A stretch of DNA of 64,000 nt from contig CAYQCW010000004.1 in assembly GCA_964416155.1 (NCBI GenBank), positions 30,658 through 94,657 on the forward strand. The letters are read 5' to 3'. Both the position numbers and the translations under genes were made by a program. Below, one piece after another: positions 1 through 64,000 of this stretch; the first letter of the stretch is position 1, and every line of letters begins with the position of its first letter. The notes beneath the pieces are model-generated. The model did not search any database. It saw only the letters and a list, made by a program, of their open reading frames with translations, and was not told where the DNA came from. The stretch comes from an uncultured Nitrososphaerota archaeon. GTDB taxonomy: Archaea > Thermoproteota > EX4484-205 > JAAOZP01.

Positions 1-147
1 CAGGCTAGGCCGATGCTCAGAGGGGTTGTGGAGCTGGAGATAGGGCCATTGGCGAGGACGGACAGGATATTCAACATAGCTAGGAGGTTTAGAGATATAA
101 GGGCGGAGTACGAGGGTATGAGGGAGGCTGGGGGAGGAGAGGCTTGA
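1..147 (+). CDS. 3' end of a gene entering from the left, possibly the NurA-like partner of the downstream HerA
   Basis: Frame 1 is open from base 1 (QARPMLRGVVELEIG...EAGGGEA*); stop TGA at 145-147 overlaps the next start by 4 nt. NurA identity is inferred only from adjacency to HerA. Confidence 0.4.
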   Translation, partial: QARPMLRGVVELEIGPLARTDRIFNIARRFRDIRAEYEGMREAGGGEA

Positions 148-1934
148 GCCTGAGGGAGGAGCAGCTTTTCGACGACCTTGAAGGAAGGTTCCAGGCCAGG
201 GTTAGGACGCACGGAGCCTCTTACTTGAAGACTTCCATAAGGGGCTCTGAGGTTACGCTTAGAAGCTCGACGGCAACGCTTGAAACAAGGTTCAACATGC
301 AGGTTCTCGACAAGCTTCACTCACCGTCCTTCGTGGGGATTGAGAGGCCTACCGCGGCAAACCCTAAGACATACCTGGTGCACGAGGTTGTCGGGGTTAG
401 GGCTACGCACCTCCAGGAGCTGGGCGTCAGAGTATCCATGCCCGGAGTGCTTAGAGAGGAGTTTCTACAGACCATTGAGAAGGATTGGGACACGGCCAGG
501 GAGAACTGGATAGACGTTGTCGCAGCACCCACAGGCTACTTGGCCAGGGTTGTCAACAGCATTGTGGAGTTCAAGAAGACAACAATGACGCCGCTCACAG
601 GCAAGCAGGCGCACCTTCTTTCGAAAGAGGCTGTGGAAGCATTCGTATGCGTTGAAAACGGGGCTGAGGTTGGGAGGCTGATGGGGCTTGATGTGACTGT
701 GACCGCTAGGATAGACGCTATGATAAGGTACCATACCGGGGTGTTCGGGTTCACTGGAACGGGTAAGTCGAACCTGACCTCGATGCTGGTTAGGAAAGCG
801 GTTGAAACAGTTGAGGGCCTGAGGGTGGTGGTTTTCGACGTCGCAGGAGAGTATGTTGTGAACCTGCTGGACCTTCTGGAGAACAGCGTTGTCTACACGA
901 CGGAGAGGGGGGCTGTTGAAAACATGGAGGAGTTCGTAAGGTCTCAGACAATTCCTGAGTCGCTTGAGGAAGCATTGGGCGAGGGAAGGATTGAGAAGGC
1001 CCTGAGAATGCTTCACGGGAACGAGAGGGTTCGCCGGCTGGTTTTAACTAAGCAGAGCAGGATGGAGGTACGGGTGGAGGATGTTTTGAACCTTCTAGAC
1101 TCGATTGTAAGCTCTGAAAAACCTGGAGCAATCGCGGCGAAAATAGCCCTTGGGAGGCTGATAAGATTTATTGAGGAGAACAGCGTCAGAGAGACAGATA
1201 GGCTGCTGGACGTGGCTTCTGACCCTGGGAAAGCCGAGGCTTTTCGAAACATTCTCGGGGAGTTCGCGAGAGAGCTTCACGGAATGTCGTCCGAGGTGAA
1301 GGCGGTGGGCACGATTCTAAGGGTTTTGGAGAACCCTCGAGAGATAACAGGGTTTGGGAGGGAGACGGCGGTGAACCCTGAGCGGCTTGCCGAGCTGGTG
1401 CTCAGCGACGAGGCTCCGAGCCTAACCGTTGTATACACGCCCAACCTGGTTGACGCTAGGGAAGTGGTCTCCAGGTATGTTGAACGCCTGCTTGAGTTGA
1501 AGAAGAAAGGCTTCTCACGGGTAAACGTTCTGACGGTGCTTGACGAGGCCCAGGAATTCGTTCCAGACAAGGCGAGGAAGGAGGACGGTACGGAGCAGTC
1601 TAACACGGCTGTTGAAACCCTTCTCAGACAGGGTAGAAAATACAGGGCGGGGTGCTGGCTGAGCACTCAGAGAGTAGCCCATCTTAACGTTAACGCTCTG
1701 CAGCAGCTCCACACGTATTTCACCAGCACGCTTCCACGGTCCTATGACAGGATGGTTATTGCAGACGCTTACTCGCTTGACTACGAGGTTGTTAACAGGG
1801 TTGCTGAACTCGACACTGGGGAATGGATGTTCGTCTCCTACAAGGCGACGAAGAGGAGGAACGTGCCAGTGTTCATAAGCACGCCTAACAACGAGAAGAA
1901 AATCATCGAGCACGTTAAGAAGCTACCGCCATAA
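144..1934 (+). CDS. HerA/FtsK-superfamily ATPase (DUF87-type)
   Basis: Walker A GFTGTGKS, Walker B TVLDEAQ, LRQGRKY motif, N-terminal beta-rich HAS-barrel-like region. Confidence 0.85.
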   Translation: MSLREEQLFDDLEGRFQARVRTHGASYLKTSIRGSEVTLRSSTATLETRFNMQVLDKLHSPSFVGIERPTAANPKTYLVHEVVGVRATHLQELGVRVSMPGVLREEFLQTIEKDWDTARENWIDVVAAPTGYLARVVNSIVEFKKTTMTPLTGKQAHLLSKEAVEAFVCVENGAEVGRLMGLDVTVTARIDAMIRYHTGVFGFTGTGKSNLTSMLVRKAVETVEGLRVVVFDVAGEYVVNLLDLLENSVVYTTERGAVENMEEFVRSQTIPESLEEALGEGRIEKALRMLHGNERVRRLVLTKQSRMEVRVEDVLNLLDSIVSSEKPGAIAAKIALGRLIRFIEENSVRETDRLLDVASDPGKAEAFRNILGEFARELHGMSSEVKAVGTILRVLENPREITGFGRETAVNPERLAELVLSDEAPSLTVVYTPNLVDAREVVSRYVERLLELKKKGFSRVNVLTVLDEAQEFVPDKARKEDGTEQSNTAVETLLRQGRKYRAGCWLSTQRVAHLNVNALQQLHTYFTSTLPRSYDRMVIADAYSLDYEVVNRVAELDTGEWMFVSYKATKRRNVPVFISTPNNEKKIIEHVKKLPP

Positions 1935-2099
1935 TCTTCTTCAACGTGGCTGAAACGAGCTTAAAAAGCACTTTTTAAGGCAGTGTTTCGGCGTTCAGCT
2001 AGATCATATGACTGATTATGCGGCGAATCCTCGTTAAGCTTAAGGGCCTCTCCTGGGCTGTTGAGATTCACCTCCCTAAACGTATAGTCGCTCGTTAAA

Positions 2100-2150
2100 T
2101 ATGGAATAGTATTCCATAAATTTTATAAGTAACTTTGGAATATTATTCCA
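2100..2150 (+). promoter_or_regulatory. Two palindromic operator-like sites flanking a TATA box
   Basis: TATGGAATA-G-TATTCCATA at 2100-2118 and TGGAATA-T-TATTCCA at 2136-2150, with TTTTATAA between them, directly before ATG 2154. Confidence 0.7.
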
Positions 2151-2153
2151 TAA

Positions 2154-3386
2154 ATGGGGCAACTGTTAGAGATCACTTACGAGTATCTGGATTCGTTAAA
2201 ATATGTTAACGAGATTCGGAGAGAAATCATGTTGCCTGCTGCAAGTCCCGACGTAGTAGCTATAGTGGGACCAAGAAGATCCGGTAAAACTTTTCTTATG
2301 CTTAAAACAGCAAACGATATGTTAAAGAACAATAGGCAGACTGTTTACGTTTCATTCGATGAACCTTCGCTTAGAAAGATTCCTGTTAGGAGGTTTGCCG
2401 AGCTTGTGCGGAAAGAGTATCCGGAGGACAAGGTCAATCTTTTTCTCGACGAAATACAGGAATGGAAGGATTGGGATTTCAATTTAAGATGGTTACATGA
2501 TGTTAAAGATTTCACTATCTTCATTTCCGGCTCTTCTTCGTCACTGCAATCCTCAAAAATACCATCAAGATTAAGGGGAAGGTATGCTTCGAAGCTAGTA
2601 ACCCCCTTTTCATTCAGAGAGATCTGTAACTTTTCCCTGAAAACCTTCAGGGAGAAGGGTCGAGTGCAAAATGTTTTCGAGGAATACGTGAAATGGGGAG
2701 GCTTCCCTGAGGTGTGGATCTATAAGTCTAGAGAGAAAATCGTGTCATTACTCGAAACAATCTTCTACAGAGACCTTGTGGAGAGGTTTAGAATACGGAA
2801 CATGGCAGAGTTTCAAAGCATCTTCTATTTTGTTCTCTCAAACTACTCTAACTCATTCACCTGGAACTCTTTAAAAAAATTCATGGAAACACTGGATGTT
2901 AAAATCGACACTAAAACACTCATAAATTACATAAACTACATGAGTCAGGCTTTCCTAATATTCACTCTCCAGAAGTTTTCATATTCAGAAAGGGAGAAAG
3001 CAGTTTCACCGAAGAAAATCTACGTTATTGACCTTGCTTTTTCAAATCTCTTCGAAAAACCCTTAGACTTAGGCAGAAAAATGGAGAACCTAGTATTCAT
3101 CGAGCTTTTAAGAAGGCTTCAAAACAGGGCTTCTCAAGTTTTCTACCATACGACAAAAGATGGGAAGGAAGTAGATTTTATTGTTAAAACCGGCGGTCGA
3201 ATCGAACAGATAATCGAAGTATGCCATGAAGTAGACGAAGAACACGTAAAGAAGGTTGTGAAAGCAAGCGAAGAACTAGACTGTAAAAAACTGTTATGCA
3301 TCACTAGGAATCAGGAGGGCGAAACCAGAGTGAAAAATAAAGAAATAGAATACATGCCTATATGGAAATGGCTTCTCGGAGTTTAA
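2154..3386 (+). CDS. COG1373 AAA+ ATPase with C-terminal DUF4143 (PD-(D/E)xK-like) domain
   Basis: GPRRSGKT, LFLDEIQ, GGFPE, MENLVFIEL, EVDFIV...IIEV motifs; AT-rich relative to flanks. Confidence 0.9.
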   Translation: MGQLLEITYEYLDSLKYVNEIRREIMLPAASPDVVAIVGPRRSGKTFLMLKTANDMLKNNRQTVYVSFDEPSLRKIPVRRFAELVRKEYPEDKVNLFLDEIQEWKDWDFNLRWLHDVKDFTIFISGSSSSLQSSKIPSRLRGRYASKLVTPFSFREICNFSLKTFREKGRVQNVFEEYVKWGGFPEVWIYKSREKIVSLLETIFYRDLVERFRIRNMAEFQSIFYFVLSNYSNSFTWNSLKKFMETLDVKIDTKTLINYINYMSQAFLIFTLQKFSYSEREKAVSPKKIYVIDLAFSNLFEKPLDLGRKMENLVFIELLRRLQNRASQVFYHTTKDGKEVDFIVKTGGRIEQIIEVCHEVDEEHVKKVVKASEELDCKKLLCITRNQEGETRVKNKEIEYMPIWKWLLGV

Positions 3387-3415
3387 CATACTGCTGACAA
3401 TTCTAGCGCGCGCTG

Positions 3416-3679
3416 CTAGGATACGTTGTAAGAGTATTTTTCAACCTCCGTCTTGATTCGTTTAACATCTTCTTCTGAAATAACGTTTTGCTCCTTAAGC
3501 GTCTGGAAGAAGCTTCTCAAGTTAGAGATGTGGAGCACGGTGACCGTGAGGTTCCATGTTTCCAGCCTGGTTTCAAGGTTTGTGAAGCAGACGATACCGT
3601 TAACATAAGTGTTGATTCCAAGCCGCTTCGGGAGGAATCTTCTCAATGCAAGCGCGTTCCCCTGCACCTGACTAGGCCC
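3416..3679 (-). pseudogene. 5'-truncated fragment resembling the C-terminal part of a NERD-domain nuclease
   Basis: Reads GPSQVQGNALALRRFL...VNGIVCFTN after an in-frame TAA at 3680-3682; no N-terminal catalytic part. Confidence 0.45.
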
Positions 3680-3681
3680 TT

Positions 3682-4400
3682 ATGGTTCTCAGGGTAACGG
3701 CCATGAAGGACGGGCAGGAGTGCGAAAAACTAATTCTATTAAAACCTCACAAGCAGGAAATAGTCAGGACGAGAGTCGAAGAGATAGCGAACCCTAAAGA
3801 CATCGTTATCTGCGAGTTCGAAGTAGAACAGTGGCAGGGGAAGATACTGAGTGTGGATGCGGCTGAGGTATCTTCCGAAGCCAGTATGGGATTAAAAATG
3901 AAATTACTATCAAAGATTTAGCACAGGACCTTCATAAGGTAATGCTACTAACGGATGAAGAAGGTTTGACATTAACAGATAGCCAGTGGAAGGGAGATTT
4001 TGGTCATTGGATGGGCTTCCGAATACTATGGGACTACGGCTTATTCGAAGATTACCAAGTGGGTATCGAGGGAACGAAGGGAAGCATAACTGCCGATTTA
4101 AAGGTGAAAGGGGAGCATTTAGTTGAAGTGAAGAATATTGATCCTAATACTGTCTACAAGACTGAGTGGCTGGAGGATCTGAAGGGCGAACTCGTAAAGT
4201 ACGAGGGAGCTGTGGAAGCGGGGAACGCGAAGGAGCTTGCATTATTCTTCTGCGGACCCCTTGGAGAAAAAGAGACTGCTTATTTGAATGACAAATTGAA
4301 CGAATGGTTTGATGACCTCAGCTGGCTGAAAATATGCAATGGAAAGGGAGAGTTTGAAGAATACGCGAAGCTTTTGGCAGAATCCTGGACTGAGACGTAA
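3682..4400 (+). pseudogene. Frameshifted fragment of a larger protein with a C-terminal PD-(D/E)xK-like nuclease motif
   Basis: ORFs 3682-3921 and 3942-4400 join if one G is added at about 3866 (DAAE|GIFRSQYG...); span 719 nt = 3n-1; motif ADLKVKGEHLVEVKN. Confidence 0.5.
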
Positions 4401-4924
4401 TAGTCGCCAGCATACATCTCAGCAGGTGTCATTATGAGGTGTTCAATGATGCTTGCTATTTCTCTCCTTATCTCCTTTGGCGGAGCATATTTGGACTTAT
4501 CATGTTCCTCCTTAGGTACGAGGTGAACCGAATTAATTCTTAACGATCGACGCTGAAGGTCATCGTGTACATTGAAGACGTATCCTTTATACCTCAGGCT
4601 GAAGGTGTAGACGGAGCGGGGTGGGGTGTGGAAAATGGAGAGAGGAGGGCCGAAATACCAGAGCAACCTGTAAGCCGCTAACGCCATTCGCTGGACTATG
4701 GCCTCAAAGCCCTCCTTCTCTTCCTCTTTCTCAAAGAAAAGGGTCCACGTAGCTATGTATTGGATAGAGAGGTTCTCCTTCTTCCCGCGTTCACACAGCT
4801 CCTTCCAATCCTCATCGGTGAACTTCTCAACCCTCACTTTCTCTCCATTAACCTCAAGCTCCAAGTATCTTCTGTCAGGGTCATGCTTCAATACTTTTAC
4901 ACTATGCTTAGCCTCTCTCATCAC
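4280..4924 (-). CDS. Hypothetical protein; last ~35 codons probably run-on
   Basis: 214-aa ORF with protein-like composition; overlaps the convergent ORF by about 120 nt. Confidence 0.6.
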   Translation of the reverse strand: MMREAKHSVKVLKHDPDRRYLELEVNGEKVRVEKFTDEDWKELCERGKKENLSIQYIATWTLFFEKEEEKEGFEAIVQRMALAAYRLLWYFGPPLSIFHTPPRSVYTFSLRYKGYVFNVHDDLQRRSLRINSVHLVPKEEHDKSKYAPPKEIRREIASIIEHLIMTPAEMYAGDYYVSVQDSAKSFAYSSNSPFPLHIFSQLRSSNHSFNLSFK

Positions 4925-5127
4925 ACTAAAATACCGAATGGAGATATTTAAGCAACTCCACGTTTTTAAGGCTCGTCCTCAGCCCTAGACATTCCGACAA
5001 GCCCTGAATAACCCTAATAAAAAGCGCTTTAAACCCAATATTCCGGGAGACAACCATATGCAGAGGAAAAGGCTTAATAACCCTTTTTAAGAGAAACCCT
5101 TGTCAACGCTAAAGGTGTCAACCAGAA

Positions 5128-7314
5128 TTGCCCAGATACAAAACAACAGAGGAAGTGCTACGGCTCTCGAAAAGCCTAGAGAACATTAGAAATATTTCTA
5201 TCTGTGCCCATGTTGACCACGGCAAGACAACTTTATCGGATTCTCTGCTCGCAGCCTCAGGATTGTTGTCGCCAACGGTTGCGGGCGAAGCGCTAGCACT
5301 AGACTACCTTAAAATTGAGCAGGAGAGACAGTTCACGTATAAGGCTGCAAACGTTTCGCTATATCATGAAATCGATGGAAAATCATATATTGTCAACCTG
5401 ATAGACACTCCTGGTCACATTGATTTTACGGGGAATGTTACTCGTAGTTTGCGTGCTATTGATGGTGCTGTTATTGTGGTTGATAGTGTTGAGGGTGTTT
5501 TGGTTCAGACCGAGACTGTTACTCGTCAGGCTTTGGAGGAGTATGTTCGTCCTGTGCTTTTTGTTAATAAGGTTGATCGTTTGATTCGTGAGCTTAGGCT
5601 TTCTCCACAGGAGGTTGAGAAGACTTTGCTTCGTATTATTGCTGATTTCAACAGGCTTGTTGAGCTTTATGGTCCTGAGGAGTTTAGGTCTGTGTGGCGT
5701 GTTGACGCGTTGAAGGGTATGGTTGCTTTTGGGAGTGCTAAGGATAGGTGGGGTTTCACTATTCCTATGATGCAGAAGGCTGGTTTGAAGTTTAGTGATA
5801 TTGTTTCCTCTTATGAGAAGGGTGGGCAGGCTGAGCTTTCTAAGGTTTTGCCTTTGCACGAGGCGGTTTTAAACATGGTTGTGAGGTTTCATCCTCCTCC
5901 TTCGGTTGCGCAGGCCTATAGGATTCCTAGGATTTGGAAGGGTGATTTGGATAGTGAGGTTGGGAGGGCGATGTTGAAGTGTGATCCAAACGGGCCTATT
6001 GTGATGGCTGCTTCGCATATTAGGGTTGATCCTCAGGCTGGTGTTGTTGCCACCGGCAGGCTTTTCTCGGGTACTGTTTACGAGGGTCAGGAGGTTTACT
6101 TGGTTAACTCTAGGAGTAAGGGTCGGGTTCAGCAGGTTTGCCTCTATATGGGTCCGCACAGGGAGGTTGTCGGCGCGATGTCTGCTGGTAATATTCCTGC
6201 TTTGTTGGGTTTGGAGGCTTCGAGGGCTGGTGAGACTATTACCACTGTGTCTGCTCTTGTTCCGTTTGAGAGCATTAGGTATGTTTCTGAGCCTGTTATG
6301 ACTATTGCTGTTGAGCCCCGGAATCCTGCTCAGCTTCCCGAGCTTATTGGCGCGATGCATAAGCTTAGTATTGAGGATCCGAATCTTAGGGTGACTATTA
6401 ACGAGCAGACTGGGGAGTATCTCTTATCGGGGATGGGTCAGCTTCATCTTGAGGTTGCTACCACGTTTATTCAGGAGGCTGGTATTCAGATCGTTACGTC
6501 TCGCCCAATCGTAATCTACCGTGAGAGTATTCGTAGGAAGGGTGGGCCTGTGATGGTGAGGTCTCCGAACGGGCATAATAAGATTATGATTGAGGTTGAG
6601 CCTCTTGAGCCGAGGGTTGTTGAGCTTGTCGCCACGGGTAAGATTGGAGAGTTTACTGACAGGAGGGAGGTTGCCAGGATGCTGAGGGAGTGCGGTTGGC
6701 CTGCTGACGAGGCTCGGGGTGTTGAGGCGGTTAGCGAGAGCTTCAGCCTTCTGGTTGACGCTACGAAGGGTGTTCAGAGGCTTGAACAGGTTTCCGGCAG
6801 CATTAGGATGGGCTTCATCGAGGCGGTTAACGAGGGGATTCTAGCTAGAGAGCCGGTTAGGGGTGTGAAGGTTAAGCTTCTCGACGCGACTGTTCACGAG
6901 GATCCTGCTCACCACGGTCCAGCGCAGATTATTCCAGCGGTTAGGAGGGCTACGCATGCTTCAATACTCTTGGCTGACCCTGTGATTCTCGAGCCTATTC
7001 TTAGGCTGGATGCTAGAACCGGTATGGATCAGGTTGGAAACGTGACTAGGGTTATTAGCCGTGCGAGGGGCAAGGTTCTGAACATTGAGCAGAAGGGCTT
7101 GATGACCTATATTGTCGGCGAGCTTCCCGCTGCTGAAAGCTTCGATCTTTCAGAGGTTTTGAGGAGCGCTACCGGTGGCAGGGTTTTCTGGGACACTAGC
7201 TTCGCAAGATGGGAGCCTGTTCCAAGCCAGCTTCTGGGTAACGTTGTTGCTGAAATAAGGAGGAGGAAGGGTCTTCCCGCTGAGGTTCCTAAGGTGGACG
7301 ACCTGATAGAGTAA
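5128..7314 (+). CDS. fusA: Translation elongation factor EF-2 (possibly the aEF-2 paralog)
   Basis: AHVDHGKTT, DTPGH, NKVD and domain IV HEDPAHHGPAQ; 728 aa. Confidence 0.95.
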   Translation: MPRYKTTEEVLRLSKSLENIRNISICAHVDHGKTTLSDSLLAASGLLSPTVAGEALALDYLKIEQERQFTYKAANVSLYHEIDGKSYIVNLIDTPGHIDFTGNVTRSLRAIDGAVIVVDSVEGVLVQTETVTRQALEEYVRPVLFVNKVDRLIRELRLSPQEVEKTLLRIIADFNRLVELYGPEEFRSVWRVDALKGMVAFGSAKDRWGFTIPMMQKAGLKFSDIVSSYEKGGQAELSKVLPLHEAVLNMVVRFHPPPSVAQAYRIPRIWKGDLDSEVGRAMLKCDPNGPIVMAASHIRVDPQAGVVATGRLFSGTVYEGQEVYLVNSRSKGRVQQVCLYMGPHREVVGAMSAGNIPALLGLEASRAGETITTVSALVPFESIRYVSEPVMTIAVEPRNPAQLPELIGAMHKLSIEDPNLRVTINEQTGEYLLSGMGQLHLEVATTFIQEAGIQIVTSRPIVIYRESIRRKGGPVMVRSPNGHNKIMIEVEPLEPRVVELVATGKIGEFTDRREVARMLRECGWPADEARGVEAVSESFSLLVDATKGVQRLEQVSGSIRMGFIEAVNEGILAREPVRGVKVKLLDATVHEDPAHHGPAQIIPAVRRATHASILLADPVILEPILRLDARTGMDQVGNVTRVISRARGKVLNIEQKGLMTYIVGELPAAESFDLSEVLRSATGGRVFWDTSFARWEPVPSQLLGNVVAEIRRRKGLPAEVPKVDDLIE

Positions 7315-7322
7315 GGGTTTCT

Positions 7323-7649
7323 CTAAGTTTTTGTTTCAACCGGCTTTATCATGGTCCAGTCTATTCTTTCAACGAGTTTTTTAAGGGTGGCTTTCAACTC
7401 CGTGATCGCGGCCTCCTTCCCCATTTGGCTCGCGTTCCAGGTTACGAAGGGAGGGTAGAAGCTTGCCTCCTTGAACTTGGGTTTTCCGTCGACTGTTTCA
7501 AACTTTATGTATCCTACTTCCCTCAGGTAGCAGTTGTCGTTCGGGCATAGGATGTCTATCTCGTTAAGCTCCTTCTTAAGATATAGGAGTTTAAACTCTG
7601 AAGCGTCTTCAATACTCCTGCCGCAGGGGCAGATTAAAGCTGGGCTCAT
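7323..7649 (-). CDS. Hypothetical small protein with CPCG and CPNDNC motifs (probable Zn binding)
   Basis: 108-aa ORF with two Cys pairs, divergent from the thermosome gene. Confidence 0.7.
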   Translation of the reverse strand: MSPALICPCGRSIEDASEFKLLYLKKELNEIDILCPNDNCYLREVGYIKFETVDGKPKFKEASFYPPFVTWNASQMGKEAAITELKATLKKLVERIDWTMIKPVETKT

Positions 7650-7757
7650 TTCTATTATTGGAGGGGAAGGATAGACTTAAGTTTTTCACTTTTCAACGCT
7701 TGAAATAAAGTTTTTATACCCCTTTTTTATTAATCGGGTTTCTGAGGTGAGGTTGAA

Positions 7758-9413
7758 ATGGCTACTGCTATACCTGCAACAGTGGGTGGAACACCAGTAC
7801 TAATCCTTAAAGAGGGAAGCACTAGGACGAGGGGCAAGGAAGCCCAGAGGAACAATCTTAACGCTGCAATAACTCTCTCAGAAATAGTCCGTTCATCCCT
7901 TGGCCCAAGAGGAATGGACAAGATGCTCGTCGACTCCCTCGGGGACGTTACGATAACTAACGACGGCGCAACCATTCTGAAGGAGATGGAGATTGAGCAC
8001 CCGGCTGCGAAGATGATGGTTGAAGTCGCTAAGAGCACTGACGTTGAGGCTGGGGATGGAACAACCTCGGCGGTCGTCCTCGCTGGGGAGCTTTTGAAGA
8101 AGGCTGAGGAGCTTTTAGACATGGATGTTCATCCGACGATCATAGTGGACGGCTACAGGAGGGCCACCAGCATGGCGCTCCAGTTCCTGAAGGAGATTGC
8201 TCAAGAGGTTAAGCCGACGGACAGGGAGATCCTTAAGCTGATAGCTATGACTGCTCTGAGGAGCAAGGTTGTGAGGGAGTACAGCGACCAGCTTGCTGAG
8301 ATTGCTGTCGACGCTATTCTGAAGGTGGCGAGAGAGGAGAACGGGAAGTACATCGTTAGGCTCGACGACGTTAAGGTTGAGAAGAAGGCCGGTGGCTCAG
8401 TGATGGAGACCAAGCTGATAAACGGCATCGTTCTGGATAAGGAGATCGTCCACTCCGGAATGCCTAGAAAAATCGTTAACGCTAAAATAGCTATTCTAAA
8501 CAGCCCGCTTGAGATTGAGAAGACGGAGTTCGACGCTAAGATAAGCATCGAGAGGCCTGAGCAGATCAAGGCCTTCTTGGAGGAGGAGCAGAAGATCCTG
8601 AAGGAAATGGTTGACAAGATTGTTGAAGCAGGCGCCAACTTAGTGCTCTGCCAGAAGGGTATTGACGACATTGCTCAGCACTATCTTGCTAAAGCAGGGG
8701 TGATCGCTGTCAGAAGGGTTAAGGAGTCTGATATTGAGAAGGCTTCTAAGGCAACCGGTGCTAGGATTGTGACTAGCGTGAACGAGCTTACTAAGGACGA
8801 CCTGGGGTACGCCGGCTTAGTGGAAGAGAGGAAGGTCGGCGAGGACAAATGGGTCTTCATCGAGCAGTGCAAGGATCCGAGGTCTGTGACGATTCTGATA
8901 AGGGGTGGGACGGAGAAGATGGTGGATGAGGCTGATAGGGCTCTTCACGATGCTCTCTGCGTTGTGAAAGATGTGGTCACGTACCCGTACATAGTCGCCG
9001 GCGCTGGTGCTCCTGAGATAGAGGTTGCGATGAGAATAAGGAAGAAGGCTGAGACTATAGCTGGGAAAGAGCAGCTTGCGGTACTCAGGTTCACAGACGC
9101 GTTGGAGTCAATTCCTTCAGCGCTTGCTGAAAACGCTGGGATGGATCCGATAGACATAATCGCCGAGCTTAGGAAGCAGCATGAGTCTGGGAACAAGTGG
9201 TACGGTATCGACATCGTCTCCAAGAAGACCTCTGACAGCTGGGATAACAACGTTATTGAACCGCTGCTCGTGAAAGAGCAGATAGTGAAATCTGCTAGCG
9301 AGGCTGCAAGCATGATCCTGAGGATTGACGATGTGATTGCTGCGGGCAAGCTTAAGGAGAAGGGTCCTCCTAAGCCACCCTCTGAGGAAGGCGGTGTTGG
9401 AGAACTAGACTAA
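7758..9413 (+). CDS. thsA: Thermosome (group II chaperonin) subunit, canonical
   Basis: [28 protein letters not shown] all intact. Confidence 0.97.
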
Positions 9414-9473
9414 AACCCTAAAATCTTTTCAAACCTTTTTTTAAATCTTTTCTAATGGTTTTCAGGCCTTACT

Positions 9474-9771
9474 CTAATCCGGCTTATCGTTAAGCCCTTG
9501 GATGCTCTTAGCAGCTTCGATAAAGCTTTCACTTGTTACTCCGAACTCTTCACTCATCTCCTTAAGTATGTTCCTCTCTATTACCCTGGCTCTTGGGCCA
9601 TACATTTTTCAAGGCCATTCAAAAACTCCTCAGGCTTTTCAGGTATATCTTCCCTCTTCAAACCGTATTCGTTCTCAACATACCAGTATATCACGTTTTT
9701 ATGGTTTCCCCCAGGTAGTTTAAACCCTTGTCGACGCATGCTTAAACCCTGTCACCGGGTTTCCTCGTCAT
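9474..9771 (-). pseudogene. Decayed small protein resembling DUF3227/NitrOD5-type domains
   Basis: Reconstructs to ...ACVDKGLNYLGETIKNVIYWYVENEYGLKREDIPEKPEEFLNGLEKMYGPRARVIE... only with one A added at each of 9696-9700 and 9605-9609; in-frame TAA at 9742-9744. Confidence 0.55.
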
Positions 9772-10000
9772 CTCAAACTCGTTCTAGGAGGGTCTTCTAA
9801 ACATCCTCTCGAAAGCCTTTGCCAAGCTTGATTACAGTACTGGAGTTGTAGAGCCTTTCCGGATTCTTCGGCATACCGGCAGTATACGCCGCCCGCATGT
9901 ATTCTTTTTAACGGCGTGAAAACACCCTTGTCAACAGGGTTTTCTGATTTAGTGATGGAAGCTGCCTCGAGGCGCCTTAAGCAGCTTACGAGGGTGAAAA

Positions 10001-10074
10001 TGCGGCGCCCGGGATTTGAACCCGGGGTTCCCAGCTTGGGGGGCTGGTGTCATACCAGGCTAGACCAGCGCCGC
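10001..10074 (-). tRNA. tRNA-Gly(CCC), with C at position 33
   Basis: Cloverleaf GCGGCGC...GCGCCGC-A, anticodon arm CCAGC-CCCCCAA-GCTGG, T-loop TTCAAAT. Confidence 0.92.
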
Positions 10075-10277
10075 GGTACCAGAGGTAAAACAGGTTGGAT
10101 GGTTAAAAGTTTTATCCCCCGTGGCGTCATGCTGCTGGGAAAGTATTACGCATTTTATTAAACAGTTTTAACCGGCGGTGCAAGTAGAGGCGTCTTTTGA
10201 ACAAGACTTATCTTTAAGTCCCTACCTGTGTTCCCAATGGGAAAGCTTAAAAGCCTCTGTTTTCAAATACTCCTAAC

Positions 10278-10349
10278 GCGGTGGAAGACGATGAATTCTC
10301 TGGCCTTTGAGCCGTGTGCTCGTGATCTTGAGTTATGAGCTTCCACCGT
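10278..10349 (+). ncRNA. Candidate structured RNA (terminal stem, degenerate C/D-like boxes)
   Basis: CGGTGGAAG (10279-87) pairs with CTTCCACCG (10340-48), enclosing 52 nt that begin ACGATGA and end ATGAG. Confidence 0.3.
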
Positions 10350-10366
10350 AAGGAGGATGTTTAAGA

Positions 10367-11308
10367 TTGAGCCTTGCTGAACCCGTTGGTGCCCCGCTGA
10401 AGGTTTCAGACGTCTCCTTCAAAAAGGGTGAGCACACGCTGCTTTCGAAAGCAAGCTTCGTCTTGGATAGTGCTGAAATACTCGGGATTGTTTCGAACAG
10501 GACTGAGCCCGTCGAATGCCTTTTCAAACTCCTGCTTCTCCTAGAGAGGCCTTCCTCAGGAAGCGTAATATACTTTAACAACCTGAGATTCAGCAGAAGG
10601 GATTTCAGCAGGAGGGTTGGGTTCTACTCCTGCACCATGAATCTGGTTGAAGACTTAACGGTCATGGAGAATTTTCTCCTAACTGCTTCCCTGCACGGCA
10701 TGCCTAGGGAGAAGTCTGCTAAAAGGATTGAGGAGCTGCTCTCTCTCTTCGAAGCAGCCAACTTTTCAAGGGTTAAATGGTCTAGGCTTTCCCTCTCCCT
10801 CAGGAGGAAGCTCTGCTTCGCCTCAGCATTCATCCACGACCCAGGCGTGATTCTTCTCTACGACCCCTTCAGGGGAGCGACGTACGACGTCGCCTCCTTC
10901 ATGCGGAACTTCATAAAAACCTCGACGGACCTAGGTAAGTCCGTGATAGTGTTCTCAACAGTACCCATTCTCCTAGACGATATTTGCGACAGGATAATTA
11001 TCTTCCACAACGGGCAGCAAGCCGTCCTAGACCATACTGAGAGCTTCGTCACCGGTGTCAGCGGCCCGGGGACGCTTTCAATACATGTTTCAGGCTTCAG
11101 CATTGAAAGCAACATTGGAATGCTTGAGAAAATGGGTGTAAGCTGGTATGCGACGGGTGAGAAAGAGGCGATAATAGAGCTTGAAAACACTCCGGAGAAA
11201 ATACAGAGGACGCTGGAGTTCTTGGTTAAGAACAACGCTTCTGTGAACAAGATAGTTAGCAGCAGGCAGCACCTGCTTGAGTCTGCTAACAGGTTTATGG
11301 AGGAGTGA
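10367..11308 (+). CDS. ABC-type ATP-binding subunit with degenerate catalytic motifs
   Basis: ABC fold recognisable (LTVMENF, AFIHDP, ICDRIII) but Walker A, signature, Walker B and H-loop are substituted. Confidence 0.8.
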   Translation: MSLAEPVGAPLKVSDVSFKKGEHTLLSKASFVLDSAEILGIVSNRTEPVECLFKLLLLLERPSSGSVIYFNNLRFSRRDFSRRVGFYSCTMNLVEDLTVMENFLLTASLHGMPREKSAKRIEELLSLFEAANFSRVKWSRLSLSLRRKLCFASAFIHDPGVILLYDPFRGATYDVASFMRNFIKTSTDLGKSVIVFSTVPILLDDICDRIIIFHNGQQAVLDHTESFVTGVSGPGTLSIHVSGFSIESNIGMLEKMGVSWYATGEKEAIIELENTPEKIQRTLEFLVKNNASVNKIVSSRQHLLESANRFMEE

Positions 11309-11314
11309 CACGCC

Positions 11315-11980
11315 TTGGCAAGCCTGATTGACCGGGAGCTGAAGTTCTTCTTAACCTCGCCACTCTTTATGGTCTTGGAGCTTGTTCCAGCAGCATCGGT
11401 CGCCTATGTTATACTGTATTCCGGTTTCTTCAAATCCGTTATTCCTTTTATTACAATAATATGGATAATGATAGTTCTCTTCTCAACCTTTTTCGAGCTC
11501 GAGGTCTGGCGTGGGAATTTTTTAAATAGGGGTTTCAAGTTGAAACTTTATGTTAACACTTCCGAGTACAAACCCTTCTTAGCCCACTCCTTGGCTTCCC
11601 TTATTCTCCTAGAGCTTAAAACACTTATAGCACTTTTAGTAATTCTAGTGCCTTTACAGGCTCCGCCTTCTATTGAGATAGGGTTCTTTGTTTTAGCGAC
11701 GCATGCTTTCTGGCTTTTCGCATTATCCGTCGGATACGTTGTTTCTAAAGAAGTTTTAAGGAGGTCTTCGAGCTTAACTGCATTTTTCATATACATGCTT
11801 ATTTTCAGCGCAGTGACGTTTAGCATGCCTATTCAGCAATCTGATCAAACACTTTCACTTTTCGGTTTAAGACTTGATACATTCACATTAATCTTTCTGT
11901 TCGTTTCACTGCTGCTTTACGTCTTAGCCTTATATGCTTGCTCGGTGGAAGCCAGGAATATTCGTATCGACGATTTTTAG
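11315..11980 (+). CDS. Multi-pass membrane protein, ABC-2-like permease
   Basis: About six hydrophobic segments; 6 nt after the ABC ATPase. Confidence 0.65.
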   Translation: MASLIDRELKFFLTSPLFMVLELVPAASVAYVILYSGFFKSVIPFITIIWIMIVLFSTFFELEVWRGNFLNRGFKLKLYVNTSEYKPFLAHSLASLILLELKTLIALLVILVPLQAPPSIEIGFFVLATHAFWLFALSVGYVVSKEVLRRSSSLTAFFIYMLIFSAVTFSMPIQQSDQTLSLFGLRLDTFTLIFLFVSLLLYVLALYACSVEARNIRIDDF

Positions 11981-11993
11981 CCTGCTTAAGGGG

Positions 11994-12173
11994 AAAGGTT
12001 AATATAGGCCTCCCAGTGGGCACACTGCTTAGGAGGTGCGCTGAGTGTACCATAGTATTCACGCTCCAAGGGGGCGGGACACCGTCCACCAACTGCAGAG
12101 GCCCCGCTGCAAGCCCAGCCTCCGCTAGGGAAACAAGGGTTTTCAACAGGCTGTTTGCAAGAGGTGTTTTAAA
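11994..12173 (+). promoter_or_regulatory. ilvBNCD promoter and long conserved leader
   Basis: AAAGGTTAATATAG promoter, GCTTAGGAGGTG (12027-38), ACGCTCCAAGGGGGCGGGAC (12061-80); mirrored upstream of leuA. Confidence 0.75.
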
Positions 12174-13847
12174 ATGGTTTCAGGGTCAAGACTACTGGTG
12201 GAGAGGCTGAGGGAGAACGGGGTTAAAACCATCTTCGGAGTGCCTGGCGGTGCGGTGCTCCCGTTCCTGGACGAGCTGTATAAGGCGAACGACATAGAGT
12301 TCATTCTGACTAGGCATGAGCAGGGTGCTGCCCACATGGCTGACGGTTATGCTAGGGCAACCGGCAGAATCGGCGTAGTCCTAACCACATCCGGCCCCGG
12401 TGCAACTAATCTTGCAACAGGCATTGCCAACGCCTACTTGGATTCCACACCGGTTTTAAGCATAGCCGGCCAGGTTGCGACGCCGCTCATAGGCTACGAC
12501 GGTTTCCAGGAGGCTAATATTTTCTCCATGATGATAGGGTTGACTAAGATGAACTTTCTACCCAGGGATTTGAACGAGCTTAACTCCGCCCTTGAAAACG
12601 CTTTTAAAATAGCCTTATCCGGAAGACCGGGGCCTGTTCACATAGATGTTCCTAGGGATGTTCAGCTGATGGAGGGTGAGCCAGACGATGATTTCTACGT
12701 TTACTCTTATACTCCTCTCTCTCCTTCAGACGAGGAGATTCTAACAGCCTCAAGGATGCTGGTTGAGGCTGAGAGGCCTGTTATCATCGCCGGGGGAGGA
12801 GTAATAATGTCAGGCGCGCACAGCGAGCTTATTGCTCTCGCCGAGCTTCTAAACGCTCCCGTGGCGACGACGCTGATGGGTAAGGGAAGTATTCCTGAGG
12901 ACCACCCGTTGTCCCTGGGGATGCTTGGGATGCATGGGAGGCTCGGCGCGATCAAGGCTGTTCAGGAGAGCGACCTGGTTCTCGCCGTAGGCATGAGGTT
13001 CAGCGACAGGACTACGGGTAAGCTAAGCGGCTTCGCGCCGGGGGCTAGGAAGATACATGTTGACATAGATAGGTCTGAAATCGGGAAGCTGCTTAAGCCC
13101 GAGCTTGGTATCGCCGGGGACGCTAAACAGGTTTTAAACAGGATTCGCGAAGCTGTTCTCAGGCTTTTCCAGAAGGATAAGGCTGGCACATGGGGTGAAA
13201 GAGTGAAGCAGCTCAGGAAGGAGTCTGAATTTCTTTACGATTACGATGCTGTCCCAGTTGATCCGAGTGCCGCCGTTAGGGTTCTCAGCGACTACGTTAG
13301 GCCTGAAGACTTTGTGACGACTGAGGTTGGCCAGTGTCAGATGTATGCTTCGCTTCACTTCACAGCTAGGCGTCCAAGGCAGTTCATATCCTCCGGCGGC
13401 CTGGGGACAATGGGATTCGGGCTTCCGGCTGCAATCGGGGTTAAGGCGGCCTTCCCGGGGAGCCGTGTTTTCGACATAGCTGGGGACGGCAGCTTCTTCA
13501 TGACTTGCAACCAGCTTCCTGTTTCAGTCGACTATAATCTACCGATCATAGTCATGGTTCTCAACAATTATTTCCTGGGGATGGTGAGGCAGTGGCAGGA
13601 GCTCTTCTACGGCAGAAGGTATATTGCCGTGGACTTGAAGGGTAGGGCTGACATAACTAGGGTTTCAGAGGGTTTCGGCGCCAGAGGGTTTAAGGCGACG
13701 AGGATAAGCGAGCTTAAAGACGCTCTTGAAACCGCTTTAAAACAGGATGAGACGACTGTGCTCGACGTTATTGTCGAGAGGGAGGACAATGTTTTCCCAA
13801 TGGTTCCCCCGGCTTCCCCGCTTGACAGCGTTATCGTAAGGAGGTAG
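12174..13847 (+). CDS. ilvB: Acetolactate synthase large subunit
   Basis: FGVPGG, RHEQGAAHMADGYAR, TSGPGATN, GLGTMGFGLPAAIG, GDGSF...NN TPP motif. Confidence 0.97.
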   Translation: MVSGSRLLVERLRENGVKTIFGVPGGAVLPFLDELYKANDIEFILTRHEQGAAHMADGYARATGRIGVVLTTSGPGATNLATGIANAYLDSTPVLSIAGQVATPLIGYDGFQEANIFSMMIGLTKMNFLPRDLNELNSALENAFKIALSGRPGPVHIDVPRDVQLMEGEPDDDFYVYSYTPLSPSDEEILTASRMLVEAERPVIIAGGGVIMSGAHSELIALAELLNAPVATTLMGKGSIPEDHPLSLGMLGMHGRLGAIKAVQESDLVLAVGMRFSDRTTGKLSGFAPGARKIHVDIDRSEIGKLLKPELGIAGDAKQVLNRIREAVLRLFQKDKAGTWGERVKQLRKESEFLYDYDAVPVDPSAAVRVLSDYVRPEDFVTTEVGQCQMYASLHFTARRPRQFISSGGLGTMGFGLPAAIGVKAAFPGSRVFDIAGDGSFFMTCNQLPVSVDYNLPIIVMVLNNYFLGMVRQWQELFYGRRYIAVDLKGRADITRVSEGFGARGFKATRISELKDALETALKQDETTVLDVIVEREDNVFPMVPPASPLDSVIVRR

Positions 13848-13853
13848 GGTGAG

Positions 13854-14342
13854 ATGGCTTCCGACGAGAATAAGAGGTTCATCGTGCTCAGGGTTATCAA
13901 CATGCCTGGGGTGATGGAGCGGATATCCTCAATATTCGCGAGGAGGGCGATAAACATTGACACGATTACAGTCGGCATGGTGAACGGGAGGACTTCGGAG
14001 ATATCGCTGACCTTCAGCCTGCCTGAGGAGAAGTTTGAAAACATAGTGAAGGTTCTTGGGAAAAACCCCTGTGTCTCCGAGGTTAAGATAGGTTCTCTCG
14101 AGTACGACGTGATAAGGGAGGCATTCGTAGCTGTTCTGAAGGATTGCGACACGAGTGTGAGCGACTATATTAGGGTCAGGTACAGGGCTAGGACAACCCT
14201 GCTGAGCGGCTCCAGGCTTCTAGTTGAGCTCCTGGCCGATCCCAGGATGGTTGACGATTTCAAGGAGGAGTTTAAAGACCGTATTGAAAGCTTTTCGAGG
14301 AGCGGCGTGATGATTCACACTCTGAACCGTTTCAGAAAGTAA
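13854..14342 (+). CDS. ilvN: Acetolactate synthase regulatory (ACT) subunit
   Basis: NMPGVMERISSIFARRAINIDTI ACT motif, directly after ilvB. Confidence 0.9.
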   Translation: MASDENKRFIVLRVINMPGVMERISSIFARRAINIDTITVGMVNGRTSEISLTFSLPEEKFENIVKVLGKNPCVSEVKIGSLEYDVIREAFVAVLKDCDTSVSDYIRVRYRARTTLLSGSRLLVELLADPRMVDDFKEEFKDRIESFSRSGVMIHTLNRFRK

Positions 14343-14385
14343 AAAGCTTAAAAGAAAAGTGGCCGTGGAGTAGGGGTGACTGAGG

Positions 14386-15369
14386 ATGGCTAGGATAATA
14401 AGGGATGGTGAGATAAGCATTGAGCTGATTAAGAATAAGACTGTAGCCGTGATAGGCTACGGCTCGCAGGGTGAGGCACAGGCTAAGAACATTAGGGACA
14501 GCGGCGTTAAGACGATAATAGGCTTGAGAAGAGAGGGCGCTTCATGGAAAAAGGCCTCTGAAGACGGTTTCGAAGTCTACGAGATAGGTGAGGCCGTTAA
14601 GAGGAGCAGCATTATTCTCATGCTCATCCCGGATCCTGCTCAGCCGGCTGTCTACAGGGATCACGTTGAGCCGAATGTTTCCAAGGGTTCGACACTGGTT
14701 TTCGCGCATGCTTTCAACATTCACTACAGGCAGATAGTTCCCTCCCCTTGGCTCAACGTCGTCCTCGTGGCTCCTAAGGCGCCTGGCCCTGCGTTAAGGG
14801 ACGCGTATGTTCGCGGAACCGGGGTTCCGGGCTTAATAGCTGTCCACCAGGATTACACTGGGGACGCCTCGAAAACAGTCAGAGAGGTTGCGAAGGCTGT
14901 GGGGCTGAGCAGAATCGGCTTGATAGAGACATCTTTCAAGGAGGAGGTTGAGACGGATCTTTTCGGCGAGCAGGCTGTGCTGTGCGGCGGGGTATCGTCG
15001 CTTATTAAAAGCGGCTTCGAAACCCTTGTTGAAGCAGGATACCAGCCTGAGGTGGCGTACTTCGAGGTTTTAAACGAGCTGAAGCTTATCGTCGACCTGA
15101 TATGGTCTAAAGGCCTATCCGGCATGTGGCAGTCTGTTAGCGACACTGCTAAGTACGGCGGTCTTACGCGCGGCCCCTATCTTATAGATGAGGATGTTAA
15201 GAGGAAGATGAGGAAGCTCCTTGAAGACGTTCAGACGGGTGTTTTCGCAAGGGAATGGATACTGGAGAACAGCTCCAATCAGGTTGTTTTGAAGACACTT
15301 GTTGAAAGGGAGGGAAACCACCTGATAGAGACCGTTGGAAGGAAAATAAGGTCGATGGTGTACGGTTGA
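14386..15369 (+). CDS. ilvC: Ketol-acid reductoisomerase
   Basis: GYGSQG, VAPKAPG, ETDLFGEQAVLCGG, SDTAKYG. Confidence 0.97.
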   Translation: MARIIRDGEISIELIKNKTVAVIGYGSQGEAQAKNIRDSGVKTIIGLRREGASWKKASEDGFEVYEIGEAVKRSSIILMLIPDPAQPAVYRDHVEPNVSKGSTLVFAHAFNIHYRQIVPSPWLNVVLVAPKAPGPALRDAYVRGTGVPGLIAVHQDYTGDASKTVREVAKAVGLSRIGLIETSFKEEVETDLFGEQAVLCGGVSSLIKSGFETLVEAGYQPEVAYFEVLNELKLIVDLIWSKGLSGMWQSVSDTAKYGGLTRGPYLIDEDVKRKMRKLLEDVQTGVFAREWILENSSNQVVLKTLVEREGNHLIETVGRKIRSMVYG

Positions 15370-15376
15370 GAAAGGC

Positions 15377-17011
15377 TTGATGAGGAGCGACGCTGTAAAG
15401 AAGGGTGTGGACAGGGCTCCGCACAGGTCTCTGCTCCACGCCTTGGGCTTGAGGAGCGAGGACTTCGACAAGCCTTTCATAGGCGTGGTCAACTCCTACA
15501 CCAACGTTGTGCCGGGGCATGTTCACCTCGACATGATTGCGGAGAAAGTTTCCGAAGGCGTTAGAGACGGGGGCGGAGTGCCTTTCGTCTTCAACACGAT
15601 TGCTGTCTGCGACGGTATTGCTATGAACCACGATGGAATGAGGTTTTCACTGCCTAGTAGAGAGGTTATTGCAGACTCGGTTGAGATAATGGTTTCAGCA
15701 CACATGTTCGACGCCCTTGTCTTCATATCCTCGTGCGACAAGATTGTCCCCGGCCACCTGCTGGCGGCAGCAAGGCTGAACCTTCCATCCATATTCGTTA
15801 CAGGCGGCCCCATGTATCCAGGGGTTTTCAAGGGGAGGAGGGTGGACCTTGTTTCAGTCTTCGAGGCCCTCGGCGAGTACCGTGAGAGGAGGATTACGCT
15901 TGAGGAGCTGAGGGAGTTTGAACGGGTCGCCTGCCCGGGTGCCGGGAGCTGCGCCGGCCTGTTCACCGCGAACACTATGGCCTGCCTTGTCGAGGCAATG
16001 GGCATGTCGCTTCCAGGCATGGCTGCTACTCACGCTGAGGACGATGCTAAGAAGACTCTCGCATACGAGTCTGGAAGAAGGATAGTCGGGCTCTGGAGGG
16101 AGGGCTTAAGGTTCAAGGATATTGTTAAGCCTGAAAGCCTTGTTAACGCGATAATTGTCGACAATGCTCTCGGAGGCTCCACTAACACTGTTCTCCACCT
16201 GAATGCTCTCGCTAAGGAGGCTGGCTACGATCTTTCGCTGAAGATTTTCGACGAGCTGAGCAGGAGGATACCCACGCTGGTTATGATAAGGCCGTCTGGA
16301 GAAGGATTCATGGTTGACTTATGCAACGCGGGCGGAATCCCCTCGCTTATGAGAACCCTTAGAAAACATCTTAACTTGGATGTTCTTACTATTACCGGTA
16401 GACGCCTCAGGGAGCTTGTTGAAGGGTTTCCGGACCCGAGGGGCACGTTCATACGTTCCCCGGATAACCCGTACAGGGGGGAAGGAGGCATAGCGGTGCT
16501 ATGGGGATCATTGGCGCCGGAGGGTGCTGTGATTAAGCTCGCCGGGACGCCTGTTCAGCTTAGAACGTTCAGAGGCAGGGCTAGGGTTTTCAACTCTGAG
16601 GAGGAGGCTGTTGAAGCGCTTGAAAAGGAGGATTTCACGGTGGACACTGTGGTTGTCGTGCGCTACGAGGGGCTTCTAGGCGGACCCGGGATGCGTGAAA
16701 TGCTCATGCCCACCTCGCTCATAGTCGGCAGGAAGCTTGTTGAAAGGGTTGCGCTGGTCACTGACGGAAGGTTCTCAGGCGGCACGAAGGGTATTGCGAT
16801 AGGCCATGTTTCTCCAGAGGCTTACGCGGGAGGACCCATAGCGCTCGTGGAGGATGGTGACGAGATACTTGTAGATGTGTCGGGCAGGAGGCTGGACCTG
16901 CTTGTCGACAGTGATGAGCTTGAAGAAAGAAGGCGGAAATGGGCTCCGCCGGCTAAGAGGCTTGAAAGCCGGTTCCTAGCTAAGCTGAGGGGAAACAGGT
17001 TTTTCACCTAG
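15377..17011 (+). CDS. ilvD: Dihydroxy-acid dehydratase
   Basis: PGHVHL, CDGIAM, SCDKIVPG, GGSTN, GGPGMREM, TDGRFSGG. Confidence 0.97.
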   Translation: MMRSDAVKKGVDRAPHRSLLHALGLRSEDFDKPFIGVVNSYTNVVPGHVHLDMIAEKVSEGVRDGGGVPFVFNTIAVCDGIAMNHDGMRFSLPSREVIADSVEIMVSAHMFDALVFISSCDKIVPGHLLAAARLNLPSIFVTGGPMYPGVFKGRRVDLVSVFEALGEYRERRITLEELREFERVACPGAGSCAGLFTANTMACLVEAMGMSLPGMAATHAEDDAKKTLAYESGRRIVGLWREGLRFKDIVKPESLVNAIIVDNALGGSTNTVLHLNALAKEAGYDLSLKIFDELSRRIPTLVMIRPSGEGFMVDLCNAGGIPSLMRTLRKHLNLDVLTITGRRLRELVEGFPDPRGTFIRSPDNPYRGEGGIAVLWGSLAPEGAVIKLAGTPVQLRTFRGRARVFNSEEEAVEALEKEDFTVDTVVVVRYEGLLGGPGMREMLMPTSLIVGRKLVERVALVTDGRFSGGTKGIAIGHVSPEAYAGGPIALVEDGDEILVDVSGRRLDLLVDSDELEERRRKWAPPAKRLESRFLAKLRGNRFFT

Positions 17012-17014
17012 CCA

Positions 17015-18031
17015 ATGTCTACACCATGCTCCGAGGGTTTTTCGGTTAAGCTGGACCGTTTCGCAACCATTCGCCTCAGGGAAGGGGAAACGCTTCTGAA
17101 AACAGGCTTAGACGAGGCTTTAAACTATCTTTTCATATCTCACGCTCACTTCGACCATCTGGTTAAGTCTGACGCTAAGAGAGCAATGGCAGTATGCTCG
17201 GAGGAGACTCTTCTGCTTTCAACGCTCAGAGGGCTTGAAGTAAATCGTGCTGAGCAGAACCGTTTTACCCTTCTCGACTCAGGCCATATCCTTGGGTCTA
17301 AAGCCCTGCTCATAGAAACCGATAAGGGTGGAATACTGTACACTGGGGATGTTAACACTTCGCCGGTTGAAGGCATACCTAGGCAACGCTTCCCCCGGGT
17401 TCACACGCTGATAATAGAGTCTAACTACGGTCGCCCCAGCCTGGTTTTCCCTCCTAGGAGACAGCTGATAGGGGAGATTGTTGACTACGTGAGTGAAACA
17501 GTTAAGAGGGGTAGGCCCATGGTTCTAATGGGGTATCCGCTGGGGAAGTCTCAGCATGTTCAAATGGTTCTGGACACTGTCCTCCAAAGCGTTGTCGAAA
17601 CATACGTTTCACCATCCATAGCGGAGTATAACAACGTTTACAGGCTTTTCTCAGTGGGAATAGGGGGGAAGAAAGTTTTCACGCCTCAGTCCCCGGAGCT
17701 GCCGGATGGCTCTTGGGCTCTCTACTATCCCAATGTCTCAGGCAGGAATGCTTTCATGCAGCTCGTCAAGAGGAAGTATGACGCTGTCTCCATAAGCTTC
17801 TCAGGCAGGTCGCTTTTCAACTGGTATAGTGAGACGCTGGGTGTGGACAAGGCTTTCCCCTTGAGCGACCATGCTGATTTCAACGGCCTGATGGAGGTCG
17901 TGAGGGAAACCTGTCCGGAGAAGGTTTTCACAGTCCACGGTTTCCCGGAGGAGTTTTCAAGGGAGCTTAGGAGGCTCGGCTACGATTCTAAACCATTACG
18001 TCCAAGCATGGAGGCCAGCTTCAGGCTTTAG
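17015..18031 (+). CDS. MBL-fold (beta-CASP-like) hydrolase/nuclease
   Basis: HAHFDH, GHILGS, YTGD, ESNYG, SDHAD motifs. Confidence 0.85.
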   Translation: MSTPCSEGFSVKLDRFATIRLREGETLLKTGLDEALNYLFISHAHFDHLVKSDAKRAMAVCSEETLLLSTLRGLEVNRAEQNRFTLLDSGHILGSKALLIETDKGGILYTGDVNTSPVEGIPRQRFPRVHTLIIESNYGRPSLVFPPRRQLIGEIVDYVSETVKRGRPMVLMGYPLGKSQHVQMVLDTVLQSVVETYVSPSIAEYNNVYRLFSVGIGGKKVFTPQSPELPDGSWALYYPNVSGRNAFMQLVKRKYDAVSISFSGRSLFNWYSETLGVDKAFPLSDHADFNGLMEVVRETCPEKVFTVHGFPEEFSRELRRLGYDSKPLRPSMEASFRL

Positions 18032-18038
18032 AGGATTT

Positions 18039-19164
18039 TCACGGTTTACGGATGAAAACAACATACTCGTCTGCATAACCGATCTTGACAACCCGGTCCC
18101 TGGTTGCAACCCTCCTGTTAACCAGCCAGAGCATCTCGGTTTCGAAACCGGTTTCCTCAGCTATTTCAACGAATGTTTCCTCTGTTTTTACAACGCCGGT
18201 CGGGAAAACTCCTTGAGCTATGACGAAAACACCCACCCCGTTCTTTTTGAGAACACGGTGCAGCTCAGATAAAACCCTGCGGAGATCTTGGAAGTAGGCT
18301 TCAACTATCGCAGGCATGTTTCCAACGTTTTCAGAACCCTCTGTGAGCCTAACGGCGTCGCCTATGTATGAGCGCAGCATGGGCTCGGAGCCCTTGAAGA
18401 AAAGCTCGTTTTCAACGCTGTAAACCCTAGTGTACTCTATCTTGTTCAAGTAGGGTGGTGAAGTGGTGACCGCGTCGAACGTCTCCTCCCCCAAGAACCC
18501 TAGGTTTCTCGAGTCAGCTTGGTAAGTCGCCACCTTAGGGTTAAGCATTCTGGTGGCTTCAACATCCTTAATCATCCTCCTAATCCTGTTTCTATAGAAC
18601 TTTCTGAAAGGCGGCACGTTTCTCTCCTTAACTATTCTAATGAGGCCGCCGTCCTTCACGACGTAGGATGCTTTCATAGCGGTGCTTACTAAGCCTAGTT
18701 TGAAGAAGCCTTTCACGGCCTCGTCCTCAATGTTTTCAACGATCTCTCTGAAGAACAGTACGTCCTCCAGAACATGCCTCGGGAAGGCTCTTCTAACAAG
18801 CCTGCTCAAGCCTCCTAAGCTGGGCCTCCTGAACTTTTCTGAGAAAACCTTTTCGAAAACTCTTCTCAGTTGCTCAACATCGTAGTTGGCGGTCTTAACC
18901 CTGGAGGCGAAAACAGGGAGCTCAGCCACGTCGACGCCGACGGTGTTTATTCCAAGCTCCTTCCCCGTGAGCTGGGTTGTGCCAACGCCGCAGAACGGGT
19001 CCAGCACCCAGGAGCCTTCTCCAAGTCCCAGCCGCCTGCTCACGAGGGCTACGAAGTCGCGAGAAAAGCCTTCCTTATAGAAAAAACCAATTATGTATTG
19101 GAATACGCTTGTTGGGCACGAATGTGACGAGCCTTCCGAGTTCCAGCCTCTCCTCTATATTCAT
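18039..19164 (-). pseudogene. Orphan amino-type DNA methyltransferase interrupted by one extra T near its 5' end
   Basis: DPFCGVGTT and TSPPY motifs; upstream ATG at 19164 gives ...IHNWFF, joining YKEGFSRDF only if the T6 run (19081-86) is T5; span 1126 nt = 3n+1. Confidence 0.8.
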
Positions 19165-19280
19165 GACGGCTCTTCTAAAAAATACTTGTTTCCGGGGCTT
19201 TTAAGTTTTCCGAGAGGTTTTCCGGAAACGCCTTATGTAACCCTTATTAGCCGGTTTCCACATGTTCATCCGGTTTAGGG

Positions 19281-20801
19281 TTGCCCATGGAGCAGGATGC
19301 TGGTGGAGGCATATACCGGAGCAGGCTGGGGCCGGTTTCCTCAGAGGCCACGAGATACGTGTCCAGCATCAGGGAAGATCTCTGGATATTCAACGAGGAT
19401 ATTGAGTGCACCGTTGCACATGACCTGATGCTTATGAAGCAGGGCTATATTACTGAGGAGCAGCTTAAACGGATTCTCGAGGCTCTTAAAAGGCTGTGGG
19501 ACGAGGGCTTGAGCCGGATCGACCTTGAAAAGTATGAGGATGTTCATGAGCTGATAGAGTCTTACGTGGTTAAGCAGGCTGGTCTAGAGGTTGGAGGTCT
19601 TGTTCACACGGCGCGCTCCAGGAACGACCAGGTTGTAACGGCGGTGAGGCTTAAAACGAGAAGAGAGGTTTTAAGCATCATGGGGGAACTGCTTGAGCTT
19701 GAGGAGACTCTTCTAAAGAAGGCTGGGGAGACTGTTGACCTAGTGTTTCCGTTCTACACTCATCTGCAGCAGGCTCAGGCCGCTCCCCTTTCACACTACT
19801 TCCTAGGGTATTTCGACATTTTTCTGAGAGACTTCAACCGTCTATCAGAATCGTTTAAAAGGGTTAACCAGAACCCCCTTGGAAGCGTTGCTATAGTCGG
19901 CTCCTCGCTTAAAATAGATAGAGGCCTCACTACGAGGCTCCTAGGGTTCGACGGGATGTTGGAGAACTCGTTCGACGCTGTTTCCTCAAGGGACTTCGCG
20001 CTGGAGGTTATTTCAAACCTTAACATCCTCATGCTTAACCTGAGCAGGATTATGGAGGACCTCATAATCTGGCTTACCTCCGAGTACGGTTTCTTCACGC
20101 TTCCAGATGAGCTGGCTTTCCCGTCTAGCGCGATGCCTAACAAGAAGAACCCCTGCATACTTGAGCTGACCCGTGCGAGAACGGGACGGGTTTTCTCAAG
20201 CCTAGCCCAGCTTTCAATGGTTTGCAAGGCGGTGCCCAGCGGCTACGTTAGGGATCTTCAGGAGACTAAACCCCCGTTGATCGAGGCGATTGAAACAACC
20301 AGGGAGGCGGTTAGAATCGTCAGGATTGTTCTAGAGAACCTGAAGGAAAACCGTGAGAGAATAAGGTCTTTAACTGAGCCGAACATTATTGCCCTGGATG
20401 TTGCTGAAAGAATAGTTGAGGAGGCTAAGGTTCCCTTCAGGCTTGCCCACAGGCTGGTGGGGGGGATGGTGAAGCTCAGCGTTAAGACGGGTAGGAGGAT
20501 GACTAGTCTCAACGAGGATGATCTCAGAATGGTTTCCCTGAGTGTGCTGGGCAGGGACATTAGTAGTCTACTGGCGAACATTCTGAAAGAGGCTGACACC
20601 AGTGTTCTCGTTTCTAAGCGAGTATCCTTGGGCGCCGGCTCCCCGGAGGCTGATAAAATGATGCTTGCAGCCAGGCGGAACGTTTTACAGGAATGTTTTT
20701 CCAGGCTTAGCCTGATGATTCGGAAGGACAGGGAGGCTAGGATGCTTCTCTCGGATTCTGTAAGCAGGCTTGTGGAGGGCTTCTCCTTATCCAAAGATTG
20801 A
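19281..20801 (+). CDS. argH: Argininosuccinate lyase
   Basis: HTARSRNDQV, YTHLQQAQ, SSAMPNKKNP. Confidence 0.93.
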   Translation: MPMEQDAGGGIYRSRLGPVSSEATRYVSSIREDLWIFNEDIECTVAHDLMLMKQGYITEEQLKRILEALKRLWDEGLSRIDLEKYEDVHELIESYVVKQAGLEVGGLVHTARSRNDQVVTAVRLKTRREVLSIMGELLELEETLLKKAGETVDLVFPFYTHLQQAQAAPLSHYFLGYFDIFLRDFNRLSESFKRVNQNPLGSVAIVGSSLKIDRGLTTRLLGFDGMLENSFDAVSSRDFALEVISNLNILMLNLSRIMEDLIIWLTSEYGFFTLPDELAFPSSAMPNKKNPCILELTRARTGRVFSSLAQLSMVCKAVPSGYVRDLQETKPPLIEAIETTREAVRIVRIVLENLKENRERIRSLTEPNIIALDVAERIVEEAKVPFRLAHRLVGGMVKLSVKTGRRMTSLNEDDLRMVSLSVLGRDISSLLANILKEADTSVLVSKRVSLGAGSPEADKMMLAARRNVLQECFSRLSLMIRKDREARMLLSDSVSRLVEGFSLSKD

Positions 20802-20933
20802 AAAACGTTAAAGGCTTTTTGATGCCTTGAAAACCGTTTAACTGCTGGTTTAACGCCATGCCTAAGCTGTTAGCACTGTGTACTAATATGGAGATAAAGA
20901 ATAAAAGTCACCCCGAGAGAATTCCTCTAAGGG

Positions 20934-21500
20934 TTGCTAATTAGAAAGGACAAGATAATAGGCCTACAGGTTTACGATAAGAGAGGCCGGTACGTCGGCA
21001 AAGTTAAGGACATAGGGTTTGTCCTAGGCGAGAACCTTGTTGGAATAGTCGTTGTTGGTAGAGACAATAGGGAGATGGAGTTCATCTGGAGCGAGGTTGA
21101 TGCCGCTGAAGACATAGTGATACTTAAGAAGGAGGTGACTGTTCCCGCTGCACCCCCTGCGCCGGCGAAGCCGGCTGTCGAGACGCGTGAGGAGCCGAAG
21201 GCCCAGGTGAGGGAACAGGTTTCAGCGAAGCCTCCCACATACTTGCCGAGGGAGCCGGAGGTTCAGGTTGCTTCAAGCAGTGATGCAGCCAGGGTTCCTG
21301 AGGCTCAGTCTTCTTTCAAGGAGCCTGCTGAATTCGAGGAGGCAGAACTGGAGCATGGTGAAACCGTGGCCGCTGCACCGCGGCCTGCTCCCGAGGAGAC
21401 GGCTGGCGGTGCAGGAACCAAGTCTTGTCCGAAGTGCGGAGCCATAAACAATGCGCGCTACAAATTCTGCTTCAGATGCGGAACCAGGCTGCCCGCTTAG
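20934..21500 (+). CDS. PRC-barrel protein with Pro/Ala/Glu linker and C-terminal zinc ribbon
   Basis: IIGLQVYDKRGRYVGKVKDI...EDIVIL PRC pattern; CPKCG...KFCFRCG. Confidence 0.85.
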   Translation: MLIRKDKIIGLQVYDKRGRYVGKVKDIGFVLGENLVGIVVVGRDNREMEFIWSEVDAAEDIVILKKEVTVPAAPPAPAKPAVETREEPKAQVREQVSAKPPTYLPREPEVQVASSSDAARVPEAQSSFKEPAEFEEAELEHGETVAAAPRPAPEETAGGAGTKSCPKCGAINNARYKFCFRCGTRLPA

Positions 21501-22339
21501 CTTAACGGTTCTTTAAGAACTATTCCGCGGCCCCTCTCTATTTCAAACCTGTAGATTATTGGGTTCACAGCGGTCCAGCGCATCTTCCTTATGAACATCG
21601 TTCTTATGATGGAGTTCCCAACCCTAGATAGGGAGAGTATTATGACGCCGCTCGCCAGAAACTCTTCAACACCATACCTGCTCATCATGTTCTCCCCGGT
21701 GGGGACCTCTGATGTTATCACGGTGGTTACGCCAAGCTTCTCCTCAATCGAGAATATGAGGCTCCTAATGTATTCTCTAACCCATGCAACCTCGTTCGAG
21801 TAGGTGGTGACCAACGGGGCTATCGGATCTATGACGAGCCTCTTGGCCCCTATTTCCCTCCTCCTCTTGTCAAGCTCCTCTATTATGTTGTTGACTATAG
21901 TGTCCATTTCCCTTCCCCACATCTTGGAGGTGAAGTATCTTCTAACCGGGAGGATCGCGAGCTTCCTGGTCTCTATAAGGGGCTGAAGATCCCAGCCGAA
22001 GTTTCTCACGTCTCTCACAAGCATCTCCGGCCTCTCGTCTATCGTAACGTATATCCCGGGCTCGTTGTTCTTAGCCCCGTATAAAAGGTACTGTAGGCTG
22101 AAAATCGTCTTCCCGGTTCCAGCCTCTCCGGCGAGAAGGCATGTTTTGCCGGATTCGAACCCGCCCTCCAGGATCTCGTCTATCGCGGAGTTGCCTGTTG
22201 AAACCCTTCTAACATAGGAGACTCCTTTCCGCGGGGTTCCACAGGCTGGGCAGAACTTGTATTCGGGGCTGAGTGGACGCCCACATTCACAGTAGTAAGC
22301 GCCTACAGCCTCTCTTTTAACCGCCTCTCTCCGCTGCAA
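21497..22339 (-). CDS. Single-domain KaiC/RAD55-like ATPase with N-terminal zinc ribbon
   Basis: STGNSAIDEILEGG, GEAGTGKT, LVIDP, RKMRWT; CECG...KFCPACG. Confidence 0.9.
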   Translation of the reverse strand: MQRREAVKREAVGAYYCECGRPLSPEYKFCPACGTPRKGVSYVRRVSTGNSAIDEILEGGFESGKTCLLAGEAGTGKTIFSLQYLLYGAKNNEPGIYVTIDERPEMLVRDVRNFGWDLQPLIETRKLAILPVRRYFTSKMWGREMDTIVNNIIEELDKRRREIGAKRLVIDPIAPLVTTYSNEVAWVREYIRSLIFSIEEKLGVTTVITSEVPTGENMMSRYGVEEFLASGVIILSLSRVGNSIIRTMFIRKMRWTAVNPIIYRFEIERGRGIVLKEPLS

Positions 22340-22402
22340 CAGTAATAGGTTTATGCGGAGGCGGTTTATAAATAGTTATCGGGCCTCGCTTTCCACTGGG
22401 TT

Positions 22403-22900
22403 TTATCTGCGTTTCTCCAAAAAATAGTTTATTAAACCTCCCGCCTCTATTATTTTCATCATGAATTCGGGCATTTTATCGCAGGAAAACTTTTCCCCGG
22501 TTTTAATAATCGTTAAAACCCCGTTGGCAACGTCGAGCTCAGCCTCATCCTCATCCTTAAGCCTTTCTAAACCCTCGGTCTTCCTGATGATGAGCGCGGG
22601 AAGACCCAGGTTTATAGAATTCCTGTAAAAGATTCTCGCGAAGGACTTGGCGACTATCGCTTTCACTCCGGAGTGTTTCAACGCTATTACCGCGTGCTCC
22701 CTGGAGCTCCCCAGTCCAAAATTCTCGCCGGCAACTATTATTGCTCCACCTGAAGCCTTCGCCCTGAACTCAGGGTAATAGTCTTCGAAAACATGCTTCG
22801 CAAGAACCTCAGCGTCGTGAGTCACCAAGTATCTAGCAGGTATTATCACATCCGTGTCCACATTGTCGTCAAGCCTGATAATCCTGCCGCGTATTTTCAA
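22403..22900 (-). CDS. leuD: 3-isopropylmalate dehydratase small subunit
   Basis: DNVDTDVIIP, NFGLGSSREHA, SFARIFYRN. Confidence 0.95.
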   Translation of the reverse strand: MKIRGRIIRLDDNVDTDVIIPARYLVTHDAEVLAKHVFEDYYPEFRAKASGGAIIVAGENFGLGSSREHAVIALKHSGVKAIVAKSFARIFYRNSINLGLPALIIRKTEGLERLKDEDEAELDVANGVLTIIKTGEKFSCDKMPEFMMKIIEAGGLINYFLEKRR

Positions 22901-24162
22901 GCCAGAAGCCTCCTAGGGTCAGTTATTCTACCCTCTACTGCTGAAGCAGCCACCGTCGCTGGGGAGGCGAGGAAAACTTTGCTCCTCTTATCGCCCATCC
23001 TGCCTACAAAGTTCCTGTTGCTGCTTGAAACCGCAACCTCGCCTTCTGCAAGAACCCCTCTAGACATTCCCAGACATGCGCCGCAAGTGGGGCTCGTAAC
23101 TATTCCGCCTGCTCGCACAATCTCCTCGATGACTCCTGTTCTCAAAGCCTCCGCGTAAACCTTGACTGAAGCTGGGCTAACCACCAGCCTCACACCCGGC
23201 GCGATACTTCTACCCCTAAGTATCCTGAGAGCTACGAGAAGATCGTCCAGCCTCCCGTTCGTGCAGGAGCCTAGGAAAGCCTGGTCTATCTCAAGGCCTT
23301 CAACCTCTGCGACGGGCTTAACGTTGTCCACGCTGTGCGGCAAGCTTACAACAGGCTCCAGGTTTGAAACATCCATCTCGATCCTCTCAAGGTCCGCGTC
23401 AGGGTCGCTCCTCACTTCCAGCAGCCCGCAGCATCTCCCCCAGCTCTCAGCATACTCGGTGCTTTTAGAATCTGTTTGAACAATCCCGGTTTTAGCACCC
23501 GTCTCAACAGAGAGGTTTGCAAGAGTGAGGCGTTCAGACAGGGTCATTAGGCTTACTGTTTCACCCGAGTACTCTAGGGCCTTGTAGGTTGCTCCGTTGC
23601 TGCCGATTTCCCCGACGATGCTTAAAGCAACGTCTTTCGCGAAAACGCCTTTCCCAAGCCTCCCCTTAACCTCAACCAGCAGTGTTTCAGGAATCCTCAG
23701 CCATATTTCTCCCGTTGCTAATACAACAGCAGCATCAGTGGAGCCGACGCCTATTCCAACCGCGCCGGTTGCTCCAGCTGTGCAAGTATGGCTGTCCGCG
23801 CCAACTATCAGGCAGCCCGGCACGTCGAAGCCTTCTTCAAAGAGAACCTGGTGAGCTATACCTCCCCTCCCTATTTCGAAGAAATTGCTTACCCCGTGTT
23901 TTTTAACGAAGCCCCTCATCCTCCTCATCTGGTTGGCCAGGTCTATCGTGCTCGGGGGAACATCATGGTCGAAAACCACTATCACCCTGCTCGGGTCCCA
24001 GACTTTCCCGGAGATTTTTTCAAACTCTTCAACAGCCAGCGGCCCAGTCACCTCGTGCAGCATCAGGAAATCCACCTTAGCCTCGACTATTTCACCCACT
24101 TCCACGCGGGGCCTGCCTGTTTTCCTGGAAACCACTTTCTGTATTGCTGTTAAACCAGTCAT
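22897..24162 (-). CDS. leuC: 3-isopropylmalate dehydratase large subunit
   Basis: GADSHTCT, GSCTNGR, PTCGACLG, NRNFVGRMG. Confidence 0.95.
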   Translation of the reverse strand: MTGLTAIQKVVSRKTGRPRVEVGEIVEAKVDFLMLHEVTGPLAVEEFEKISGKVWDPSRVIVVFDHDVPPSTIDLANQMRRMRGFVKKHGVSNFFEIGRGGIAHQVLFEEGFDVPGCLIVGADSHTCTAGATGAVGIGVGSTDAAVVLATGEIWLRIPETLLVEVKGRLGKGVFAKDVALSIVGEIGSNGATYKALEYSGETVSLMTLSERLTLANLSVETGAKTGIVQTDSKSTEYAESWGRCCGLLEVRSDPDADLERIEMDVSNLEPVVSLPHSVDNVKPVAEVEGLEIDQAFLGSCTNGRLDDLLVALRILRGRSIAPGVRLVVSPASVKVYAEALRTGVIEEIVRAGGIVTSPTCGACLGMSRGVLAEGEVAVSSSNRNFVGRMGDKRSKVFLASPATVAASAVEGRITDPRRLLA

Positions 24163-25694
24163 CCGCCAACCCTCTTAATCTGCAGAAGCCTGTTGGCCCC
24201 GTTCAGTATTGCGTAAACCCCTGCTAGCACAATGTCCTCGCTGAATCCTTTCGCAGTCACGCTCCGCCCCTCATCGTCTGAAACCCTTACCGTAACCTCT
24301 GCAAGCGCGTCTGTGCCTCCTGTGATCGCCTCCAGCCTGAAGCTTTCAAGCTTTATCTTAACCAGGTCGCCGAGAAGCCTGCTGACAGCCTTCATCGAGG
24401 CGTCTATCGGCCCGACTCCGAACTCAGCCCCCCTCCACGCCTGTTCTCCTCTCCTTATCTTTATTGTTGCTGTCGGCGTCGTGTTCAACCCTGTAACCAC
24501 GAGAAGCTCTTCAAGCTCTATACGGTCCTTATCACTAACCCCGTACCCTATGACGCTTTCAGCTATCGAGGCGAGCTCAGCGTCAGTAACCTTCTTACCC
24601 TTGTCGCCAATATCCTTGACTATTTTAAGAACCTGCTTCAACTCTTCTTCGCTCAGCCTATACCCCATTTCTTCAAGCTGCGCTGAAATCCCGTGGACAC
24701 CGGCGTGCTTCCCGGCTACCAGCCTTCTCCTAGCCCCGACGAACCCGGGGTCTATAGGTTCATAAGTCTCTGGGGATGCCAGTATGCCGTGAGTATGGAT
24801 CCCGCTCTCATGGGAGAAAGCGTTTTCCCCAACTATAGGCTTGTTCACAGGTATTGCTATGCCGGTTATCAGGGAGACCAGCCTACAGGTGTTGTATATC
24901 TCTTTAAACTTCAAGCCTGTTTCAACACCGTACAATACTTTAAGGGAAACCGCTACCTCCTCTAGGCTCGCGTTGCCTGCTCTTTCTCCCAGCCCGTTCA
25001 CCGTCACGTGTGCCTCAGCAGCCCCTCCCTCGATTCCTGCAAGCGTGTTCGCGACAGCTAGGCCCATGTCGTTGTGGCAGTGTACCGCAACCGGGATCCT
25101 CAGGGCTTCACAAATCCTTTTAACAATCTCCCGCATGGCTAATGGGGTTGCAACGCCAACAGTATCGGGGATATCGACTGTGCTTGCCCCGGCTTCTTCA
25201 ACCCTCCTGTAAAACTCCACTAGGAAATCAATACTTGTCCTGGTGGCGTCTTCGGCTGAAAACTCTATTTTCATACCGTAGGATTTAGCGAGGTCTATGG
25301 ATTCAACAGCCCTGCGTATGGCTTCATCCCTGCTTATCTGCAACTTCTTATTCAAATGTATGTCCGAGGTCGCTATGAAGAGATGGATTCTCCCCGCTCC
25401 AGTTGAAGCAGCCTTCTCAATATCCTCCTTCATGCATCTGGATAGGGCAGCGATCTCCGCGTTCAACCCTTCCCTAACTATCAGCTTAATAGCCTCCTCC
25501 TCGCCGCGCGACGTCGCAGGGAAGCCTGCCTCCACCACGGGTACTCCAAGCGCGTCAAGCTGTCTCGCTATCCTAAGCTTATCCTCAGGCGTAAGCGCGA
25601 CCCCTGGAGTCTGCTCACCGTCCCTTAGAGTAGTGTCGAAAAGAATCGCCCTGTCAGGTATTTTAGCCTCAGTAAGGTATCCTCTCCAAACCAT
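24159..25694 (-). CDS. leuA: 2-isopropylmalate synthase (LeuA/CimA family)
   Basis: DTTLRDGEQTPG, HCHNDMG, GLGERAGN, HESGIH, C-terminal regulatory domain; citramalate synthase cannot be excluded. Confidence 0.9.
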   Translation of the reverse strand: MVWRGYLTEAKIPDRAILFDTTLRDGEQTPGVALTPEDKLRIARQLDALGVPVVEAGFPATSRGEEEAIKLIVREGLNAEIAALSRCMKEDIEKAASTGAGRIHLFIATSDIHLNKKLQISRDEAIRRAVESIDLAKSYGMKIEFSAEDATRTSIDFLVEFYRRVEEAGASTVDIPDTVGVATPLAMREIVKRICEALRIPVAVHCHNDMGLAVANTLAGIEGGAAEAHVTVNGLGERAGNASLEEVAVSLKVLYGVETGLKFKEIYNTCRLVSLITGIAIPVNKPIVGENAFSHESGIHTHGILASPETYEPIDPGFVGARRRLVAGKHAGVHGISAQLEEMGYRLSEEELKQVLKIVKDIGDKGKKVTDAELASIAESVIGYGVSDKDRIELEELLVVTGLNTTPTATIKIRRGEQAWRGAEFGVGPIDASMKAVSRLLGDLVKIKLESFRLEAITGGTDALAEVTVRVSDDEGRSVTAKGFSEDIVLAGVYAILNGANRLLQIKRVGG

Positions 25695-25864
25695 TACGAC
25701 CCCCTCCTAAAACAGGTTTAAAACAATATCGTTTTTCAACAGTCTCTAATAGAGGTGTCACTGTTTCTGGAACGCAGGTGGTCTCGCCCCCTTTGGGCGT
25801 TACGAGTCATGAGTATGCTACACACCTCCTTAGCGGAGACTGCTTGACTACTATATTAACTTTT
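25695..25864 (-). promoter_or_regulatory. leuACD promoter and long conserved leader
   Basis: On the minus strand: AAAAGTTAATATAG, GCTAAGGAGGTG (25834-25823), ACGCCCAAAGGGGGCGAGAC (25800-25781). Confidence 0.75.
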
Positions 25865-25870
25865 CTACGG

Positions 25871-26509
25871 TCAGCCGGATAAAGTTAGAAATCCTTCTAA
25901 ACCGTTTCTAATCATAACTATTCCGAAAGCCACTATTATCAGGTTGAATATTTTAGCAACAAGCTTCGAAGGCGTTCTGCCGATACTCACCATAATCCTC
26001 TCACCGTTCACGAGAATCACGTATGCTAAAACAGCGTTCAGCAGTATTACTAGTATGCAGGTGAAAATATTGTAGGGAGGATTAGATATTATTATGACTG
26101 TGGAAATACTCCCTGGGCCTGCGAGAAGCGGCGTCGCAAGGGGGAAGACAGATATCTCCTCAGCCCTCTCCCCTCTCAGCTCGCTCTCCTCCCCCACAAG
26201 TATGTACTTCAAGGATATTGCTACGAGAACCATTCCTGAGGCAACGTAGAAGTCGTAAAGCCTTATCCCTAGGAAGTTGAACATTACAGTTCCAAGTAGG
26301 GCGAAGAAAACTAACACCACTGTTGCGGCGACAACAGACTCCCTTATTATTTTCCTCTTCCTCCCGCTTGAGAAGGATTCTAGGAAAGTGTGGAAGACAG
26401 GGATGTTTCCGACAGAATCCAGTATGACGAACAATAGTATGAATGCTTTCGTGAAACGCTCCGCTTCAGCCGCAAGCTCTAGACTCATGCCTGGTCGAAT
26501 AGGCTTCAA
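25871..26509 (-). CDS. MarC family integral membrane protein
   Basis: ILDSVGNIPVF, FPLATPLLAGPGSI; true start probably slightly downstream. Confidence 0.9.
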   Translation of the reverse strand: MKPIRPGMSLELAAEAERFTKAFILLFVILDSVGNIPVFHTFLESFSSGRKRKIIRESVVAATVVLVFFALLGTVMFNFLGIRLYDFYVASGMVLVAISLKYILVGEESELRGERAEEISVFPLATPLLAGPGSISTVIIISNPPYNIFTCILVILLNAVLAYVILVNGERIMVSIGRTPSKLVAKIFNLIIVAFGIVMIRNGLEGFLTLSG

Positions 26510-26831
26510 AACCAGGATTCTTATCTTTTTCGTGGAAAACAGGAATAAGCTTGACGCCGCCGCACTTCAGACAGATAAGCCCCACCCCCTTGCCTTTCAA
26601 AATTCTAATCCTCAGGCTACGGCCCGGTATCAGCGGGTTCTTACACTTGCTACACCTGAAATATCTTCTCAAAACAGTTTTCCTCCTAAGATTATACTTC
26701 TCAGCAATCCTCCAGGCAAGCCTAGCGTATGATTCAGCCCTGCTCAAGTCGGATTCCGCGGTTTCCAGGGCAAGCCTAAGCAGGATGTCTATCCTCTCCC
26801 TCGCGATGCTCACCGCCTTCCTCTTCCCCAT
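26466..26831 (-). CDS. rnp4: RNase P protein component 4 (Rpp21)
   Basis: IARERIDIL...YARLAWRIA, CSKC and CLKCG zinc ribbon. Confidence 0.9.
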   Translation of the reverse strand: MGKRKAVSIARERIDILLRLALETAESDLSRAESYARLAWRIAEKYNLRRKTVLRRYFRCSKCKNPLIPGRSLRIRILKGKGVGLICLKCGGVKLIPVFHEKDKNPGFEAYSTRHESRACG

Positions 26832-26874
26832 TTAAACGCTTAGGGGAAAACGCTAGAAGGTTATTATGGTTTTA

Positions 26875-26949
26875 TGCGGCGCCCGGGATTTGAACCCGGG
26901 GTTCCCAGCTTGGAAGGCTGGTGTCCTAACCAGGCTAGACCAGCGCCGC
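26875..26949 (-). tRNA. tRNA-Gly(TCC)
   Basis: Cloverleaf with anticodon loop CTTCCAA. Confidence 0.97.
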
Positions 26950-27034
26950 CGTCTCCTTAATAGGAAATGGTGGTTAATAAAAGTTTTAGTCCTCCTTTTT
27001 CTGTTCATTTATTGTTTTTATCAGTTGAAGCTTC

Positions 27035-27694
27035 TCAGCGTGCTTCGGCTTGCCTGGTTCTCCTGTCCACTAGACTGTAATTGTTCATCCCGTATTCTAG
27101 GGTAATCACGTCTCTGAAGCCTGCTCTCCTAAATATCGCGTCAAGGGTTTTCGCATCCATGAGGAAGTAGAATCTTCTATGCGGCCCCCAGTTGACCATG
27201 AAATAGTTCCCGCTGATCCTTCTAGCTCTGCGTAGAAACTTCTTATCCCTAGTCATCCTTATTGACCATGAGGAGGCAAGCATCCACCCCTTGTCGCTCA
27301 GAACCCTCTCCATCTCCCTGAGCGCTTTCTCAGCATCATTCTCCCTCAAATGGTGTATCGCTGAAACACATATCATGCTGTCGAAAACCCTGTTCCTGAA
27401 AGGCAGGTGCGTCAACTCGTACTGCACATAGTGAACCTCTCTTCCTGAAAAGTTTTTCACACATTGTTTAAGCATGTTTCTAGAAAAGTCTCCTGCAACC
27501 ATGGTGCCGCCTTTAAACGCTTTCAGGTTCCTGCAGTTTCCACAACCGTTGTCAAGCATTAAGCTGGCTTCTCTTGAAAACCCCCTGCTGACCAGTGTTT
27601 CGAGAAAAGGGTCCGGTTTAACCCTCGTCCTGTCAAACTCCTCGAATATGGTGTCGTAGAGCCTACGGACCTCTCCCCGGTAATCGCTGGCCAT
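27035..27694 (-). CDS. Class I SAM-dependent methyltransferase, Trm9-like
   Basis: LDNGCGNCRN, LPFRNRVFDSMICVSAIHHL, RFYFL. Confidence 0.8.
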   Translation of the reverse strand: MASDYRGEVRRLYDTIFEEFDRTRVKPDPFLETLVSRGFSREASLMLDNGCGNCRNLKAFKGGTMVAGDFSRNMLKQCVKNFSGREVHYVQYELTHLPFRNRVFDSMICVSAIHHLRENDAEKALREMERVLSDKGWMLASSWSIRMTRDKKFLRRARRISGNYFMVNWGPHRRFYFLMDAKTLDAIFRRAGFRDVITLEYGMNNYSLVDRRTRQAEAR

Positions 27695-27808
27695 CTGAAG
27701 TCTCTCCCATACTGGAGTTATAAGCTTGAAGACCCTTTACGGGGATCGGTTTCAAATTTATAAGCTACCATTCTAAGAACCTAATGATTTAATCAGAAGG
27801 AAAAAATC

Positions 27809-28831
27809 ATGGTTAGGAAGAAAGCTGAGGAAGAGAGTGAGGAGGAGTCCAGGGGCGTGGAGGTTTTCGAATCAATAGAGGACATACCCGGCATAGGTCC
27901 CTCTACTGCCGCTAAGCTCAAGGAGCTTGGTTACACTACTGTTGAAGCATTGGCAACGGCCACTGTAAACGAGCTTGTAAGCGGAGGCATTCCTGATAAG
28001 ACTGCCGCCAAGATAATATCGTTGGCGAGAAGCAGCATCGAGGTTAAATTCGTTTCAGCCCTAGACATTCTTAAGCAGCGGGAGCACATTCAGAAGCTCA
28101 CTACGGGGAGTAAGAAGCTGGATGCTCTCCTAGGGGGAGGGCTGGAGACAATGACGATAACCGAGTTCTTCGGGGAGTATGGGACGGGAAAATCCCAGAT
28201 AAGCCATCAGCTTGCTGTTAATGTTCAGCTACCCGTGGAGAGAGGGGGTTTAAACGGAAACGTTGTCTACATCGATACTGAAAACAGTTTCAGGCCTGAG
28301 CGTATTGTTGCGATGGCTAAGTATCTGAAACTGGATCAGATTAAGACTGTTGAAAACATCACCGTGGCGGAAGCCTTTAACTCGGACCACCAGGTACTCA
28401 TAGCTGAGCGTCTCGACGAAATCATTAAGAGTAAGAGGGTGAAGCTCGTCATAGTCGACTCCCTGACGACCCACTTCAGAAGCGAATACTTGGGTAGAGA
28501 GAGCCTTGTTAAAAGACAGCAGAAGCTGAACGCTCACCTTCATAGGCTTGACCGTCTTTCTAAAGCCTTCAACCTTGTAATCGTTGTTACAAACCAGGTT
28601 ATGGCTAAGCCGGATGAAATCTTCGGAATGGGAGCCTATCCTGTTGGCGGCCATATTCTTGCACACAGGAGCCACACGAGAATATACCTGCGTAAGGCTA
28701 GGGGTGAACAGGGTTTGAGGGTCGCCAGGCTGATAGTTAGCCTAGACAGGCCTGAGGGAGAATGCTTGTTTAAAATAACTGAGAACGGCATAACTGACGT
28801 TGAGGAAGAAGCCTATGGTGAAGAAGGCTAG
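27809..28831 (+). CDS. radA: DNA repair and recombination protein RadA
   Basis: N-terminal HhH, GEYGTGKS, YIDTENSFRPER, TNQVMAKP. Confidence 0.97.
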   Translation: MVRKKAEEESEEESRGVEVFESIEDIPGIGPSTAAKLKELGYTTVEALATATVNELVSGGIPDKTAAKIISLARSSIEVKFVSALDILKQREHIQKLTTGSKKLDALLGGGLETMTITEFFGEYGTGKSQISHQLAVNVQLPVERGGLNGNVVYIDTENSFRPERIVAMAKYLKLDQIKTVENITVAEAFNSDHQVLIAERLDEIIKSKRVKLVIVDSLTTHFRSEYLGRESLVKRQQKLNAHLHRLDRLSKAFNLVIVVTNQVMAKPDEIFGMGAYPVGGHILAHRSHTRIYLRKARGEQGLRVARLIVSLDRPEGECLFKITENGITDVEEEAYGEEG

Positions 28832-30129
28832 GGCTCCAGTCTGAACCTATCCCTTGGGTATAGCGTTGCTTCCCTGATGTTGTCGAGTCTAAGGATGCTC
28901 ATTAAAAGCCTTTCAAGACCTATTGCCCAGCCCGCGTGAGGAGGCATGCCGTATCCGAAAGTCTTCAAATGGTATGAGAAGTCGCTTGGGTTCAGGTTTT
29001 TCTCTATCAACTGGCTTACAAGCTTCTCCTTATTCTCCTCCCTCGTCCCCCCGGAGCCCAGCTCCAACGGGCCGTAGTTCAAGTCAAAGGATTGCGAAGT
29101 ACCGTCCTGGTTAACCTTTATGTAGAAAGGCTTGATTTTACTCGGCCAGTGGGTTATGAAGTAATACTCGTCCTTCAGCTCCTCAAGGTTCCTCAGCTCC
29201 TCGCTTCCAACGTCGTCTCCGAAACTTACTTGAACACCTTTCTCGTTAAGCATTGAAATAATCTCGTTATACTTGAATCTTTTCAGCGGGGTCTCTGGAA
29301 TTTTTATTTTCAAACCTAAATTTTCAAACTCATCCCTGCATTTTTCAACGATCTTCTCATGAACATACTTTATCATTTTCTCGCAGATAACCATAACGTC
29401 CTCCATATCCGCGAAAGCAACTTCAACATCTACTGAGGTAAACTCGTTCAGATGCTTTGTCGTGTTGAAGGGCTCAGCCCTGAAAAACGGGCCTATTTCA
29501 AAAACTCTTTCAAAGCCTATTACCATTTGCTCCTTGGAAAGCTGAGGGCTCTGGGCTAGGTAAGCTATCTTGTCGAAGTAAGGCAGTGGGAAGAGGGCTG
29601 CTCCACCCTCTGTTGCAGAAGCTATTATCCTAGGCGTGATTATTTCGACGAAATCGTTTTCATGGAAGAACCCTCTCAAAACCTCTAGAAGGACACTCTT
29701 GATTATGAAGATGCTTCTAACTCTTGGCCTGAAAACATCCAGGGGCCGCGCGTCCAGCCTAACGTCAAGACTGCTTTTAATCCTGTCAGTAGGGTCCAGT
29801 GGCAAGGGGTGTTCAGAAGCGTTTAAAATCTTTATTTCAACAGGATCTATTTCAAGCCCTCTGGGAGCCTGGGGTGTTCTCCTTACTCTTCCACTCACCT
29901 CTATCACGTCGTTAAGCTTTATGTTGTCAAGAGTGCTCTCAACACTAAGGTTGGATCTGCCCCTGACCCACGTTATCTGTATTCTGCCCCAACGGTCTGC
30001 TAGAACGATGAACTTGACTCCACCGAGGTCCCTCCTGTCGAGTGCCCAACCGTAGACTCTAACCGTCTTGCCCTCGTCTTCAAGCGTTATGTCAACGCTT
30101 CTCTTCCTTTCTCCAAACATTCTCATCAT
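28828..30129 (-). CDS. aspS: Archaeal-type aspartyl-tRNA synthetase
   Basis: OB fold, YLAQSPQL, FRAEP, GMPPHAGWAIGLER. Confidence 0.95.
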   Translation of the reverse strand: MMRMFGERKRSVDITLEDEGKTVRVYGWALDRRDLGGVKFIVLADRWGRIQITWVRGRSNLSVESTLDNIKLNDVIEVSGRVRRTPQAPRGLEIDPVEIKILNASEHPLPLDPTDRIKSSLDVRLDARPLDVFRPRVRSIFIIKSVLLEVLRGFFHENDFVEIITPRIIASATEGGAALFPLPYFDKIAYLAQSPQLSKEQMVIGFERVFEIGPFFRAEPFNTTKHLNEFTSVDVEVAFADMEDVMVICEKMIKYVHEKIVEKCRDEFENLGLKIKIPETPLKRFKYNEIISMLNEKGVQVSFGDDVGSEELRNLEELKDEYYFITHWPSKIKPFYIKVNQDGTSQSFDLNYGPLELGSGGTREENKEKLVSQLIEKNLNPSDFSYHLKTFGYGMPPHAGWAIGLERLLMSILRLDNIREATLYPRDRFRLEP

Positions 30130-30131
30130 CT

Positions 30132-30629
30132 TCAGGAAGTCTGAATCCTGACGTTAATACCCAATTTTTTAGCGAGTTTCTCGAGCTTCTGAACCTGCTT
30201 CTCATCCCGCTCTTTCCCCTCAACCATGATTTTAAACTCGGTAATATTACCTGGAAGCCACACCTTGCTTAAGCCAACTATTCTAAACGGGTATACTAGT
30301 TCCTCAAGCTTCCTCTTCTGATCCTTCCTGTAATCCACGACTGTTATTTTCTCAACGCCAGTATCCCTCATGATTCTCTCAACAATCTCCTTCCTATCCC
30401 TGAAAATCCTCACACCATCGTTATTGCTTAAAATAAGTAGGAAACCGTCTTCAACATGTGTCTTCTTAAACTCGATTTTTTCAAGCTCGCGGATCCTGCT
30501 GGCTTCCTCAAGCAGGATCCTTGATATTTTTAAGTCAAAATCACTATTCCTACCACTATCTATGAGCTCTCTGCATTTCTGACATAAGATTCCGCTTTTC
30601 ACACAGAAATCGCAGAAAGGTATTTTCAT
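30132..30629 (-). CDS. NusA-like protein with N-terminal Cys cluster
   Basis: IPFCDFCVKSGILCQKC followed by a KH-like region. Confidence 0.75.
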   Translation of the reverse strand: MKIPFCDFCVKSGILCQKCRELIDSGRNSDFDLKISRILLEEASRIRELEKIEFKKTHVEDGFLLILSNNDGVRIFRDRKEIVERIMRDTGVEKITVVDYRKDQKRKLEELVYPFRIVGLSKVWLPGNITEFKIMVEGKERDEKQVQKLEKLAKKLGINVRIQTS

Positions 30630-30726
30630 ATATGGTCTTGTGGGCTATTAAACTCTTTTTAAATCTTCCCTCTTTCCAAAGGCCGCGTAAACCTTTTAAA
30701 TACTAATTTGAAGCGTGATTTCTGGC

Positions 30727-30894
30727 ATGAAGATAGGCGACCCGGTGCTGATCGAGATCGTTAAGAAACGGAGACTGCGGTTCATGATATGCAGGAACTG
30801 CGGCGCTAGGAATGCTATTAATACGAAGAAGTGTAGGAAATGCCACAGTAAAAATTTAAGACCGAAGAGGACTGAGAGGAGAGCCAAGAAATAG
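30727..30894 (+). CDS. rpl40e: 50S ribosomal protein L40e (not in the ORF track)
   Basis: 55 aa, MKIGDP...ICRNCGARNAINTKKCRKCHSKNLRPK. Confidence 0.93.
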   Translation: MKIGDPVLIEIVKKRRLRFMICRNCGARNAINTKKCRKCHSKNLRPKRTERRAKK

Positions 30895-30937
30895 GGTGCA
30901 TAGAAAAGAATATAAAACGGGCGTTGAGTTTTTAACC

Positions 30938-31031
30938 GGGCCGGTCGTTCAGATGGTTAGGACGCCGCTCTCACACAGCGGAGGTCGCCGGTTCGAAAAA
31001 TAGGGATTAATCGGAAATCCGGCCCGGCCCA
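30938..31031 (+). tRNA. tRNA-Val(CAC) with a 20-nt intron in the T-loop (59/60)
   Basis: Anticodon loop CTCACAC; removing 30998-31017 restores GCCGG-TTCGAAT-CCGGC. Confidence 0.92.
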
Positions 31032-31046
31032 TGTTTTCCGCCTCTA

Positions 31047-32330
31047 TTAGATAGTGTAACTTTCTCCGAGCTCCGGGGCTGCTGCGTCAAGCCCGAGACG
31101 GTTTCTGGCGTATTCCGCCAATTTCTCGCAGTTATCTGAATCACCGTGGACTATGAAAGTTTTCTCAGCCTTAATCCTACCTATCAGTTCTTCAAGCTGA
31201 TCCTTCCCGCTGTGCGAGGAGAGTTCGAAATGCTTTACTTCAGCCTTGACCTTAGCCAGTTTCCCATCCACCGTCACTATTTTCCTCTCTAGGAGAAGCC
31301 TTCCAGGTGTTCCTTCAACCTGGTAGCTGACGAACGCTATTAGGTTTCTGCTTAATTTCCCAACCTCTTTAAGATAGAAGTTGACAGGGCCTCCTTGAAG
31401 CATACCGGCTGGCGTAACGATCACGCCGGGCCTCTTTAAAGCATCCTCCCTCTGCCTCTGGGTGGTTATCCATGTTACTTGCTTGGCTGCTTTCTCAAGC
31501 AGATTAGGGTTGGACAACCATTCTGGGAAATCAAAAAGTATCTCCGTCACAGTCCTAGCCATGCCGTCGTAATAGACGTTGTGGGGGAAACCGTGTTTAG
31601 CAAGTATTGTTATCGCTTCCTGCGACCTACCCAGTCCGAAGGCTGGGACAAGCGCTATGCCGCCTCTTTCAACAGTTTCACTAAGCTTTCTGACGAACTT
31701 CGCTTCAACCTCCTCCCTGGGAGGATGGTTCTTATTCGCGTAAGTGCTTTCAACAATCGCTATGTCGAGTGGAGGATAATCAGTGTAAGCCCCTTTCAGC
31801 AGGGTTGTTTCAATCGTGTTAATGTCTCCGGTGTAAAGCACCCTTTTTCCGTCAAGCTCGAGCAAAACCTGTCCTCCTCCAGGGGTATGGCCTGCTGACA
31901 GGAAGACAAGTTTAAAACCGTTTCGAGAGAACTCCTCCTGGTAACCAAGTTTTCTCGCCTTGCTTACGAACCTGTCTACTTCAAGAACTTCAAACGGAAC
32001 AGTTTCTTTCGACACCCTTATGAAGTCTAACAGTATCAGTTTAGCAAGCGGTGCTGTTAAACTTGTTAGGAAAGATTCTCTTCCCCCGCTTATGAAAAAT
32101 ATTGGGGCAGCTCCAACATGATCTAGATGGGCATGAGTTATGATTATGCCGTCTACTTCTCTGGGCGGGATATGCATTGGGTATTTAACCTGCCTCCCGG
32201 AAAGCATTACTCCAACGTCTAGGAGGAGGCGTTTCTCCCTGCCCGCTAGATAAACAGCGGATCTTCCTACTTCACGTACTCCGCCAAGAAATTTTATAAG
32301 CATGTTTCGATCCTCTTCACCGCTTTCCAC
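31047..32330 (-). CDS. Beta-CASP MBL-fold ribonuclease (aCPSF-like)
   Basis: FLGGVREVGRS, HAHLDHVG, AGHTPG, ESTYA, FELSSHS; real start probably ATG about 32303. Confidence 0.9.
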   Translation of the reverse strand: MESGEEDRNMLIKFLGGVREVGRSAVYLAGREKRLLLDVGVMLSGRQVKYPMHIPPREVDGIIITHAHLDHVGAAPIFFISGGRESFLTSLTAPLAKLILLDFIRVSKETVPFEVLEVDRFVSKARKLGYQEEFSRNGFKLVFLSAGHTPGGGQVLLELDGKRVLYTGDINTIETTLLKGAYTDYPPLDIAIVESTYANKNHPPREEVEAKFVRKLSETVERGGIALVPAFGLGRSQEAITILAKHGFPHNVYYDGMARTVTEILFDFPEWLSNPNLLEKAAKQVTWITTQRQREDALKRPGVIVTPAGMLQGGPVNFYLKEVGKLSRNLIAFVSYQVEGTPGRLLLERKIVTVDGKLAKVKAEVKHFELSSHSGKDQLEELIGRIKAEKTFIVHGDSDNCEKLAEYARNRLGLDAAAPELGESYTI

Positions 32331-32384
32331 CAGCCTTTTATTTAAAGTTTTAATAGGACACCAGCCTTTTCAGAGGGGAAAGGC

Positions 32385-33020
32385 TTGTTGGAGAAAGTTC
32401 TTAGAAAAGAGGATTGGACTGCGGACTGCATGCTGATATGTCTCCCCGGCATCGGGCTTGTAGGCTTATTGACTGGCGAGCTTCTCATTGAGTCGGCGGT
32501 TGAAAACATCCCCCTGCTAGAGCTTTATCCCGAGTCTCTCCTATACGTGTCGGTAACCTCTAGGGAAGGTTCCATAACTCTTCCGAAAATAACTGTCAAC
32601 AAAATCCGCACAGGGGAGTTTAGAGGCGTTATTATAGTCAGGGGAGCTTCTCAGCCTACAACTCAATTTGGCCAGTATGAGTTGGCTAGAAGGCTAGTGG
32701 ATGTTGCGGAAGAATCGGGGGTCAGGATCGTCATAGGTATAGGCGGGTACGCAATAACCCGTGTTGGCGAGAAAAGAAAAGTCTATATTTCTTCGACCAA
32801 CTGGAGGATTTCAATGCTGGGGGCCTCCCTCGGGTTCCTGCCTTTAAGAGGTACCGTGGTGGGGGCTGCTGGCCTAATACCTGGGCTTGCAAGCCTGCAT
32901 GGTTTGGATAGCGCGTGCATTCTCGTGGAGACTAATGGGGAGAGCCCCGACCTTGCTGCCGCTAAAACAGCGCAGAGTGGTGTCCTCAGCTTTCTTAAAA
33001 AATATTTTTCCGAGGATTAA
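32385..33020 (+). CDS. PAC2-family proteasome assembly chaperone-like protein
   Basis: LPGIGLVG, IGIGGY, GAAGLIPG, PDLAAAK. Confidence 0.85.
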   Translation: MLEKVLRKEDWTADCMLICLPGIGLVGLLTGELLIESAVENIPLLELYPESLLYVSVTSREGSITLPKITVNKIRTGEFRGVIIVRGASQPTTQFGQYELARRLVDVAEESGVRIVIGIGGYAITRVGEKRKVYISSTNWRISMLGASLGFLPLRGTVVGAAGLIPGLASLHGLDSACILVETNGESPDLAAAKTAQSGVLSFLKKYFSED

Positions 33021-33481
33021 GCAGGAGGAACCTGTTCTCTCTCTACGGAACTCTCCTTAATGAAATCATTATATATTTCGCTCACCTTCTCGGCGGCCAG
33101 CCCGCTTCCCTCTACAACACCATTCTCAGTAACCCTTATCCTGTTCATCACTATTATGACTCCAGCCTCCTCGTTGTACTGAACCATTTTCGGGAAGACT
33201 CTTTCTATTCTTTCAGCAAGCTTCCTTAAATCCAGTATCACTGTCCTCACTTCTATTCTCTTAACATCATTCCCGTTGAGTACCGCCTTAGGAATCTTCT
33301 TGCCTCCTTTCAACTCCACATCGTTCAAAATCACTGAAAAAGTATCAATATCTAGCGAAGCTAAAACCCCTAGGAGCTCCTCTCCGCCCTGAGTGACGAC
33401 TGCGACTTTCTTGCCTATTAAACGATTAATCTCTGTCATGAACCCTGTTCTCATCATTTTAACATCACTTTTACAGTACAC
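33017..33481 (-). CDS. Sm/Lsm protein with C-terminal extension (SmAP3-like)
   Basis: Sm1/Sm2 fold followed by DLRKLAERIERVFP...VIIVMNRIRVTENGV. Confidence 0.85.
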   Translation of the reverse strand: MYCKSDVKMMRTGFMTEINRLIGKKVAVVTQGGEELLGVLASLDIDTFSVILNDVELKGGKKIPKAVLNGNDVKRIEVRTVILDLRKLAERIERVFPKMVQYNEEAGVIIVMNRIRVTENGVVEGSGLAAEKVSEIYNDFIKESSVEREQVPPA

Positions 33482-33539
33482 TCCCTGTTTTTAATACTTT
33501 CTGAAGTATAGGGCTTATTCTAAAACATAGCTTTTTTTC

Positions 33540-34493
33540 ATGGCTACTTTTATTTCTCTACCAATAGTATTTCTAGAAATGAAGCAGGAAACTGTTCAAC
33601 CATTTGCCTCAGCCAAATGTCCAAACTGCAACTCCCAGCTGGTTAACTCGGAGAACGAGCTTGTCTGCAGCAAGTGTGGCCTAGTAGTCGACTTCCTAGA
33701 CAAGTACGTCGCATCCTACGATCAGGATCACGCGTTTCATGGAGACTCCTGCTACGGGAGTCTGATTGCGGAAAGCGGTTTCAAAAACGATGTCTCTAGG
33801 CTTCAGAGAAACATTTTCTACTCGGCCACTAGGAAGGAGAACGAGCTGAAATGGATAATAGACAAGGTCTGTAGCAATTTTCACCTGGGGCCTTCGATAA
33901 GATTGTTTTCACATAGTATTGGTTTAACACTGCTGCGTAATTCTAAAAGTAGAAAGATCAACTTGGCGGCAGTTGCAACATACTCCGTGGTCAGCGCAGC
34001 GAGGTCCTGCAGTTTAAACATAGTTCCACACTATAAGAAGATACAGGCGTACCTGTGCGGCATAGGTTTTAAAATCCGGCCGAGGGACCTTTTCAACGCG
34101 ATTTCTATTGCAAGGGAAGTTGGGATTGTGGAAGCAAAATACGATACTGGTAAAACAATCAACGAGATAATATCTCTGGTAATGAGGAATAATCGGAAGC
34201 TTCAGGCCCTCGCTGAAAGAGAAATGTTTCTAAACATTCTTAGGGCGGTGTCAATCAGGCTCTTCAACGATTTAAAATCTAAGCACTATTATTTTCATGG
34301 TAAAAACCCCATGATATGTTTAGCAGCCGCTGTCTACGCAGCTTCGAAGGAGGCTGCGGCTATGTTGAAAATCAAAAATCCTGTGACTCAGAGGGAGCTA
34401 GCTGGGTACGTGGGGTATGCTGAGTACAGCGTTAGAGAAACATATGAAGAGTTTTTCGGAAAAACTCTCAACCTGTTGAATCCTGCCGTTTAA
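33540..34493 (+). CDS. Divergent TFB/TFIIB paralog
   Basis: CPNC...LVCSKCGLVV ribbon; GKNPMICLAAAVY and VTQRELAGYVGYAEYSVR cyclin-repeat motifs. Confidence 0.8.
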   Translation: MATFISLPIVFLEMKQETVQPFASAKCPNCNSQLVNSENELVCSKCGLVVDFLDKYVASYDQDHAFHGDSCYGSLIAESGFKNDVSRLQRNIFYSATRKENELKWIIDKVCSNFHLGPSIRLFSHSIGLTLLRNSKSRKINLAAVATYSVVSAARSCSLNIVPHYKKIQAYLCGIGFKIRPRDLFNAISIAREVGIVEAKYDTGKTINEIISLVMRNNRKLQALAEREMFLNILRAVSIRLFNDLKSKHYYFHGKNPMICLAAAVYAASKEAAAMLKIKNPVTQRELAGYVGYAEYSVRETYEEFFGKTLNLLNPAV

Positions 34494-34917
34494 CCGTGTT
34501 GTGAACACGTTCGAATACGAAGAAGCCTTCAGAATCGCTCACGCGGAGCCTGCACGCGATTTCTACTGAAAACTCTTCCTCACGGGTTTCAATAGTATAG
34601 TCAAACTGGACAATTATTTCAAACTCTTTGAAACATTCTTCATGAAGATTTTCCGTTTTGAAACGTTCCATCTTGTCCATCAGGTTTTTCTTAAACTCGG
34701 AGAAATTGCCTCGGGAAGAACCCATGCTTACTTCCGCAATGTTTTCCACGCTGTTGAAAATATCTTTTGCCAAAGAATCGGCTAAAAGGAGCCTCGCCCT
34801 CTGTTTTAAAAAGCCTACTAGAAGGATGCTTCCTGATTGAACCGTCAGGTTCACTATCAACAATGACACCATGATGATTGTCGAGCCGACTATAGGTATC
34901 ATCCATGTTTTAATCAT
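34468..34917 (-). CDS. Single N-terminal TM protein, minor pilin/Tad accessory-like
   Basis: One hydrophobic N-terminal helix; last gene of a coupled minus-strand run. Confidence 0.55.
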   Translation of the reverse strand: MIKTWMIPIVGSTIIMVSLLIVNLTVQSGSILLVGFLKQRARLLLADSLAKDIFNSVENIAEVSMGSSRGNFSEFKKNLMDKMERFKTENLHEECFKEFEIIVQFDYTIETREEEFSVEIACRLRVSDSEGFFVFERVHNTVKRQDSTG

Positions 34918-35297
34918 TTTTCAACACTCACCACTATACACACGGTATCTTCGCTGCTGACTCTGATTATTCGAACAAGTCTAGTGCACTGTTCCCAAGG
35001 ATTATTCGAGGCCTGCTTGTTCTCCACCACTATTCTTCCATTCTTCTTACTCAGAAGCTCTATTTTGCTCCACTCAACCCTGTTAGAGCTCAGGATACTG
35101 ATGACTTCGCGGAGCAGGGCTTCAGAATCAGCCAGGTTTCGAGGAGGAATCTTCGCGAGGCTGCTCTCTAAAGCCAAGTCTGTTCTCATCGTTTCTATTT
35201 TTTCAAACAGGGTTCTGATGCTTTGCGAGACGGTTATTATCGGTATTAACAGGAGAGTGCTTAGGACGATTGCAATAATGCCCTCTAAAAACTGCAT
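34914..35297 (-). CDS. Pilin-like protein without a leader
   Basis: Starts MQFLEGIIAIVL (Glu at +5) followed by a TM helix. Confidence 0.55.
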   Translation of the reverse strand: MQFLEGIIAIVLSTLLLIPIITVSQSIRTLFEKIETMRTDLALESSLAKIPPRNLADSEALLREVISILSSNRVEWSKIELLSKKNGRIVVENKQASNNPWEQCTRLVRIIRVSSEDTVCIVVSVEK

Positions 35298-35303
35298 TCT
35301 TCT

Positions 35304-35435
35304 TCACACTTGCTCGGCCAACCAGGTTAGTGTGGAAACATTATTTAAGGTGAGAAGAACAGCCAACGCTAGTTCTAAGACTAGCAGAAAAATCAGGAAT
35401 GATGAAGCTAGGAAATCTAGAAGCTTGTCGCTCAT
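35304..35435 (-). CDS. 43-aa hydrophobic protein (not in the ORF track)
   Basis: MSDKLLDFLASSFLIFLLVLELALAVLLTLNNVSTLTWLAEQV; ATG overlaps the upstream stop. Confidence 0.5.
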   Translation of the reverse strand: MSDKLLDFLASSFLIFLLVLELALAVLLTLNNVSTLTWLAEQV

Positions 35436-35812
35436 CGTTTGGTTAAAACAAACCCGTTCTCCGATGTTTTAACAGAGTATGCTCCACCCGGCTCTAAAGA
35501 CACGTTGTTAAACCTGTATTTCCAGGTCCCGTGGAAGACTCGAATCCCATGAATCACGATAGAGTATTCATTATCCTTAAGCAGGATCGTATAGTTGAAC
35601 AAGAGTGTTCTTGGAATAGATAGTGTGAATTCCCCCCCATACTCTGCTGAAAGATCAGCATGTTTCCCTATTAAAAACAGGATGCTGTTAAAAACATTGT
35701 TTAAGCAAACTGTTCTAACAGTATTTGCGGCGTAGAGCAGTGTAAAGCTTGCCGTGAGTGTTAAAGATATCCAGAGAGCGTCTTTCAAATGTTCCTCGAG
35801 AATCTCGTTCAA
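35432..35812 (-). CDS. Single-TM pilin-like protein
   Basis: MNEILEE...WISLTLTASFTLLYAA followed by a beta-rich domain. Confidence 0.55.
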   Translation of the reverse strand: MNEILEEHLKDALWISLTLTASFTLLYAANTVRTVCLNNVFNSILFLIGKHADLSAEYGGEFTLSIPRTLLFNYTILLKDNEYSIVIHGIRVFHGTWKYRFNNVSLEPGGAYSVKTSENGFVLTKR

Positions 35813-35823
35813 GCTGTTTCACC

Positions 35824-35967
35824 CTAGCCTGCAGCAAGCAGTTTAGCCACGCTTTCATAAATCTGCTTAAGCAGGGGTATCACTCGCTCCGATAAGTAGG
35901 CTAAGCCTAGCCCAAGGAGTACTGTAGAAAGCAGTATTAGCAAGGTTTTCTCAAGCAGGCTGCTCAA
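35824..35967 (-). CDS. 47-aa Flp-like small pilin candidate (not in the ORF track)
   Basis: GGAGGG SD then TTG; MSSLLEKTLLILLSTVLLGLGLAYLSERVIPLLKQIYESVAKLLAAG. Confidence 0.55.
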   Translation of the reverse strand: MSSLLEKTLLILLSTVLLGLGLAYLSERVIPLLKQIYESVAKLLAAG

Positions 35968-36212
35968 AGGTATCCCTCCTCTTGAGCCGTTCAGCCTCCG
36001 CGTGCATTTTTAACCCCGAGTTATACCAGGGTCACGAGCCTTATAACCGCCAACGGGTCAGTATTGGTGAATAAATAGGTTTTCCACCATTCTGGTTTGT
36101 AAATGATCTTTCAAGACGACCTGCTGGTTAACGCAATACTTCAGGAGATAGAGGATTTAAAGGTTAGCATAGGGAAGTTGAACACTAGAATTTTAAATCT
36201 TGAGAAGAAGTA

Positions 36213-38129
36213 TTGGGAGTTGAGCGAGCTCGTAAAGGTTGCTCCAAAATGAGCAGTGTCCAACAGGATTCTCTACATGCTGGTTTTGAAAGTAAATGGG
36301 TTTTGGACAGTAGAGGTAAAACCTTGTATCTGTCATACCCGGAATCCCAGGAAACGGATCCGTGGCTTATCTGCGACATTATGCATAAGCTCACGTATTT
36401 CAAGCCGGAGAGAATACTGGTGTGTGCTAAAGGGCGTTTGCTAGAAGTCCGGGAGCAATATGTTGAACTGTTAAAGGATTTCTCTAGAGGGGTTGAAAAG
36501 GAGAAGGAGGAGCTTTACAAAAGACTTTTGGAGAAACATGATGAGAATATCCTTGATTTGAAAACTGCTCGAGGAATGCTTTCCATCAGGCCATTCTATG
36601 GGATCGTATATTCTCAGCAGTTACTGCGATTTCCAGTATCCGTTGAACTTTTCTCTGAACGCAGTCTTCAAGAATTTGAAATGGCTTTTCAAGGCTCGCG
36701 GCAGGCTGAACACAGCTACGTGCTTGGCCACTTGTTGTACTGTGTGAATGCTAAAGACGGTTCCTACAGGGTTTTTTTCAAGTCTGACGATTACTTCTGG
36801 GTTGAAAAGGAGCTTTCAAAAATTCTGCGCCTCGCCTACTCTAAGAGAATGCTTAGAACCGGGAGGCTTAAAGACATATTTAGCTACAGGTTTAAAGCCG
36901 GCTTAAGGTTTCTGAAGGTTTTAACGCAGGTGGAGGCGGGGGAGCCGGCAAGCTCCATAGTTAGGCATGCCGTATACTCTTCCATAGGCTTGTCGAAAAT
37001 ATATCCCTTGTTGAATGATAGCGGTGTTCAGTGTTTCTTCCTAGACGATGTTGGGAAGAGGGTTTACGTTAACCATGCCCGTTTCGGAAGGCTTAGTACA
37101 AACCTCGTGTTTAAAGAAAGGGATTTTGAAAGCCTCGTGTCACTCGTGAAAAGAGAGTCCGGCCTAAACCTGGATTACTCTAACCCCTCGATTAAAACCG
37201 CTATTGTCTTCGACAGGGTTTTGACAAGGGTGTCAATAGATGTTCCTCCCCTAGCTTTGGGAAAAGGCGTATTAGATGTGCGGAAACACGTGACTAACGT
37301 GCTTCACCTAAGGGACCTTTTAGAATCAGGATATTTTTCAGTTGAGTCTGCAGCGTTCCTAATCTTCGCCATTCTCAACCGTGCCAACATATCTATCGTG
37401 GGGGAGCCGAATTCTGGGAAAACTTCTCTTCTGAACTTTCTAAGCTACTTCGCTCCCTCATGGTGGCGTATAGTGCATGTTGAGGATGCTCTTGAAACGC
37501 TTCCCCCAAGGGTTTTCGACCAGCATAGAGTAGTGTACGTTGTGGAGCCGTTTGAAACCAAGGGGGGAAGCAACACTAAGACACTTGAAATAATTAAGGC
37601 GCTTCACAGGACTCCCTCCTACCTTATACTGGGGGAGGTTCAAACCGAGAGTCATGTTAAGGCAATGTTCCGCGCTGTCTCAGCCGGCCTGAGAATAATG
37701 CATACTGCGCACGCCGCTTCCAGCAAGGGCTTCGTTAAAAGGCTTTTAGACGTTTACAATATTCCTAGAATACTGCTTTCGGAGCTTGATCTGCTAATCG
37801 TCATGAAGAAGCTTGAAGCAAATAATTTTGTTAAACGGTTTATGGGGGAAATTGCTGTGATAGATGGAGATTCGAGTCTCACCGAAATATTTTCGAGGCA
37901 TACTGTTACGGATGAGTTGTGCTGCTACCCTGGACTGGAGGTCTCAGGATTCTTCGGGAAACTGGCTGGTTTAAGCTGCATCGATGAGAAAAATCTTTAC
38001 GGAGAGTATGAAGCTATCTTGAAAGTGGTTGAGGAGAACCGTTTTTCAGATAATTTCACCGTTAAAAGGCTTGTCCAAAAAATCCATGTGGGAATGCTTG
38101 GGAAGATTGGAGGGGGTTTTCAAAGATGA
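36213..38129 (+). CDS. Type IV pilus/Tad assembly ATPase (VirB11/CpaF family)
   Basis: GEPNSGKT, Asp box VEDALE, LILGEVQ, His box MHTAHA. Confidence 0.9.
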   Translation: MGVERARKGCSKMSSVQQDSLHAGFESKWVLDSRGKTLYLSYPESQETDPWLICDIMHKLTYFKPERILVCAKGRLLEVREQYVELLKDFSRGVEKEKEELYKRLLEKHDENILDLKTARGMLSIRPFYGIVYSQQLLRFPVSVELFSERSLQEFEMAFQGSRQAEHSYVLGHLLYCVNAKDGSYRVFFKSDDYFWVEKELSKILRLAYSKRMLRTGRLKDIFSYRFKAGLRFLKVLTQVEAGEPASSIVRHAVYSSIGLSKIYPLLNDSGVQCFFLDDVGKRVYVNHARFGRLSTNLVFKERDFESLVSLVKRESGLNLDYSNPSIKTAIVFDRVLTRVSIDVPPLALGKGVLDVRKHVTNVLHLRDLLESGYFSVESAAFLIFAILNRANISIVGEPNSGKTSLLNFLSYFAPSWWRIVHVEDALETLPPRVFDQHRVVYVVEPFETKGGSNTKTLEIIKALHRTPSYLILGEVQTESHVKAMFRAVSAGLRIMHTAHAASSKGFVKRLLDVYNIPRILLSELDLLIVMKKLEANNFVKRFMGEIAVIDGDSSLTEIFSRHTVTDELCCYPGLEVSGFFGKLAGLSCIDEKNLYGEYEAILKVVEENRFSDNFTVKRLVQKIHVGMLGKIGGGFQR

Positions 38130-38692
38130 TCTTGCGAGGGCTTTTAAGGAAAATTTTTAACGATGAGGATAAGCATTCCTATGAAGTAACAACTCCGATC
38201 GTGGCTGAAATAATAGTGGCCCAATCCGCATATAACAACCTTTACAGAACTATTCGCGACGTTTCAAGTAAAGACTATGAGGTTTTTTCCACAGCCCTTT
38301 TTCATTGTCTGGAACAGAGTCTGAACGGTGCGGATATTCAGAGAATGTTGAACAAGGCTCTCCGGAAACACCCGGATCTGCTGAACGCGATTACTCATGT
38401 GGTTCAAAACACTCCTAGGCAGAGAGTCGATCCGGAGGAGACTCTAATGCTGTTCAGAATCCTTGAGTCGAAAGCCAGGATGAAATACCGTGAGTACACG
38501 TTGAAGCTTAACTCCATGGTTTCCCTATTCTTCTTCTACGTGTTTCTCGTTCCAACACCGATAATATTGGCCTCTGGGTTTTCACCCGAGGCTTCAATCA
38601 TCATGTTCTCCGGGTTTTTCATCATAAGCATGATGGTATTCAGAATCTTTTTCAACAAGATCGGAAGGGTTAGGAGTGTCCTGCTGGGTTGA
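38126..38692 (+). CDS. TadB/TadC-like platform membrane protein
   Basis: Cytoplasmic helical domain plus two C-terminal TMs; coupled to the ATPase. Confidence 0.55.
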   Translation: MILRGLLRKIFNDEDKHSYEVTTPIVAEIIVAQSAYNNLYRTIRDVSSKDYEVFSTALFHCLEQSLNGADIQRMLNKALRKHPDLLNAITHVVQNTPRQRVDPEETLMLFRILESKARMKYREYTLKLNSMVSLFFFYVFLVPTPIILASGFSPEASIIMFSGFFIISMMVFRIFFNKIGRVRSVLLG

Positions 38693-39486
38693 GGAAAACA
38701 TACTTTTTTCTAGTAATGGGGATTGGGACGCTTGCCTTTTTAATGCCCTTGTTAAGGCTTAAACCGTATGTCGCATTTTCGATTCAGCTCTTAGTCTACA
38801 CGCTAATGCTGTCTCAGAGGAAGGAAGACGGTGCTGAAAACCTTTCGGAGACTGTTGACTTGACACTAGTAGGGAGGTTGGCGGATAACCCTGAAAACTT
38901 GAACTTTGAGGGTTCCGTTTTCAAAACGCTGTCGGATTTAGGTTTTGAAACCGATTACCGTGGTCTCTTCGAAAAGGCTTTGCGCAGAAGCATAAATGGG
39001 CATCCGGTGGAGAAAACTTTAATCTCACATTCCAGTGGGCTTGACCAAACAGGCAGGCTTCTAATCAGGCTTGTTTCAAGCCTTTTCACCAAGGATGCCA
39101 TGTCAGCTAAAAAGATCCTGAAAAGCTATGTGATCCTACTCAGGGAAAACGAGAATTTGAAGAACGAGAGGAGAACTCTGTTTTCAGAAGCCAGGTTCAG
39201 GGCTAGAATAATGCTTATAGTAAGCGCCTCCTTGATGGGTTTCCTCTCGGCTGCAACTCCTGTTCTCAACGCTTTATCGGCTTTTTCAGCCACACCCGTT
39301 TTACAGAGTGATTCCTCGCTGCTTCTTTCTCTCATCCTATACGTTTTAAGCATCTCTATACTTGTCCACCGCTCCCTAGCCTTTAGAAACCTCGCTAAAA
39401 CAATGCTTTTCTCAGCGTTAAGCTTCGCTGCTTCATTCCTAGTTTTCAACGGTATGATCAGCAGCTTCATGGTGCAAATCAACTGA
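38689..39486 (+). CDS. TadB/TadC-like platform membrane protein
   Basis: N-terminal TMs, helical domain, EARFRARIMLIV then TMs. Confidence 0.55.
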   Translation: MRKTYFFLVMGIGTLAFLMPLLRLKPYVAFSIQLLVYTLMLSQRKEDGAENLSETVDLTLVGRLADNPENLNFEGSVFKTLSDLGFETDYRGLFEKALRRSINGHPVEKTLISHSSGLDQTGRLLIRLVSSLFTKDAMSAKKILKSYVILLRENENLKNERRTLFSEARFRARIMLIVSASLMGFLSAATPVLNALSAFSATPVLQSDSSLLLSLILYVLSISILVHRSLAFRNLAKTMLFSALSFAASFLVFNGMISSFMVQIN

Positions 39487-39532
39487 CGAAGCTATTGGCG
39501 CTTAAATTGTTTAGGAACACCGTAATAGTGGG

Positions 39533-39736
39533 TTGAAGAGGATCTTGAAAACCAGGCTAAGGGGGTCGCAGCTCATAGAGGAGGGTCTGCTGATAGTGTT
39601 GGCTCTAGTCATGCTCGGAGCCGTCTTCGGGGTTTCAAAGCAAATCGTGGACAACATATCTGGGTTCTTCAACTCTCTAATAGAGGAAGTGGGCAACCTA
39701 GGTGAAAGCCTATTCGGCTGGCTGCTGCCTAAATAA
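39533..39736 (+). CDS. Type IV pilin with class III signal peptide
   Basis: MKRILKTRLRG|SQLIEEGLLIVLALVML: basic leader, Gly at -1, Glu at +5, hydrophobic stretch. Confidence 0.85.
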   Translation: MKRILKTRLRGSQLIEEGLLIVLALVMLGAVFGVSKQIVDNISGFFNSLIEEVGNLGESLFGWLLPK

Positions 39737-41595
39737 TGGCTGACGGCAGGAATAGAAAGCTGGATCCTACATACGTGGCCGTAATCATCATACTGCTGAT
39801 AAGCATGCTGAAAAACTTTCCAGGTTTCCAGTTTTTTCTAAGCCTTCCCTCGCCAGGGGTTACCCTCTCCCTAATGATGCTTCTGCTCCCCGTAGCGCTT
39901 CTCCTGCTTTACAGGCGGCCGAGCCTAGTTGAACACTTGTCTTTCAGAGAAAACGAGGACTACTTCATCGCGGAAACAGGTTCGTCGCAGCTTGTAGTGG
40001 GGGCGGTTTCAATGCTTCCTGAGGAGGGATCTGGTGGAATCAAGGTTGGAGAGGAGAACTTCTATTTGAAGACCAAGAGCCTTGTCAACGGGCTTCTTAA
40101 AGCAGGCGTCTCAATAACGTTTGTGACCCATATGCTTCCCTCGGGAAACCCTGATGAAGATGTTCTTCTCGCCCAGCTGCTCGTGGTCAGCAGGAAAATA
40201 GGGCGCGAAGGGGTTGATGAGGCGGTTAAGATGCTTGGGACAGATTTTGAAAAAGTAAAGTCTATCTACAACACTGTTTTCCCAGAGTTAAGACTCGTCA
40301 GGCTGAGAGGGGGTGAACTGTTTAAATACTTGAGGAGGATCCTGGTGGATGATTCTTTTACTCGGCGAGTTGACGCCAGCAGCTCTGTCAAGCTTCTTAC
40401 ACCACATATGCCTGATGACGAGCTCTGTTTTCTCGCATCCCCCTACGGGCCCTCTGCCGATCGTGTTGAAACCAAGGAGACTATTAGCCTCGGGTCGATT
40501 GTTTTCAACGGTTCAAGCATCATCCCGCTTAGGCTTGAGGCAGACAAGTTTAAGAAGCATATGGCTGTCTACGGCTCAACAGGATCCGGTAAGACGACAA
40601 CTGTAAAACATGTTTTAAGGGAGCTCGCTGAGCTCGGATACCCTTTTATGGTTTTAGACTGGCATAACGAGTATAGGCGTCTGACTGAGGAGCTTAACGG
40701 CATTGTTCTCACACCCGGTTCTTTCTCCCTGGACATACTTAACCCAGTTGAGGCTAACAGTCTGTCTGAGCACGTGGCTATAGTCACAGATATTTTCGAC
40801 CAGATATACGGCTTCACCCCCTCCCAATCATACATGTTTAGAGAAGTGCTTCTGCAAACGCTCACGGTGAAAGAGCTTGGAATTCCTGCTTCAAACTCTC
40901 TCAGGGGGCTTGTAGAAGCCTTGGAGAGATGGAGCATTAAATCGTTCTACGAGAACGAGACAAAGTTCGCACTTCTGAGAAGACTGAGGCCATTGGTAAC
41001 TGGGCAGAGTAGAGAAATATTCTGCAACACGAGTAAGCTGGTGAAAATCGGCGACATTATAGATAGGAACGTGGTTTTCGAGCTGGGAGACATTGTCGAA
41101 GTGGATATTCGTAAACTGGTTTCACTATTCATCTTGGCGCTACTCTACGAGTTTAGGGTGAAAAACAAGAACGCCAGGAGCCACTTTACTGTTGTCGAGG
41201 AGGCGCACAACATTCTGCCGTATAGGAGGCGTGACTCACCGCCGGGGATTGCTGAAAAACTTTTCTTGGAGATGAGAAAGTTTAACGAGAGCCTTATACT
41301 TGTGTCACAGTTCCCATCCCAAATCTCCCCTGAAATAGTCAAGTCCACAAGCCTGAAAATATCCCACAGGATATGCGAGGGGGAGGAGTCAAGAGTTTTG
41401 ACAGACATAATGGGTCTTTCACAGGGGGACTATGAGCTTCTAAAGAAGCAGACACCGGGATACGGCTTCTTAACGGCGGAGGGCTTTTCTAAACCTATGC
41501 TTTTCACCATAGGGCTTAACGGAAGAGGAAGCCCATTTTACTGGGATTCTTCAGAAGGAAGTCAACCCAGTCGACCACGTCGCCCCTACACCTGA
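39736..41595 (+). CDS. Membrane-anchored HerA/VirB4-like ATPase (CedB-like architecture)
   Basis: Two N-terminal TMs, GSTGSGKT, VLDWHNEY, VVEEAHN, EMRKF. Confidence 0.85.
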   Translation: MADGRNRKLDPTYVAVIIILLISMLKNFPGFQFFLSLPSPGVTLSLMMLLLPVALLLLYRRPSLVEHLSFRENEDYFIAETGSSQLVVGAVSMLPEEGSGGIKVGEENFYLKTKSLVNGLLKAGVSITFVTHMLPSGNPDEDVLLAQLLVVSRKIGREGVDEAVKMLGTDFEKVKSIYNTVFPELRLVRLRGGELFKYLRRILVDDSFTRRVDASSSVKLLTPHMPDDELCFLASPYGPSADRVETKETISLGSIVFNGSSIIPLRLEADKFKKHMAVYGSTGSGKTTTVKHVLRELAELGYPFMVLDWHNEYRRLTEELNGIVLTPGSFSLDILNPVEANSLSEHVAIVTDIFDQIYGFTPSQSYMFREVLLQTLTVKELGIPASNSLRGLVEALERWSIKSFYENETKFALLRRLRPLVTGQSREIFCNTSKLVKIGDIIDRNVVFELGDIVEVDIRKLVSLFILALLYEFRVKNKNARSHFTVVEEAHNILPYRRRDSPPGIAEKLFLEMRKFNESLILVSQFPSQISPEIVKSTSLKISHRICEGEESRVLTDIMGLSQGDYELLKKQTPGYGFLTAEGFSKPMLFTIGLNGRGSPFYWDSSEGSQPSRPRRPYT

Positions 41596-42115
41596 ACCCT
41601 TCTCTGTAACACTCCATAAACCGGGTGTAGGTTTTTCCGACACTAATACCAGTAGTGTCCAGCTGCACGATTCTCTTCCCCTTTAAATGGAGCTTCGCCA
41701 TCAGATAACAGTAGTCCGTAATCTCGGATTCAACGTTCCTCCTAGCCTTATCCTCACCATATCTCTTAACGCTCGTGAGCCTGCGCCAGAGAACATCTGG
41801 CCTACTTCTTAAGACTAGACAGTAGTCAACATGCTTCACCGGGGAAACCTCAGCAGCGTAATGTCCATCTATCAGGAGACGAACTCCTTCTCCGACGCTG
41901 TTTGAAACATGTTTTAACAGAGCCCTTTTCAAAATGTCCATGTCGACAATACTTGTTTCTAACGAATCATCATACCCAGTGATCGCGTTTACCTTAGCCG
42001 CAAACCTGCCGAGATCTAGGTGAACCCAGCCTTTATTCCTGCTGACAATGCGTCTACACAAAGAGGTCTTACCGGTTCCAGGAGTACCTGTTACCACTAT
42101 TACCTTGCTCCTCAC
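41516..42115 (-). CDS. AK6/Fap7-family adenylate kinase
   Basis: VTGTPGTGKT, IDGHY, LRSRPDVLWRRL. Confidence 0.88.
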   Translation of the reverse strand: MRSKVIVVTGTPGTGKTSLCRRIVSRNKGWVHLDLGRFAAKVNAITGYDDSLETSIVDMDILKRALLKHVSNSVGEGVRLLIDGHYAAEVSPVKHVDYCLVLRSRPDVLWRRLTSVKRYGEDKARRNVESEITDYCYLMAKLHLKGKRIVQLDTTGISVGKTYTRFMECYREGFRCRGDVVDWVDFLLKNPSKMGFLFR

Positions 42116-42211
42116 AACTTAGGCTGTGCACTCGGGTTATAAAAATTCATGGTTCTGAACCGTTTTTAAACAGCAAAAGATTTAACTCCCCCTCTGAAGA
42201 ATGTTTCCCCA

Positions 42212-42286
42212 GCTCCGATGGTGTAGCCCGGTCAAGCATACGAGCCTCTCGAGCTCGGGGCCCGGGTTCAAATCCCGGTCGGAGCA
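42212..42286 (+). tRNA. tRNA-Glu(CTC)
   Basis: Cloverleaf with anticodon loop CTCTCGA. Confidence 0.96.
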
Positions 42287-42537
42287 TTTTAAATATTTCT
42301 TCTTTTATTTTTTAACTTGCAGACCGGCCATCCTTCACCTCTTTTGTCACGACTTGCCACTTAGGCTCAAGACCCTGTTTTCAAAGCATTTGAATTCGGA
42401 TAAGGTAAGATACTTTAGAGCGTGATCCTGCTATGAGGATGTGTTGGTGCGGCTTGACTGTTGTAAAGAGTGTTGCTGGCTATGAAAAACATATTAAAAC
42501 AGTTCTTAACGTACGCCCACAAATCCGATGTAAAAAT

Positions 42538-42555
42538 TAGGATTTTTAAATCCTA
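42538..42555. promoter_or_regulatory. Palindrome upstream of the MFS gene
   Basis: TAGGATTT-TT-AAATCCTA, perfect 8-bp arms. Confidence 0.35.
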
Positions 42556-42661
42556 CTGTTTTCAGCATCTATTCATTATTTTTTCAAGCCCCTGCTTCCG
42601 AGCGTTTTCGTAAGGTAGACTAGTAAAATTCAAATATGCTAGGAAACAGGAGTGGAGAAAA

Positions 42662-43840
42662 TTGAAATCTGGATCGAACCGCACATTGCTAACAATATCC
42701 GTAACCGGTGGGCTGGTATGGGCCTCATTTGCACCCCTATCCATTCTGTTTGGTGTCTATCTAAGGTCCCTAGGTCTATCCTATGCTTCTATCGGCCTGC
42801 TTATGTCTGTCTCCAGCCTTCTCTCCCCCTTCCTCCAACCCTTGTTTGGCGCTGTTGCCGATAAATATCGGAACAGGAAAGTAATAGTTTCCATATCGCT
42901 CTTCTTCAGAAGCTTAGCCTACCTGCTGCTAATGCTGTCTACAGATGTTTTGGGCATGTCGATATGTTACGTTGCCGCCGGGTTATTTCTAGCAGGATTC
43001 ATGCCGCTTGCCCAATCCATGGTTGCAGATCTCTCTGAAGACAATAGGCTTGGTGTCCATATGGGAAGATATAGATTGTTCGGATCCATAGGTTGGGCAG
43101 CTGCTTGCATTCTTACTGGTTTGCTTGCCAGAGACAACCTGTGGAACATTTTTCCACTCGCCTTAGCGTTCTCCACCATTTCCTTTCTGGTAAGTTTGTT
43201 TCTGCCAAGTGTCGAGGGAATGGACGGGAGTCACCACGGCATTACTCAGCGCAGAGTGTCCTCTCTTAAGCTTGCCGCTTGCTTCACGGCAAGCATCTTA
43301 ATCTCGGGAGTAGGCATGGGAGCAACATCCTCCTTCCTTACTATTTCACTGTCGCAGCTGGGCAGCGATCCTTTTTTCATGAGTCTCGTGATCGCCATAG
43401 GGGCTCTTCTCGAAGTTCCTGCCATGTACTTAGGTGGTTGGCTATCCGATAGGATCGGGGGTCTTCCCGTCTTGGTTTTCGGAGAAGTAGGCCTAGGCAT
43501 GGTTTACTGGCTCTACGGGACCGTAGAGAACCTCTACAGCTATCTGCTGATTCAGAGTGTTCGGGGGATTCTTTACGCCTTATACACGGTCTCAGGAATG
43601 TCGATTAGCTCAAGCCTTGGTGGAAGCGGGAGAAGGGGGCTTTACGCAGGTTTTTACAACCTCTCGTTTCAACTTGGAATGGCCTCCGGCCCCTATTTAG
43701 GGGGTTTGGTCTCAGATTACCGTGGATTGTGGGCCATGTTCGCTCTGTCTTCAGCTTTATCATTGTTCTCTACAGTACTTCTCATGCCTTGGATGACGTT
43801 TTTCTTTAAAAGAAAAAATAGCCGGGATTCCTTGAAGTGA
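42662..43840 (+). CDS. MFS transporter
   Basis: About 12 TMs; GAVADKYRNRK and GWLSDRIGG motif A repeats. Confidence 0.92.
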   Translation: MKSGSNRTLLTISVTGGLVWASFAPLSILFGVYLRSLGLSYASIGLLMSVSSLLSPFLQPLFGAVADKYRNRKVIVSISLFFRSLAYLLLMLSTDVLGMSICYVAAGLFLAGFMPLAQSMVADLSEDNRLGVHMGRYRLFGSIGWAAACILTGLLARDNLWNIFPLALAFSTISFLVSLFLPSVEGMDGSHHGITQRRVSSLKLAACFTASILISGVGMGATSSFLTISLSQLGSDPFFMSLVIAIGALLEVPAMYLGGWLSDRIGGLPVLVFGEVGLGMVYWLYGTVENLYSYLLIQSVRGILYALYTVSGMSISSSLGGSGRRGLYAGFYNLSFQLGMASGPYLGGLVSDYRGLWAMFALSSALSLFSTVLLMPWMTFFFKRKNSRDSLK

Positions 43841-43892
43841 ATTGTTAAGCGTTTAAAAAAGCTACACGTTTGAAAGGCTGTTTCGAGAAGCC

Positions 43893-45503
43893 TTAGCTTT
43901 TCTCCTCAGTCTTGGGTTTCACAGTCAGTATTACTTCGTCGACACCTATTATCGTCGTAGCCAGTTCCACGGCGGAAACCAGCCAGCTTTTAACGACAAG
44001 ATATGGGTCGACTACTTTTCCGTCTAGATCGGCAACTTCTCTGCTGACAGCATCTATCCCATATCCTGAGCCATCTTTAGAATGCTTGCTGTTAAGCAGG
44101 GCCATCGTTGTCAGAGGCTTCATGCCAACGTTTGTGGCAAGGGTTCTTACAAGAGATTCGACGCTTTCGGCAAAAGCCTCGTATATCAGCCTATCCTCCT
44201 CAGACTGGTTCTCCGCGCTTCTTCTCAACGCGCGTCCTATCTCAAGTAGCTCCGCCCCGCCGCCAACAACGCATCTCGGATCCTTATACAGGCTTAGGAC
44301 TGCTGAGAGCGCGTGCTTAAACTCTCTCTCATACTCCTTCAAAAGATCCTCGTTAACGCTTCTCAGCAGTACTGAAACGGCCTTAGGCTCGCGGCAGCCC
44401 TCTACGAAAACTATTTTCTCGTTTTCGAAAACCTCCTCTTTGACGATGTCTGCCCTGCCAAGCTTGTCCTCAGAAATATCCTCCGGGTCTGAAACGATCT
44501 TCCCGTAGGTTGCCCTCTCAAGTCTCTCCATGTCTGATCTTTTAACCCGTCTCACCGCAGTGATACTGTTTTTATAGAGGTATTGCTGCGCGAGCTCGTC
44601 TATGCCCTTCTGGCAGAAAACAACGTTGGCCCCAGACTTAACTATCCTGTCAACCCTTTCCCTTATCATTTCCTCCTCTTCCCTAATGAACCCGCGGAGC
44701 TCCTCAGTAGTCTTAACCTCTATTTCAGTCGATATCTCCGTCTTCTTAACCTCCAGAGCATAGTCTATCAGCGCGATCCTAGCGTCTTTAACCGTTTTAC
44801 TCATGTTCGGGTGGACGACTTCCTTGTCGACTATAACACCGTTGACAAGCCTTGAGTCTAAAACCCCGTGTCCACGCTTCCTAACTATGCTCACCCAGTC
44901 TATGTCTGCGTAATACCCTCCATCCCTTTTTTCAACGATCCTTTCAGCGGTGCTCAGGACGATTTCAGCGATCCTCCTCCTCTCCTCCGGGGAAGAGAAG
45001 AAAGCGATCGCTGTTTCAGCGATCCTGTTCAAAGCCTCCCTGTCTGAAAAGTCAACCGGCTTAGCGTCCTTCTCGAGCTTTTCAAGAGCCTCGGTTAAAG
45101 CCTTGTTGAAGCCTCTAACTATTGAAATCGGGCTTATTCCCTGCTTGTACAGGCTGTACGCGTTTCTAACCAGGTCGCAGGTTAAAAGTATTAGCGAAGT
45201 CGTGCCGTCTCCGATTTCCTTCTCAAGAGCCTTAGCCGCGTCTATTATTATCTTGCCAACTGGGTGTTCAATGTTCGCCTCGCTGAGAATAGTGACTCCG
45301 GTCTTAGTCACCGTGACGTCTCCGACTGTGCCCACTAGGAGCTTGTTGAAGCCTCTTGGACCGTAGGCAGTTCTGACAACCTCGCCTATTACGAGCGACG
45401 CCACAATATTGTTTTCATAAGCCTCCTCCTTGCTTCTCCTCACGGTCGTTTCTTTAAGCACTATTGCTGGTCTACTCTGTCCATAGGCCATTTTTCGTAT
45501 CAC
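43893..45503 (-). CDS. Divergent thermosome subunit
   Basis: GPRGFNK, GDGTTS, NGVIVDKEVVHP, QKGIDE; catalytic Asp positions substituted. Confidence 0.93.
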   Translation of the reverse strand: MIRKMAYGQSRPAIVLKETTVRRSKEEAYENNIVASLVIGEVVRTAYGPRGFNKLLVGTVGDVTVTKTGVTILSEANIEHPVGKIIIDAAKALEKEIGDGTTSLILLTCDLVRNAYSLYKQGISPISIVRGFNKALTEALEKLEKDAKPVDFSDREALNRIAETAIAFFSSPEERRRIAEIVLSTAERIVEKRDGGYYADIDWVSIVRKRGHGVLDSRLVNGVIVDKEVVHPNMSKTVKDARIALIDYALEVKKTEISTEIEVKTTEELRGFIREEEEMIRERVDRIVKSGANVVFCQKGIDELAQQYLYKNSITAVRRVKRSDMERLERATYGKIVSDPEDISEDKLGRADIVKEEVFENEKIVFVEGCREPKAVSVLLRSVNEDLLKEYEREFKHALSAVLSLYKDPRCVVGGGAELLEIGRALRRSAENQSEEDRLIYEAFAESVESLVRTLATNVGMKPLTTMALLNSKHSKDGSGYGIDAVSREVADLDGKVVDPYLVVKSWLVSAVELATTIIGVDEVILTVKPKTEEKS

Positions 45504-45590
45504 CTCGATACTCCCTCTTTAAAAAGACTTTTTAAAAGCTTTTCCCGGGAGACAATATTTATTAGGTCATGGGTCTTCTTCCCCCCGAGT

Positions 45591-45818
45591 TTGGGAAAGA
45601 TCTATGACAGCCGGGTTAAGGGGGTTGCGAGGATGCTGCTGCTTAAATACGGTGATCTCTTCAGCAACGATTATTATGTGAACAAGCAGGTTTTGAGGAA
45701 GATAGCGGTTTTCCGGTCTAAGAAGCTTTTGAACAGGGTTGCCGGATATATTACGTCGGTTAAATCCTCTGAGGGAGGAAAACAACAGGAGGAGGTGATT
45801 GAGGTTGGAGAAGAGTGA
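45591..45818 (+). CDS. rps17e: 30S ribosomal protein S17e
   Basis: MGKI...FSNDY..NK...SKKLLNRVAGYIT. Confidence 0.88.
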   Translation: MGKIYDSRVKGVARMLLLKYGDLFSNDYYVNKQVLRKIAVFRSKKLLNRVAGYITSVKSSEGGKQQEEVIEVGEE

Positions 45819-46182
45819 TTTCCCAATCTTCCTGTCTGTCCTCGACTACGGCTGGTTGAAGAGGGCTCTGAGGGAGGCCGAAGCCTATCTCAAGGAGTCT
45901 AAGAAGGCTTCTCCGCCTTTGAAACTCATATACGCAAGAATGTCAATCCTTTCAAGCAGAATGTTTGTAACAATGCTTTTCCCGCCGATGAGCAAGTATG
46001 AAAGCGCTAACGTCAGCGAGGAAGCTTTAAACCCTGTTGAGTATAGGCTTAGAAGCCTATACGACAAGGCTCTTGAAAAAGTTGAAAAAATACAGCTTTC
46101 AGAGGAGGAGGCCGTGGAGATAAGCGATTTCCTGTATAATCTTTCCTCCACAATCCTCGAACAGATTTTAAGAAAAAACTAG
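45799..46182 (+). CDS. Hypothetical helical protein
   Basis: 127-aa ORF coupled to rps17e. Confidence 0.6.
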   Translation: MRLEKSDFPIFLSVLDYGWLKRALREAEAYLKESKKASPPLKLIYARMSILSSRMFVTMLFPPMSKYESANVSEEALNPVEYRLRSLYDKALEKVEKIQLSEEEAVEISDFLYNLSSTILEQILRKN

Positions 46183-46276
46183 TTAGATTAGATAACAATG
46201 TGCTTTTCAGGTTTAAATAGTTCTTTGAACATTGTTTTTCGAATGATGTGAACTGACCTGCTCTGAGAGAATGTCT

Positions 46277-46900
46277 CTATGAAGACCATGCACCTCTCTG
46301 AGGTTTCTCAACCATGTTTAAAATGGAGAGTCTTTTCAAGTAGCTGTCGACGATCATGGGCGGCAGCCCAATGTCTATTAGCATATCTCTGAATTCATCA
46401 ATGGTTTTATCGCCTTCCTTAAGGTTCTTCTGAGCAAGGCTTCTAACAGTTTCACCAATCTCGTGGGGGAAAATAATCCATTTCTCTGTCTTCTTGACGT
46501 AGTAGTCCGGCTTAAAAGTGCTCCAAGGCTTGTAGTAGACGGTTGCAACCCTAACCTCGCGAGCACCCTTGCCTTCGAGATGCCTGCGAACTATCTCTAG
46601 GCTTCTACCTGTGTCTGCAACATCATCAACAACCAGTACCTTCTTCCCGTTAACGTCAACGTTAACATCCTGCAGTATCCTTGGCTCACGGCCTGTTTTT
46701 TCGACATCCTCGTAGAAGGCAACCCTTATGATGCCTATTTCAGGTTTTTCAAACTCGTCCGAAAAAATCCTGAGCGGGACCAGTCCTCCTCTTGAGACTC
46801 CGATCATCACTTCCGGCATATATCCGGATTTCAAAACTTTCTCAACGAGTTCTAGGGTAAGCTGGTAGAAATGCTCCCAGCTTATTACTTCGAACTCCAT
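46277..46900 (-). CDS. Type I phosphoribosyltransferase (purine salvage-like)
   Basis: GVSRGGLVP, VLVVDDVADTGRSL, WIIFPHE. Confidence 0.93.
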   Translation of the reverse strand: MEFEVISWEHFYQLTLELVEKVLKSGYMPEVMIGVSRGGLVPLRIFSDEFEKPEIGIIRVAFYEDVEKTGREPRILQDVNVDVNGKKVLVVDDVADTGRSLEIVRRHLEGKGAREVRVATVYYKPWSTFKPDYYVKKTEKWIIFPHEIGETVRSLAQKNLKEGDKTIDEFRDMLIDIGLPPMIVDSYLKRLSILNMVEKPQRGAWSS

Positions 46901-46966
46901 TCCGGCTTTAACACTTAAATGCTATAAAATAAATGTTTTTATCCGGTTTCACGGCCAAATATCCTG

Positions 46967-47506
46967 TTGGAACCCGTTCGAAGCATAGATTCACTGGGCA
47001 CGTGCTTCACGCTTCTATTGGTTGACAGCCTCCCGGAAGAATGGGTTAGTATAGCAGCTGAGTTAAAGAAGAATAGGAGGGTTTTCATTCAGTTTTTCAA
47101 CCCGGCCTGCCTAGTGAGCGAACTAATACCTTTCCTAGTCTACAATGTTCATCAAGCTTTCAAACATGGGTATAACGTGCTTAGGGGTTTTGAGCAGGAG
47201 CTTCTAGTGGCGCTTTACGGAAAGAGGAGCTTCCAAGAGGCGTTATCCACGCTTGGAGCACCAGTTTCGCAGCGGGCAGCTATACTAGTGGTTTCAGAGG
47301 ATGTTGCAGTTTTAAAGGAGGCGGTTACTGCTTTAAATGAAGAGTTTTCGAGGAGAGGGCTGTCTGTTGAACCTTTCAGGGATGATGAGCGGTTGTTCAC
47401 ATCCTTCTGGAGCAGCCTGCTTTCCAAGGGTCTTAACGTTGAAGCCTTAAAGTATTCCGAAGTGCTTAAGCTTGTCAAGGAAAGGATAGCACTCCTATAC
47501 GTTTAA
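46967..47506 (+). CDS. cgi121: KEOPS subunit Cgi121-like
   Basis: IQFFNP...AFKHGYNVLRGFEQELLVALYGKRSFQEAL..LG pattern. Confidence 0.65.
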   Translation: MEPVRSIDSLGTCFTLLLVDSLPEEWVSIAAELKKNRRVFIQFFNPACLVSELIPFLVYNVHQAFKHGYNVLRGFEQELLVALYGKRSFQEALSTLGAPVSQRAAILVVSEDVAVLKEAVTALNEEFSRRGLSVEPFRDDERLFTSFWSSLLSKGLNVEALKYSEVLKLVKERIALLYV

Positions 47507-47638
47507 AACAGGCGTGTGGAAGAAGGCGGCTTATAGAAATCATGCTTTGAACGTCTTTGAGGCTTTCCTGGAAGCCCAGACGGTTTAAGCAGAGGCTAGC
47601 AAGATTAAAATACTAGTTTTCATGCATAAGAAACAGCC

Positions 47639-48364
47639 TTGGAGGCACCGGAAATAGTAGTGGACGTTAAAGAGGTCACTAAGAATTATGTTCTTAGGAG
47701 CGGTGTGGTGAAGGCTTTAAAGGGGATTGACCTACAGGTGAAGAGAGGCGAGTACGTGGTTGTAATGGGCCCCTCTGGAAGCGGTAAGACGACGTTGTTC
47801 AACATGATCGGCGGCCTAGATAAGCCTACGAGCGGAAGCGTCTCCATAGATAGTATAAACCTGGCGCAGATGAATGACCGGCAGCTCGCATGGGTTAGAA
47901 GCAGGAAAATAGGCTACATATTTCAAACATTCAACCTGATACCGGTGCTCTCAGCCCAAGATAATGTTGCGCTGTCAATGGTCTTCCTCGGGATAAGCAA
48001 GGAGGAGAGGCGTAAGAAGGCTGCTGAGCTTCTTAGCCTAGTCGGCTTGGGAGACAGGCTTAGCCATAGGCCGCAGGAGCTTTCCGGCGGACAGCAACAG
48101 AGGGTCGCGATCGCAAGAGCGTTGGCGAACAATCCTTCTATAATACTTGCAGACGAGCCTACGGGTAACCTCGACCTCTCCACGGGGCTTTCAATAGTCC
48201 AGCTGCTGTACAGGCTTAAGGTGGAGAGAAACACTACTGTGATATGTGCTACTCACGACCTTAAAATGGTGGACGTGTCGGATAGGCTGGCATGGCTTAG
48301 GGACGGAGTTATAGAGAGGATTGAGGAAAGGACGACGGTAACCCTGACCGCAGGAGAAATGTAG
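47639..48364 (+). CDS. ABC ATP-binding protein, LolD/MacB type, with no adjacent permease
   Basis: GPSGSGKT, FQTFNL, LSGGQQQRVAIARAL, ADEPTGNLD. Confidence 0.95.
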   Translation: MEAPEIVVDVKEVTKNYVLRSGVVKALKGIDLQVKRGEYVVVMGPSGSGKTTLFNMIGGLDKPTSGSVSIDSINLAQMNDRQLAWVRSRKIGYIFQTFNLIPVLSAQDNVALSMVFLGISKEERRKKAAELLSLVGLGDRLSHRPQELSGGQQQRVAIARALANNPSIILADEPTGNLDLSTGLSIVQLLYRLKVERNTTVICATHDLKMVDVSDRLAWLRDGVIERIEERTTVTLTAGEM

Positions 48365-48441
48365 ATTGGGAAGCATGCTTCACAGTTTTTAACCAAGGGA
48401 TATGTTTTTATACTGCTTTTCAAAGTTTCTTCCGACCCAAA

Positions 48442-48549
48442 ATGAGCGAGGATTTTGACGAGGAGGAAGAAGAGGAGGAAGAATGGGAGGAAGAGGAAGA
48501 GGACTGGGAGGAAGACTGGGAAGAGGAAGAACTAGAGGAAGAATGGTAG
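48442..48549 (+). CDS. 35-aa hyperacidic Trp-containing micro-protein (not in the ORF track)
   Basis: MSEDFDEEEEEEEEWEEEEEDWEEDWEEEELEEEW with mixed GAA/GAG codons; TTTTTATA upstream. Confidence 0.65.
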   Translation: MSEDFDEEEEEEEEWEEEEEDWEEDWEEEELEEEW

Positions 48550-48606
48550 ACAAGGCAACGCTTTTTCTCAAGTAGTTTTTCAAAAGTTTTCCATGGTTGA
48601 TACGGA

Positions 48607-50385
48607 TTGGTTAGAGTAGCCGTAGTAGACAGGGACTCCTGCAAACCCGAGAAGTGCGGAAAACCCTGCAGGAAATACTGTCCAATAGTTAGAATAGGCC
48701 AGGAGGCAATATACTTCGTTGAGGATGAGAATCCTCCTGTGATTAACGAGTACCTGTGCAGCGGATGCTGCATATGCGTTAAGAAGTGTCCTTTCAATGC
48801 CATATGGGTGGTAAACCTTCCTGATGAGCTTGAGAAAAAGGTTTTCCACAGGTATGATGTTAACGCTTTCAAGCTCTATGGTTTTCCAGTTCTCTCTAAG
48901 GATGCTGTTACAGGCATTCTTGGTGAAAACGGAATAGGCAAGTCGACGGTGTTGAAGATAATCAGCGGTATTGTTAAGCCTAATCTGGGCAGGGTTGGTG
49001 AAGACGTGGATGTGAATGAAATCCTGTCTTTCCTAAGGGGGAATGTTTCGTTCAACTTGGTTGAAGACATTTTCAAGGGTAGGGTTAGATGCATCTATAA
49101 GCCACAGTACCTAGACGATATTCCCAGGATTATCGGAGGTAAAAGCGTCAGGGAAACGCTTGAGAAGGTGGACGAGAAAGGAGTTTTAAACGAGGTTCTG
49201 GAAAAACTGGATCTGAAAAGCATCGTTGACAACAAGGTTAACAGCCTGAGCGGTGGGGAACTGCAGAGGCTGGCTGTGGCAGCAGCCTTCATGAGAAGGG
49301 GAGACGTGTACTTGTTCGACGAGCCCTCGAGCTTCCTAGACGTGAAGCAGCGTCTCAAGGTGGCTGAGCTAATATCCTCTTTGAAAGAGGATGGTAAGAT
49401 AGTCGTGGTTGTGGAGCATGATCTCACGCTGCTCGACTATCTTGCCGACTATCTCGTCATAATCTACGGGCAGCCATCTGTTTACGGTATTGTCTCACAG
49501 GTTCTCTCAGCACGCGTCGGAATAAACTCCTACTTGGAAGGATACATAAGGCAGGAGAACATTCGTTTCAGGAGGGACAGGATAAGGTTTCATGCTCACA
49601 GCCCGGCGGAAGAGTCTCCAGCATTGAAAATGTTTGAATGGCCATCTATACGGGTTTCGCTAGGAGGCTTCACTCTTAAGGCTGAGAAGGGCTTCATAGG
49701 GGTTGGGGAAGTCATAGGCATAGCCGGCCCAAACGGGATAGGTAAGACAACGATGTTGAAAGAACTGTTGAAATATTTCTCCGGCGGAGAATCATTGTCT
49801 GACAGCGTTCTGGCTAAGAGAATAGGATACAAGCCGCAGTATGTCTCCGGCATGTTTAACGGGGTTGTAAGCGACCTTTTGAAAGAGGCTTACGGGGGCG
49901 ATGTGCCCGAGGTTCTTGAAAGCGAGCTGGTAAAGCCCCTTAAGCTAGACAGGCTTCATGATAGGCTTGCTGAAACCCTTAGCGGCGGCGAGCTTCAAGC
50001 GCTTGCAATAGCAATAGCTCTCTTAAAGGATTCTCCGATATACTTCTTAGACGAGCCATGCGCGTACTTGGATGTTGAGCAGAGGCTTGTCGTTATACGT
50101 GCGATACGCCATGCCGTCATGACTAAAAAGGCTTCAGCATTCATTGTTGAACACGATGTTGTCGCCCTAGACTTTCTTTCAGACAGGCTCATCTTCATTC
50201 AGGGTGAACCTGGTGTCCAGGGATATGCCTCTGAACCATTGAATGTCGCCGAGGGCATGAACAGCCTTCTCAAGTATCTGGATGCGACTCTTAGAAGGGA
50301 GCCTGAAAACCTCCGTCCTAGGATAAACAAGAAGGATTCTAAGACGGACAGGCTTCAAAGGGCTCAGGGAAAGTATTACTATTAG
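48607..50385 (+). CDS. rli: Ribosome recycling ATPase ABCE1/RLI
   Basis: N-terminal Fe-S Cys motifs and two ABC domains (GENGIGKS, GPNGIGKT, LSGGELQ twice). Confidence 0.97.
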   Translation: MVRVAVVDRDSCKPEKCGKPCRKYCPIVRIGQEAIYFVEDENPPVINEYLCSGCCICVKKCPFNAIWVVNLPDELEKKVFHRYDVNAFKLYGFPVLSKDAVTGILGENGIGKSTVLKIISGIVKPNLGRVGEDVDVNEILSFLRGNVSFNLVEDIFKGRVRCIYKPQYLDDIPRIIGGKSVRETLEKVDEKGVLNEVLEKLDLKSIVDNKVNSLSGGELQRLAVAAAFMRRGDVYLFDEPSSFLDVKQRLKVAELISSLKEDGKIVVVVEHDLTLLDYLADYLVIIYGQPSVYGIVSQVLSARVGINSYLEGYIRQENIRFRRDRIRFHAHSPAEESPALKMFEWPSIRVSLGGFTLKAEKGFIGVGEVIGIAGPNGIGKTTMLKELLKYFSGGESLSDSVLAKRIGYKPQYVSGMFNGVVSDLLKEAYGGDVPEVLESELVKPLKLDRLHDRLAETLSGGELQALAIAIALLKDSPIYFLDEPCAYLDVEQRLVVIRAIRHAVMTKKASAFIVEHDVVALDFLSDRLIFIQGEPGVQGYASEPLNVAEGMNSLLKYLDATLRREPENLRPRINKKDSKTDRLQRAQGKYYY

Positions 50386-50419
50386 TGTTTTTCAAAAGGG
50401 TTAAGTTTTTAAACAATAG

Positions 50420-51130
<711 letters not shown>

Positions 51131-51165
51131 GTCCAGCTGGTTTATTAATCCGCAAAACTCGTTAA

Positions 51166-51641
51166 CTATTTTCTGAAGGTTTTCTCCATCCCATAATTAT
51201 AAATTTTGAAACCGAGCTTCCTGTAAAGCTTAACCGCTGCCTTGTTCTCTTTCAACACGCTAAGCCTAACAGCGTTCACGCCTCCAGCCTTCAAGGTTTT
51301 CAAGCTTTCAACAACCAGCTTCTTGCCCACACTTCTCCTGCGAAACCCTGGCGATACGTAGAGGTTGTCTATAGTGCCGATGGGTCTGTAAACATTAAGA
51401 GGATAGTCAGGAAAAGAGCCCTGTATAAACCCCACGGGCTTATTGTTTATCTTAGCAACGAAAAGGAAGGTTTTTCCACTTGCTAAACTGCCGCGGATAA
51501 AACTAACCATCTATTAGCGTTCTCTTTCGAAGGCAATATGAGACGCTCAACCTTAAAAATTTCACGGGCTAGGCTTAACCATAATTGCTTTAACAAGTCG
51601 TCAACATTCTCCGCCTCATACTTGCAGATTTCTATAAACAA
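51166..51641 (-). pseudogene. GNAT acetyltransferase with a single-base deletion
   Basis: TTG at 51641 frame (…ENANRW) joins VSFIRG only with one more G at about 51508; YVSPGFRRRSVG and AVKLYRKLGF motifs; span 476 nt = 3n-1. Confidence 0.75.
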
Positions 51642-51751
51642 CGGTCAACACTAAAATATGGTTAAGATATAAAGATTCCGAGTTTCAGAGGATTTTAAAA
51701 AGCTAGCGGCACGATGTTTAGGCTTAAGGCGTTACTACCTCGTATTCCTCT

Positions 51752-52305
51752 TCGTTGCGCGAGGTCGCGAAAAAGAGGCTATGAGGCTGTTGGGCTAGAT
51801 TCAAGCCCTTAGATGCTCACTATTTGCGGCGAAAGGCGAAGGAGGAGGGTTTAAAAATAGAGACGTTGCGGGCAGACATGTATGGTTTCAGGCTGAAGAG
51901 AAAGGCGGATTTCGCCTTCATAATGATGGGTTCATTCAACGCGGGCTCGAACGACGAGCTTAGCCATCTGGCTTCTGTAGTGCGTTCTCTTTAAAAGGGT
52001 GGGCTTTATTTCATTCAAAACATGGCTGTAGACTGGACGCAAAACGCGGAACAGAGCTGGACGATGGAAAGGGATGGAATAACCGTTAAAACAACCTATA
52101 GTACTAGCGCGCTTTATACGGAAAAGATTACTCTGAAGGTAAATGACCATGGAAGACTGCTGAAGCTCGAGGATGAGGAGGACTTGTAGTTCTTTTCCCA
52201 CAGGGATTCAAGATGCTTATAAGGCTGAACGGGAAATTCGAGTTCCTAGGCTGGTGGGAGGAATCTGAAAGCAGATGGTTCCTAGACAGGACTCGAGAAG
52301 GCTGA
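51752..52305 (+). pseudogene. Class I SAM methyltransferase remnant
   Basis: Reconstructs to KRGYEAVGLDSSP*ML, ADMYGFRL, SL*KGGLY, FPQGF; two in-frame stops plus frameshifts. Confidence 0.7.
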
Positions 52306-52424
52306 GAAACCGGGAAACATTAACATGGTTCTTCTGAGAAGAAAATATTTTTCTATGAGCATTAACACTACTGTTCTATCATCTACTCCGCCGGTTGCAT
52401 ATTTTTATCTGCTAGAGTTAAAAA

Positions 52425-52500
52425 CGGGCCCGCTGGGATTTGAACCCAGGTTCTCCGGCTCCGCAGGCCGACGCCTTTATCCTGGCTTGGCCACGGGCCC
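52425..52500 (-). tRNA. tRNA-Arg(GCG)
   Basis: Cloverleaf with anticodon loop CTGCGGA. Confidence 0.95.
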
Positions 52501-52526
52501 TTTAAAAGTTTCGACGTAGGGCTTAT

Positions 52527-54425
52527 TTAAACTTCATTCAGCTTCTCAATCCCCGTTATTTCAAACGCGTTGCCCATGGTTATCACGAAGGCTTTAACCA
52601 GCGCCAGCCTGTCCATTCTGATGTCTTCGCCCGTTATCACGGGACACTTCTCGTAGAAACTGTTGAACATGTCTGCAAGATGCCTCATGTATACTGCGAT
52701 AATGTTCGGCGCCAGTGTTTCACTAGCCATGTTTAAAATCCATGAGAATTTGCCTATCTGCCTAACCAAGCTCAGTTCCTCAGAAGTGTTGAAGAAGACC
52801 TCGGTCAGACTGTTCACGTCGACACCTGCTTTCTCAAGTATTCTGCATGCTCGAGCATAGGTGTATTGAAGATATGGGGCAGTGTCGCCCTCTAGCCTCG
52901 TAGCGTCCTTAACGTCGAAAACTATAATGTTGTTCTTATCAGTCTTGAAGAGCGAGTATCTTATGGATGCGACGCTCAGATGAGTGCTAACGCTCCTAAT
53001 CCATTCCTCATCTTTAGACGGGTTTCTCCTCCGGGTTTCCCCATAAACCTTCTGAAACACCGTTTTAAGAAGGTCGTCAGCATTGAAAACTATTCCTTTC
53101 CTACCGGACATGTGAACCATCTTTCTTTCCCTCAACTCCTCGACCCCCGTCAGCTCGCTGGCCGTCTCTCCGGAGAGGGCGACAACCTCGTAGAGATATG
53201 GGAGATACTTTTTCTCAGGCGGGGCTCCAAGCTTTCTCAAAGCATGCTCAACCACTTTCTGCGGGTACTCTTGCCTCTTGTCAACAACCGTTATTGCCAA
53301 GTCTGCTCCACGGTAATCGTATTCCTCCCCGTCCCAGTGCGTCGTTAAAAGGATCCTCCCGTTCGGCTGCTCAACCCATTTCTTCACCCTGAACCTCCTC
53401 GACGTCAAGCCGAGCTTCCACGCTGCGTAAGCAATATCCTTTCCCACGTAGGTGGCGGTACCGTCTGACCTCACGAGGACCTCGTCGGGCGCCTTAAGCC
53501 TGCTGAACTCTTCAACATCCCTGAGCCTGATCATTAAACACCCCTTGTTTTCACCCTCCTCTTCCAAGTAGGCTTCACCACTGTTTTTCAACTCGTTCAC
53601 AGCCCACTCGAATATTCCTGACCTCAACACGTCCGTCTCCCAGTTTAGCAAGTCGTAAAATATTCTGAAGCCCCAAGCAGTTTCAAGCTGGCATTCAACA
53701 ACCTTCTCCGAGAAAAACCTGGCGAAATCAGCCACGTCGTTCCCACCTTCCTCAATCCTTCTTATTATCTTGCTCCTCAGCCTCCTAAGCCCCTCATCCT
53801 TCTCAATCTTCTTACTATACTCGGCGTAAACCCTGCCGCTGTACTCGTCGAACCTTGTGCCCTCCGGAGGCTCCAGAGGCGTCTTCATAAAGTAGTGGGC
53901 GAGAATATTATCGGCAACCTGGGAGCCGCTGTCGTCAATATAGTTTACAACAGTTACCTCGTGACCCAGAAACCTTAGGAGCCTCGCCAAAACGTCTCCG
54001 ATTACAGCGTTCCTCAGCGTCCCGACGTGAAGAGCCTTATTCGGGTTAGAATTAGTATGTTCTATGAGTATTTTCCTACTGGCGACAGGAAACTTTCCGT
54101 AATCATCGCGTTTAGAAAGAGCCTCGTTCAACACTTTGACGGAGTATTTCACTGGGTCGAAGCGGAAATCGATGAAGCCGTTCACGTTTTCAACACGCTT
54201 CAAAACCTCCATCTTGCTCGCGTCTATGGCTGCTATAATCCTGTCAGCCGTCTCCACAGGGTTTAAACCGTGTTTCCTAGCCAAGTCGAAGGCCACGGGG
54301 GTTGCAAGGTCGCCGAGCTCAGGGATGGGCGGCTCCTCAACCCTAGCCCTGGCAGTAAACCCGAGTCTTTCCAGCGCCTGGTCCACTTGAACCCTTATTC
54401 TTTCAGCCTCCTCCAGAAACCCCAT
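52527..54425 (-). CDS. argS: Arginyl-tRNA synthetase
   Basis: EHTNSNPNKALHVG, MSGRKG, GDTAPYLQYTYARA. Confidence 0.96.
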   Translation of the reverse strand: MGFLEEAERIRVQVDQALERLGFTARARVEEPPIPELGDLATPVAFDLARKHGLNPVETADRIIAAIDASKMEVLKRVENVNGFIDFRFDPVKYSVKVLNEALSKRDDYGKFPVASRKILIEHTNSNPNKALHVGTLRNAVIGDVLARLLRFLGHEVTVVNYIDDSGSQVADNILAHYFMKTPLEPPEGTRFDEYSGRVYAEYSKKIEKDEGLRRLRSKIIRRIEEGGNDVADFARFFSEKVVECQLETAWGFRIFYDLLNWETDVLRSGIFEWAVNELKNSGEAYLEEEGENKGCLMIRLRDVEEFSRLKAPDEVLVRSDGTATYVGKDIAYAAWKLGLTSRRFRVKKWVEQPNGRILLTTHWDGEEYDYRGADLAITVVDKRQEYPQKVVEHALRKLGAPPEKKYLPYLYEVVALSGETASELTGVEELRERKMVHMSGRKGIVFNADDLLKTVFQKVYGETRRRNPSKDEEWIRSVSTHLSVASIRYSLFKTDKNNIIVFDVKDATRLEGDTAPYLQYTYARACRILEKAGVDVNSLTEVFFNTSEELSLVRQIGKFSWILNMASETLAPNIIAVYMRHLADMFNSFYEKCPVITGEDIRMDRLALVKAFVITMGNAFEITGIEKLNEV

Positions 54426-54464
54426 TCTACAGACGGTTTTAAAGCAGAACAGGGTTAATAAGGA

Positions 54465-55010
54465 TTAACGGTGGTAAACCGGCTGCTGGATTTTCAGCTT
54501 TTCTTTCAGCCTCCACTTTGATGCCAGCTTTTCAAAATCCTTTTTGAAAACCTTTCTGAGGTAAGGCAGGTAGAAGTTTATTTCTTCACCAGTCATGTAT
54601 TGAAACTGGTACTCACCCTCGTATGGAGAAGGCTCTCCAGCCCTGGTTATGAACTCTAGGTGCATGAAGGGGTCTCCCTTTTTAACCACTACGGGTTCCC
54701 TTTCGTTGTTCAGGTTCACAATCTCCAGTGCAAGCCTCCCAACGAAGCCGCTGTGAACCTTGGCCGCGTTTAAAAAGGACAGGCCTGCTCTGCCGTAACG
54801 GCTTTTAGCAGTAAGGTGTGCGACAATGTTTGGCGGCGTGAAAACTATCTCGTTAGATATCACGTTCTTATGCTCCAAGTATTGAAGCTTAACATCGTCC
54901 ATCACTGTTAAAACATACCCGTCTCCATCCATGTACTTTTCGTCGAACGGGTGTATTATCGGCATTCTCTTCACCATTCTAAGCAGCTCGCTTTTCCCCA
55001 GTATGCTCAT
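54465..55010 (-). CDS. dCTP deaminase/trimeric dUTPase family protein
   Basis: AKSRYGRAGL, HSGFVGRLALEIVN, YEGEYQFQ. Confidence 0.8.
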   Translation of the reverse strand: MSILGKSELLRMVKRMPIIHPFDEKYMDGDGYVLTVMDDVKLQYLEHKNVISNEIVFTPPNIVAHLTAKSRYGRAGLSFLNAAKVHSGFVGRLALEIVNLNNEREPVVVKKGDPFMHLEFITRAGEPSPYEGEYQFQYMTGEEINFYLPYLRKVFKKDFEKLASKWRLKEKLKIQQPVYHR

Positions 55011-55032
55011 CAGCCTTTAGGCTCAGGGGACA

Positions 55033-55929
55033 CTAATATAAATTTTCAATAAGCCTTTTCAGCTTCCTAACCCTGTCTTCAACCTCGTCAACGCTGAAGT
55101 CGAAGAAGAGTCCTGTTTTCTCAGCCTTAATGCTTGAGCAGGCTGCCGCGTAAAGACTTGACTCCAGCAGGCTTCCTGTTTCAAGATGCTTCGCAAGGAA
55201 AACAGCCGCGTAAACATCCCCCGCACCAGTCGGGTCAAGCGTTTCCACGCTGAAAACAGGCATGTAGAAACACCCCTGCTTGTAAACAATCATGGAGCCG
55301 TGTTCAGAGTTAGTCAGCTCAACAATCATCCTTGGGTTGATTTCGAAAAGCTCCTTAACGTCACGGTTCAAGAAGAAAAACTGCTCGTCAACATTCATGT
55401 GAACATAGTCCACCCTGCTTAGAGCATCCTCGGGAAGCATTCTCTTAACGTGTTTAACACACCCGTCGACACCGCTAGTTCTGATGAACCCCTGCGCGTC
55501 AACAGAAAGCCTGAAGTCTGCCTCCTTAAACTCCTTGAAAAAACTATGGTCAACCTCGTTTAAAACAGGTGTAACATGTATAGCGTCAAACCCTATAAGC
55601 CTACTCCTTTCAACAACAATCTTTCTAGAAGGCTCTCCAGACGTCTTCTGAATCCTAGAGGAATCCTGGTAAACATTTTCAAACAGGATGCTTCTATCAA
55701 GCTCCGTAACGTAAACCTCGACACCCTTCTGCTTAAGACTCTCCACCCACTCCGGGTTCATATCCGGCCCGTAGGCTGTGAAAAGAACTGTTTCAACACC
55801 TATTCTAGAGAGGCTGAGCGAAGAGTAGAATCCTCCCCCACCCATGTAACTGTAGGATCCGCCCCTGCTCCTGTTAACGTCTATCGTTAAAGCACCTATC
55901 ACGCCGATTCTATGAGGCATCCTAGACAT
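55033..55929 (-). CDS. PfkB-family carbohydrate kinase
   Basis: GGGGFY, DPTGAGDVYAAVF. Confidence 0.9.
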   Translation of the reverse strand: MSRMPHRIGVIGALTIDVNRSRGGSYSYMGGGGFYSSLSLSRIGVETVLFTAYGPDMNPEWVESLKQKGVEVYVTELDRSILFENVYQDSSRIQKTSGEPSRKIVVERSRLIGFDAIHVTPVLNEVDHSFFKEFKEADFRLSVDAQGFIRTSGVDGCVKHVKRMLPEDALSRVDYVHMNVDEQFFFLNRDVKELFEINPRMIVELTNSEHGSMIVYKQGCFYMPVFSVETLDPTGAGDVYAAVFLAKHLETGSLLESSLYAAACSSIKAEKTGLFFDFSVDEVEDRVRKLKRLIENLY

Positions 55930-56103
55930 TTAGACGAAGAAACAGGTTAAGCCCCCTATTTAACCACTATCAGCATTAGGTAGGAGCCTCCATCTAAAAG
56001 CTTAAAAAACCTTCTGGCTAAACCATTGGTTAAAATTTTTCCACTCTAAAGGCCCAGGGTTAGGGCAAAGTGTATAAGCCAGTGTTTTCCAGCTTCCCCG
56101 GGG

Positions 56104-56682
56104 ATGATGAGGATGGTGAAAACAAGCAGGATTGTTGAAATAAGGTGGCACGGCAGGGGCGGTCAGGGAGTTGTCCTAGCAAACCAGCTGATAGGAATGG
56201 CTCTCTTCGAAGAAGGCAAAAACATACAGACTTTCCCGGATTTCGGACCGGAGAGGACCGGTGGGCCGGTGAGGGGCTACACGCGTTTCTCAGAGGACCC
56301 TATAGACATACATTCCTCAGTATACGAGCCGGATATTCTGGCGGTTATAGACCCTTACTTGGCTGAGGATCCAAGCGTCTACGCAGGCCTTAAGCCGGAG
56401 GGTGTCGCGGTAGTCAACTCAGCTAAAAACCCTGGGGACCTGAGGAGGAAACTGGGTTTAAACGTTAAGACCCTGGGCGTCGTAGACGCCGCTAGGATCT
56501 CGAAGGAAGTTTTCGGAGCTTATGTTTTCAACACGCCTGTCCTAGGCGGCCTAGTGGGGCTGACGAGCATAGTTAGGCTTGAGACACTTGAAAAACTGTT
56601 TTTAAACAGGTTTCCGGGCAGGGTTGGGGAGCTGAACGTGAAAATGCTTAAGAGGGGGTATGAGGAGGTGGCGGCCCAATGA
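56104..56682 (+). CDS. porG: 2-oxoacid (pyruvate-type):ferredoxin oxidoreductase gamma subunit
   Basis: HGRGGQG, FGPERTGGPV, NTPVLG. Confidence 0.93.
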   Translation: MMRMVKTSRIVEIRWHGRGGQGVVLANQLIGMALFEEGKNIQTFPDFGPERTGGPVRGYTRFSEDPIDIHSSVYEPDILAVIDPYLAEDPSVYAGLKPEGVAVVNSAKNPGDLRRKLGLNVKTLGVVDAARISKEVFGAYVFNTPVLGGLVGLTSIVRLETLEKLFLNRFPGRVGELNVKMLKRGYEEVAAQ

Positions 56683-56957
56683 GTACAACCGTAACCTGGA
56701 GAGAGATAGACCTGGGTGGAAGCGTCGCCGGCGGAACAAGCGAGAAGTATAAGACCGGCAACTGGAGGGTTGAAAGGCCAGTCATAGACTATGAGAAGTG
56801 CGTGAGATGCTTGATATGCTGGCTCTACTGTCCTGAGCCCGCGATAATTAGAAACGGGAGCGGGGTCAAGATAGACTACGACTATTGCAAGGGCTGCGGA
56901 ATATGTGCCGAAGAATGTCCAAAGAAAGCGATAACAATGGTTCCGGAGGAGATTTAG
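56679..56957 (+). CDS. porD: 2-oxoacid:ferredoxin oxidoreductase delta subunit
   Basis: KTGNWR, two CxxCxxCxxxCP motifs. Confidence 0.93.
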   Translation: MSTTVTWREIDLGGSVAGGTSEKYKTGNWRVERPVIDYEKCVRCLICWLYCPEPAIIRNGSGVKIDYDYCKGCGICAEECPKKAITMVPEEI

Positions 56958-56958
56958 A

Positions 56959-58155
56959 ATGATGATGGAAGCCTTAGCAAGGCAACACAGGATCGCGTTA
57001 ACCGGGAATGACGCTGTAGCCTACGCGGTTAAACAGGCTAACGTCGACGTGATAAGCGCATACCCGATAACCCCGCAGACATTCGTCGTCGAAGCGCTTT
57101 CAAGGTACGTGAACGACGGCGAGCTGAACGCAAAGTTCATAAACGTGGAGTCTGAGCACTCCGCCCTCTCAGCAGTAATAGGGGCATCGCTAGCGGGGGC
57201 TAGAACGTTCACAGCGACAGCAAGCCAGGGCCTCGCCTACATGTGGGAAGCGCTTTACGCAGCATCAGGATTAAGGCTGCCGATAGTCATGGCTTTAGCG
57301 GCGAGAGCATTGTCGGCACCGATAAACATTCACAACGATCATTCAGACTTCTTCGGAATGAGGGATGCAGGCTGGATAATGTTCAACGGCGAGGAGGCGC
57401 AGGAAACCTACGACCTCACAATTATGGCTTTCAAAGTCGCTGAAGACCCCAGAGTACTTCTGCCGGTCGTAGTCTCGTACGACGGCTTCATAGTCTCACA
57501 CGCGATAACCAACTTCTACGCTTTAAACGACGACGTCATCAAAGAATTCTTGGGTGTGAGAACAACCGGGCCAAAAATAGACCCGGAAAACCCGAGAACC
57601 TTCGGCGTCCTCGCCCTTCAAGACTCCAACTTCGAGTTTAAAAGACAACAGTACGAGGCGATGGAGAACTCTAGGCAAGTAATAAAAGAAGTATTCCAGA
57701 AATACGGAGAGATCTCCGGCAGGAACTACAAGCCTCTGAAAGAATACATGACGAGCGACGCGGAAACCTGCATAGTGGCAATGGGAAGCACAGTCGGAAC
57801 AGCTAGACACGCGGTTAAAAACCTCAGGGAAGCAGGCGAGAAAGTAGGCGTAGTGGGGATACTTCAATACAGACCTTGGCCGGTTAAAGAGGCTGAACAA
57901 CTATTCGCAAGGTTCAGAAGAATCATCATCATGGAGAAGGTGATGAGCCCGGGAGCAAGAGCAGGGCCAGTCTACGAGGATATCGCTGCAACACTATACT
58001 CCAACTGCAACGTTAAAATGATAGACTTCACATACGGTCTCGGCGGGAGAGACATCTCAACACAGGGAATCATAGAAATCTACAAAAAGGGCAAGGAGCT
58101 CATAGACAAGGGTAAAACAGACAGGGTCTACTTCCACGGGGTGAGAGGAGAATGA
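56959..58155 (+). CDS. porA: 2-oxoacid:ferredoxin oxidoreductase alpha subunit
   Basis: YPITPQT, ESEHSA, TASQGL, RALSAPINIHNDHSD. Confidence 0.95.
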   Translation: MMMEALARQHRIALTGNDAVAYAVKQANVDVISAYPITPQTFVVEALSRYVNDGELNAKFINVESEHSALSAVIGASLAGARTFTATASQGLAYMWEALYAASGLRLPIVMALAARALSAPINIHNDHSDFFGMRDAGWIMFNGEEAQETYDLTIMAFKVAEDPRVLLPVVVSYDGFIVSHAITNFYALNDDVIKEFLGVRTTGPKIDPENPRTFGVLALQDSNFEFKRQQYEAMENSRQVIKEVFQKYGEISGRNYKPLKEYMTSDAETCIVAMGSTVGTARHAVKNLREAGEKVGVVGILQYRPWPVKEAEQLFARFRRIIIMEKVMSPGARAGPVYEDIAATLYSNCNVKMIDFTYGLGGRDISTQGIIEIYKKGKELIDKGKTDRVYFHGVRGE

Positions 58156-59099
58156 GCAAGCTTAACCAAGTAGCGAAAATATCTGATCTGCCCGAAGACT
58201 CAAAATTCAGGCCAGGACACAGACTCTGTGCAGGATGCGGCCCAGCAATAACCGTGAAACTAATAACACTCGCCGTCCCGGAAGCAATAATAGTGAACTC
58301 AACAGGCTGCGTCGAAGTCGGAACAACAATCTACCCTTACTCCGCATGGAAAACACCATGGGTTCATGTGCTCTTCCAGAACAACGCTCCAGTCGCATCA
58401 GGCATAGCCGCAGCACTTGAAAAACTCTCGGTAGAAGGGAGGGCTAAGAAAATCCCCGTCATAGCACTTGGAGGAGACGGCTCAGCATTCGACATAGGAC
58501 TGGGAGCAATATCAGGTGCACTCGAAAGATTAGACAAAATTACATATATATGTTATGATAACTTTGCGTACATGAATACTGGAATCCAACGTTCAGGAGC
58601 TACTCCTTTGGGTGTTGCGACTACTACGAGTCCTGCCGGCAGGGTGATTCCGGGTAAGCAGGAGAACAAGAAGGATTTGATCGGCATTGTCGCTTCACAC
58701 CATATTCCTTATGCTGCCACTGCGACATTTTGGCTTTGGCGCGACATGGTTAACAAGATTCGTAAGGCTGTCAGCTATAATGAGCAGGGATCCGCGTTCC
58801 TTCATATTCTTGCTCCATGCCAGTTCGGCTGGCGTTATGAGCCGCATTTAACGGTTAAGGTTTCCCGGATGGCTGTTGAAACAAGGCTGTTCCCTGTTTA
58901 TGAGGTTGAGGATGGTCAGCTAAGAATTAACTATAGGGTTTCTAAACCAATGCCGGTTGAGGAGTTCTTGAAGATCCAGAGGTGGTCTCGTCATCTTCTC
59001 GAACCCAAGAATGCTGATGCTCTTCAACGTCTTAAGAACTGGATTGAGTGGAACTGGCAGCGCTTGGAGAACCTGGAGAAGGCTGGCAAAGTATTCTAG
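58152..59099 (+). CDS. porB: 2-oxoacid:ferredoxin oxidoreductase beta subunit
   Basis: GHRLCAGCG, GGDG, YDNFAYMNTGIQRS; substrate could be pyruvate or ketoisovalerate. Confidence 0.95.
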   Translation: MSKLNQVAKISDLPEDSKFRPGHRLCAGCGPAITVKLITLAVPEAIIVNSTGCVEVGTTIYPYSAWKTPWVHVLFQNNAPVASGIAAALEKLSVEGRAKKIPVIALGGDGSAFDIGLGAISGALERLDKITYICYDNFAYMNTGIQRSGATPLGVATTTSPAGRVIPGKQENKKDLIGIVASHHIPYAATATFWLWRDMVNKIRKAVSYNEQGSAFLHILAPCQFGWRYEPHLTVKVSRMAVETRLFPVYEVEDGQLRINYRVSKPMPVEEFLKIQRWSRHLLEPKNADALQRLKNWIEWNWQRLENLEKAGKVF

Positions 59100-59368
59100 A
59101 GACTCTTTCCCAAGTTTTTTTAATTTCTAAAGTGTTTAGACGTGTTTCTCTAAAATTTGTCCATGCGTCAGGTTTTCCTCAGAAGCCGGTTAATGTTTTA
59201 AACGGCTGTGAAAATCGAAACGGATGGCTCCACCCTAAAATAAACCTTTAATACTATACTGTTTCCATGGCTAGTGAAACTTGAACAGTTGGATAGTAAC
59301 CATGGTCCACTGCTTCTGTTATACTCAAATACTACTGTCTGGCGGGAATCTATGGTTACCACGTATAG

Positions 59369-60178
59369 GTGGCGGTTCAAATGGCTAGGTGTGAGGTATG
59401 CGGTTCAGAAGTAGTCTTGCCGTTCATCTGCTCCTACTGCAAGGGTGCGTTCTGCTCCCATCATAGGCTTCCCGAGGCGCATAACTGTCGAATGCTGCAC
59501 TTAGCCAGGGTTCAAAAACCAATGTATGGCGAGGCCCCCTTGGTTCAACCCATGAACAAGTCTCGAGCCGGAAGAATCACCAGTAAGGCTGAGGTCACAC
59601 ATCTTTTAGCTGCATGGGTTGTTCTAAGCCTTTGTTTCTCCACTGGATACTTTTTCAGGGCCGGTTTGACACTGCTGTTAGTGCCTGTCATCTACTTGTG
59701 CGCTGTTGGAACAGGATTCGTTTCCCACGAGCTGGCGCATAAGTTTACTGCTCAGAGATACGGCTACTGGTCTGAGTTTAGACTCTGGCCCTGGGGGCTA
59801 GCGATGGCTCTACTTTCTTCTCTACTTACACTAGGCTCGTTCATCTTTGCTGCCCCGGGTGCAACATACGTGGCGCCACGTTACCATGCTTTCGAATTGT
59901 CCAAGGTGTCTGAAAAAAGGCGGATGGGGCTGATTTCTCTAGCAGGCCCTTTATCTAACGTTGCCTGGGCCACTGCATTCTTTTTCTTAAGCGGGCTAGG
60001 CGGCTTGCCTGGTCTGGTTGGCAAAACTGGTTTTCAAGTAAACCTGTGGCTTGCAGCTTTCAACATGATTCCACTGAGAGGTTTAGACGGTAGAAAAGTT
60101 TTAGCATGGAATATTACTGCTTGGGTGATTGTGGCAATCCCATTATGGGTCATAGAAGCATTCTTAATGCTTTTTTAA
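59369..60178 (+). CDS. AN1 zinc finger fused to an M50 (site-2) metalloprotease
   Basis: CEVC...CSYC...FCSHHRLPEAHNC; HELAH, AGPLSN, FNMIP...LDG. Confidence 0.88.
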   Translation: MAVQMARCEVCGSEVVLPFICSYCKGAFCSHHRLPEAHNCRMLHLARVQKPMYGEAPLVQPMNKSRAGRITSKAEVTHLLAAWVVLSLCFSTGYFFRAGLTLLLVPVIYLCAVGTGFVSHELAHKFTAQRYGYWSEFRLWPWGLAMALLSSLLTLGSFIFAAPGATYVAPRYHAFELSKVSEKRRMGLISLAGPLSNVAWATAFFFLSGLGGLPGLVGKTGFQVNLWLAAFNMIPLRGLDGRKVLAWNITAWVIVAIPLWVIEAFLMLF

Positions 60179-60219
60179 GCCGGCGTGTTCTTTACACACC
60201 GTCTGCAGCCACCTCATCG

Positions 60220-60531
60220 TCATACTGGAAAAAACGAGGGTTCCTTGCAGCCGTATTTCACAGTCCTGGAAACCCTGAAGGGGAACATTCTGCAGGCGTA
60301 CGGTTTCTCACCGTGGATCCTGTAGATGAAGAACACGCCTCTTCCTGAGGAAGAAACACCTGCCGTCGGGAAGGATCCTAAGGTAAAACTCCTTCTCCCC
60401 GGGCTCGACGGATCTCGGTCCATACTTAGGCTCTATCCTAGCATACTCTTTGAAAAAGGAGGGGAACCCTGTGGTTTATGCAGCATCTTTGAGACACACC
60501 TCCAGTTTTCGGCGAGCCTCCACGGCACAAG
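60220..60531 (-). pseudogene. YkgJ-like Cys-cluster protein remnant
   Basis: Fragments in different frames: VPWRLAENWRC, RCC, DGRCFFL, IHGEKPYACRMFPF. Confidence 0.6.
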
Positions 60532-60794
60532 GCTTTCACCTTGCGTGCTGGTCAAGCCTTGGTTTTTCAACCAGTTTTTTCCGGTTAAAAGTTTTCACCA
60601 CTGGAAACCGGCTTCCGAATCGCTGGGGAACAAGCCTTTTAAGCCTCAGAGAGAAAAATCCAGCTTACTGTCAACGTTGAAAAACAGGTGGCGCTATTAA
60701 CCTTTACAGGTGGAAAAACATGCTTAACTTGGATGTAGCCATTTTCACACAACCCTCTCTCTCAAACATTTACCTTCTCAATCCTTAAGAAGCT

Positions 60795-61007
60795 TTGAAA
60801 GATTTTCAAACAGGCTTGATCAGCGAATACTCGCTTGAGGATATTGACGGTGTTGGGCCTGCGACTGCAAAGAAGCTGAGGGAAGCAGGATACGTGACTG
60901 TTGAGTCGCTGGCTGTCGCCACGGCTTTCGAGCTCTCCGAGGCTAACCCGGCGTTAACAATATGGCCTACTGCCACTCCTGCTGAGCATTATAATGGGCT
61001 GCAATAA
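60795..61007 (+). pseudogene. Isolated RadA N-terminal HhH fragment
   Basis: [32 protein letters not shown] then unrelated sequence and a stop. Confidence 0.7.
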
Positions 61008-61143
61008 TCATGGGGCTGGTGGGGGTTCGGGAAGCAGGTGAAACAGAGAATTATATTACCATACATTATGACCAGTATTAACTAGACATGTCTCAGCATC
61101 GAATCAAGATTTATAAAAGTCCTGTGGGAAGCCTAGTTGAAAA

Positions 61144-61989
61144 ATGGCTGGAAAACACGCCGGCCCCTTAGTATTGTCAGTAGCCGGGGCAATACTGATT
61201 CTTATAGGCGTTCTTATTCTCACCTTCAGCAGCCACTACCTGTCTCTTCAACCGGTTCTCTATTTCGCCACCCTTATTCTCGCAGCAACCATCTTGGCGG
61301 GAGCGCTGTTAACCAGTCAGGAGAACGAGAAGAGGATTGTAGCCGGTTCGACAATAGTCCTAGGCCTCTCAACGGTTGTTTTCTACTTCTCCCTTCTGCC
61401 GGTTCTCCTACAGTACGCGGGAAGATTCATACCTATGCCGTCCAACCTGGGCACTTCAGGCCTCCTAGATTTTCTAGGAGGCTTTGTGCCGTCGACCATC
61501 GGGACAGTGGGCGTCGTACTTTGCATTATTGGAGGAATATTTGGATTAAGGAGGAAGCCCTTACTCTTACCGTCCTCTTTGGCTAAAGCGCAGGTGAGCG
61601 AAGTTGAAGAATCAACAACCTGCCAAGAATGCGGGGCAGTGAACAATGCGAGCTACAAGTTCTGCTTCAAATGCGGAGCAAGGCTGAAACCCGAGAAGCC
61701 GAGGAAGACTGAGGAAGCAATGACAGTGGAGCCGTTGATTTGTCCCGTCTGCGGGAAAACATTGCTTGGAGGCTCTAAGTTCTGCAGCCAGTGTGGCACA
61801 CCACTATCTTGGGGTGAGCAACTCCCCCCGCCGCCGCCAGACATAGAGAGCAGACTTGAAAAACTGGAGGAAAAAATTGAGAGGCTGGAGAAAACCATAG
61901 AGAAGGTTGAGCGGCTGGAAGTCAAGGAGGAACGCCAGGAGGAGGGCGAAGCCGGAGAAAGCATATTCGAAGACTACACTCCTGATTAG
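61144..61989 (+). CDS. Membrane protein with two zinc ribbons and a coiled-coil tail
   Basis: About four TMs; CQECG...FCFKCG and CPVCG...FCSQCG; PPPPP; IESRLEKLEEKIERLEK. Confidence 0.85.
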   Translation: MAGKHAGPLVLSVAGAILILIGVLILTFSSHYLSLQPVLYFATLILAATILAGALLTSQENEKRIVAGSTIVLGLSTVVFYFSLLPVLLQYAGRFIPMPSNLGTSGLLDFLGGFVPSTIGTVGVVLCIIGGIFGLRRKPLLLPSSLAKAQVSEVEESTTCQECGAVNNASYKFCFKCGARLKPEKPRKTEEAMTVEPLICPVCGKTLLGGSKFCSQCGTPLSWGEQLPPPPPDIESRLEKLEEKIERLEKTIEKVERLEVKEERQEEGEAGESIFEDYTPD

Positions 61990-62060
61990 CGTTCAGGCTG
62001 ACGACTCTAATCCGTGTTGAAAAGCAGATTGCTTAATGGCTTCTTGCTTCAGGCATAGGC

Positions 62061-63443
62061 TTAGGCTTTAAGCCTCTCCGAGACCACATGGCCCACGTAG
62101 AGGCCTGAGGCCGCTGCTTGAGAAAGCCCTCTTGTGATGCCCGCGCCGTCTCCAACTGCAAACAGGTTTTTAACAGGGGTCTCGCCGCGCTCGTTGACCT
62201 CAACCCTGGACGAGTAGAACTTGGCTTCAACACCGTAGAGAAGCGTGTCATGCTTCGAGAAAATCCCTGGAATAAGCGTGTCTAAAGCCCTGAGCATTTC
62301 AACAATGTTTGAGAGAACCCTGTAGGGAAGGATGAAACTGAGGTCTCCAGGCGTCGCGTCTGGCAGCGTCGGAGAGATAAGGCTCCTGCTGAGGCGCTCG
62401 TAAGTAGACCTTCTTCCCTGCAATAGGTCGCCTAGTCTTTGAACAACCACGCCGTTTGAAATAAGGTTTGCAAGCTTAGCTATCGACATGCCGTATTCAA
62501 TCGGCTCTTTAAAAGGCTCCGTGAAATCCGTTGACACAAGCACAGCGAAATTAGTGTTGTCTGTCCTGTAACTGTTGTAACTGTGGCCGTTCACGGTTAC
62601 TATCCCCTCATAGAACTCTGTTAAAACCTCTCCATGCGGGTTGACGCAGAAAGTCCTAACATTGTCGTCAAACCTTTTCGAAACATACTTCAGCTTCGGC
62701 TCATAAAGGTCCCGAGTAATGTCGTCCATTATTTCAGCCGGAACCTCTACTCTGACACCAAGATCTACAGGGTTACGTTTCATAGGGATATTGAGCTTCG
62801 TGAACTCCTTCCTCAACCATCCTGCTCCAGACCTGCCCGGGGCGACTACGATGAACCGTCCAAACATGTTTTCACCATCCTTAGTCTTAACACCCCTGGC
62901 AACACCGTTTTCAACAATGAAGCTTTCAACTTCAGTCATAACCCTTACTTCAACACTCTTCTCAAGATCATCCTTCATTCGGCTCAGTATTTTGAAAGAC
63001 AGATCTGACCCCATGTGCCTAACAGGGTTCCTTTGAAGCTTCAAGCCAGCTAGGCTAGCCCTCCTCCTCCACTCCTCGAATGAATCCTCGTCGTCACCGT
63101 AAACCTTCTCCGGCGCCCCGTGGCTAAGGAAAACCTCGTCAACCCTCTTTATGTATTGACGGGTCTTCTCGGACGATAAGACCTCTGGAAGCCAGCCTCC
63201 AACCTCCGGGTCAAGAGTTATCTTCCCGTCTGAGAAAGCTCCTGCACCACCCCAGCCGCTGTAAACGTTGCAGACGCCACACCTGACGCACAGCTTGTTA
63301 AGCCTCCTCGCGGGGCATGTTCTATCATCAATGTCACGTCCCTTTTCAAGAATCAGGATCGCCGCGTCCGAATGCTTCTCAAGAACGCTTAAAGCACAGA
63401 ATATTCCAGCCGGACCCCCTCCCACTATTATCACGTCATGCAA
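62061..63443 (-). CDS. FAD-dependent oxidoreductase (COG2509-like)
   Basis: GGGPAG, GWGGAGAFSDGK, GVEAKFYS, GDGAGITRGL. Confidence 0.9.
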   Translation of the reverse strand: MHDVIIVGGGPAGIFCALSVLEKHSDAAILILEKGRDIDDRTCPARRLNKLCVRCGVCNVYSGWGGAGAFSDGKITLDPEVGGWLPEVLSSEKTRQYIKRVDEVFLSHGAPEKVYGDDEDSFEEWRRRASLAGLKLQRNPVRHMGSDLSFKILSRMKDDLEKSVEVRVMTEVESFIVENGVARGVKTKDGENMFGRFIVVAPGRSGAGWLRKEFTKLNIPMKRNPVDLGVRVEVPAEIMDDITRDLYEPKLKYVSKRFDDNVRTFCVNPHGEVLTEFYEGIVTVNGHSYNSYRTDNTNFAVLVSTDFTEPFKEPIEYGMSIAKLANLISNGVVVQRLGDLLQGRRSTYERLSRSLISPTLPDATPGDLSFILPYRVLSNIVEMLRALDTLIPGIFSKHDTLLYGVEAKFYSSRVEVNERGETPVKNLFAVGDGAGITRGLSQAAASGLYVGHVVSERLKA

Positions 63444-63512
63444 TACTGCTTCCTTTTCCCAACCCTCCCCACTGATACTTTTAAGTTTACCGTTTAGATA
63501 GGCTCCTCAGAC

Positions 63513-64000
63513 TTGAGGAGAATAGGGATAATAGGCTCCGGAAAAGTAGGGTGCTCCGCGGCAACCTTCCTATTAACTGAGGCTGACGAAATAGTGCTTT
63601 ACGACATAGTGCCTAAGCTTCCAGTCGGAGAGGCCCTAGACCTGCAGAACGCGGCTGAAGCCCTTGGTTTAAATGTTGAGGTTAAGGGGACTAACGATCT
63701 CTCGCTGCTTCACGGCTTGGACGTCGTTATCGTGACGGCGGGTTTTGGAAGAACCCCGGGGATGAGCAGGATGAACCTGTTGAGCAAGAATCTGCCGATA
63801 ATAGAGGGTATAGCTAGGGAATACGCTGGTGGAGGAGACAGTGGAACCGTCTTCATAATGGTCACCAATCCTGTTGACGTTTTAACCTATGTTTTCTGGA
63901 GAAGAGCCGGCGTTGAGAGGCACAGAGTGGCGGGCTTAAGCGGCGTCCTTGATTCAAGCCGTTTAAAAACGATAATAAGACTGAGCAGGAGAATCAGGAT
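63513..64000 (+). CDS. mdh: Malate dehydrogenase (LDH-like), runs off the window
   Basis: TTG start, GIIGSGKVG, TAGFGRTPGMSR (Arg at the MDH specificity site), VTNPVD, GVLDSSR. Confidence 0.88.
   Translation, partial: MRRIGIIGSGKVGCSAATFLLTEADEIVLYDIVPKLPVGEALDLQNAAEALGLNVEVKGTNDLSLLHGLDVVIVTAGFGRTPGMSRMNLLSKNLPIIEGIAREYAGGGDSGTVFIMVTNPVDVLTYVFWRRAGVERHRVAGLSGVLDSSRLKTIIRLSRRIR

Follow-up and report, generated by a model that had tools for sequence, protein, structure and literature searches.

The sole elongation factor 2 of a hot-spring archaeal order has a remodelled domain IV tip and most likely lacks diphthamide

Introduction

Diphthamide was long regarded as a universal feature of archaea and eukaryotes and as important for reading-frame maintenance. 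The closest described counterparts of the protein studied here are the aEF-2s of Asgard archaea and of Korarchaeota Kor1/3, working translocases that keep the target histidine (H701) in organisms without dph2, dph5 and dph6 (PMC6143161). These dph-lacking Asgard and korarchaeal proteins carry R702T and E660R/K and have lost K584 (Drosophila numbering), changes interpreted as re-stabilisation of the diphthamide loop (Narrowe et al. 2018, PMC6143161). The same study tied remodelling of the tip to the presence of aEF-2p, a paralogue that coexists with aEF-2, is without key tip residues for diphthamide modification and translocation, and presumably has no part in translocation itself (PMC6143161). 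Korarchaeum cryptofilum, marine Kor2/4 and Geoarchaea represent a second pattern, in which a single EF-2 without paralogue or dph genes has all three domain IV motifs "strictly conserved" (PMC6143161). Among eukaryotes, the dph-less parabasalids have an eEF-2 with G703N, a substitution beside the target histidine proposed to be a partial diphthamide mimic (PMC6143161).

Here we describe the aEF-2 encoded in a 64,000-nt stretch of archaeal DNA (the window), together with its homologues across the order to which the source genome belongs. As in Asgard and Kor1/3, R702 is replaced, K584 is not conserved, and a basic residue has been gained in the third domain IV loop. The residues themselves differ: R702 is Thr in Asgard and Kor1/3 and His in the order, while the new basic residue lies at E660 (R/K) in the former and at Y657 in the latter (QRL), where E660 is Q, A or E. 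The lineages also differ (Asgard and Kor1/3 against a class of Thermoproteota), and aEF-2p accompanies the remodelled Asgard and Kor1/3 tips, whereas none occurs in 26 genomes of the order. The order shares the single EF-2 and the absence of paralogue and dph genes with K. cryptofilum, Kor2/4 and Geoarchaea, yet three of its tip positions are changed. It resembles the parabasalids in pairing dph absence with a substitution beside the target histidine, although their protein is eukaryotic and changes G703 to Asn where the order changes R702 to His. Like the order's protein, aEF-2p is an EF-2 family member with an altered domain IV tip; unlike aEF-2p, the order's protein is the sole copy, retains His595 (H701) and passes the aEF-2 cut-off.

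Results

The gene lies at 5128..7314 on the + strand of the window, the strand of every feature described below, and encodes a protein of 728 aa. Translation starts at a TTG codon (5128..5130) with a GGTG Shine-Dalgarno-like motif ~12 nt upstream. TTG occupies this position in all 12 members of the genus that were checked, 11 of which have an in-frame stop 1-5 codons upstream, and ATG is found there in families f4 and f2 and in the outgroup G027. Against the aEF-2 equivalog model TIGR00490, whose cut-off is 738.45, the whole protein reaches 857.9 bits, with residues 4-718 aligned to positions 3-719 of the 720 in the model. Pfam assigns GTP_EFTU, GTP_EFTU_D2/EF-G_D2, EFG_III, EFG_IV and EFG_C, the five-domain architecture of EF-2, and the GTPase motifs are intact (G1 AHVDHGKT, G3 DTPGH, G4 NKVD, and Thr70 in switch I). 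Its top sequence match in the PDB is archaeal EF-2 8hl1 (E 5.6e-268, residues 8-725). A protein 97% identical to that of the window (P0002) is encoded on JAWCLQ010000007.1 of GCA_038850585.1. The source lineage is an order-level, apparently class-level, group of hot-spring Thermoproteota, probably GTDB EX4484-205 ("Brockarchaeota", a name equated with it in one paper); among the genomes examined, its class comprises this one order. A 194-nt contig from a hot-spring metatranscriptome matches the gene with two differences; it spans 6686-6871 only, leaves the diphthamide loop outside, and does not show transcription.

A genome-wide search found one EF-2/EF-G-family gene, and none of the 26 order genomes holds a second. 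Each has at most one EFG_C domain, in every case within EF-2. In the tree, the EF-2s of the order form one clade (support 100) inside TACK aEF-2, on a short branch among orthologues, and their dN/dS of 0.06-0.09 indicates strong purifying selection. The initial annotation had left open a paralogue or an unmodified EF-2; copy number, model score and phylogeny speak against the paralogue, and gene content, described below, favours the second possibility.

The neighbours of the gene are a HerA-like ATPase, an AAA/DUF4143 protein, unknown small ORFs, a thermosome subunit and an ABC ATPase. As first noted from the sequence and now borne out by domain calls, rps12, rps7 and EF-1a are not among them; the source genome carries uS7 on contig C3 but EF-2 on contig C4. 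EF-2 is likewise unlinked from uS7 in 8/8 other genomes (five of them single-contig; canonical loops and dph genes are present in most), where the two lie 79-884 kb apart or on separate contigs. Linkage to the str cluster is therefore no defining feature in this phylum, and the location loses its value as a clue to unusual function. A 108-aa Cys-rich ORF beside EF-2 was considered as Dph3/Kti11, a possible link to diphthamide, and rejected: it matches no Pfam or NCBIfam profile even at E <= 10 and no PDB fold (best Foldseek E 0.21), and it also adjoins EF-2 in a dph-bearing genome.

The diphthamide loop, HEDPAHHGPAQ (residues 590-600, 6895..6927), reads ...VHEDPAHHGPAQ... within the translated protein. 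Bases 6910-6918 are CAC CAC GGT, in agreement with the initial annotation, and encode the retained target His595 (CAC, 6910-6912), His596 in place of R702 (CAC, 6913-6915) and Gly597 (GGT, 6916-6918). Contigs from two independent hot-spring metagenomes of another study (depth ~40x and ~27x) are identical over 6910-6918, and the closest variant in them is a synonymous A>G at 6921. Back-translated, the pattern HEDP[A/V]HHGP is found in 23/26 order genomes against 0/375 other genomes of the phylum, and its reversed control has no matches in the same set. HHG is thus order-specific. Position 702 is strictly His across the four families of the order, down to 65% EF-2 identity, and the residue stays constant while its codon varies (CAT in 12 genomes, CAC in 8).

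Two further loops of the tip are altered. The loop SPNGHN (residues 479-484, 6562..6579) aligns Gly482 with K584, a residue that contacts tRNA (Narrowe et al. 2018, PMC6143161). SPNGHN is invariant in all order sequences, as opposed to SPN[K/R]HN elsewhere; K584G is fixed order-wide and rare outside. In the third loop, QRLEQ (residues 550-554, 6775..6789), Y/F657 has become Arg551, which is invariant across the order, and E660, the salt-bridge partner of R702 (PMC6143161), has become Gln554, a correspondence that follows from the 42-residue offset from R702, gap-free in alignment A1. Position 554 is Q or A only in families f1 and f4; Glu is kept in f2 and f3. The canonical tip features HxDxxHRG, SPxKHN and E660 are accordingly replaced by HEDPAHHG, SPNGHN and QRLEQ with the target histidine retained; they are a conserved feature of aEF-2 and no formal part of TIGR00490 membership.

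Switch I (residues 64-75, 5317..5352) reads EQERQFTYKAAN, as first reported, and retains Thr70. RQMT[IV]K is the common form in the phylum (RQMTIK in 106/121 homologues), and RQFTYK occurs in just two of the order's families, f1 and f4. The RQxT[IVY]K type is normal for the phylum, so that the switch I variant, although read correctly, carries no signal of its own.

Profiles for the diphthamide genes (PF01866, TIGR00522, PF01902) have no match in the source genome, which is 93.7% complete, and match in archaeal control genomes. Dph2, Dph5 and Dph6 queries from two neighbouring lineages found nothing in the source assembly; the best tblastn E value was 0.11, and a lone phmmer match reached E 0.029. 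Elsewhere in the order (25 genomes), a single partial dph2 match and no dph5 (0/25) were found, while PF01902 matches in 3/25, a count to be read with the non-Dph6 members of that family in mind. In genomes sampled outside the order, dph2, dph5 and PF01902 are each found in 15/15. The 26 order genomes are metagenome-assembled (MAGs; completeness 57-94%), and dph2, dph5 and dph6 are unlinked genes. Loss of the diphthamide pathway (dph2, dph5 and dph6) is essentially order-wide. The partial dph2 match is a 252-aa Dph2-like ORF in genome G017 of family f2 (79.7 bits, 34% identity over 133 aa); one family may thus not have lost the pathway completely, or the ORF may be a relic or contamination. 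With the three genes absent from these metagenome-assembled genomes, His595 is most likely unmodified. Common as HHG is in the lineage, it does not thereby become a trait of canonical, modified EF-2, because the lineage as a whole lacks the dph genes.

Non-Arg loops recur in Bathyarchaeia-like families, as HTG, HFG, HYG, HCG, HIG and HVG. Among 121 homologues and ~95 genome-derived sequences, all but two of the non-Arg loops are paired with QRL instead of Q[Y/F]L, the exceptions being QSL (P0029 = G089) and QHL (P0120 = G084). Like the EF-2s of the order, then, these proteins have lost R702 and gained Arg at Y657. They differ in that position 702 is variable where the order has an invariant His, drifting among F, Y, C and T in dph-lacking families, and in that K584 is mostly kept as K/R where the order has Gly; HHG was not found outside the order. 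Unlike the order, family f6 (HTG with QRL) retains dph2 in all 10 genomes and dph5 in 9 of the 10, and G052 (HFG with QRL) has both. Families f38, f30, f18 and part of f23 combine a non-Arg loop with the absence of dph2 and dph5, and G047, in the bathyarchaeal series, has a remodelled tip and no dph. Because non-Arg loops occur in dph-bearing families, loss of the arginine alone is not diagnostic, being in itself neither proof nor consequence of dph loss; as the initial annotation used it, the altered arginine says little by itself. The literature searched offered nothing usable on the loop arginine at the Dph2-EF-2 interface.

The sampled genomes form a series, from canonical tip with dph, through remodelled tip with dph (f6, G052), to remodelled tip without dph (the order, f38, f30, f18, G047), and the arginine was probably lost before the dph genes. 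Every sampled genome that is without both dph2 and dph5, and from which the EF-2 loop was recovered, has a remodelled tip, which points to a functional connection more than to chance. In the free tree the order and the bathyarchaeal non-Arg clades fall apart, but with weak support (81-91). An AU test that placed all 42 non-Arg EF-2s in one clade, a group named after the tree had been seen and with the trait columns still in the alignment, did not reject that arrangement and scored it slightly better (p-AU 0.574, lnL +3.2).

Discussion

We conclude with good confidence that the gene at 5128-7314 encodes the sole, orthologous and functional ribosomal translocase aEF-2 of an order lacking dph2, dph5 and dph6, with His595 most likely unmodified and with a domain IV tip, reaching into the decoding centre, that has been rebuilt and since held in place by selection. 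A sequencing or assembly error that turned CGC into CAC at 6913-6915 has a negligible chance of being the explanation: no point in its support was found, the independent metagenome contigs carry the same codons, and 23 order genomes encode His there through both CAC and CAT. A non-translocating, aEF-2p-type paralogue whose canonical partner is missing from the assembly would suit the altered diphthamide loop and the distance from ribosomal protein genes. It is nonetheless extremely improbable for a gene that passes the aEF-2 equivalog cut-off, retains H701 and all GTPase motifs and groups with orthologues on a short branch, in an order whose 26 genomes hold no second EF-2-family gene and a phylum where unlinked EF-2 is normal. 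EF-2 might still be modified on His595, if the dph genes escape assembly or binning or if unrecognised, non-homologous enzymes do the work. The strict conservation of His595 and most of its loop, the Dph2-like fragment in G017 and the PF01902 match in three order genomes all lean that way. Against them, three unlinked genes would have to be missing from 26 independent MAGs while all three are found in 15/15 out-of-order genomes, and direct protein searches of the whole assembly came back empty. Retention of H701 without dph genes is, moreover, already known from Asgard archaea, Korarchaeota and Geoarchaea (PMC6143161), and we consider continued modification quite unlikely.

How such a translocase would manage without diphthamide is a question on which we hold a more tentative view. 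Arg551 may take on loop stabilisation in place of the lost E660-R702 salt bridge, and the imidazole of His596 beside an unmodified His595 might supply part of the polar or positive character of diphthamide at the codon-anticodon helix. Faithful translocation would then need neither the modification nor an aEF-2p paralogue. These compensating and structural roles of Arg551 and His596 are read from the sequences compared. We further put forward, as possible rather than probable, that the shift of an arginine from the diphthamide loop to the third loop (R702 lost, Y657 replaced by Arg) was a pre-adaptation that made diphthamide dispensable, and that the frozen His596, Gly482 and Arg551 of the order would replace its function without the aEF-2p known from Asgard archaea. 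EF-2 transfer between the class and Bathyarchaeia would be an alternative to this reading. The HHG tip could instead be a marker that the lineage inherited and that compensates for nothing, the arginine having moved to the third loop earlier and the dph genes having been lost later for unrelated reasons. That relocation may go back to a single event in an ancestor, or a donor, common to the order and some Bathyarchaeia, at a time when diphthamide synthesis was intact. The presence of dph2 and dph5 in f6 and G052, with HTG and HFG tips and QRL, is in keeping with this, as is the slightly better single-clade tree of 42 non-Arg EF-2s (p-AU 0.574). K. cryptofilum and Geoarchaea, dph-less with canonical loops (PMC6143161), point the same way, and their example means that compensation may be unnecessary altogether. 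Yet position 702 drifts in dph-lacking bathyarchaeal families and is strictly His in the order despite synonymous codon turnover, K584G is also fixed order-wide and rare elsewhere, and the dph2/dph5-less genomes with a recovered loop are remodelled without exception. We regard an inherited marker that compensates for nothing as rather unlikely.

The order is a further dph-lacking class, apparently unreported; none of the papers searched combines "Brockarchaeota" with "diphthamide". It fits neither published pattern, since single-copy, dph-less archaea were described with canonical tips and remodelled tips only with aEF-2p (PMC6143161). Because dph2 and dph5 are included, with EF-2, in archaeal marker-gene sets (PMC6143161), the completeness of the MAGs of the order is probably underestimated. 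One phylum now holds three states, a canonical tip with the pathway, a remodelled tip with the pathway and a remodelled tip without it, so that mutagenesis in a genetically tractable archaeon can test directly in which order these changes came and which residues may substitute for diphthamide.

EF-2 is a single-copy working translocase

The EF-2 open reading frame lies at 5128-7314 (+ strand, 728 codons). Its translation contains the diphthamide-loop segment VHEDPAHHGPAQ and the switch I segment EQERQFTYKAAN, and bases 6910-6918 of the window read CAC CAC GGT, so that the initial annotation was exact in its coordinates for the frame, the loop codons and switch I. The TTG start at 5128-5130 is genuine. 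All 12 genus members that were checked keep it, and in 11 of them an in-frame stop lies 1-5 codons 5' of it. A GGTG motif ~12 nt upstream is conserved as AAGGTG(T) in the window and loci L004-L014. TTG is used throughout the window's genus, g1, and ATG stands at the equivalent position in families f4 and f2 and in one outgroup.

Sampling of relatives from genus to order to phylum (Thermoproteota) returned the same 26 genomes at the order level, so the class seems to hold one order, with four families (f1-f4). The GTDB class EX4484-205, to which the lineage probably belongs, likewise has one order and is equated with Brockarchaeota in one paper; the nearest named proteins carry the label "Thermoproteota archaeon". 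Near-identical contigs are present in hot-spring metagenomes. The His codons are not artefactual, because the HHG site is unaltered in contigs of two independent hot-spring metagenomes from a different study (depth ~40x and ~27x), where the nearest difference is a synonymous one at 6921, and because 23 genomes of the order encode the loop likewise.

The protein carries all five EF-2 domains (Pfam) and reaches 857.9 bits with TIGR00490, the equivalog model for aEF-2 (cut-off 738.45); its top solved relative by sequence is the archaeal EF-2 8hl1 (E 5.6e-268, residues 8-725). A paralogue had been one reading of the unusual loop. The assembly that contains the window (1.99 Mb, 30 contigs, 93.7% complete) has this one EF-2-like gene and no other, two further weak matches spanning part of the G domain only. 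The 26 order genomes have at most one EFG_C domain each, always within the EF-2 gene, and a full-length EF-2 query found one gene per genome, split in two cases by a contig end or frame break. Maximum-likelihood analysis of 72 EF-2 sequences placed the order in a single clade (support 100) of ordinary branch lengths within the TACK aEF-2 radiation, and dN/dS against five congeners is 0.06-0.09. Domain content, equivalog score, single copy, tree placement and low dN/dS thus identify a working translocase and rule out a paralogue of the aEF-2p type.

Genomic neighbourhood

The placement of EF-2 outside the str cluster was read correctly, uS7 lying on a different contig of the same genome, but it carries no signal. 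In eight of eight other genomes checked, five of them single-contig and most with canonical loops and dph genes, uS7 and EF-2 are 79-884 kb apart or on separate contigs; an unlinked EF-2 is therefore normal in the phylum. The switch I variant was also read as it stands but is equally uninformative, since its Thr is kept and RQxT is the phylum norm. RQFTYK is found in f1 and f4 only; f2 and f3 share RQMTIK, which is usual in the phylum (106 of 121 homologues).

A 108-aa open reading frame (7323-7649, - strand) with four Cys (CPCG...CPNDNC) runs convergently to EF-2 and lies immediately upstream of a thermosome gene. It adjoins EF-2 throughout the order and in G040, a genome with a canonical loop and dph genes, and has 49 invariant columns over f1-f4 and G040. 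It had no Pfam or NCBIfam match at E <= 10, and its ESM Atlas relatives are solely "hypothetical protein" clusters from Bathyarchaeota. An AF2 model (pLDDT 87.3) predicts four strands and two helices, and matched none of the PDB folds (best E 0.21). The downstream neighbour of EF-2, conserved across the order, is a thermosome (Cpn60/TCP-1) paralogue (7758-9413, + strand). Of two more, one lies on the same contig (G000:C4 ~74586-76127, window ~43929-45470) and one on contig G000:C1 (~226844-228391); the three share 38-43% identity.

Some Bathyarchaeia-like EF-2 genes are ~500 residues longer, among them homologue P0121 (1267 aa) and the open frames in G091:C41 (1270 aa) and G086:C11 (1200 aa). 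P0121 has precomputed matches to PF14528 and PF14890 (LAGLIDADG and intein-splicing domains), and these three long genes apparently contain inteins.

The domain IV tip is remodelled across the order

We numbered the tip by Drosophila EF-2, as in Narrowe et al. (H701-R702-G703; loop S581-N586 with K584; E660). The target His595 is invariant in the order. Alignments showed three replacements that are also invariant there: R702 by His596 (HHG), K584, a Lys described as touching tRNA (PMC6143161), by Gly482 (SPNGHN), and Y/F657 by Arg551 (QRL). The salt-bridge partner of R702 is E660 (PMC6143161), whose position falls exactly 42 residues before R702 in a gapless part of alignment A1; it is Gln or Ala in f1 and f4, and Glu is retained in f2 and f3. 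The His596 codon varies (CAT in 12 genomes, CAC in 8) while the residue stays, which argues that selection holds it. A back-translated HEDP[A/V]HHGP pattern matched 23 of the 26 order genomes, the other three being bins 57-82% complete from which EF-2 was not recovered, and 0 of 375 other genomes of the phylum. The HHG motif noticed at the outset is hence a real, order-wide feature, and the changes at the tip are specific to the lineage and maintained by selection.

Diphthamide pathway genes are missing

The initial annotation's other reading, an unmodified EF-2, agrees with gene content: family searches, tblastn and phmmer found no dph2, dph5 or dph6 in the window's own genome. Models for Dph2 (PF01866), Dph5 (TIGR00522) and Dph6 (PF01902) gave zero matches there, with positive archaeal controls. 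As an independent check, Dph2, Dph5 and Dph6 of two neighbouring lineages (G027, G052) were searched against the entire assembly with tblastn, where the top match had E 0.11 over 30 residues, and against 9,746 six-frame ORFs with phmmer, which gave a single match (E 0.029, 13 bits). The 25 other order genomes yielded one partial match to dph2, none to dph5 (0/25) and three to PF01902, a family that includes non-Dph6 members too; all three were found in every one of the 15 genomes sampled alongside them from elsewhere in the phylum.

The order's sole dph2-like sequence is a 252-aa frame in G017 of family f2 (L198, G017:C82, 2110-2865, - strand); its alignment with Dph2 shows 34% identity across 133 residues, and it scores 79.7 bits against PF01866 (model positions 77-224). 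The GC content of its contig agrees with the bin, whose contamination is 7%; the frame could be a gene remnant, one half of a split gene or a contaminant. Completeness marker sets include the dph genes and EF-2 (Narrowe et al. 2018, PMC6143161), so the 93.7% completeness of the window's genome is probably an underestimate.

Loop states and dph genes across the phylum

R702 is often absent outside the order too. Among the query and its 120 closest database homologues, the loop reads HRG in 28 of 121, HFG in 26, HRT in 24, HHG in 16 (query included), HTG in 10, HIG in 8, HYG in 5, HCG in 3 and HVG in 1. Out-of-order non-Arg loops are mostly Bathyarchaeia-labelled and carry QRL in all except two. 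The HRT proteins (P0035, P0039, P0074, P0103, P0106 and 19 others; 24 of 121), labelled Nitrososphaerales, have HRT-YAQ in place of HRG-PAQ; they alter G703, as parabasalids do, here to Thr.

For 101 genomes (>=85% complete) from the class that includes G027, we compared EF-2 loop state with the presence of dph2 and dph5. Genomes with a canonical HRG loop have dph genes; dph2 went unmatched in just two of them, and both of these carry dph5 fragments. Both genes are missing from all five f38 genomes (G079, G084, G089, G093, G097; 0/5 each), which have remodelled tips and include the single-contig 1.98-Mb genome G079, and from G058 (f30), G041 (f18) and G047 (f23), which have non-Arg loops; G141 and G142 (f30), tested for dph2 only, lack it. 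Loops in this dph-lacking set (L119, L121, L125, L130-L132, L140) are HFG, HYG, HCG or HTG, mostly with QRL, and wherever a sampled genome lacks both dph2 and dph5 and its EF-2 loop could be read, the tip is remodelled. A single bathyarchaeal order mixes canonical dph2-bearing families (f32, f35, f36) with remodelled ones (dph2 in f38 0/5, f30 0/3, f23 1/2). These Bathyarchaeia-like families seem to represent additional dph losses that have not been reported.

R702 loss alone is not proof of an unmodified His, because family f6 (HTG; e.g. G027, L021; dph2 10/10, dph5 9/10) and G052 (f23, HFG; L128, L199, L200; both genes) combine non-Arg loops and QRL with dph2 and dph5; G027 has Dph6-like genes as well. 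Such genomes, with a remodelled tip and an intact pathway, look like candidate intermediates, and raise the question of whether Dph2 needs R702 in order to modify the loop. An unconstrained tree gave separate, weakly supported positions to the order and the bathyarchaeal non-Arg clades, and constraining all non-Arg EF-2s to a single clade was not rejected (p-AU 0.574).

Discussion

Loss of dph genes has been reported in most Asgard archaea, Korarchaeota, Geoarchaea and parabasalids, and just two incomplete Bathyarchaeota bins were flagged, as doubtful (Narrowe et al. 2018, PMC6143161). The three loops are "strictly conserved" in K. cryptofilum, Kor2/4 and Geoarchaea, which lack dph genes and have just one EF-2 (PMC6143161), whereas the present lineage is single-copy yet remodelled. 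Remodelled aEF-2 tips of the Asgard type (R702T, E660R/K, K584 unconserved) occur where an aEF-2p paralogue is also present (PMC6143161); here there is no paralogue, R702 became His rather than Thr, and the new basic residue sits at Y657 instead of E660. Parabasalids have G703N (PMC6143161). With its single copy, lack of a paralogue, remodelled tip, His and basic residue at Y657, the lineage therefore matches none of the three published patterns. Our literature search found no paper joining Brockarchaeota with diphthamide, and papers naming diphthamide and Bathyarchaeia do not, by title and abstract, address the subject.

We infer that His595 is left unmodified. Arg551 in the third loop may substitute for the lost E660-R702 bridge in holding the diphthamide loop, which would parallel the account of R702T with E660R/K in Asgard archaea (PMC6143161). 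His596, beside His595, could stand in for diphthamide at the decoding centre by supplying polar or partly positive character, much as proposed for G703N of parabasalids (PMC6143161), and Gly482, replacing the tRNA-contacting Lys, would alter the tRNA contact.

By gene content, the order adds another archaeal lineage to those that lack dph genes, one that has a frozen EF-2 tip solution of its own and no paralogue. It belongs to a wider pattern, apparently undescribed, in which neighbouring Bathyarchaeia-like families have remodelled the tip and repeatedly lost dph genes.

Follow-up and report, generated by a model that had tools for sequence, protein, structure and literature searches.

The ilvBNCD and leuACD operons of this archaeon share a 5' leader element whose best reading, to which we give a probability of about 45%, is a leader peptide sensed by the translating ribosome: a short upstream open reading frame (uORF) in which a conserved core is followed by a codon that differs between the two operons. 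Comparison of leaders among relatives establishes the uORF, its conservation, its restriction to the two branched-chain operons and the codon difference between the copies. A sequence-only reading of the same DNA had proposed a shared cis-regulatory element of both branched-chain operons, acting as a regulatory RNA, a uORF switch or a protein-binding site. The shared element stands; a structured, riboswitch-like RNA is not supported, given the fold z-scores and the lack of a common pairing partner for block 2 described below. Of the three forms, the uORF is the one favored by the evidence, because block 1 turned out to be the Shine-Dalgarno (SD) sequence of the uORF and block 2 to lie within its frame.

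Within the window, by which we mean the whole 64,000-nt stretch analyzed, we recovered the two blocks that the sequence-only reading had described, at the same positions and with a gap of exactly 22 nt in both copies (Table 1). The motif had been noticed nowhere else in the window, which our search bore out: a degenerate block 2 pattern with up to three mismatches matched two sites, compared with 0.01 expected from shuffles. Likewise, the promoter core common to both copies, GTTAATATAG, has exact matches only at the two leaders, and it is kept in all 33 leaders that we compared. Annotation with NCBIfam confirmed the operons as ilvB-N-C-D and leuA-C-D. In the surroundings of both operons we found no linked regulator gene. 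An Rfam search of the whole window detected only four tRNAs (Gly, Gly, Glu and Arg), which are not relevant to these operons, and nearby tRNAs were rejected as partners of the leaders.

Table 1. Positions of leader features in the window, for the ilv and leu copies.
Feature	Copy	Positions	Strand	Description
BRE and TATA box	ilv	11990-12007	+	Purine-rich BRE (GGGGAAAGG), then TATA box TTAATATA (11999-12006)
BRE and TATA box	leu	25851-25868	-	BRE (GTAGAAAAG), then TATA box TTAATATA (25859-25852)
Promoter core	ilv	11998-12007	+	GTTAATATAG
Promoter core	leu	25860-25851	-	GTTAATATAG
GC-rich inverted repeat	ilv	12008-12023	+	GCC..CCCAGTGGGC, in the interval between TATA box and predicted transcription start; ilv leaders only
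Transcription start	ilv	~12029-12034	+	Predicted
Block 1	ilv	12027-12038	+	GCTTAGGAGGTG
Block 1	leu	25834-25823	-	GCTAAGGAGGTG
uORF SD	ilv	12032-12038	+	GGAGGTG, core of block 1
uORF SD	leu	25823-25829	-	GGAGGTG
uORF	ilv	12045-12128	+	GTG start, 27 codons and TAG; peptide MYHSIHAPRGRDTVHQLQRPRCKPSLR
uORF	leu	25736-25810	-	ATG (25810-25808), 24 codons and TGA (25738-25736); peptide MTRNAQRGRDHLRSRNSDTSIRDC
Block 2	ilv	12061-12080	+	ACGCTCCAAGGGGGCGGGAC; A7 P8 R9 G10 R11 D12 (GCT CCA AGG GGG CGG GAC, 12063-12080)
Block 2	leu	25800-25781	-	ACGCCCAAAGGGGGCGAGAC; A5 Q6 R7 G8 R9 D10 (GCC CAA AGG GGG CGA GAC)
Putative sensor codon	ilv	12084-12086	+	GTC (Val14)
Putative sensor codon	leu	25775-25777	-	CTG (Leu12), homologous to ilv Val14
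Conserved CAA CTG	ilv	12090-12095	+	Gln16-Leu17 of the uORF
Anti-SD-like element	ilv	12119-12123	+	CCTCC near the uORF 3' end, complementary to the uORF SD and the ilvB SD
Anti-SD-like element	leu	25751-25757	-	CACCTCT inside the uORF
Spacer	ilv	12140-12166	+	TTTT (12140-12143), TTT (12154-12156), ilvB SD GAGGTG (12161-12166)
Spacer	leu	25695-25735	-	U4 runs (25723-25720 and 25712-25709), leuA SD GGAGG (25707-25703)
First gene	ilv	12174	+	ilvB ATG
First gene	leu	25694	-	leuA ATG

Promoter geometry predicts that both blocks lie inside the transcript. Taking the ilv transcription start from the geometry of its TATA box, we predict a start that would put the uORF SD right where the mRNA begins; the leaderless genes of the window begin 25-27 nt past a TATA-like 8-mer. 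The GC-rich inverted repeat found between the TATA box and this predicted start varies in sequence, and about half of the ilv leaders preserve its complementarity (z between -2.5 and -3.3); it may be an operator.

The SD sequence of the uORF, GGAGGTG (GGAGGUG in mRNA), is invariant in 33 of 33 leaders, and each of the 33 has a GTG or ATG start 4-12 nt past it that begins an open uORF of 20-27 codons; every leader thus carries in its sequence the short, putatively translated ORF expected of an attenuator. The GTG start is replaced by ATG in leader L117. In six leu leaders the ancestral GTG has been lost, and each of these has an ATG in the same frame two codons further on. Only the spacer between SD and start contains 1-nt (L117) and 2-nt (L004) indels, and those inside the uORF are multiples of three (3 nt in L115, 6 nt in the L005 leu leader). 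The position of the stop is conserved as well, with TGA, TAG and TAA interchanging, and in 13 of 13 aligned leu leaders it falls in the same alignment column; L003-type leaders have a premature stop. For a set of 28 leaders, stops were present in 0/28 sequences in frame 0, in 11/28 in frame +1 and in 26/28 in frame +2. When alignment columns were shuffled, the frame was open in every sequence in 0.6% of shuffles for the leu GTG-start set, and in 25% and 27% for the leu ATG-start set and the ilv 27-codon set, respectively. Across the uORF alignment we found no 3-periodic substitution pattern outside the core, and protein-like purifying selection over the whole uORF was rejected for this reason. 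As judged from the alignments, selection acts on three features of the uORF only: its start, frame and stop; its core; and the codon two positions past the core.

The core is encoded by block 2, which specifies (A/T)-x-R-G-R-D and is written AAGGGGGCGRGA. Its codons are rare (CGA 3/399, CGG 18/399, CCA 13%), and AGG GGG CGR, which uses the rarest Arg codon, is almost without synonymous variation, the sister-lineage leader L118 included. Block 2 of the ilv copy includes the SD-like run AGGGGG. Two amino acid substitutions occur in the core, Asp to Tyr in L118 and Ala to Thr in L116. Two codons past the core, GUC (Val) is present in 18 of 18 distinct ilv leaders, and also in L118, and CUG (Leu) in 14 of 14 distinct leu leaders, with the codons on both flanks of this position varying. 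The Val/Leu split is one evolutionary event followed by conservation. The ilv leaders additionally keep a Leu codon three codons past GTC, giving one Val and one Leu as the conserved cognate codons of the ilv leaders and one Leu as that of the leu leaders. Overall, the uORFs of the window are not enriched in codons for Val, Ile and Leu, at about 15% compared with about 26% in its genes. Even where IlvB identity has fallen to 57%, synonymous positions of the core, GTC and CAA stay conserved, so that conservation of these codons could reflect constraint at the RNA or DNA level rather than decoding. From the genomic context and the operon-specific codon, we infer that the element responds to Leu, Ile or Val.

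The association with branched-chain operons extends beyond the window. In every relative examined, all from Candidatus Brockarchaeota, a hot-spring clade, with contigs from Tengchong and other hot springs, the element lies upstream of the orthologous operons, amounting to 33 distinct leaders, and these are always directly 5' of ilvB or leuA and not before unrelated genes. Close relatives that were found through their proteins, a route free of motif bias (L001-L005 via IlvD, L109-L112 via LeuA and L115-L117 via IlvB), keep the element in both leaders, and a context-blind pattern scan of metagenome DNA gave 23 genuine matches, 23 of which are directly before ilvB or leuA. Further copies were found neither when 1.66 Mb of fetched DNA was searched with an nhmmer profile nor when 306 kb of related DNA was searched with regular expressions for the SD plus GTGTAC and for RGRD. 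Nor was the element found in the ilvB upstream regions of 17 distant loci, in Bathyarchaeia or in the other outgroups examined. In the sister lineage represented by L118, a Guaymas-type clade whose IlvB is 57% identical, a leaderless uORF, MVMSMVRCTRGRYPVYQILCVL, has the same core nucleotides and Val, Ile or Leu at five of its last eight codons. As this version stands before ilvB only, the leu copy probably arose by duplication and a codon swap. After the duplication, the variable parts of the two copies diverged almost to saturation, with the core and SD invariant.

The operon-specific triplet in a conserved frame would also fit the specifier logic of a T-box, and we therefore weighed a structured RNA switch, T-box-like or riboswitch, with a metabolite or an uncharged tRNA as its direct ligand and GUC/CUG as specifier. 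The structural evidence makes such a switch very improbable. Rfam 15 at the gathering threshold, applied to the whole window, matched no family at either leader, and both leaders gave only noise at E<=10; a Stem I with specifier loop and a T-box or antiterminator sequence were likewise not found, given the Rfam result and the lack of a stable conserved fold. A stable structured RNA was rejected, with fold z-scores of +0.62 and -0.19 and minimum free energies no better than those of shuffles. RNAalifold recovered an invariant SD/anti-SD stem plus short hairpins that differ between the families, with one compensatory pair in total, and no conserved hairpin beyond that stem in the leader alignments. 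In this stem, the ilv partner of the uORF SD is CCTCC, which L003-type leaders retain past their premature stop and which is degraded in L117. The leu CACCTCT also pairs with the uORF SD, contributing the one compensatory pair, and is lost in L109 and degraded in L096. Two pairings proposed by the sequence-only reading form in the window and dissolve in the comparison: GGTG/CACC fails in relatives, where CACC becomes CCCC, TACC or AACC, and the CGCYC/GGGCG hairpin shows only one-sided C/U changes in relatives, is disrupted in L116, which has ACTCC, and is missing from L118. The G-run of block 2 pairs with different partners in the ilv and leu leaders, leaving it no common pairing partner.

For the output step we found neither a terminator hairpin nor an SD-masking switch that is conserved. 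Runs of U4-U6 are present in most leaders, not all, and a universal U-tract attenuator was rejected since they are absent from the L003, L090, L093, L104 and L116 ilv leaders; the scanned ilv leader region (window 11800-12400) has no terminator-like sites. For a switch that unmasks the main SD, ribosome-mask models at 37, 60 and 65 °C showed no conserved effect. In partition-function models with the ribosome placed at each codon, accessibility of the main SD underwent no conserved change, and in a crude three-state model the main SD tended to be more accessible when the ribosome occupied the uORF stop than when it occupied the Val/Leu codon. Since some leaders lack the anti-SD-like element and some lack U-tracts, no output module is conserved.

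In the reading as a ribosome-sensed leader peptide, we infer that the ribosome stalls, which way regulation runs and how the output is produced. A strong BRE/TATA promoter would yield an mRNA that starts at the SD or a few nucleotides before it, and the SD would drive translation of the 20-27 codon leader ORF. When Val-tRNA or Leu-tRNA is scarce, the leader ribosome would dwell at the GUC or CUG codon, and slow decoding together with SD-like anchoring at the core may sharpen the sensitivity of this dwell. The position of the 5'-proximal ribosome would then set the amount of full-length, translatable operon mRNA. Candidate outputs are read-through of U-tracts or of factor-dependent termination within the spacer (32-54 nt), shielding of the mRNA 5' end against decay, and re-pairing of the CCUCC element. 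A more specific proposal, which we put forward tentatively, is that the element would be the first archaeal attenuator in which ribosomes sense amino acids, with a single cognate codon, a hairpin-free output and re-targeting from ilv to leu. In such an attenuator, a Val/Leu codon at the mRNA 5' end, placed 4-7 nt past a rare Arg codon and an internal SD-like G-run, would make ribosome dwell time the sensor. Its output could proceed through archaeal transcription-translation coupling, FttA/U-tract termination or 5'-end protection, and re-targeting would have required duplication of promoter and leader with a change from GUC to CUG.

Three other accounts were weighed. The nascent (A/T)xRGRD peptide might stall the ribosome from within the exit tunnel when free Val or Leu or another metabolite is abundant; ribosome and RNA polymerase would then become uncoupled and the operon would be turned off. 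A conserved peptide core in a uORF that otherwise drifts freely is what such an arrest peptide would leave, and the crude three-state model fits the notion that a stall means off. However, the finer, codon-by-codon model showed no conserved effect of ribosome position, and the core is kept as nucleotides, synonymous sites and rare codons included, which is unexpected for selection on a peptide only; conservation at the amino acid level accompanied by synonymous variation, the mark of an arrest peptide, was not what we found. The substitutions in L118 and L116 alter the core itself, its distance to the stop is not constant (20-27 codons), and arrest by the peptide leaves unexplained why the codon past the core tracks the end product of the operon. 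We consider this account unlikely. Nucleotide-level conservation at synonymous positions would suit a trans-acting, branched-chain-responsive regulator that binds AAGGGGGCGRGA on DNA or nascent RNA, with or without the GC-rich repeat, making the uORF incidental or secondary. The differences in L118 fall at codon positions 1 and 2, block 2 has no shared pairing partner, and the extra ilv inverted repeat between TATA box and transcription start occupies the usual place of an archaeal repressor. Yet a binding site does not explain the invariant SD, the replacement of starts, the frame-preserving indels or the conserved stop position, and no regulator gene is linked to the locus. Nor is block 2 a dimeric palindromic operator, because the 5' half of its GCCC..GGGC palindrome is not conserved (L116 and L118). 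Control by a bound regulator is doubtful in our estimation.

It is also improbable, to a similar degree, that the leader is constitutive, with the uORF translated in the absence of amino-acid sensing, loading or escorting ribosomes on a long-leadered mRNA or protecting its 5' end, and the two copies alike only because promoter and leader were duplicated. Occurrence of the leader before ilvB only in the sister lineage does make the leu copy a probable duplicate, and both the lack of a conserved output structure and the unenriched Val/Ile/Leu codons are in keeping with a leader that senses nothing. Against this, the variable parts are near saturation, yet the core and SD are invariant in both copies and in every lineage; the only place where the duplicate settled and persisted is the second branched-chain operon; and Val versus Leu is the one coding change by which the copies differ systematically.

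Attenuation by a leader peptide is a textbook mechanism of bacteria, and by analogy the archaeal leader looks like a counterpart of it. In the open literature searched we found no example of archaeal leader-peptide attenuation for any amino-acid operon, and Rfam holds none. The bacterial attenuators of branched-chain operons (E. coli ivbL-ilvBN, leuL-leuABCD and ilvL, and the Corynebacterium ilvBNC leader; PMC11857589) resemble it in that the 5' leader of a cognate biosynthetic operon contains a short ORF, translated in bacteria and putatively translated here, with Val and Leu codons in the acetolactate-synthase leader and Leu in the leucine-operon leader. As with other leader peptides, the ORF matters and most of the peptide sequence does not. 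In contrast to the tandem runs of cognate codons in bacteria, there is one cognate codon here (two in ilv), and the archaeal leaders have no terminator or antiterminator hairpins; the combination seen in trpL, leuL and ivbL, tandem cognate codons with mutually exclusive hairpins and a U-run, was not found. The invariant R-G-R core with its SD-like G-run and rare codons is confined to the archaeal leaders and has no bacterial counterpart. Intrinsic termination in archaea needs only U-tracts, and the termination factor is FttA/aCPSF1 (PMC8716108, PMC11616081). The mycobacterial "Cys ribulon" consists of cysteine-responsive, leaderless short ORFs in which a poly-Cys tract stalls the ribosome and so blocks a duplex that sequesters the downstream ribosome-binding site (bioRxiv 10.1101/834739). 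Like the Cys ribulon, the archaeal element is a short ORF predicted to lie right at the 5' end of a polycistronic mRNA (leaderless in L118), several operons of one pathway have their own copy each, and the output would need no terminator hairpin. Unlike it, the archaeal leaders have no codon tract, and our models indicate no conserved duplex sequestering a ribosome-binding site that a stalled ribosome would open.

The ermC and ermA leaders combine translational attenuation with stall-induced stabilization of the mRNA, triggered by an antibiotic together with a specific nascent peptide. They share with the archaeal leaders a 5'-proximal leader ORF, proposed control by a stalled ribosome and SD/anti-SD-like pairing within the leader, in which the archaeal CCUCC element can pair with either SD; here, however, the anti-SD-like element is not universally conserved, being lost or degraded in L109 and L117. 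Among arrest peptides, TnaC senses Trp, the fungal arginine attenuator peptide Arg and SpeFL ornithine. These too have a conserved core in a uORF upstream of pathway genes, but they are conserved at the amino acid level, whereas the archaeal core is conserved at the nucleotide level.

Archaea couple transcription to translation but terminate transcription differently, so a conserved sensory uORF would be a direct probe of how ribosome position is read out. Because the ilv and leu copies differ at one codon, they amount to a natural specificity-swap experiment, and the hypothesis is cheap to test. Short conserved uORFs can be recovered in this way from metagenome-assembled genomes of uncultured phyla. 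The host is a hot-spring archaeon, and the organisms are uncultured.

The ilvBNCD and leuACD operons proved to share the leader that a sequence-only reading had described: both blocks are present in each copy, separated by the claimed 22-nt spacer, and the window holds no further copy, with a degenerate block-2 pattern (3 mismatches allowed) matching 2 sites in 64 kb against 0.01 expected. The exact promoter core GTTAATATAG likewise occurs in the window only at the ilv and leu leaders. Thermosome and RadA genes in the window indicate that the host is an archaeon. From sequence comparison, the element is best described as a conserved putative leader ORF (uORF) that has its own ribosome-binding site and contains an invariant R-G-R core as well as a codon, Val or Leu, specific to the operon.

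Features of the ilv and leu leaders and their surroundings (window positions; L-numbers denote relatives' or metagenome loci)
Feature	Position	Strand	Remarks
+1-frame ORF	11938-12210	+	mechanical, 90 aa
Inverted repeat, ilv promoter	12008-12023		same position in L003, L081, L082, L093, L098, L104, L117
ilv block 1	12027-12038	+	GCTTAGGAGGTG
ilv uORF	12045-12128	+	peptide MYHSIHAPRGRDTVHQLQRPRCKPSLR
ilv block 2	12061-12080	+	ACGCTCCAAGGGGGCGGGAC
ilvB	12174-13847	+	NCBIfam
ilvN, ilvC, ilvD		+	NCBIfam
Nuclease-like gene	17015-18031	+	metallo-beta-lactamase/beta-CASP
argH	19281-20801	+	argininosuccinate lyase
KaiC/RadA-like ATPase gene	21497-22339	-	
leuC, leuD		-	NCBIfam
leuA	25694-24159	-	NCBIfam
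leu uORF	25810-25736	-	peptide MTRNAQRGRDHLRSRNSDTSIRDC
leu block 2	25800-25781	-	ACGCCCAAAGGGGGCGAGAC
leu block 1	25834-25823	-	GCTAAGGAGGTG

An IlvD protein scan, taking one genome per species, recovered 5 close relatives at 81-96% identity, all hot-spring MAGs labelled Thermoproteota, Nitrososphaerota, or Crenarchaeota, with the next matches at ≤55%. The element precedes leuA in 5/5 of these and ilvB in the 4/4 whose contig extends to the ilvB upstream region, and it was found in 0/75 distant loci. Scanning metagenome contigs with a DNA pattern blind to gene context, we obtained 28 loci, 23 of them directly upstream of ilvB (MVSG...) or leuA (MVWRGY...). The other five (L083, L085/L107, L094, L102) are chance matches within coding regions of GC-rich bacteria and give a rough false-positive rate for the ~39-bit DNA pattern in that metagenome collection. 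LeuA homologues form a tight clade at 80-95% identity, beyond which identity falls to 61%, and IlvB homologues one at 78-98%, with the next at 57%; sources name clade members Candidatus Brockarchaeota, a phylum whose description was based on hot springs in China and sediments of the Guaymas Basin (PMC8065059). The element is present in each of the clade's most divergent members, which were fetched via proteins and so are unbiased towards the motif (L109-L112 for leu, L115-L117 for ilv), and an element profile searched against 1.66 Mb of fetched DNA returned only ilv/leu leaders (E ≤ 1e-13) and a weak sister-lineage match. Absence upstream of orthologous operons and occurrence before unrelated genes had been named as findings that would speak against the element; we saw neither the former within the clade nor the latter in the metagenome pattern scan and the 1.66 Mb profile search. 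The element is real and conserved, and it is confined to two branched-chain operons in a single phylum-level lineage of archaea.

Several observations indicate that the uORF frame is used. Block 1 carries an invariant Shine-Dalgarno (SD) sequence, GGAGGTG, and a GTG or ATG 4-12 nt downstream (mostly 6 nt) opens a frame of 20-27 codons in which block 2 always encodes (A/T)-x-R-G-R-D. GTG is replaced by ATG in L117, a divergent ilv leader, and all 6 leu leaders without GTG have an in-frame ATG two codons downstream that the 7 GTG-keeping leu leaders lack. Indels that are not multiples of 3 (1 nt in L117, 2 nt in L004) lie in the SD-start spacer, those inside the uORF measure 3 nt (L115) and 6 nt (L005 leu), and indels of many lengths occur past the stop. 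The stop falls in the same column in 13/13 aligned leu and 11/15 aligned ilv leaders, with TGA, TAG, and TAA interchanging. Among 28 leaders, stops interrupt frame 0 in none, frame +1 in 11, and frame +2 in 26; after shuffling of alignment columns, 0.6% of trials with the diverse leu set left every sequence without a stop, as did 25% with the leu ATG-start set and 27% with the ilv 27-codon set. Outside the core, codon positions 1, 2, and 3 are equally variable, suggesting selection for the existence of the ORF rather than for its peptide, the same pattern as in bacterial leader peptides, whose ORF is kept while most of the peptide is free to vary. In 14/15 ilv leaders, frame +1 relative to the uORF likewise contains no stop over the length of the uORF, and in the window it belongs to an ORF that begins within the upstream gene and extends across the promoter, probably as a consequence of G+C-rich composition with few T-A-purine triplets.

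Both leaders start right past the upstream gene with a purine-rich BRE and then the TATA box TTAATATA. Leaderless-type genes of the window start 25-27 nt past a TATA-like 8-mer, a geometry that predicts transcription start at, or no more than ~3 nt from, the first G of GGAGGTG. The uORF SD would then lie at the very 5' end of the mRNA, with both blocks transcribed. A GC-rich inverted repeat (GCCC..N6-9..GGGC) lies directly past the TATA box in ilv promoters and is missing from most leu promoters; it is positioned upstream of the predicted start. Lineages vary in the sequence of the repeat but preserve its complementarity (z -2.5 to -3.3 in about half of them); it is a candidate repressor operator or, should transcription start further upstream than predicted, a possible 5' hairpin.

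The codon two positions past the core is GTC (Val) in 18/18 distinct ilv leaders and CTG (Leu) in 14/14 distinct leu leaders, although this split represents a single evolutionary change followed by conservation, which limits the argument drawn from it. The flanking codons vary, with ACC/CCC before and CAC/CGC/TGC after GTC, and TAC/CAC/AAC before and CGT/CAT/TCT/CTT after CTG; in ilv leaders, CAA CTG (Gln-Leu) is likewise retained two codons beyond GTC. In E. coli, ivbL places Val and Leu codons before an acetolactate-synthase operon and leuL places Leu codons before the leucine operon, the same logic as here, where the acetolactate-synthase operon is preceded by Val and Leu and the isopropylmalate operon by Leu. 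By this analogy, the operon-matched codons are the strongest hint that a ribosome may read amino-acid supply.

The core itself, AGG GGG CG(A/G), is nearly free of synonymous change, also in the sister-lineage ilvB locus L118, and its differences between L118 and the hot-spring clade fall at codon positions 1-2, not 3, which argues for selection on sequence or codon identity and not on the peptide alone. In 15 window genes, CGA is the rarest Arg codon (3/399; CGG 18/399), and CAA and CCA, also in the core region, make up 9% of Gln and 13% of Pro codons. AGGGGG could act as an internal SD-like run, pairing with the CCUCC of the 16S 3' end with a single G-U among the base pairs. The distance from AGGGGGCG to the Val/Leu codon is 7 nt, and SD-to-start spacing in the genome is 6-7 nt; an elongating ribosome might be tethered just when the sensor codon occupies the A or P site, with the rare Arg codon adding further delay.

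The sequence-only reading had offered a regulatory RNA, a uORF switch, or a protein-binding site; the uORF has held up, whereas a riboswitch-like RNA has not, since the ilv and leu leaders fold no better than shuffles (z +0.62 and -0.19). Judged by these models, the leader is not a riboswitch-like RNA. For the ilv and leu families alike, RNAalifold predicted that the uORF SD pairs over a long range with an anti-SD-like CCUCC or CACCUCU close to where the uORF ends, and the stem shows one compensatory pair (L096). Retention of the anti-SD-like element in L003-type ilv leaders, where a premature stop leaves it outside the ORF, favors an RNA-level role, whereas its loss in L109 (GCATTTCT) and degradation in L117 and L096 argue against a universal one. 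Block 2 has no pairing partner common to the families: in ilv leaders its G-run takes a C-run further downstream as partner (in three registers), and in leu leaders the upstream GCCC.

By analogy, the element putatively acts like a leader-peptide attenuator. Bacterial attenuators have tandem regulatory codons and terminator/antiterminator hairpins; both are missing here, so we do not class it within that family. No conserved output module was identified among the leaders, and the ilv leader region scanned contains no bacterial-type terminators; most leaders have U4-U6 runs ahead of the main SD, the exceptions being the ilv type of L003, L090, L093, L104, and L116. Partition-function models with a 30-nt ribosome mask, placed at three positions and then at every codon, gave no conserved change in main-SD accessibility. 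Conservation is limited to the first ~70 nt, suggesting that the read-out is probably generic. By escorting or lagging RNA polymerase across the 32-54 nt spacer, a 5'-proximal ribosome might influence termination at U-tracts or by FttA (PMC8716108, PMC11616081); alternatively, it might protect the mRNA 5' end against 5'-to-3' decay, in the manner of erm leaders. Ribosome profiling has catalogued uORFs in Haloferax and Methanosarcina (PMC7261190, PMC11456600), and our literature searches found no amino-acid-sensing leader peptide in archaea.

L118, from a Guaymas-type archaeon, has the same ilvBNCD order and an IlvB 57% identical. Here, 26 nt past TTAATATA, an ATG opens MVMSMVRCTRGRYPVYQILCVL (L118 1307-1375), which carries the matching nucleotides AAGGGGGCGA-A-CCCGTC--CCAA in the same frame as in the hot-spring clade; Val/Ile/Leu account for five of its last eight codons, and a U6 tract lies ahead of the ilvB SD. 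This geometry suggests a leaderless uORF, its frame uncertain: the conserved core is also spanned, in a different frame, by a second open frame of 38 codons (L118 1327-1443, GTG TAC AAG GGG...) that overlaps the start of ilvB, making the uORF frame ambiguous in the sister lineage. Sister-lineage leuA loci (L113, L114) keep the synteny, with ~60 nt of intergenic sequence and no uORF, and Bathyarchaeia and other outgroups have neither the ilv nor the leu element. The most parsimonious history makes the ilv leader the ancestral one, with promoter and leader then duplicated before leuACD in the hot-spring clade and GTC changed to CTG; this duplication also accounts for the promoter core common to both leaders.

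Between the two operons, argH has no leader or uORF motif comparable to ilv/leu. The nuclease-like gene, a weak match to models of ligase-associated exonuclease and aCPSF1, begins 4 nt past ilvD, and the ilv operon transcript may include it. Downstream of leuD, the KaiC/RadA-like ATPase gene is present in all relatives (L109, L111, L113), the sister lineage at 61% identity among them, and an Rpr2 gene, joined in the hot-spring clade by a MarC/NAAT transporter, precedes leuA; the retention of these neighbors indicates that leu-operon synteny is deeply conserved.

Follow-up and report, generated by a model that had tools for sequence, protein, structure and literature searches.

The window, by which we mean the whole 64,000-nt stretch of DNA analysed, derives from an uncultured, hot-spring archaeon that is Brockarchaeota-like. 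Its IlvB protein is 93–98% identical to proteins labelled as Candidatus Brockarchaeota or Thermoproteota MAG. An ilv operon is found on the plus strand and a leu operon on the minus strand, and each is preceded by a leader that contains a promoter-like element, a short upstream ORF (uORF) with its own strong Shine-Dalgarno (SD) sequence (SD1), an anti-SD segment and the SD sequence of the first gene (SD2). The features are as follows.

ilv leader and operon
11995–12007, plus strand: BRE/TATA-like promoter element AAGGTTAATATAG, with its only other exact copy in the window in the leu leader
12031–12038, plus strand: SD1 of the ilv uORF (AGGAGG at 12031–12036), predicted to pair, as the 5′ strand, with the anti-SD in a long-range helix
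12045–12128, plus strand: ilv uORF, GTG start, 27 codons, TAG stop (12126–12128), peptide MYHSIHAPRGRDTVHQLQRPRCKPSLR
12062–12080, plus strand: shared block CGCTCCAAGGGGGCGGGAC
12068–12076, plus strand: invariant AAGGGGGCG in the block, read AGG GGG CGG (Arg-Gly-Arg) in the uORF
12070–12090, plus strand: predicted hairpin B, GGGGGCG with CGUCC-A-CC, loop GGACAC, 7/7 pairs kept in 19/19 ilv leaders
12084–12086, plus strand: GTC (Val), codon specific to this operon, second after RGRD and the same in 19/19 ilv leaders
12118–12123, plus strand: anti-SD GCCTCC within the 3′-end of the uORF, 7 nt before the stop, complementary to SD1 and SD2
12160–12166, plus strand: SD2 (AGAGGTG), ribosome-binding site of ilvB (ATG at 12174)
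12174–17011, plus strand: ilvB-ilvN-ilvC-ilvD operon (ilvB at 12174–13847), proposed to be controlled by the ilv leader

leu leader and operon
25851–25863, minus strand: BRE/TATA-like element AAAGTTAATATAG, exact copy shared with the ilv leader
25823–25830, minus strand: SD1 (AGGAGGTG) of the leu uORF
25736–25810, minus strand: leu uORF, ATG start (25810–25808), 24 codons, TGA stop (25738–25736), peptide MTRNAQRGRDHLRSRNSDTSIRDC*
25781–25799, minus strand: shared block CGCCCAAAGGGGGCGAGAC, in which predicted hairpin A is possible (CGCCC/GGGCG)
25775–25777, minus strand: CTG (Leu), codon specific to this operon, second after RGRD and the same in 13/13 leu leaders
25751–25758, minus strand: anti-SD ACACCTCT, with a CCTCT core 17 nt before the uORF stop in 12/13 leu leaders
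25701–25708, minus strand: SD2 (AGGAGGGG), ribosome-binding site of leuA (ATG at 25694–25692)
22403–25694, minus strand: leuA-leuC-leuD operon (leuA at 25694–24159), proposed to be controlled by the leu leader

The first-pass annotation of this DNA had reported a uORF with an A-x-R-G-R-D motif in both leaders, and its coordinates and translations were found to be exact. The GTG of the ilv uORF at 12045 lies 8 nt after AGGAGG, and the frame translates as (M)YHSIHAPRGRDTVHQLQRPRCKPSLR*. The three differences it had listed between the two blocks (GCT/GCC, CCA/CAA, and CGG/CGA) were confirmed. Its statement that tandem Leu/Ile/Val codons are absent also holds for both uORFs, neither of which encodes a classical multi-codon attenuator peptide.

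Both leaders share the block pattern GCY-CNA-AGG-GGG-CGR-GAY. When up to three mismatches were allowed, the shared block matched two sites in the 64 kb, one in each leader, against an expectation of 0.13, and none of 100 shuffles gave two matches. The BRE/TATA-like element (AARGTTAATATAG) is identical in the two leaders, occurs nowhere else in the window, and is conserved in all homologous leaders. The distance from GGAGGTG to the block is 24 nt in the ilv and leu leaders alike, and an anti-SD downstream of the block is likewise common to both. From general archaeal promoter geometry, transcription probably starts ~22–25 nt downstream of the BRE/TATA-like element, just 5′ of SD1. In metatranscriptome run X14, one contig spans the leader and is continuous with the upstream gene; because it runs on from that gene, it does not provide a transcription start site.

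Homologous leaders and their distribution

A protein-guided scan of genome contigs with IlvB was uninformative: among the matches listed, identities were 51% or lower and none had the motif. We therefore assembled a set of 32 distinct leaders (19 ilv and 13 leu, including those of the window) from Brockarchaeota-like MAGs and metagenomes by three other routes. Leaders were read off the contigs of IlvB relatives at 78–86% identity and of LeuA relatives at 80–82% identity, and a single DNA-pattern scan of metagenome contigs returned 23 true loci along with eight obvious false positives. All 23 true loci sit upstream of ilvB or leuA. The exact core AAGGGGGCG was present in every relative retrieved by protein similarity (78–98% IlvB or 80–95% LeuA identity), a search in which the motif had not been selected for. 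As the leaders are closely related, counts over them are not independent.

The distribution of the element is restricted to this clade. Neither the leuA loci at 58–61% identity (L122, L123–125) nor a Bathyarchaeia ilvB (L134) has it upstream. A rearranged form occurs upstream of one outgroup ilvB at 57% identity (L118). In the protein collection searched, nothing related to the L118 IlvB exceeded 61% identity, and the compensated frameshift described below is therefore known from a single sequence. The A-x-R-G-R-D motif, present in both uORFs of the window, is not invariant across the set, since A is replaced by T in L120 and D by Y in L118.

An nhmmer profile of the block found no third copy in the window or in any fetched locus. 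At the gathering threshold, an Rfam scan of the window returned four tRNAs only, while scans of both leaders at E ≤ 10 gave noise, with no match to a described family, T-box, leuA-Halobacteria and ilvB-type motifs included as far as Rfam 15 contains them. T-box-like tRNA sensing was rejected: the leaders contain no Stem I or T-box sequence, have no Rfam hit, and carry their sole UGGU in the main start codon.

Reading frame and nucleotide-level constraint

In the RGRD frame, all 32 leaders have a start codon from which the frame stays open through the core, versus 5/32 and 4/32 for the other two frames. Stops or frame-breaking indels in homologous leaders had been named in the first-pass annotation as evidence against the uORF, and none was seen in the 32 distinct leaders. 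A fast-evolving, A/T-rich stretch of 12 nt precedes the motif and exists in 23 distinct versions. Stops occur in frame 0 of this spacer in 0/23 versions, in frame 1 in 7/23 and in frame 2 in 15/23, where shuffles predict 6.8; the nominal probability of such stop avoidance is ~3e-4 if the versions are treated as independent, a value that is overstated since the sequences are related. Indels inside the ORF measure 3 nt (L081) and 6 nt (L092 versus L094), whereas those in the SD-to-start spacer or after the stop (1, 2, 3, and 9 nt) are not limited to multiples of three.

The start codon is also replaced in frame. In most leaders it lies 4–6 nt past GGAGGTG, and in the clade of the window leu leader the GTG at +6 has given way to an in-frame ATG at +12. 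L119 has an ATG start after a 1-nt deletion in the spacer. In L118, a 17-nt deletion would put the old GTG out of frame, and upstream ATG and GTG codons open the RGR frame, MVMSMVRCTRGRYPVYQILCVL*. The distance between stop and anti-SD is fixed as well, at −17 nt in the 12 leu leaders with CCTCT and at −7 nt in 13 long-form ilv leaders of the Brockarchaeota-like clade, although the codons between the two vary; overall uORF length ranges from 20 to 29 codons. A leader ORF is one of the defining parts of classical attenuators, and here all 32 leaders have their own SD1 and start codon, for a frame that, judging from these patterns, is very probably translated. Programmed frameshifting at A-AGG-GGG was considered and set aside, given that a canonical slippery heptamer is absent and the alternative frames hold no conserved ORFs.

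The conservation of the core is seen at the level of nucleotides. Four-fold degenerate sites of ilvB are saturated between lineages, with pairwise identities of 0.3–0.5. Among seven lineages, and counting codons with an invariant amino acid, only 4/160 four-fold sites (2.5%) of ilvB are invariant, compared with 6/7 in the ilv uORF core (P ~2e-9). This freezing of 6/7 core sites requires a constraint on the nucleotide sequence, that is on the RNA. The first-pass annotation had hinted that its synonymous third-position differences reflect selection on the peptide; the homologues speak against this, both through the frozen four-fold sites of the motif and through variable columns that fall evenly on all three codon positions (3:2:2 in ilv, 2:2:2 in leu, with flanks equally even) and show no third-position excess. 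The second Arg is always encoded by CGA or CGG, the rarest Arg codons of the genome (2% and 5%, versus 56% for AGG).

Amino-acid conservation combined with free synonymous sites, the hallmark of arrest peptides, was not found in the uORF core. RGR is invariant in every leader, including outgroup L118, and the GAY codon switches repeatedly between C and T and never to a purine in the 31 leaders of the Brockarchaeota-like clade. The GAY pattern is the only hint of a constraint on the peptide. These comparisons point to strong nucleotide-level selection with no amino-acid-level selection detectable, and they indicate that selection on the peptide by itself cannot account for the conservation of the motif.

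Beyond the core, one codon differs by operon. The sixth codon counted from the AGG codon, two after RGRD, reads CTG throughout the leu leaders (13/13) and GTC throughout the ilv leaders (19/19), L118 included. Three codons past this Val comes a CTG (Leu) in the ilv leaders, except for L118 with ATT (Ile). Tandem regulatory codons are thus lacking in the leaders, which have one conserved Leu in leu, and one Val plus one Leu/Ile in ilv. The core AGGGGGCGR matches the SD sequence AGGAGGUGN at 7/9 positions and lies 9 nt before the operon-specific codon, a spacing equal to that between SD and start codon in the uORFs, ilvB, and leuA. What an SD-like core at start-like spacing might mean for the codon is speculative. 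The core does not appear to serve an internal start, as no start codon lies at a suitable distance downstream.

Predicted pairing among SD1, the anti-SD and SD2

When the ilv and leu sets were folded separately with RNAalifold, a long-range helix between SD1 (GGAGGUG) and the anti-SD was predicted in both. The anti-SD takes the form CACCUCC or GCCUCC in ilv leaders and ACACCUCU in leu leaders (ACCUCU). It is conserved in ~29/32 leaders and is complementary to SD2, with predicted pairing to SD1 at least as frequent; it is degenerate in L132 (AUUUCU) and in L104 (CACCCUU, at −17), and unclear in L118. In ensemble folding, the anti-SD pairs with SD1 at a mean of 0.33 in ilv and 0.61 in leu leaders and with SD2 at 0.28 and 0.13, respectively, and never with the core. 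The duplex energy of anti-SD:SD2 is no better than that of shuffles, and that of anti-SD:SD1 is significant in leu leaders only.

Two local hairpins are predicted around the core. For hairpin A (CGCYC/GGGCG), 30 leaders have 5/5 pairs, L120 has 4/5, and L118 lacks it; in the ilv leader of the window, hairpin A would join CGCUC (12062–12066) with GGGCG (12072–12076) and would be mutually exclusive with hairpin B. Hairpin B (GGGGGCG/CGUCY-CC) keeps all its pairs throughout the ilv leaders, L118 among them, and leu leaders lack it. The variable positions of the ilv core all fall in predicted loops, in a bulge or at wobble positions that pair with G. Compensatory pairs numbered zero in the ilv and one in the leu RNAalifold set, with none for hairpin B, and no single fold is common to the ilv, leu, and L118 leaders. 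Given this near absence of covariation, the helices are consistent with the data and are treated here as predictions. Coding and pairing constraints seem to overlap in the core, which would explain why neither synonymous drift nor covariation is seen.

Leaders were also folded with parts masked as if occupied by a ribosome. Accessibility of SD2 was lowest when SD1 and the 5′ part of the uORF were occupied (0.24 ilv, 0.41 leu) and highest with a ribosome on the stop codon (0.42 ilv, 0.58 leu), and a mask at the Leu/Val codon did not raise it (0.30 to 0.28 in ilv, 0.49 to 0.43 in leu). The effects are small and heterogeneous, and derive from equilibrium folding. In such models, a stall that turns the operon off fits better than a hungry-codon stall that turns it on. 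The modelled sign, with SD2 opened when the stop is reached and closed by stalling, would suit product-induced arrest. Under a kinetic, co-transcriptional scheme the sign can be reversed, which would fit a hungry codon. Folds of the leaders showed no hairpin with a U-run terminator before the first gene. A run of T4–T6 lies just 5′ of SD2 in most, not all, leaders.

A candidate attenuator, its alternatives and known systems

We propose, with a probability that we put at roughly 55%, that both leaders attenuate their operons in cis, by means of a conserved RNA switch that has a short leader ORF, itself translated, built into it. Our best reading of its operation is a switch that depends on ribosome transit, that is, a translational attenuator. 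Transcription would begin just upstream of SD1, and ribosomes would load at SD1 and translate the uORF of 20–29 codons. The invariant AAGGGGGCGR would serve both as codons (Arg-Gly-Arg) and as an arm of the local hairpins, and the anti-SD at the 3′-end of the uORF would pair either with SD1 or with SD2 of ilvB or leuA. The position of the ribosome on the uORF would select between these pairings and so set the translation of the first biosynthetic gene. The relevant positions would be a ribosome initiating at SD1, one held at the RGRD region, and one terminating on or next to the anti-SD.

Our suggestion as to what such a switch would sense is more tentative, and we hold it less likely than not. 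The favoured candidate is tRNA charging read at the fixed codon two after RGRD (CUG in leu; GUC, then Leu or Ile three codons on, in ilv), and it is favoured because the codon is operon-specific and because there is bacterial precedent. This codon would act as a single hungry codon, at which the ribosome may be slowed or anchored by the rare CGA/CGG codon, the SD-like AGGGGG, and the hairpin. Alternatives would be an RNA-ligand or RNA-protein sensor that controls translation of the uORF, or a sensor in the nascent chain. It is conceivable, though we would not bet on it, that the leaders represent the first archaeal ribosome-mediated amino-acid attenuator, with a single regulatory codon, a ribosome held in register by the SD-like, hairpin-forming Arg-Gly-Arg element 9 nt upstream, and, as its output, a three-way contest of SD1, anti-SD and SD2 that would set initiation on ilvB and leuA.

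The leaders could also function purely as RNA, as a riboswitch or the site of a regulatory protein, with SD1 as the anti-anti-SD strand of a helix P1, the core as binding pocket, and the uORF incidental or tolerated. Such an element would fit the frozen synonymous sites, the variation without codon periodicity, and the finding that each variable position of the ilv core is predicted to be looped, bulged or in a wobble pair. Both the ilv and leu sets have a predicted P1-like helix, likeness to an SD is expected of any anti-anti-SD strand, and L118 retains GTGTAC despite its different reading frame there. However, only the RGRD frame is kept open, and this explanation is therefore disfavoured: avoidance of stops in frame 0, in-frame replacement of starts, in-frame indels, and a fixed distance between stop and anti-SD are not expected of an untranslated RNA. 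Covariation is missing despite saturated divergence, no fold unites the ilv, leu, and L118 leaders, and Rfam gives no match even at E ≤ 10. We consider a purely RNA-based element unlikely, if worth keeping in view. More improbable still is an arrest peptide, in which the nascent A-x-R-G-R-D-x-(L/V) would sense a free branched-chain amino acid or a related metabolite, queued ribosomes would hold SD1, and the anti-SD would mask SD2 in feedback repression. The uORF is conserved, with its RGR unchanged even in the outgroup, GAY never turns to a purine codon in the 31 leaders concerned, and the chain at the proposed stall site would be 12–14 residues long and lie wholly inside the exit tunnel. Mask folding also gives the right sign for this scheme, with SD2 least accessible while SD1 and the uORF are occupied and most accessible at the stop. 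Against it, amino-acid-level selection was not seen, in that synonymous sites are frozen and third positions show no excess, and two residues of the motif are replaceable (A by T in L120, D by Y in L118). A literature search of a limited collection found no archaeal arrest peptide.

Regulation at the level of DNA is a very improbable explanation. The imperfect palindrome CGCYC-N5-GGGCG, ~40 nt downstream of the start site, could in principle be an operator at which a factor blocks elongation in both operons, and the block is indeed palindromic in form and lies at an equal distance from an identical TATA element in each. Yet L118 lacks the 5′ half-site and L120 carries a mutated one, with the remainder kept; conservation spans ~50 nt and includes ORF-specific features, and repression in Archaea usually works through the TATA box or the transcription start site. 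We find it scarcely credible that the uORF encodes a stand-alone functional micropeptide co-expressed with the operons: the ORF is conserved and has its own SD, but outside RGR there is no amino-acid conservation, length varies over 20–29 residues, and the tail is dispensable.

In bacteria, attenuation by leader peptides is textbook knowledge and relies on the coupling of transcription to translation. The conserved uORF in a near-invariant RNA leader looks like an archaeal counterpart of the bacterial leader-peptide attenuators. Lacking both a run of regulatory codons and a terminator, it falls outside the classical attenuator family, and we know of no precedent for a single regulatory codon among classical amino-acid attenuators. 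A limited literature search found no description of an archaeal leader-peptide attenuator or arrest peptide for amino-acid operons. If the proposed attenuator is real, Archaea too would sense amino-acid supply through the position of the ribosome on a uORF, and the leader would be a compact 130-nt module that is testable in thermophilic archaeal expression systems. The element also illustrates cleanly how a sequence can be frozen where coding and RNA constraints overlap.

The leaders resemble bacterial branched-chain attenuators (leuL and ilvL/ivbL of Enterobacteria; Corynebacterium ilvBNC, PMC11857589) in having a leader ORF, here probably translated, with its own SD directly upstream of ilv or leu. 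As in leuL/ilvL-type leaders, the proposed sensing site encodes amino acids that correspond to the operon (Leu for leu; Val plus Leu/Ile for ilv), and leader codons overlap alternative RNA pairings. Unlike that type, they have one candidate codon instead of a run and no hairpin with a U-tract terminator, the output is apparently masking of an SD rather than termination, and the host is archaeal. The near-invariant 10-nt core common to both operons also sets them apart from classical leaders, which are without such a core.

The order of SD1, short uORF, SD2-complementary segment, and SD2 is that of translational attenuators (ermC/cat/cmlA and the mycobacterial polycysteine sORFs), in which, as proposed here, the position of the ribosome on the uORF decides whether the downstream ribosome-binding site is masked. 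In the leaderless mycobacterial polycysteine sORFs, the signal is the availability of one amino acid, and stalled ribosomes block structures that sequester the ribosome-binding site (bioRxiv 10.1101/834739). In translational attenuators the stalled ribosome covers the sequestering segment, whereas the anti-SD in these leaders lies 20–35 nt past the proposed stall site. The anti-SD here would also have a second partner in SD1, and there is no codon run.

TnaC, SpeFL, and the fungal arginine attenuator peptide likewise are uORFs with an invariant internal motif before genes of amino-acid metabolism, and the archaeal uORFs may share with them a stall at a fixed codon. Unlike these peptides, which are conserved at the amino-acid level, the archaeal uORFs are conserved at the nucleotide level, with synonymous sites frozen. 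Riboswitch-uORF hybrids offer a further comparison: in Mycobacterium tuberculosis, a B12 riboswitch is reported to control translation of a uORF (PMC11260477). Unlike such hybrids, the leaders yielded no aptamer fold, covariation or Rfam family in our searches. The leaders and the hybrids have in common a conserved RNA element that overlaps a uORF linked, here by proposal, to downstream expression.

An SD-like core within the uORF

The invariant segment AGGGGGCGR, which encodes the Arg-Gly-Arg portion of the uORF in both leaders, resembles a Shine-Dalgarno (SD) sequence, matching that of the organism (AGGAGGUGN) at seven of nine positions.

SD-like core AGGGGGCGR in the two leaders
12068-12077, + strand, ilv leader
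25793-25784, - strand, leu leader

The core lies 9 nt upstream of the operon-specific Leu/Val codon, a distance equal to the spacing between SD and start codon at four sites in the window leaders. The internal SD-like element at the prfB frameshift site of Escherichia coli is also AGGGGG; a slippery site is absent here.

Sequences around the SD of the uORF

A CUCC or UCCU stretch is located 4-6 nt 5′ of SD1, the SD of the uORF, in the leu leader (window 25838-25826, - strand) and likewise in the homologous leaders L085, L107 and L120. In the MFE fold of the leu leader, SD1 can pair with the upstream stretch (CUCC-GCUAA-GGAG). If transcribed, this stretch would add a fourth partner to the predicted competition between the two SDs and the anti-SD, the complementary segment at the 3′-end of the uORF.

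Two leu leaders whose uORF starts with an ATG 12 nt after SD1 (L108 and L116) contain a mini-ORF, GTG CAC ACA TGA, which begins 4 nt past SD1 and whose end overlaps the uORF start (ATGA). In L101, a GTG is directly followed by TAA. These arrangements are possible start-stop or re-initiation devices preceding the uORF.

Promoter repeats, T-runs and a leader in an RNA library

The stretch from the TATA box to SD1 contains a GC-rich inverted repeat in most ilv promoters (window 12008-12022, GCC-TCCCAGT-GGGC; homologues include L085, L106, L089 and L119). The arms are retained among the homologous promoters and their sequence varies by lineage (GCCC-ATGTAC-GGGGGC, GCCCC-AGTAAA-GGGGC, GCCC-TTTCTAT-GGGC). 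The repeat may be an operator that overlies the start site and binds a transcription factor; with a TSS earlier than assumed, it may instead form a 5′ hairpin.

In the hot-spring metatranscriptome run X14, a contig of 1351 nt that stems from a related strain (depth about 33) matches window 11904-12343. It runs from the last part of the upstream gene through the entire leader into the start of ilvB and thus marks no 5′-end. The contig shows that the leader region is present in an RNA library, in which DNA carry-over is possible.

Most leaders have a T4-T6 run immediately 5′ of SD2, the SD of ilvB or leuA, such as TTTTTT (L092 and L094) and TTTTT (L085 and L126).

T-run regions in the window
12140-12160, ilv leader
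25722-25709, - strand, leu leader

In Archaea, oligo-T tracts serve as termination signals, so attenuation at these leaders could conceivably include a transcriptional component.

Neighbouring genes and outgroup synteny

Genes following the two operons
17015-18031, + strand, metallo-beta-lactamase/beta-CASP-like gene (338 aa), after the ilv operon
21497-22339, - strand, KaiC-like ATPase gene, after leuACD

Both genes are retained at these positions in relatives; the beta-CASP-like product has weak matches to ligase-associated exonuclease and aCPSF1. The outgroup loci on Guaymas-type contigs (L123-L125) share the leuA-leuC-leuD-KaiC synteny of the window, and their leuA is preceded by only an 82-nt spacer, with neither uORF nor motif. 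In one copy among these loci, leuD is apparently split into two ORFs.

Follow-up and report, generated by a model that had tools for sequence, protein, structure and literature searches.

Organization of the leuACD leader

The 64,000-nt stretch of DNA analysed here (the window) carries on its minus strand a leuA gene with leuC and leuD downstream. The leuA product possesses HMGL-like, HCS_D2 and LeuA_dimer domains and is 96-97% identical to Candidatus Brockarchaeota proteins from hot-spring MAGs. The region studied, the roughly 140 nt that precede leuA, makes up the 5' leader of the leuACD transcript in a Brockarchaeota-like archaeon. All positions within this leader are given below in the direction of the minus strand.

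An archaeal promoter can be read from the sequence as a BRE-like AGAAAAG followed by the TATA box TTAATATA (25866-25852 together, with the TATA box at 25859-25852). The promoter motif GAAA.GTTAATATAG also precedes the ilvB copy of the leader (see below) and is found in all relatives, 30-35 nt ahead of GGAGGTG. The transcription start is predicted at about 25831-25829, i.e. 0-3 nt ahead of GGAGGTG, because of the usual archaeal distance between TATA box and start. In metatranscriptome contigs of relatives (~92% identical) coverage continues without a break from the upstream gene across the leader, giving no start-site signal.

The first element of the leader is GGAGGTG(T) (SD1, 25829-25822), invariant in 25 of 25 aligned leaders. 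The sequence-only reading had singled out GAGGTGT (25828-25822) as a 5' pairing arm; this word sits inside GGAGGTG (25829-25823). The 3' end of SD1 overlaps with a short hairpin H1 (25823-25811, alignment columns 10-12 with 20-22), which extends over the start region of an upstream ORF (uORF). H1 contains one U.U mismatch in the window copy; its equivalent in the ilvB leaders (GGUGC:GUACY) pairs in 100% of cells of the alignment. The uORF MTRNAQRGRDHLRSRNSDTSIRDC comprises 24 codons and TGA (25810-25736).

Hairpin H2 (CGCCC-AAAGG-GGGCG, 25799-25785), the hairpin of the sequence-only reading, lies within the uORF and encodes A-Q-R-G-R. It can pair in 95.7% of cells in the leuA leaders and in 100% in the ilvB leaders; its variation is confined to the 5' arm (C-to-U changes or mismatches), the 3' arm being invariant. 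The hairpin overlaps with the core AAGGGGGCGAGA (25793-25782), which consists of the R-G-R-D codons. The core is invariant in all leuA leaders and identical in the ilvB leaders except for CGA/CGG. Its second Arg codon, CGA, is the rarest codon in the window (18 of 13317 codons). The core is followed by site A, CACCT (25780-25776), the first anti-SD-like partner of SD1, which overlaps a Leu codon CTG (25777-25775) that never varies. The ilvB leaders do not conserve site A, and many of them lack it. The next element, CGTTCC (25774-25769), is the 3' arm of an alternative hairpin H2' that shares GGGGCG (25790-25785) with H2. H2' pairs in 85.7% of cells in the leuA leaders. Its ilvB equivalent GGGGGCG:CGUCYRCC is paired in 100% of cells, and the variable columns of the core region are there all unpaired or wobble-compatible.

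Site B, ACACCTC (25758-25752), is the main anti-SD of the leader: it is able to pair with SD1 over 7 bp or, through CCUCU, with the leuA SD over 5 bp. Next comes an AU-rich stretch (25739-25709) spanning the uORF stop, where AAAAC (25735-25731) and GTTTT (25724-25720) form a hairpin with a TTTT tract behind it. The AT-rich tract reported earlier ahead of the leuA SD was confirmed: it ends with this TTTT (25712-25709), which is invariant in the leuA leaders and stands directly before the SD. A U run of 4-6 precedes the main SD in most leaders (U6 in the distant leader L217, see below). The AU-rich hairpin and the U tract may have a terminator role. The last elements are the SD of leuA, AGGAGGGG (SD2, 25708-25701), and the leuA ATG (25694-25692), both read from the sequence (25708-25692).

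SD-like motifs are found ahead of 18 of the 40 ORFs in the window, and SD-dependent initiation is, to judge by these motifs, used in this genome. Many other first genes in the window are devoid of an SD-like motif, and several have an A/T-rich promoter-like sequence at the start codon; against this background leuA and ilvB, with leaders of ~140 nt, are conspicuous.

A second copy of the leader and the leaders of relatives

A second copy of the leader was found on the plus strand (11999-12176) ahead of ilvB, ilvN, ilvC and ilvD. It was overlooked by BLAST of the leuA leader against the window and was recovered by a motif search. The order of its elements is the following: TATA box (11999-12006), SD1 (12032-12038), uORF VYHSIHAPRGRDTVHQLQRPRCKPSLR (12045-12128) with the core (12068-12079), the Val codon GTC (12084-12086) and the Leu codon CTG (12093-12095), anti-SD CCTCC (12119-12123), SD2 GAGGTG (12161-12166) and the ATG at 12174.

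Leaders of relatives were collected ahead of 13 leuA and 11 ilvB genes with protein identities of 78-98%, which together with the copies in the window makes 14 leuA and 12 ilvB leaders. One further distant ilvB leader (L217, protein identity 57%) was used for comparison. The 140 nt of intergenic DNA before leuA and ilvB in these genomes carry an unannotated ORF of 24-29 codons.

L217 retains the core and H2', whereas the 5' arm of H2 is deleted and RGRD is changed to RGRY. Its leader peptide has the tail V-Y-Q-I-L-C-V-L-stop, and the anti-SD UCUCUG overlaps the last codons. The uORF of L217 is probably leaderless. The SD-like GAGGUG is kept in this leader although it is unable to serve there as the SD of the uORF. 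In another ilvB leader, L218, one pair of H2 is broken. The linker between H1 and H2 is variable among the leaders.

A covariance model of the 5' 70 nt of the leader (R1) matches just the two copies in the window, with no third one, and otherwise only the leaders of the relatives; at 67 leuA loci of non-Brockarchaeota archaea this model did not find the leader. The nearest outgroup leuA (61% identity, Guaymas lineage, L219-L222) is preceded by an 82-nt AT-rich spacer with no leader. A metagenome-wide scan with a loose pattern gave one true match (L106) among the 120 matches listed. No family of Rfam 15 matches the leader when the whole window is searched at the gathering score, and with E-values up to 10 the two leaders produced just two weak matches to unrelated families. 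A T-box was found neither at the gathering score nor at E-values up to 10, and no bulged UGGN discriminator could be read in the sequence. To judge by its sequence, the core is neither a K-turn nor part of a T-box, and both of these readings were dropped.

Upstream ORF and its codons

The leader contains a conserved uORF of 24-29 codons, of which SD1 is most likely the SD, and the pattern of sequence change suggests that it is translated. A start codon in the RGRD frame is present 4-13 nt past GGAGGTG in all 26 leaders (26/26), the corresponding numbers for the other two frames being 0/26 and 2/26. The start codon itself changes between leaders but remains in the frame: most leaders have GTG-TAC, L207 has ATG-TAC produced by a 1-nt deletion, and the subclade of the window has mostly lost GTG and gained ATG two codons later, with L015 keeping the in-frame GTG too. 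A single alignment column holds the stop codon, which may be TAG, TGA or TAA. The frame itself has indels of 6 nt (L011) and 3 nt (L215), and the 1- and 2-nt deletions (L207, L015) occur only between SD1 and the start codon. The open frame as such was discarded as coding evidence, since neither of the other two frames is interrupted any sooner.

The peptide has a constant block A-x-R-G-R-D-x in both types of leader. In the leuA leaders the block is directly followed by the invariant Leu codon CTG (14/14), and in the ilvB leaders by the Val codon GTC with a Leu codon CTG three codons later (12/12). The ilvB leaders contain one GTC and one or two Leu codons; in 8 of the 12 the peptide ends with L-R-stop, this Leu codon being inside the anti-SD CCUCC. 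Changes of block residues are seen in L217 (D to Y), L013 (D to E) and L218 (A to T).

Within the core the second codon positions never vary and the third positions vary most; outside the core no codon periodicity was found. The third positions of AGG, GGG, GTC, CAA and CTG are invariant, and this invariance is better explained by RNA pairing (H2, H2') than by selection on the peptide. RNA structure and coding overlap in the leader, much as in bacterial attenuators. This modifies the reading of the hairpin and of the pairing sites as plain RNA elements: they are able to pair, but they lie within the conserved uORF or at its end, site A overlapping codons H-L and site B codons D-T-S. Similarly, GAGGTGT can form an arm of a conserved pairing, but it is also a perfect SD with a conserved start codon in frame. 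SD1 is probably the SD of the uORF and simultaneously a mimic of the leuA SD.

Possible pairings of the two SDs with sites A and B

SD1 can pair with site A over 5 bp (AGGTG:CACCT) or with site B over 7 perfect bp (GAGGTGT:ACACCTC). All these elements were found on the minus strand where the sequence-only reading had placed them. The second site is confirmed, but its distance of about 25 nt needs correction: it starts 22 nt after the start of CACCT, with 17 nt between the two sites. The two pairings are mutually exclusive because they use the same 5' bases, as had been proposed, and both are conserved in relatives. In the 14 leuA leaders SD1:site A is possible in 100% of cells, SD1:site B in 96.9% and site B:SD2 in 97.1%. 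One-sided changes in the pairing arms are mostly C-to-U, by which G.U pairs are kept. In the ilvB leaders SD1:CCUCC can form in 100% of cells, the figure for CCUCC:SD2 being 87%.

When duplexes were scanned in sliding fashion, site B proved to be the strongest partner of both SDs in both leader types, with about -11.5 kcal/mol for SD1 and -8 to -9 for SD2; weaker peaks correspond to site A and to the 5' arm of the hairpin. ACACCTC forms a conserved island flanked by variable sequence in the leuA leaders. Conservation of the second site was one of the points on which the sequence-only reading had staked its refutation, and the site is kept. The CCTCC of the ilvB leaders is also kept downstream of the uORF stop in four leaders (L212, L213, L215 and L218). 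Retention of the site where the uORF ends before it argues for a role of site B at the RNA level.

No compensatory double change was found in any helix involving SD1 or SD2, and none can be visible there because both SD sequences never vary. Covariation is restricted to H1 (pair 12:20, GC in 7 and AU in 5 sequences) and to the AU-rich hairpin (94:115, 97:112). Owing to their G.U pairs, the structures can form in the sense strand only. The SD/anti-SD pairings are compatible with the comparative data without being proven by them.

In the window sequence alone, ACACCTC is found in 1.25% of dinucleotide shuffles of the downstream part, and at least two perfect 7-bp complements within the 170 nt arise in 21% of shuffles. 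The fold of the whole leader is no more stable than that of shuffles (z = -0.62). The 7-bp complementarity in one sequence is by itself weak evidence, and the weight comes from the relatives. As site B can also pair with SD2, a three-way switch acting on translation (SD1, site B and SD2) is plausible.

Folding models

Folding under constraints, which had been suggested as a check, gave practically equal energies for the two states (-33.0 and -32.9 kcal/mol at 37 C). Without constraints, however, the minimum-energy fold is neither of them: it is a third structure, with the region of site A paired to SD2. Many near-isoenergetic folds exist for the leader. An outer helix seen in the minimum-energy fold of the whole leader, CAGTCTC (25842-25836):GAGACTG (25746-25740), was rejected, being found only in the subclade of the window and lying upstream of the predicted start.

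The equilibrium accessibility of SD2 was scanned with a ribosome footprint. At 37 C it is close to zero throughout. At 60 C a 28-nt footprint at the leuA CUG does not open SD2 (0.89-fold); only a footprint over site B does so, by up to 1.9-fold in the leuA leaders. In the ilvB leaders the opening at 60 C is 3.5-fold for a stall at CUG and 4- to 6-fold when the anti-SD is covered. In these models, equilibrium folding fails to reproduce the switch. The conformational switch proposed from the sequence is supported in part, by the exclusive and conserved pairings (97% of cells for site B:SD2), but not by equilibrium folding.

Proposed mechanism

The features described above would fit a leader-peptide (uORF) attenuator operating via SD/anti-SD competition, in which the position of the ribosome on the uORF decides whether the anti-SD pairs with the SD of the uORF or with that of leuA. 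We consider this, the best of the explanations, to have a nearly even chance of being right, and favour an attenuator with translation as its main target. The data establish the anatomy of the leader and its conservation; that ribosomes stall, which way the switch turns and at what level control is exerted are inferences. When leucine is ample and the leader is free or translated fast, SD1 would be held by site A and H1 or by initiating ribosomes. Site B would then sequester SD2, and leuA would be poorly translated. When charged tRNA-Leu is scarce, the ribosome would stall with CUG in the A site; geometrically, a stall at this codon covers site A. SD1 would be freed and would capture site B, to which it binds with 7 bp as compared with 5 bp for SD2, so that SD2 would be exposed and leuA translated. 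In the ilvB leaders the anti-SD is located at the end of the uORF and includes a Leu codon, so that a ribosome halted at this codon would itself cover the anti-SD.

Transcription may in addition end prematurely at the U tract immediately ahead of SD2; for archaeal RNA polymerase a U tract is a sufficient terminator, no hairpin being required. Since equilibrium modelling gives no opening of SD2 at the leuA CUG, the attenuator model, if right, must rest on co-transcriptional kinetics. In E. coli, attenuation makes ilvBN responsive to Val and Leu, and the leu operon to Leu; the Val and Leu codons of the ilvB leaders and the Leu codon of the leuA leaders form a parallel that is no more than suggestive. 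As regards attenuators in general, the leaders have one or two regulatory codons, against the runs that are typical.

It is tempting, and more tentative than the attenuator as such, to see here the first archaeal ribosome-sensing leader-peptide attenuator, with a uORF at the 5' end of the leuACD and ilvBNCD mRNAs, a single sensor codon placed after R-G-R-D and the uORF SD used as a decoy drawing the anti-SD away from the SD of the biosynthetic gene, which would report charged tRNA-Leu (and tRNA-Val); we are inclined to doubt this fuller claim somewhat more than to accept it.

Alternative explanations

Translational riboswitches are classically arranged in the order anti-anti-SD, anti-SD, SD, which is also found here, and the leader could be read as a metabolite riboswitch in which GGAGGUG:site A closes a small three-way aptamer made of H1, H2 and the core. 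A branched-chain amino acid or its precursor would stabilise the closing helix, leaving site B free to sequester the leuA SD; without the ligand GGAGGUG would take site B, the SD would be open, and the uORF would be a by-product of the SD mimic. The 12-nt core that never varies, synonymous sites included, is consistent with such an aptamer, as are the location of variable columns in the loops of H2', the isoenergetic states and the GAGGUG of L217, where no role as a uORF SD is possible. The putative aptamer is however ill-defined, given the variable H1-H2 linker and an H2 which is lost in L217 and weakened in L218; site A is missing from many ilvB leaders, the fold does not surpass shuffles in stability, and Rfam contains no matching family. 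The riboswitch also leaves unexplained the frame-specific starts, the interchange of stops, the 3n indels, and the presence of Leu codons in one leader type and Val plus Leu codons in the other. A ligand had been supposed in the sequence-only reading, and nothing points to one. We regard a riboswitch as unlikely. The conservation of the core far beyond the need of a simple stem, in common to both operons, together with an H2 invariant in its 3' arm only, could also indicate a trans-acting factor (an RNA-binding protein sensing branched-chain amino acids, or uncharged tRNA) that binds AAGGGGGCGAGA with H2 or H2' and either shifts the SD/anti-SD equilibrium or blocks the ribosome. The LEU element that precedes leuA in actinobacteria, for which a protein was proposed (PMC1262725), offers a precedent in argument. 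No candidate regulator gene adjoins either operon, though, no K-turn or T-box features are seen on reading the sequence or as an Rfam match, and the invariance of the core is already explained by its double use in H2/H2' or by the coding of R-G-R. We regard such a factor as rather improbable.

It is also conceivable that the peptide itself is the sensor, A-x-R-G-R-D-x arresting the ribosome from within the tunnel in response to a free amino acid, similarly to TnaC, SpeFL or the fungal arginine attenuator peptide, so that the signal would not be codon starvation. In leuA and ilvB leaders alike, exactly one residue separates the end of the block from the operon-specific codon, the block's second codon positions never vary, and a single Leu codon suits an A-site-specific arrest better than it suits classical attenuation. 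The peptide is nevertheless altered at the residue level in L217, L013 and L218 and the invariant synonymous sites point to a constraint on RNA; furthermore, within the pairing model SD2 would be opened by an arrest when the amino acid is plentiful, the opposite of what a biosynthetic operon needs. There is in our opinion little chance that this explanation holds. Finally, there may be no switch, the SD- and anti-SD-like words being there by chance in a purine-rich and C-rich leader or the inverted repeat being a DNA operator. The frequency of at least two 7-bp complements in shuffles (21%), the fold z-score of -0.62 with many near-isoenergetic folds, and the absence of compensatory changes would all agree with this. 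Against it stands site B, a conservation island in two paralogous leader families from 24 relatives. The pairings moreover rely on G.U, which would be mismatched in DNA and likewise in the opposite strand, and the block of highest conservation is found ~40-50 nt past the predicted start, which is unusual for an archaeal operator. We consider the absence of a switch very improbable.

Comparison with known regulatory leaders

Leader-peptide attenuation is a textbook bacterial mechanism. A literature search revealed no archaeal leader-peptide attenuation, no archaeal counterpart of the present leader and nothing on leaders of Brockarchaeota. The LEU element of actinobacteria (Seliverstov et al. 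2005, PMC1262725) contains a uORF upstream of leuA in which Leu codons are part of the strand pairing with the leuA SD, and it includes a run of Leu codons and a pseudoknot. It shares with the present leader the ambiguity between leader peptide, riboswitch and protein. The two are without sequence similarity; the archaeal leaders have single Leu codons in the anti-SD-like sites A and B and no detected pseudoknot, and their anti-SD also pairs with a 5' SD mimic. Short uORFs serve as amino-acid-responsive attenuators of the downstream operon also in the Cys-responsive leaderless short ORFs of mycobacteria (bioRxiv 10.1101/834739). The apparently leaderless uORF of L217, ending in branched-chain codons, resembles them, whereas the leaders in the window start with an SD and not with a start codon, and the mycobacterial ORFs, which are bacterial, have runs of Cys codons.

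The resemblance to the bacterial attenuators of leu, ilvBN (ivbL) and ilvGMEDA is that a leader peptide precedes branched-chain operons, that the regulatory codons match the pathway (Leu for leuA, Val and Leu for ilvB), that alternative hairpins (H2 and H2') share a central arm, and that a U tract stands before the structural gene. Unlike those attenuators, the archaeal leaders have 1-2 regulatory codons with no tandem run, only the tail of L217 being rich in codons for branched-chain amino acids; they have no GC-rich terminator hairpin, the hairpin before the U4-6 tract being AU-rich, and they match no Rfam leader model. By analogy, the leader would work like the classical attenuators without being a member of their class, since the codon runs and the GC-rich terminator are absent.

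Close parallels in design are found in translational attenuation of the bacterial ermC and cat genes, where a short leader ORF with its own SD is followed by a downstream SD masked by pairing with an upstream segment, as predicted here, and where a ribosome that stalls during translation of this ORF redistributes the pairings so that the masked SD becomes free, as proposed here. The present leader, known from its sequence, differs from them in being archaeal, in serving amino-acid biosynthesis as opposed to drug resistance, in a presumed stall signal that is a hungry Leu (or Val) codon, and in an anti-SD which is captured by the leader ORF's own SD, i.e. by an SD mimic. A conserved paralogous leader stands ahead of both branched-chain operons in an uncultured archaeal phylum. 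If the proposed mechanism is true, archaea too couple the translation of a mini-ORF to the control of biosynthetic operons, and they would do so by a compact design, an SD mimic with two anti-SD sites and a single sensor codon, that is testable in vitro.

Leader sequence and structure

The starts of about 40 ORFs were inspected in the window, and it is the leaders of about 140 nt that set leuA and ilvB apart among them. No SD-like motif precedes the start codon in 22 of the 40 ORFs, and SD motifs are found mainly at operon-internal genes. Several of the 22 look leaderless, judging from the A/T-rich, promoter-like sequence located right at their start.

In the invariant R-G-R block of the uORF peptide (25782-25793 on the minus strand in the leuA leader and 12068-12079 on the plus strand in the ilvB copy), the codon for the second Arg is CGA, except that three ilvB leaders have CGG. 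No codon is used less often in the window than CGA, which makes up 2% of the Arg codons and 18 of the 13317 codons overall. A built-in pause is one possible role for it; alternatively, its choice could be imposed simply by the hairpin pairing.

Outside the helix formed by the uORF SD (SD1, GGAGGTG) and the anti-SD site B, the minus-strand segments 25836-25842 and 25740-25746 are complementary (CAGTCTC:GAGACTG) and would extend this helix. One of the pairs changes between A-U, G.U and G-C across close relatives; the helix is disrupted in leaders L007-L014, and it is positioned upstream of the start site predicted from the TATA box. The interval between the TATA box and SD1 contains inverted repeats (CCCCTAA..TTAGGGG, GCCCTT..AAGGGC and GCCC..GGGC) in the leuA leaders L011 and L014 as well as in the ilvB leaders L106, L207 and L208. 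Their symmetry is retained though the sequences are unlike. These repeats could represent an operator; alternatively, the transcript could start further upstream.

Hot-spring metatranscriptome contigs (runs X23 and X24), about 92% identical, cover positions 24900-26300 and continue uninterrupted from the MarC gene through the leader into leuA, owing either to read-through transcription or to carry-over of DNA.

Distribution of the leader

The distant ilvB leader L217 (L217:760-1012; IlvB 57% identical) retains the core and the alternative hairpin H2', which shares its G-rich arm with hairpin H2, and its first hairpin arm is deleted. The uORF, MVMSMVRCTRGRYPVYQILCVL, is probably leaderless, and codons for branched-chain amino acids are abundant in its tail. 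Its stop codon lies within the reach of an overlapping anti-SD, and 4 nt separate the SD from a U6 tract in front of it. In the window itself, ilvD is directly followed in the same orientation by a gene (17015-18031, plus strand) for a 338-aa protein with RMMBL, the RNA-specificity domain of metallo-beta-lactamase RNases.

At the outgroup leuA loci of the Guaymas Basin lineage (L219-L222; leuA 61% identical) the gene order Rpr2-leuA-leuC is unchanged, neither the MarC gene nor the leader is present, and the leuA spacer is AT-rich and only 82 nt long. Because this spacer has no leader, the leuA leader is restricted to the hot-spring clade.
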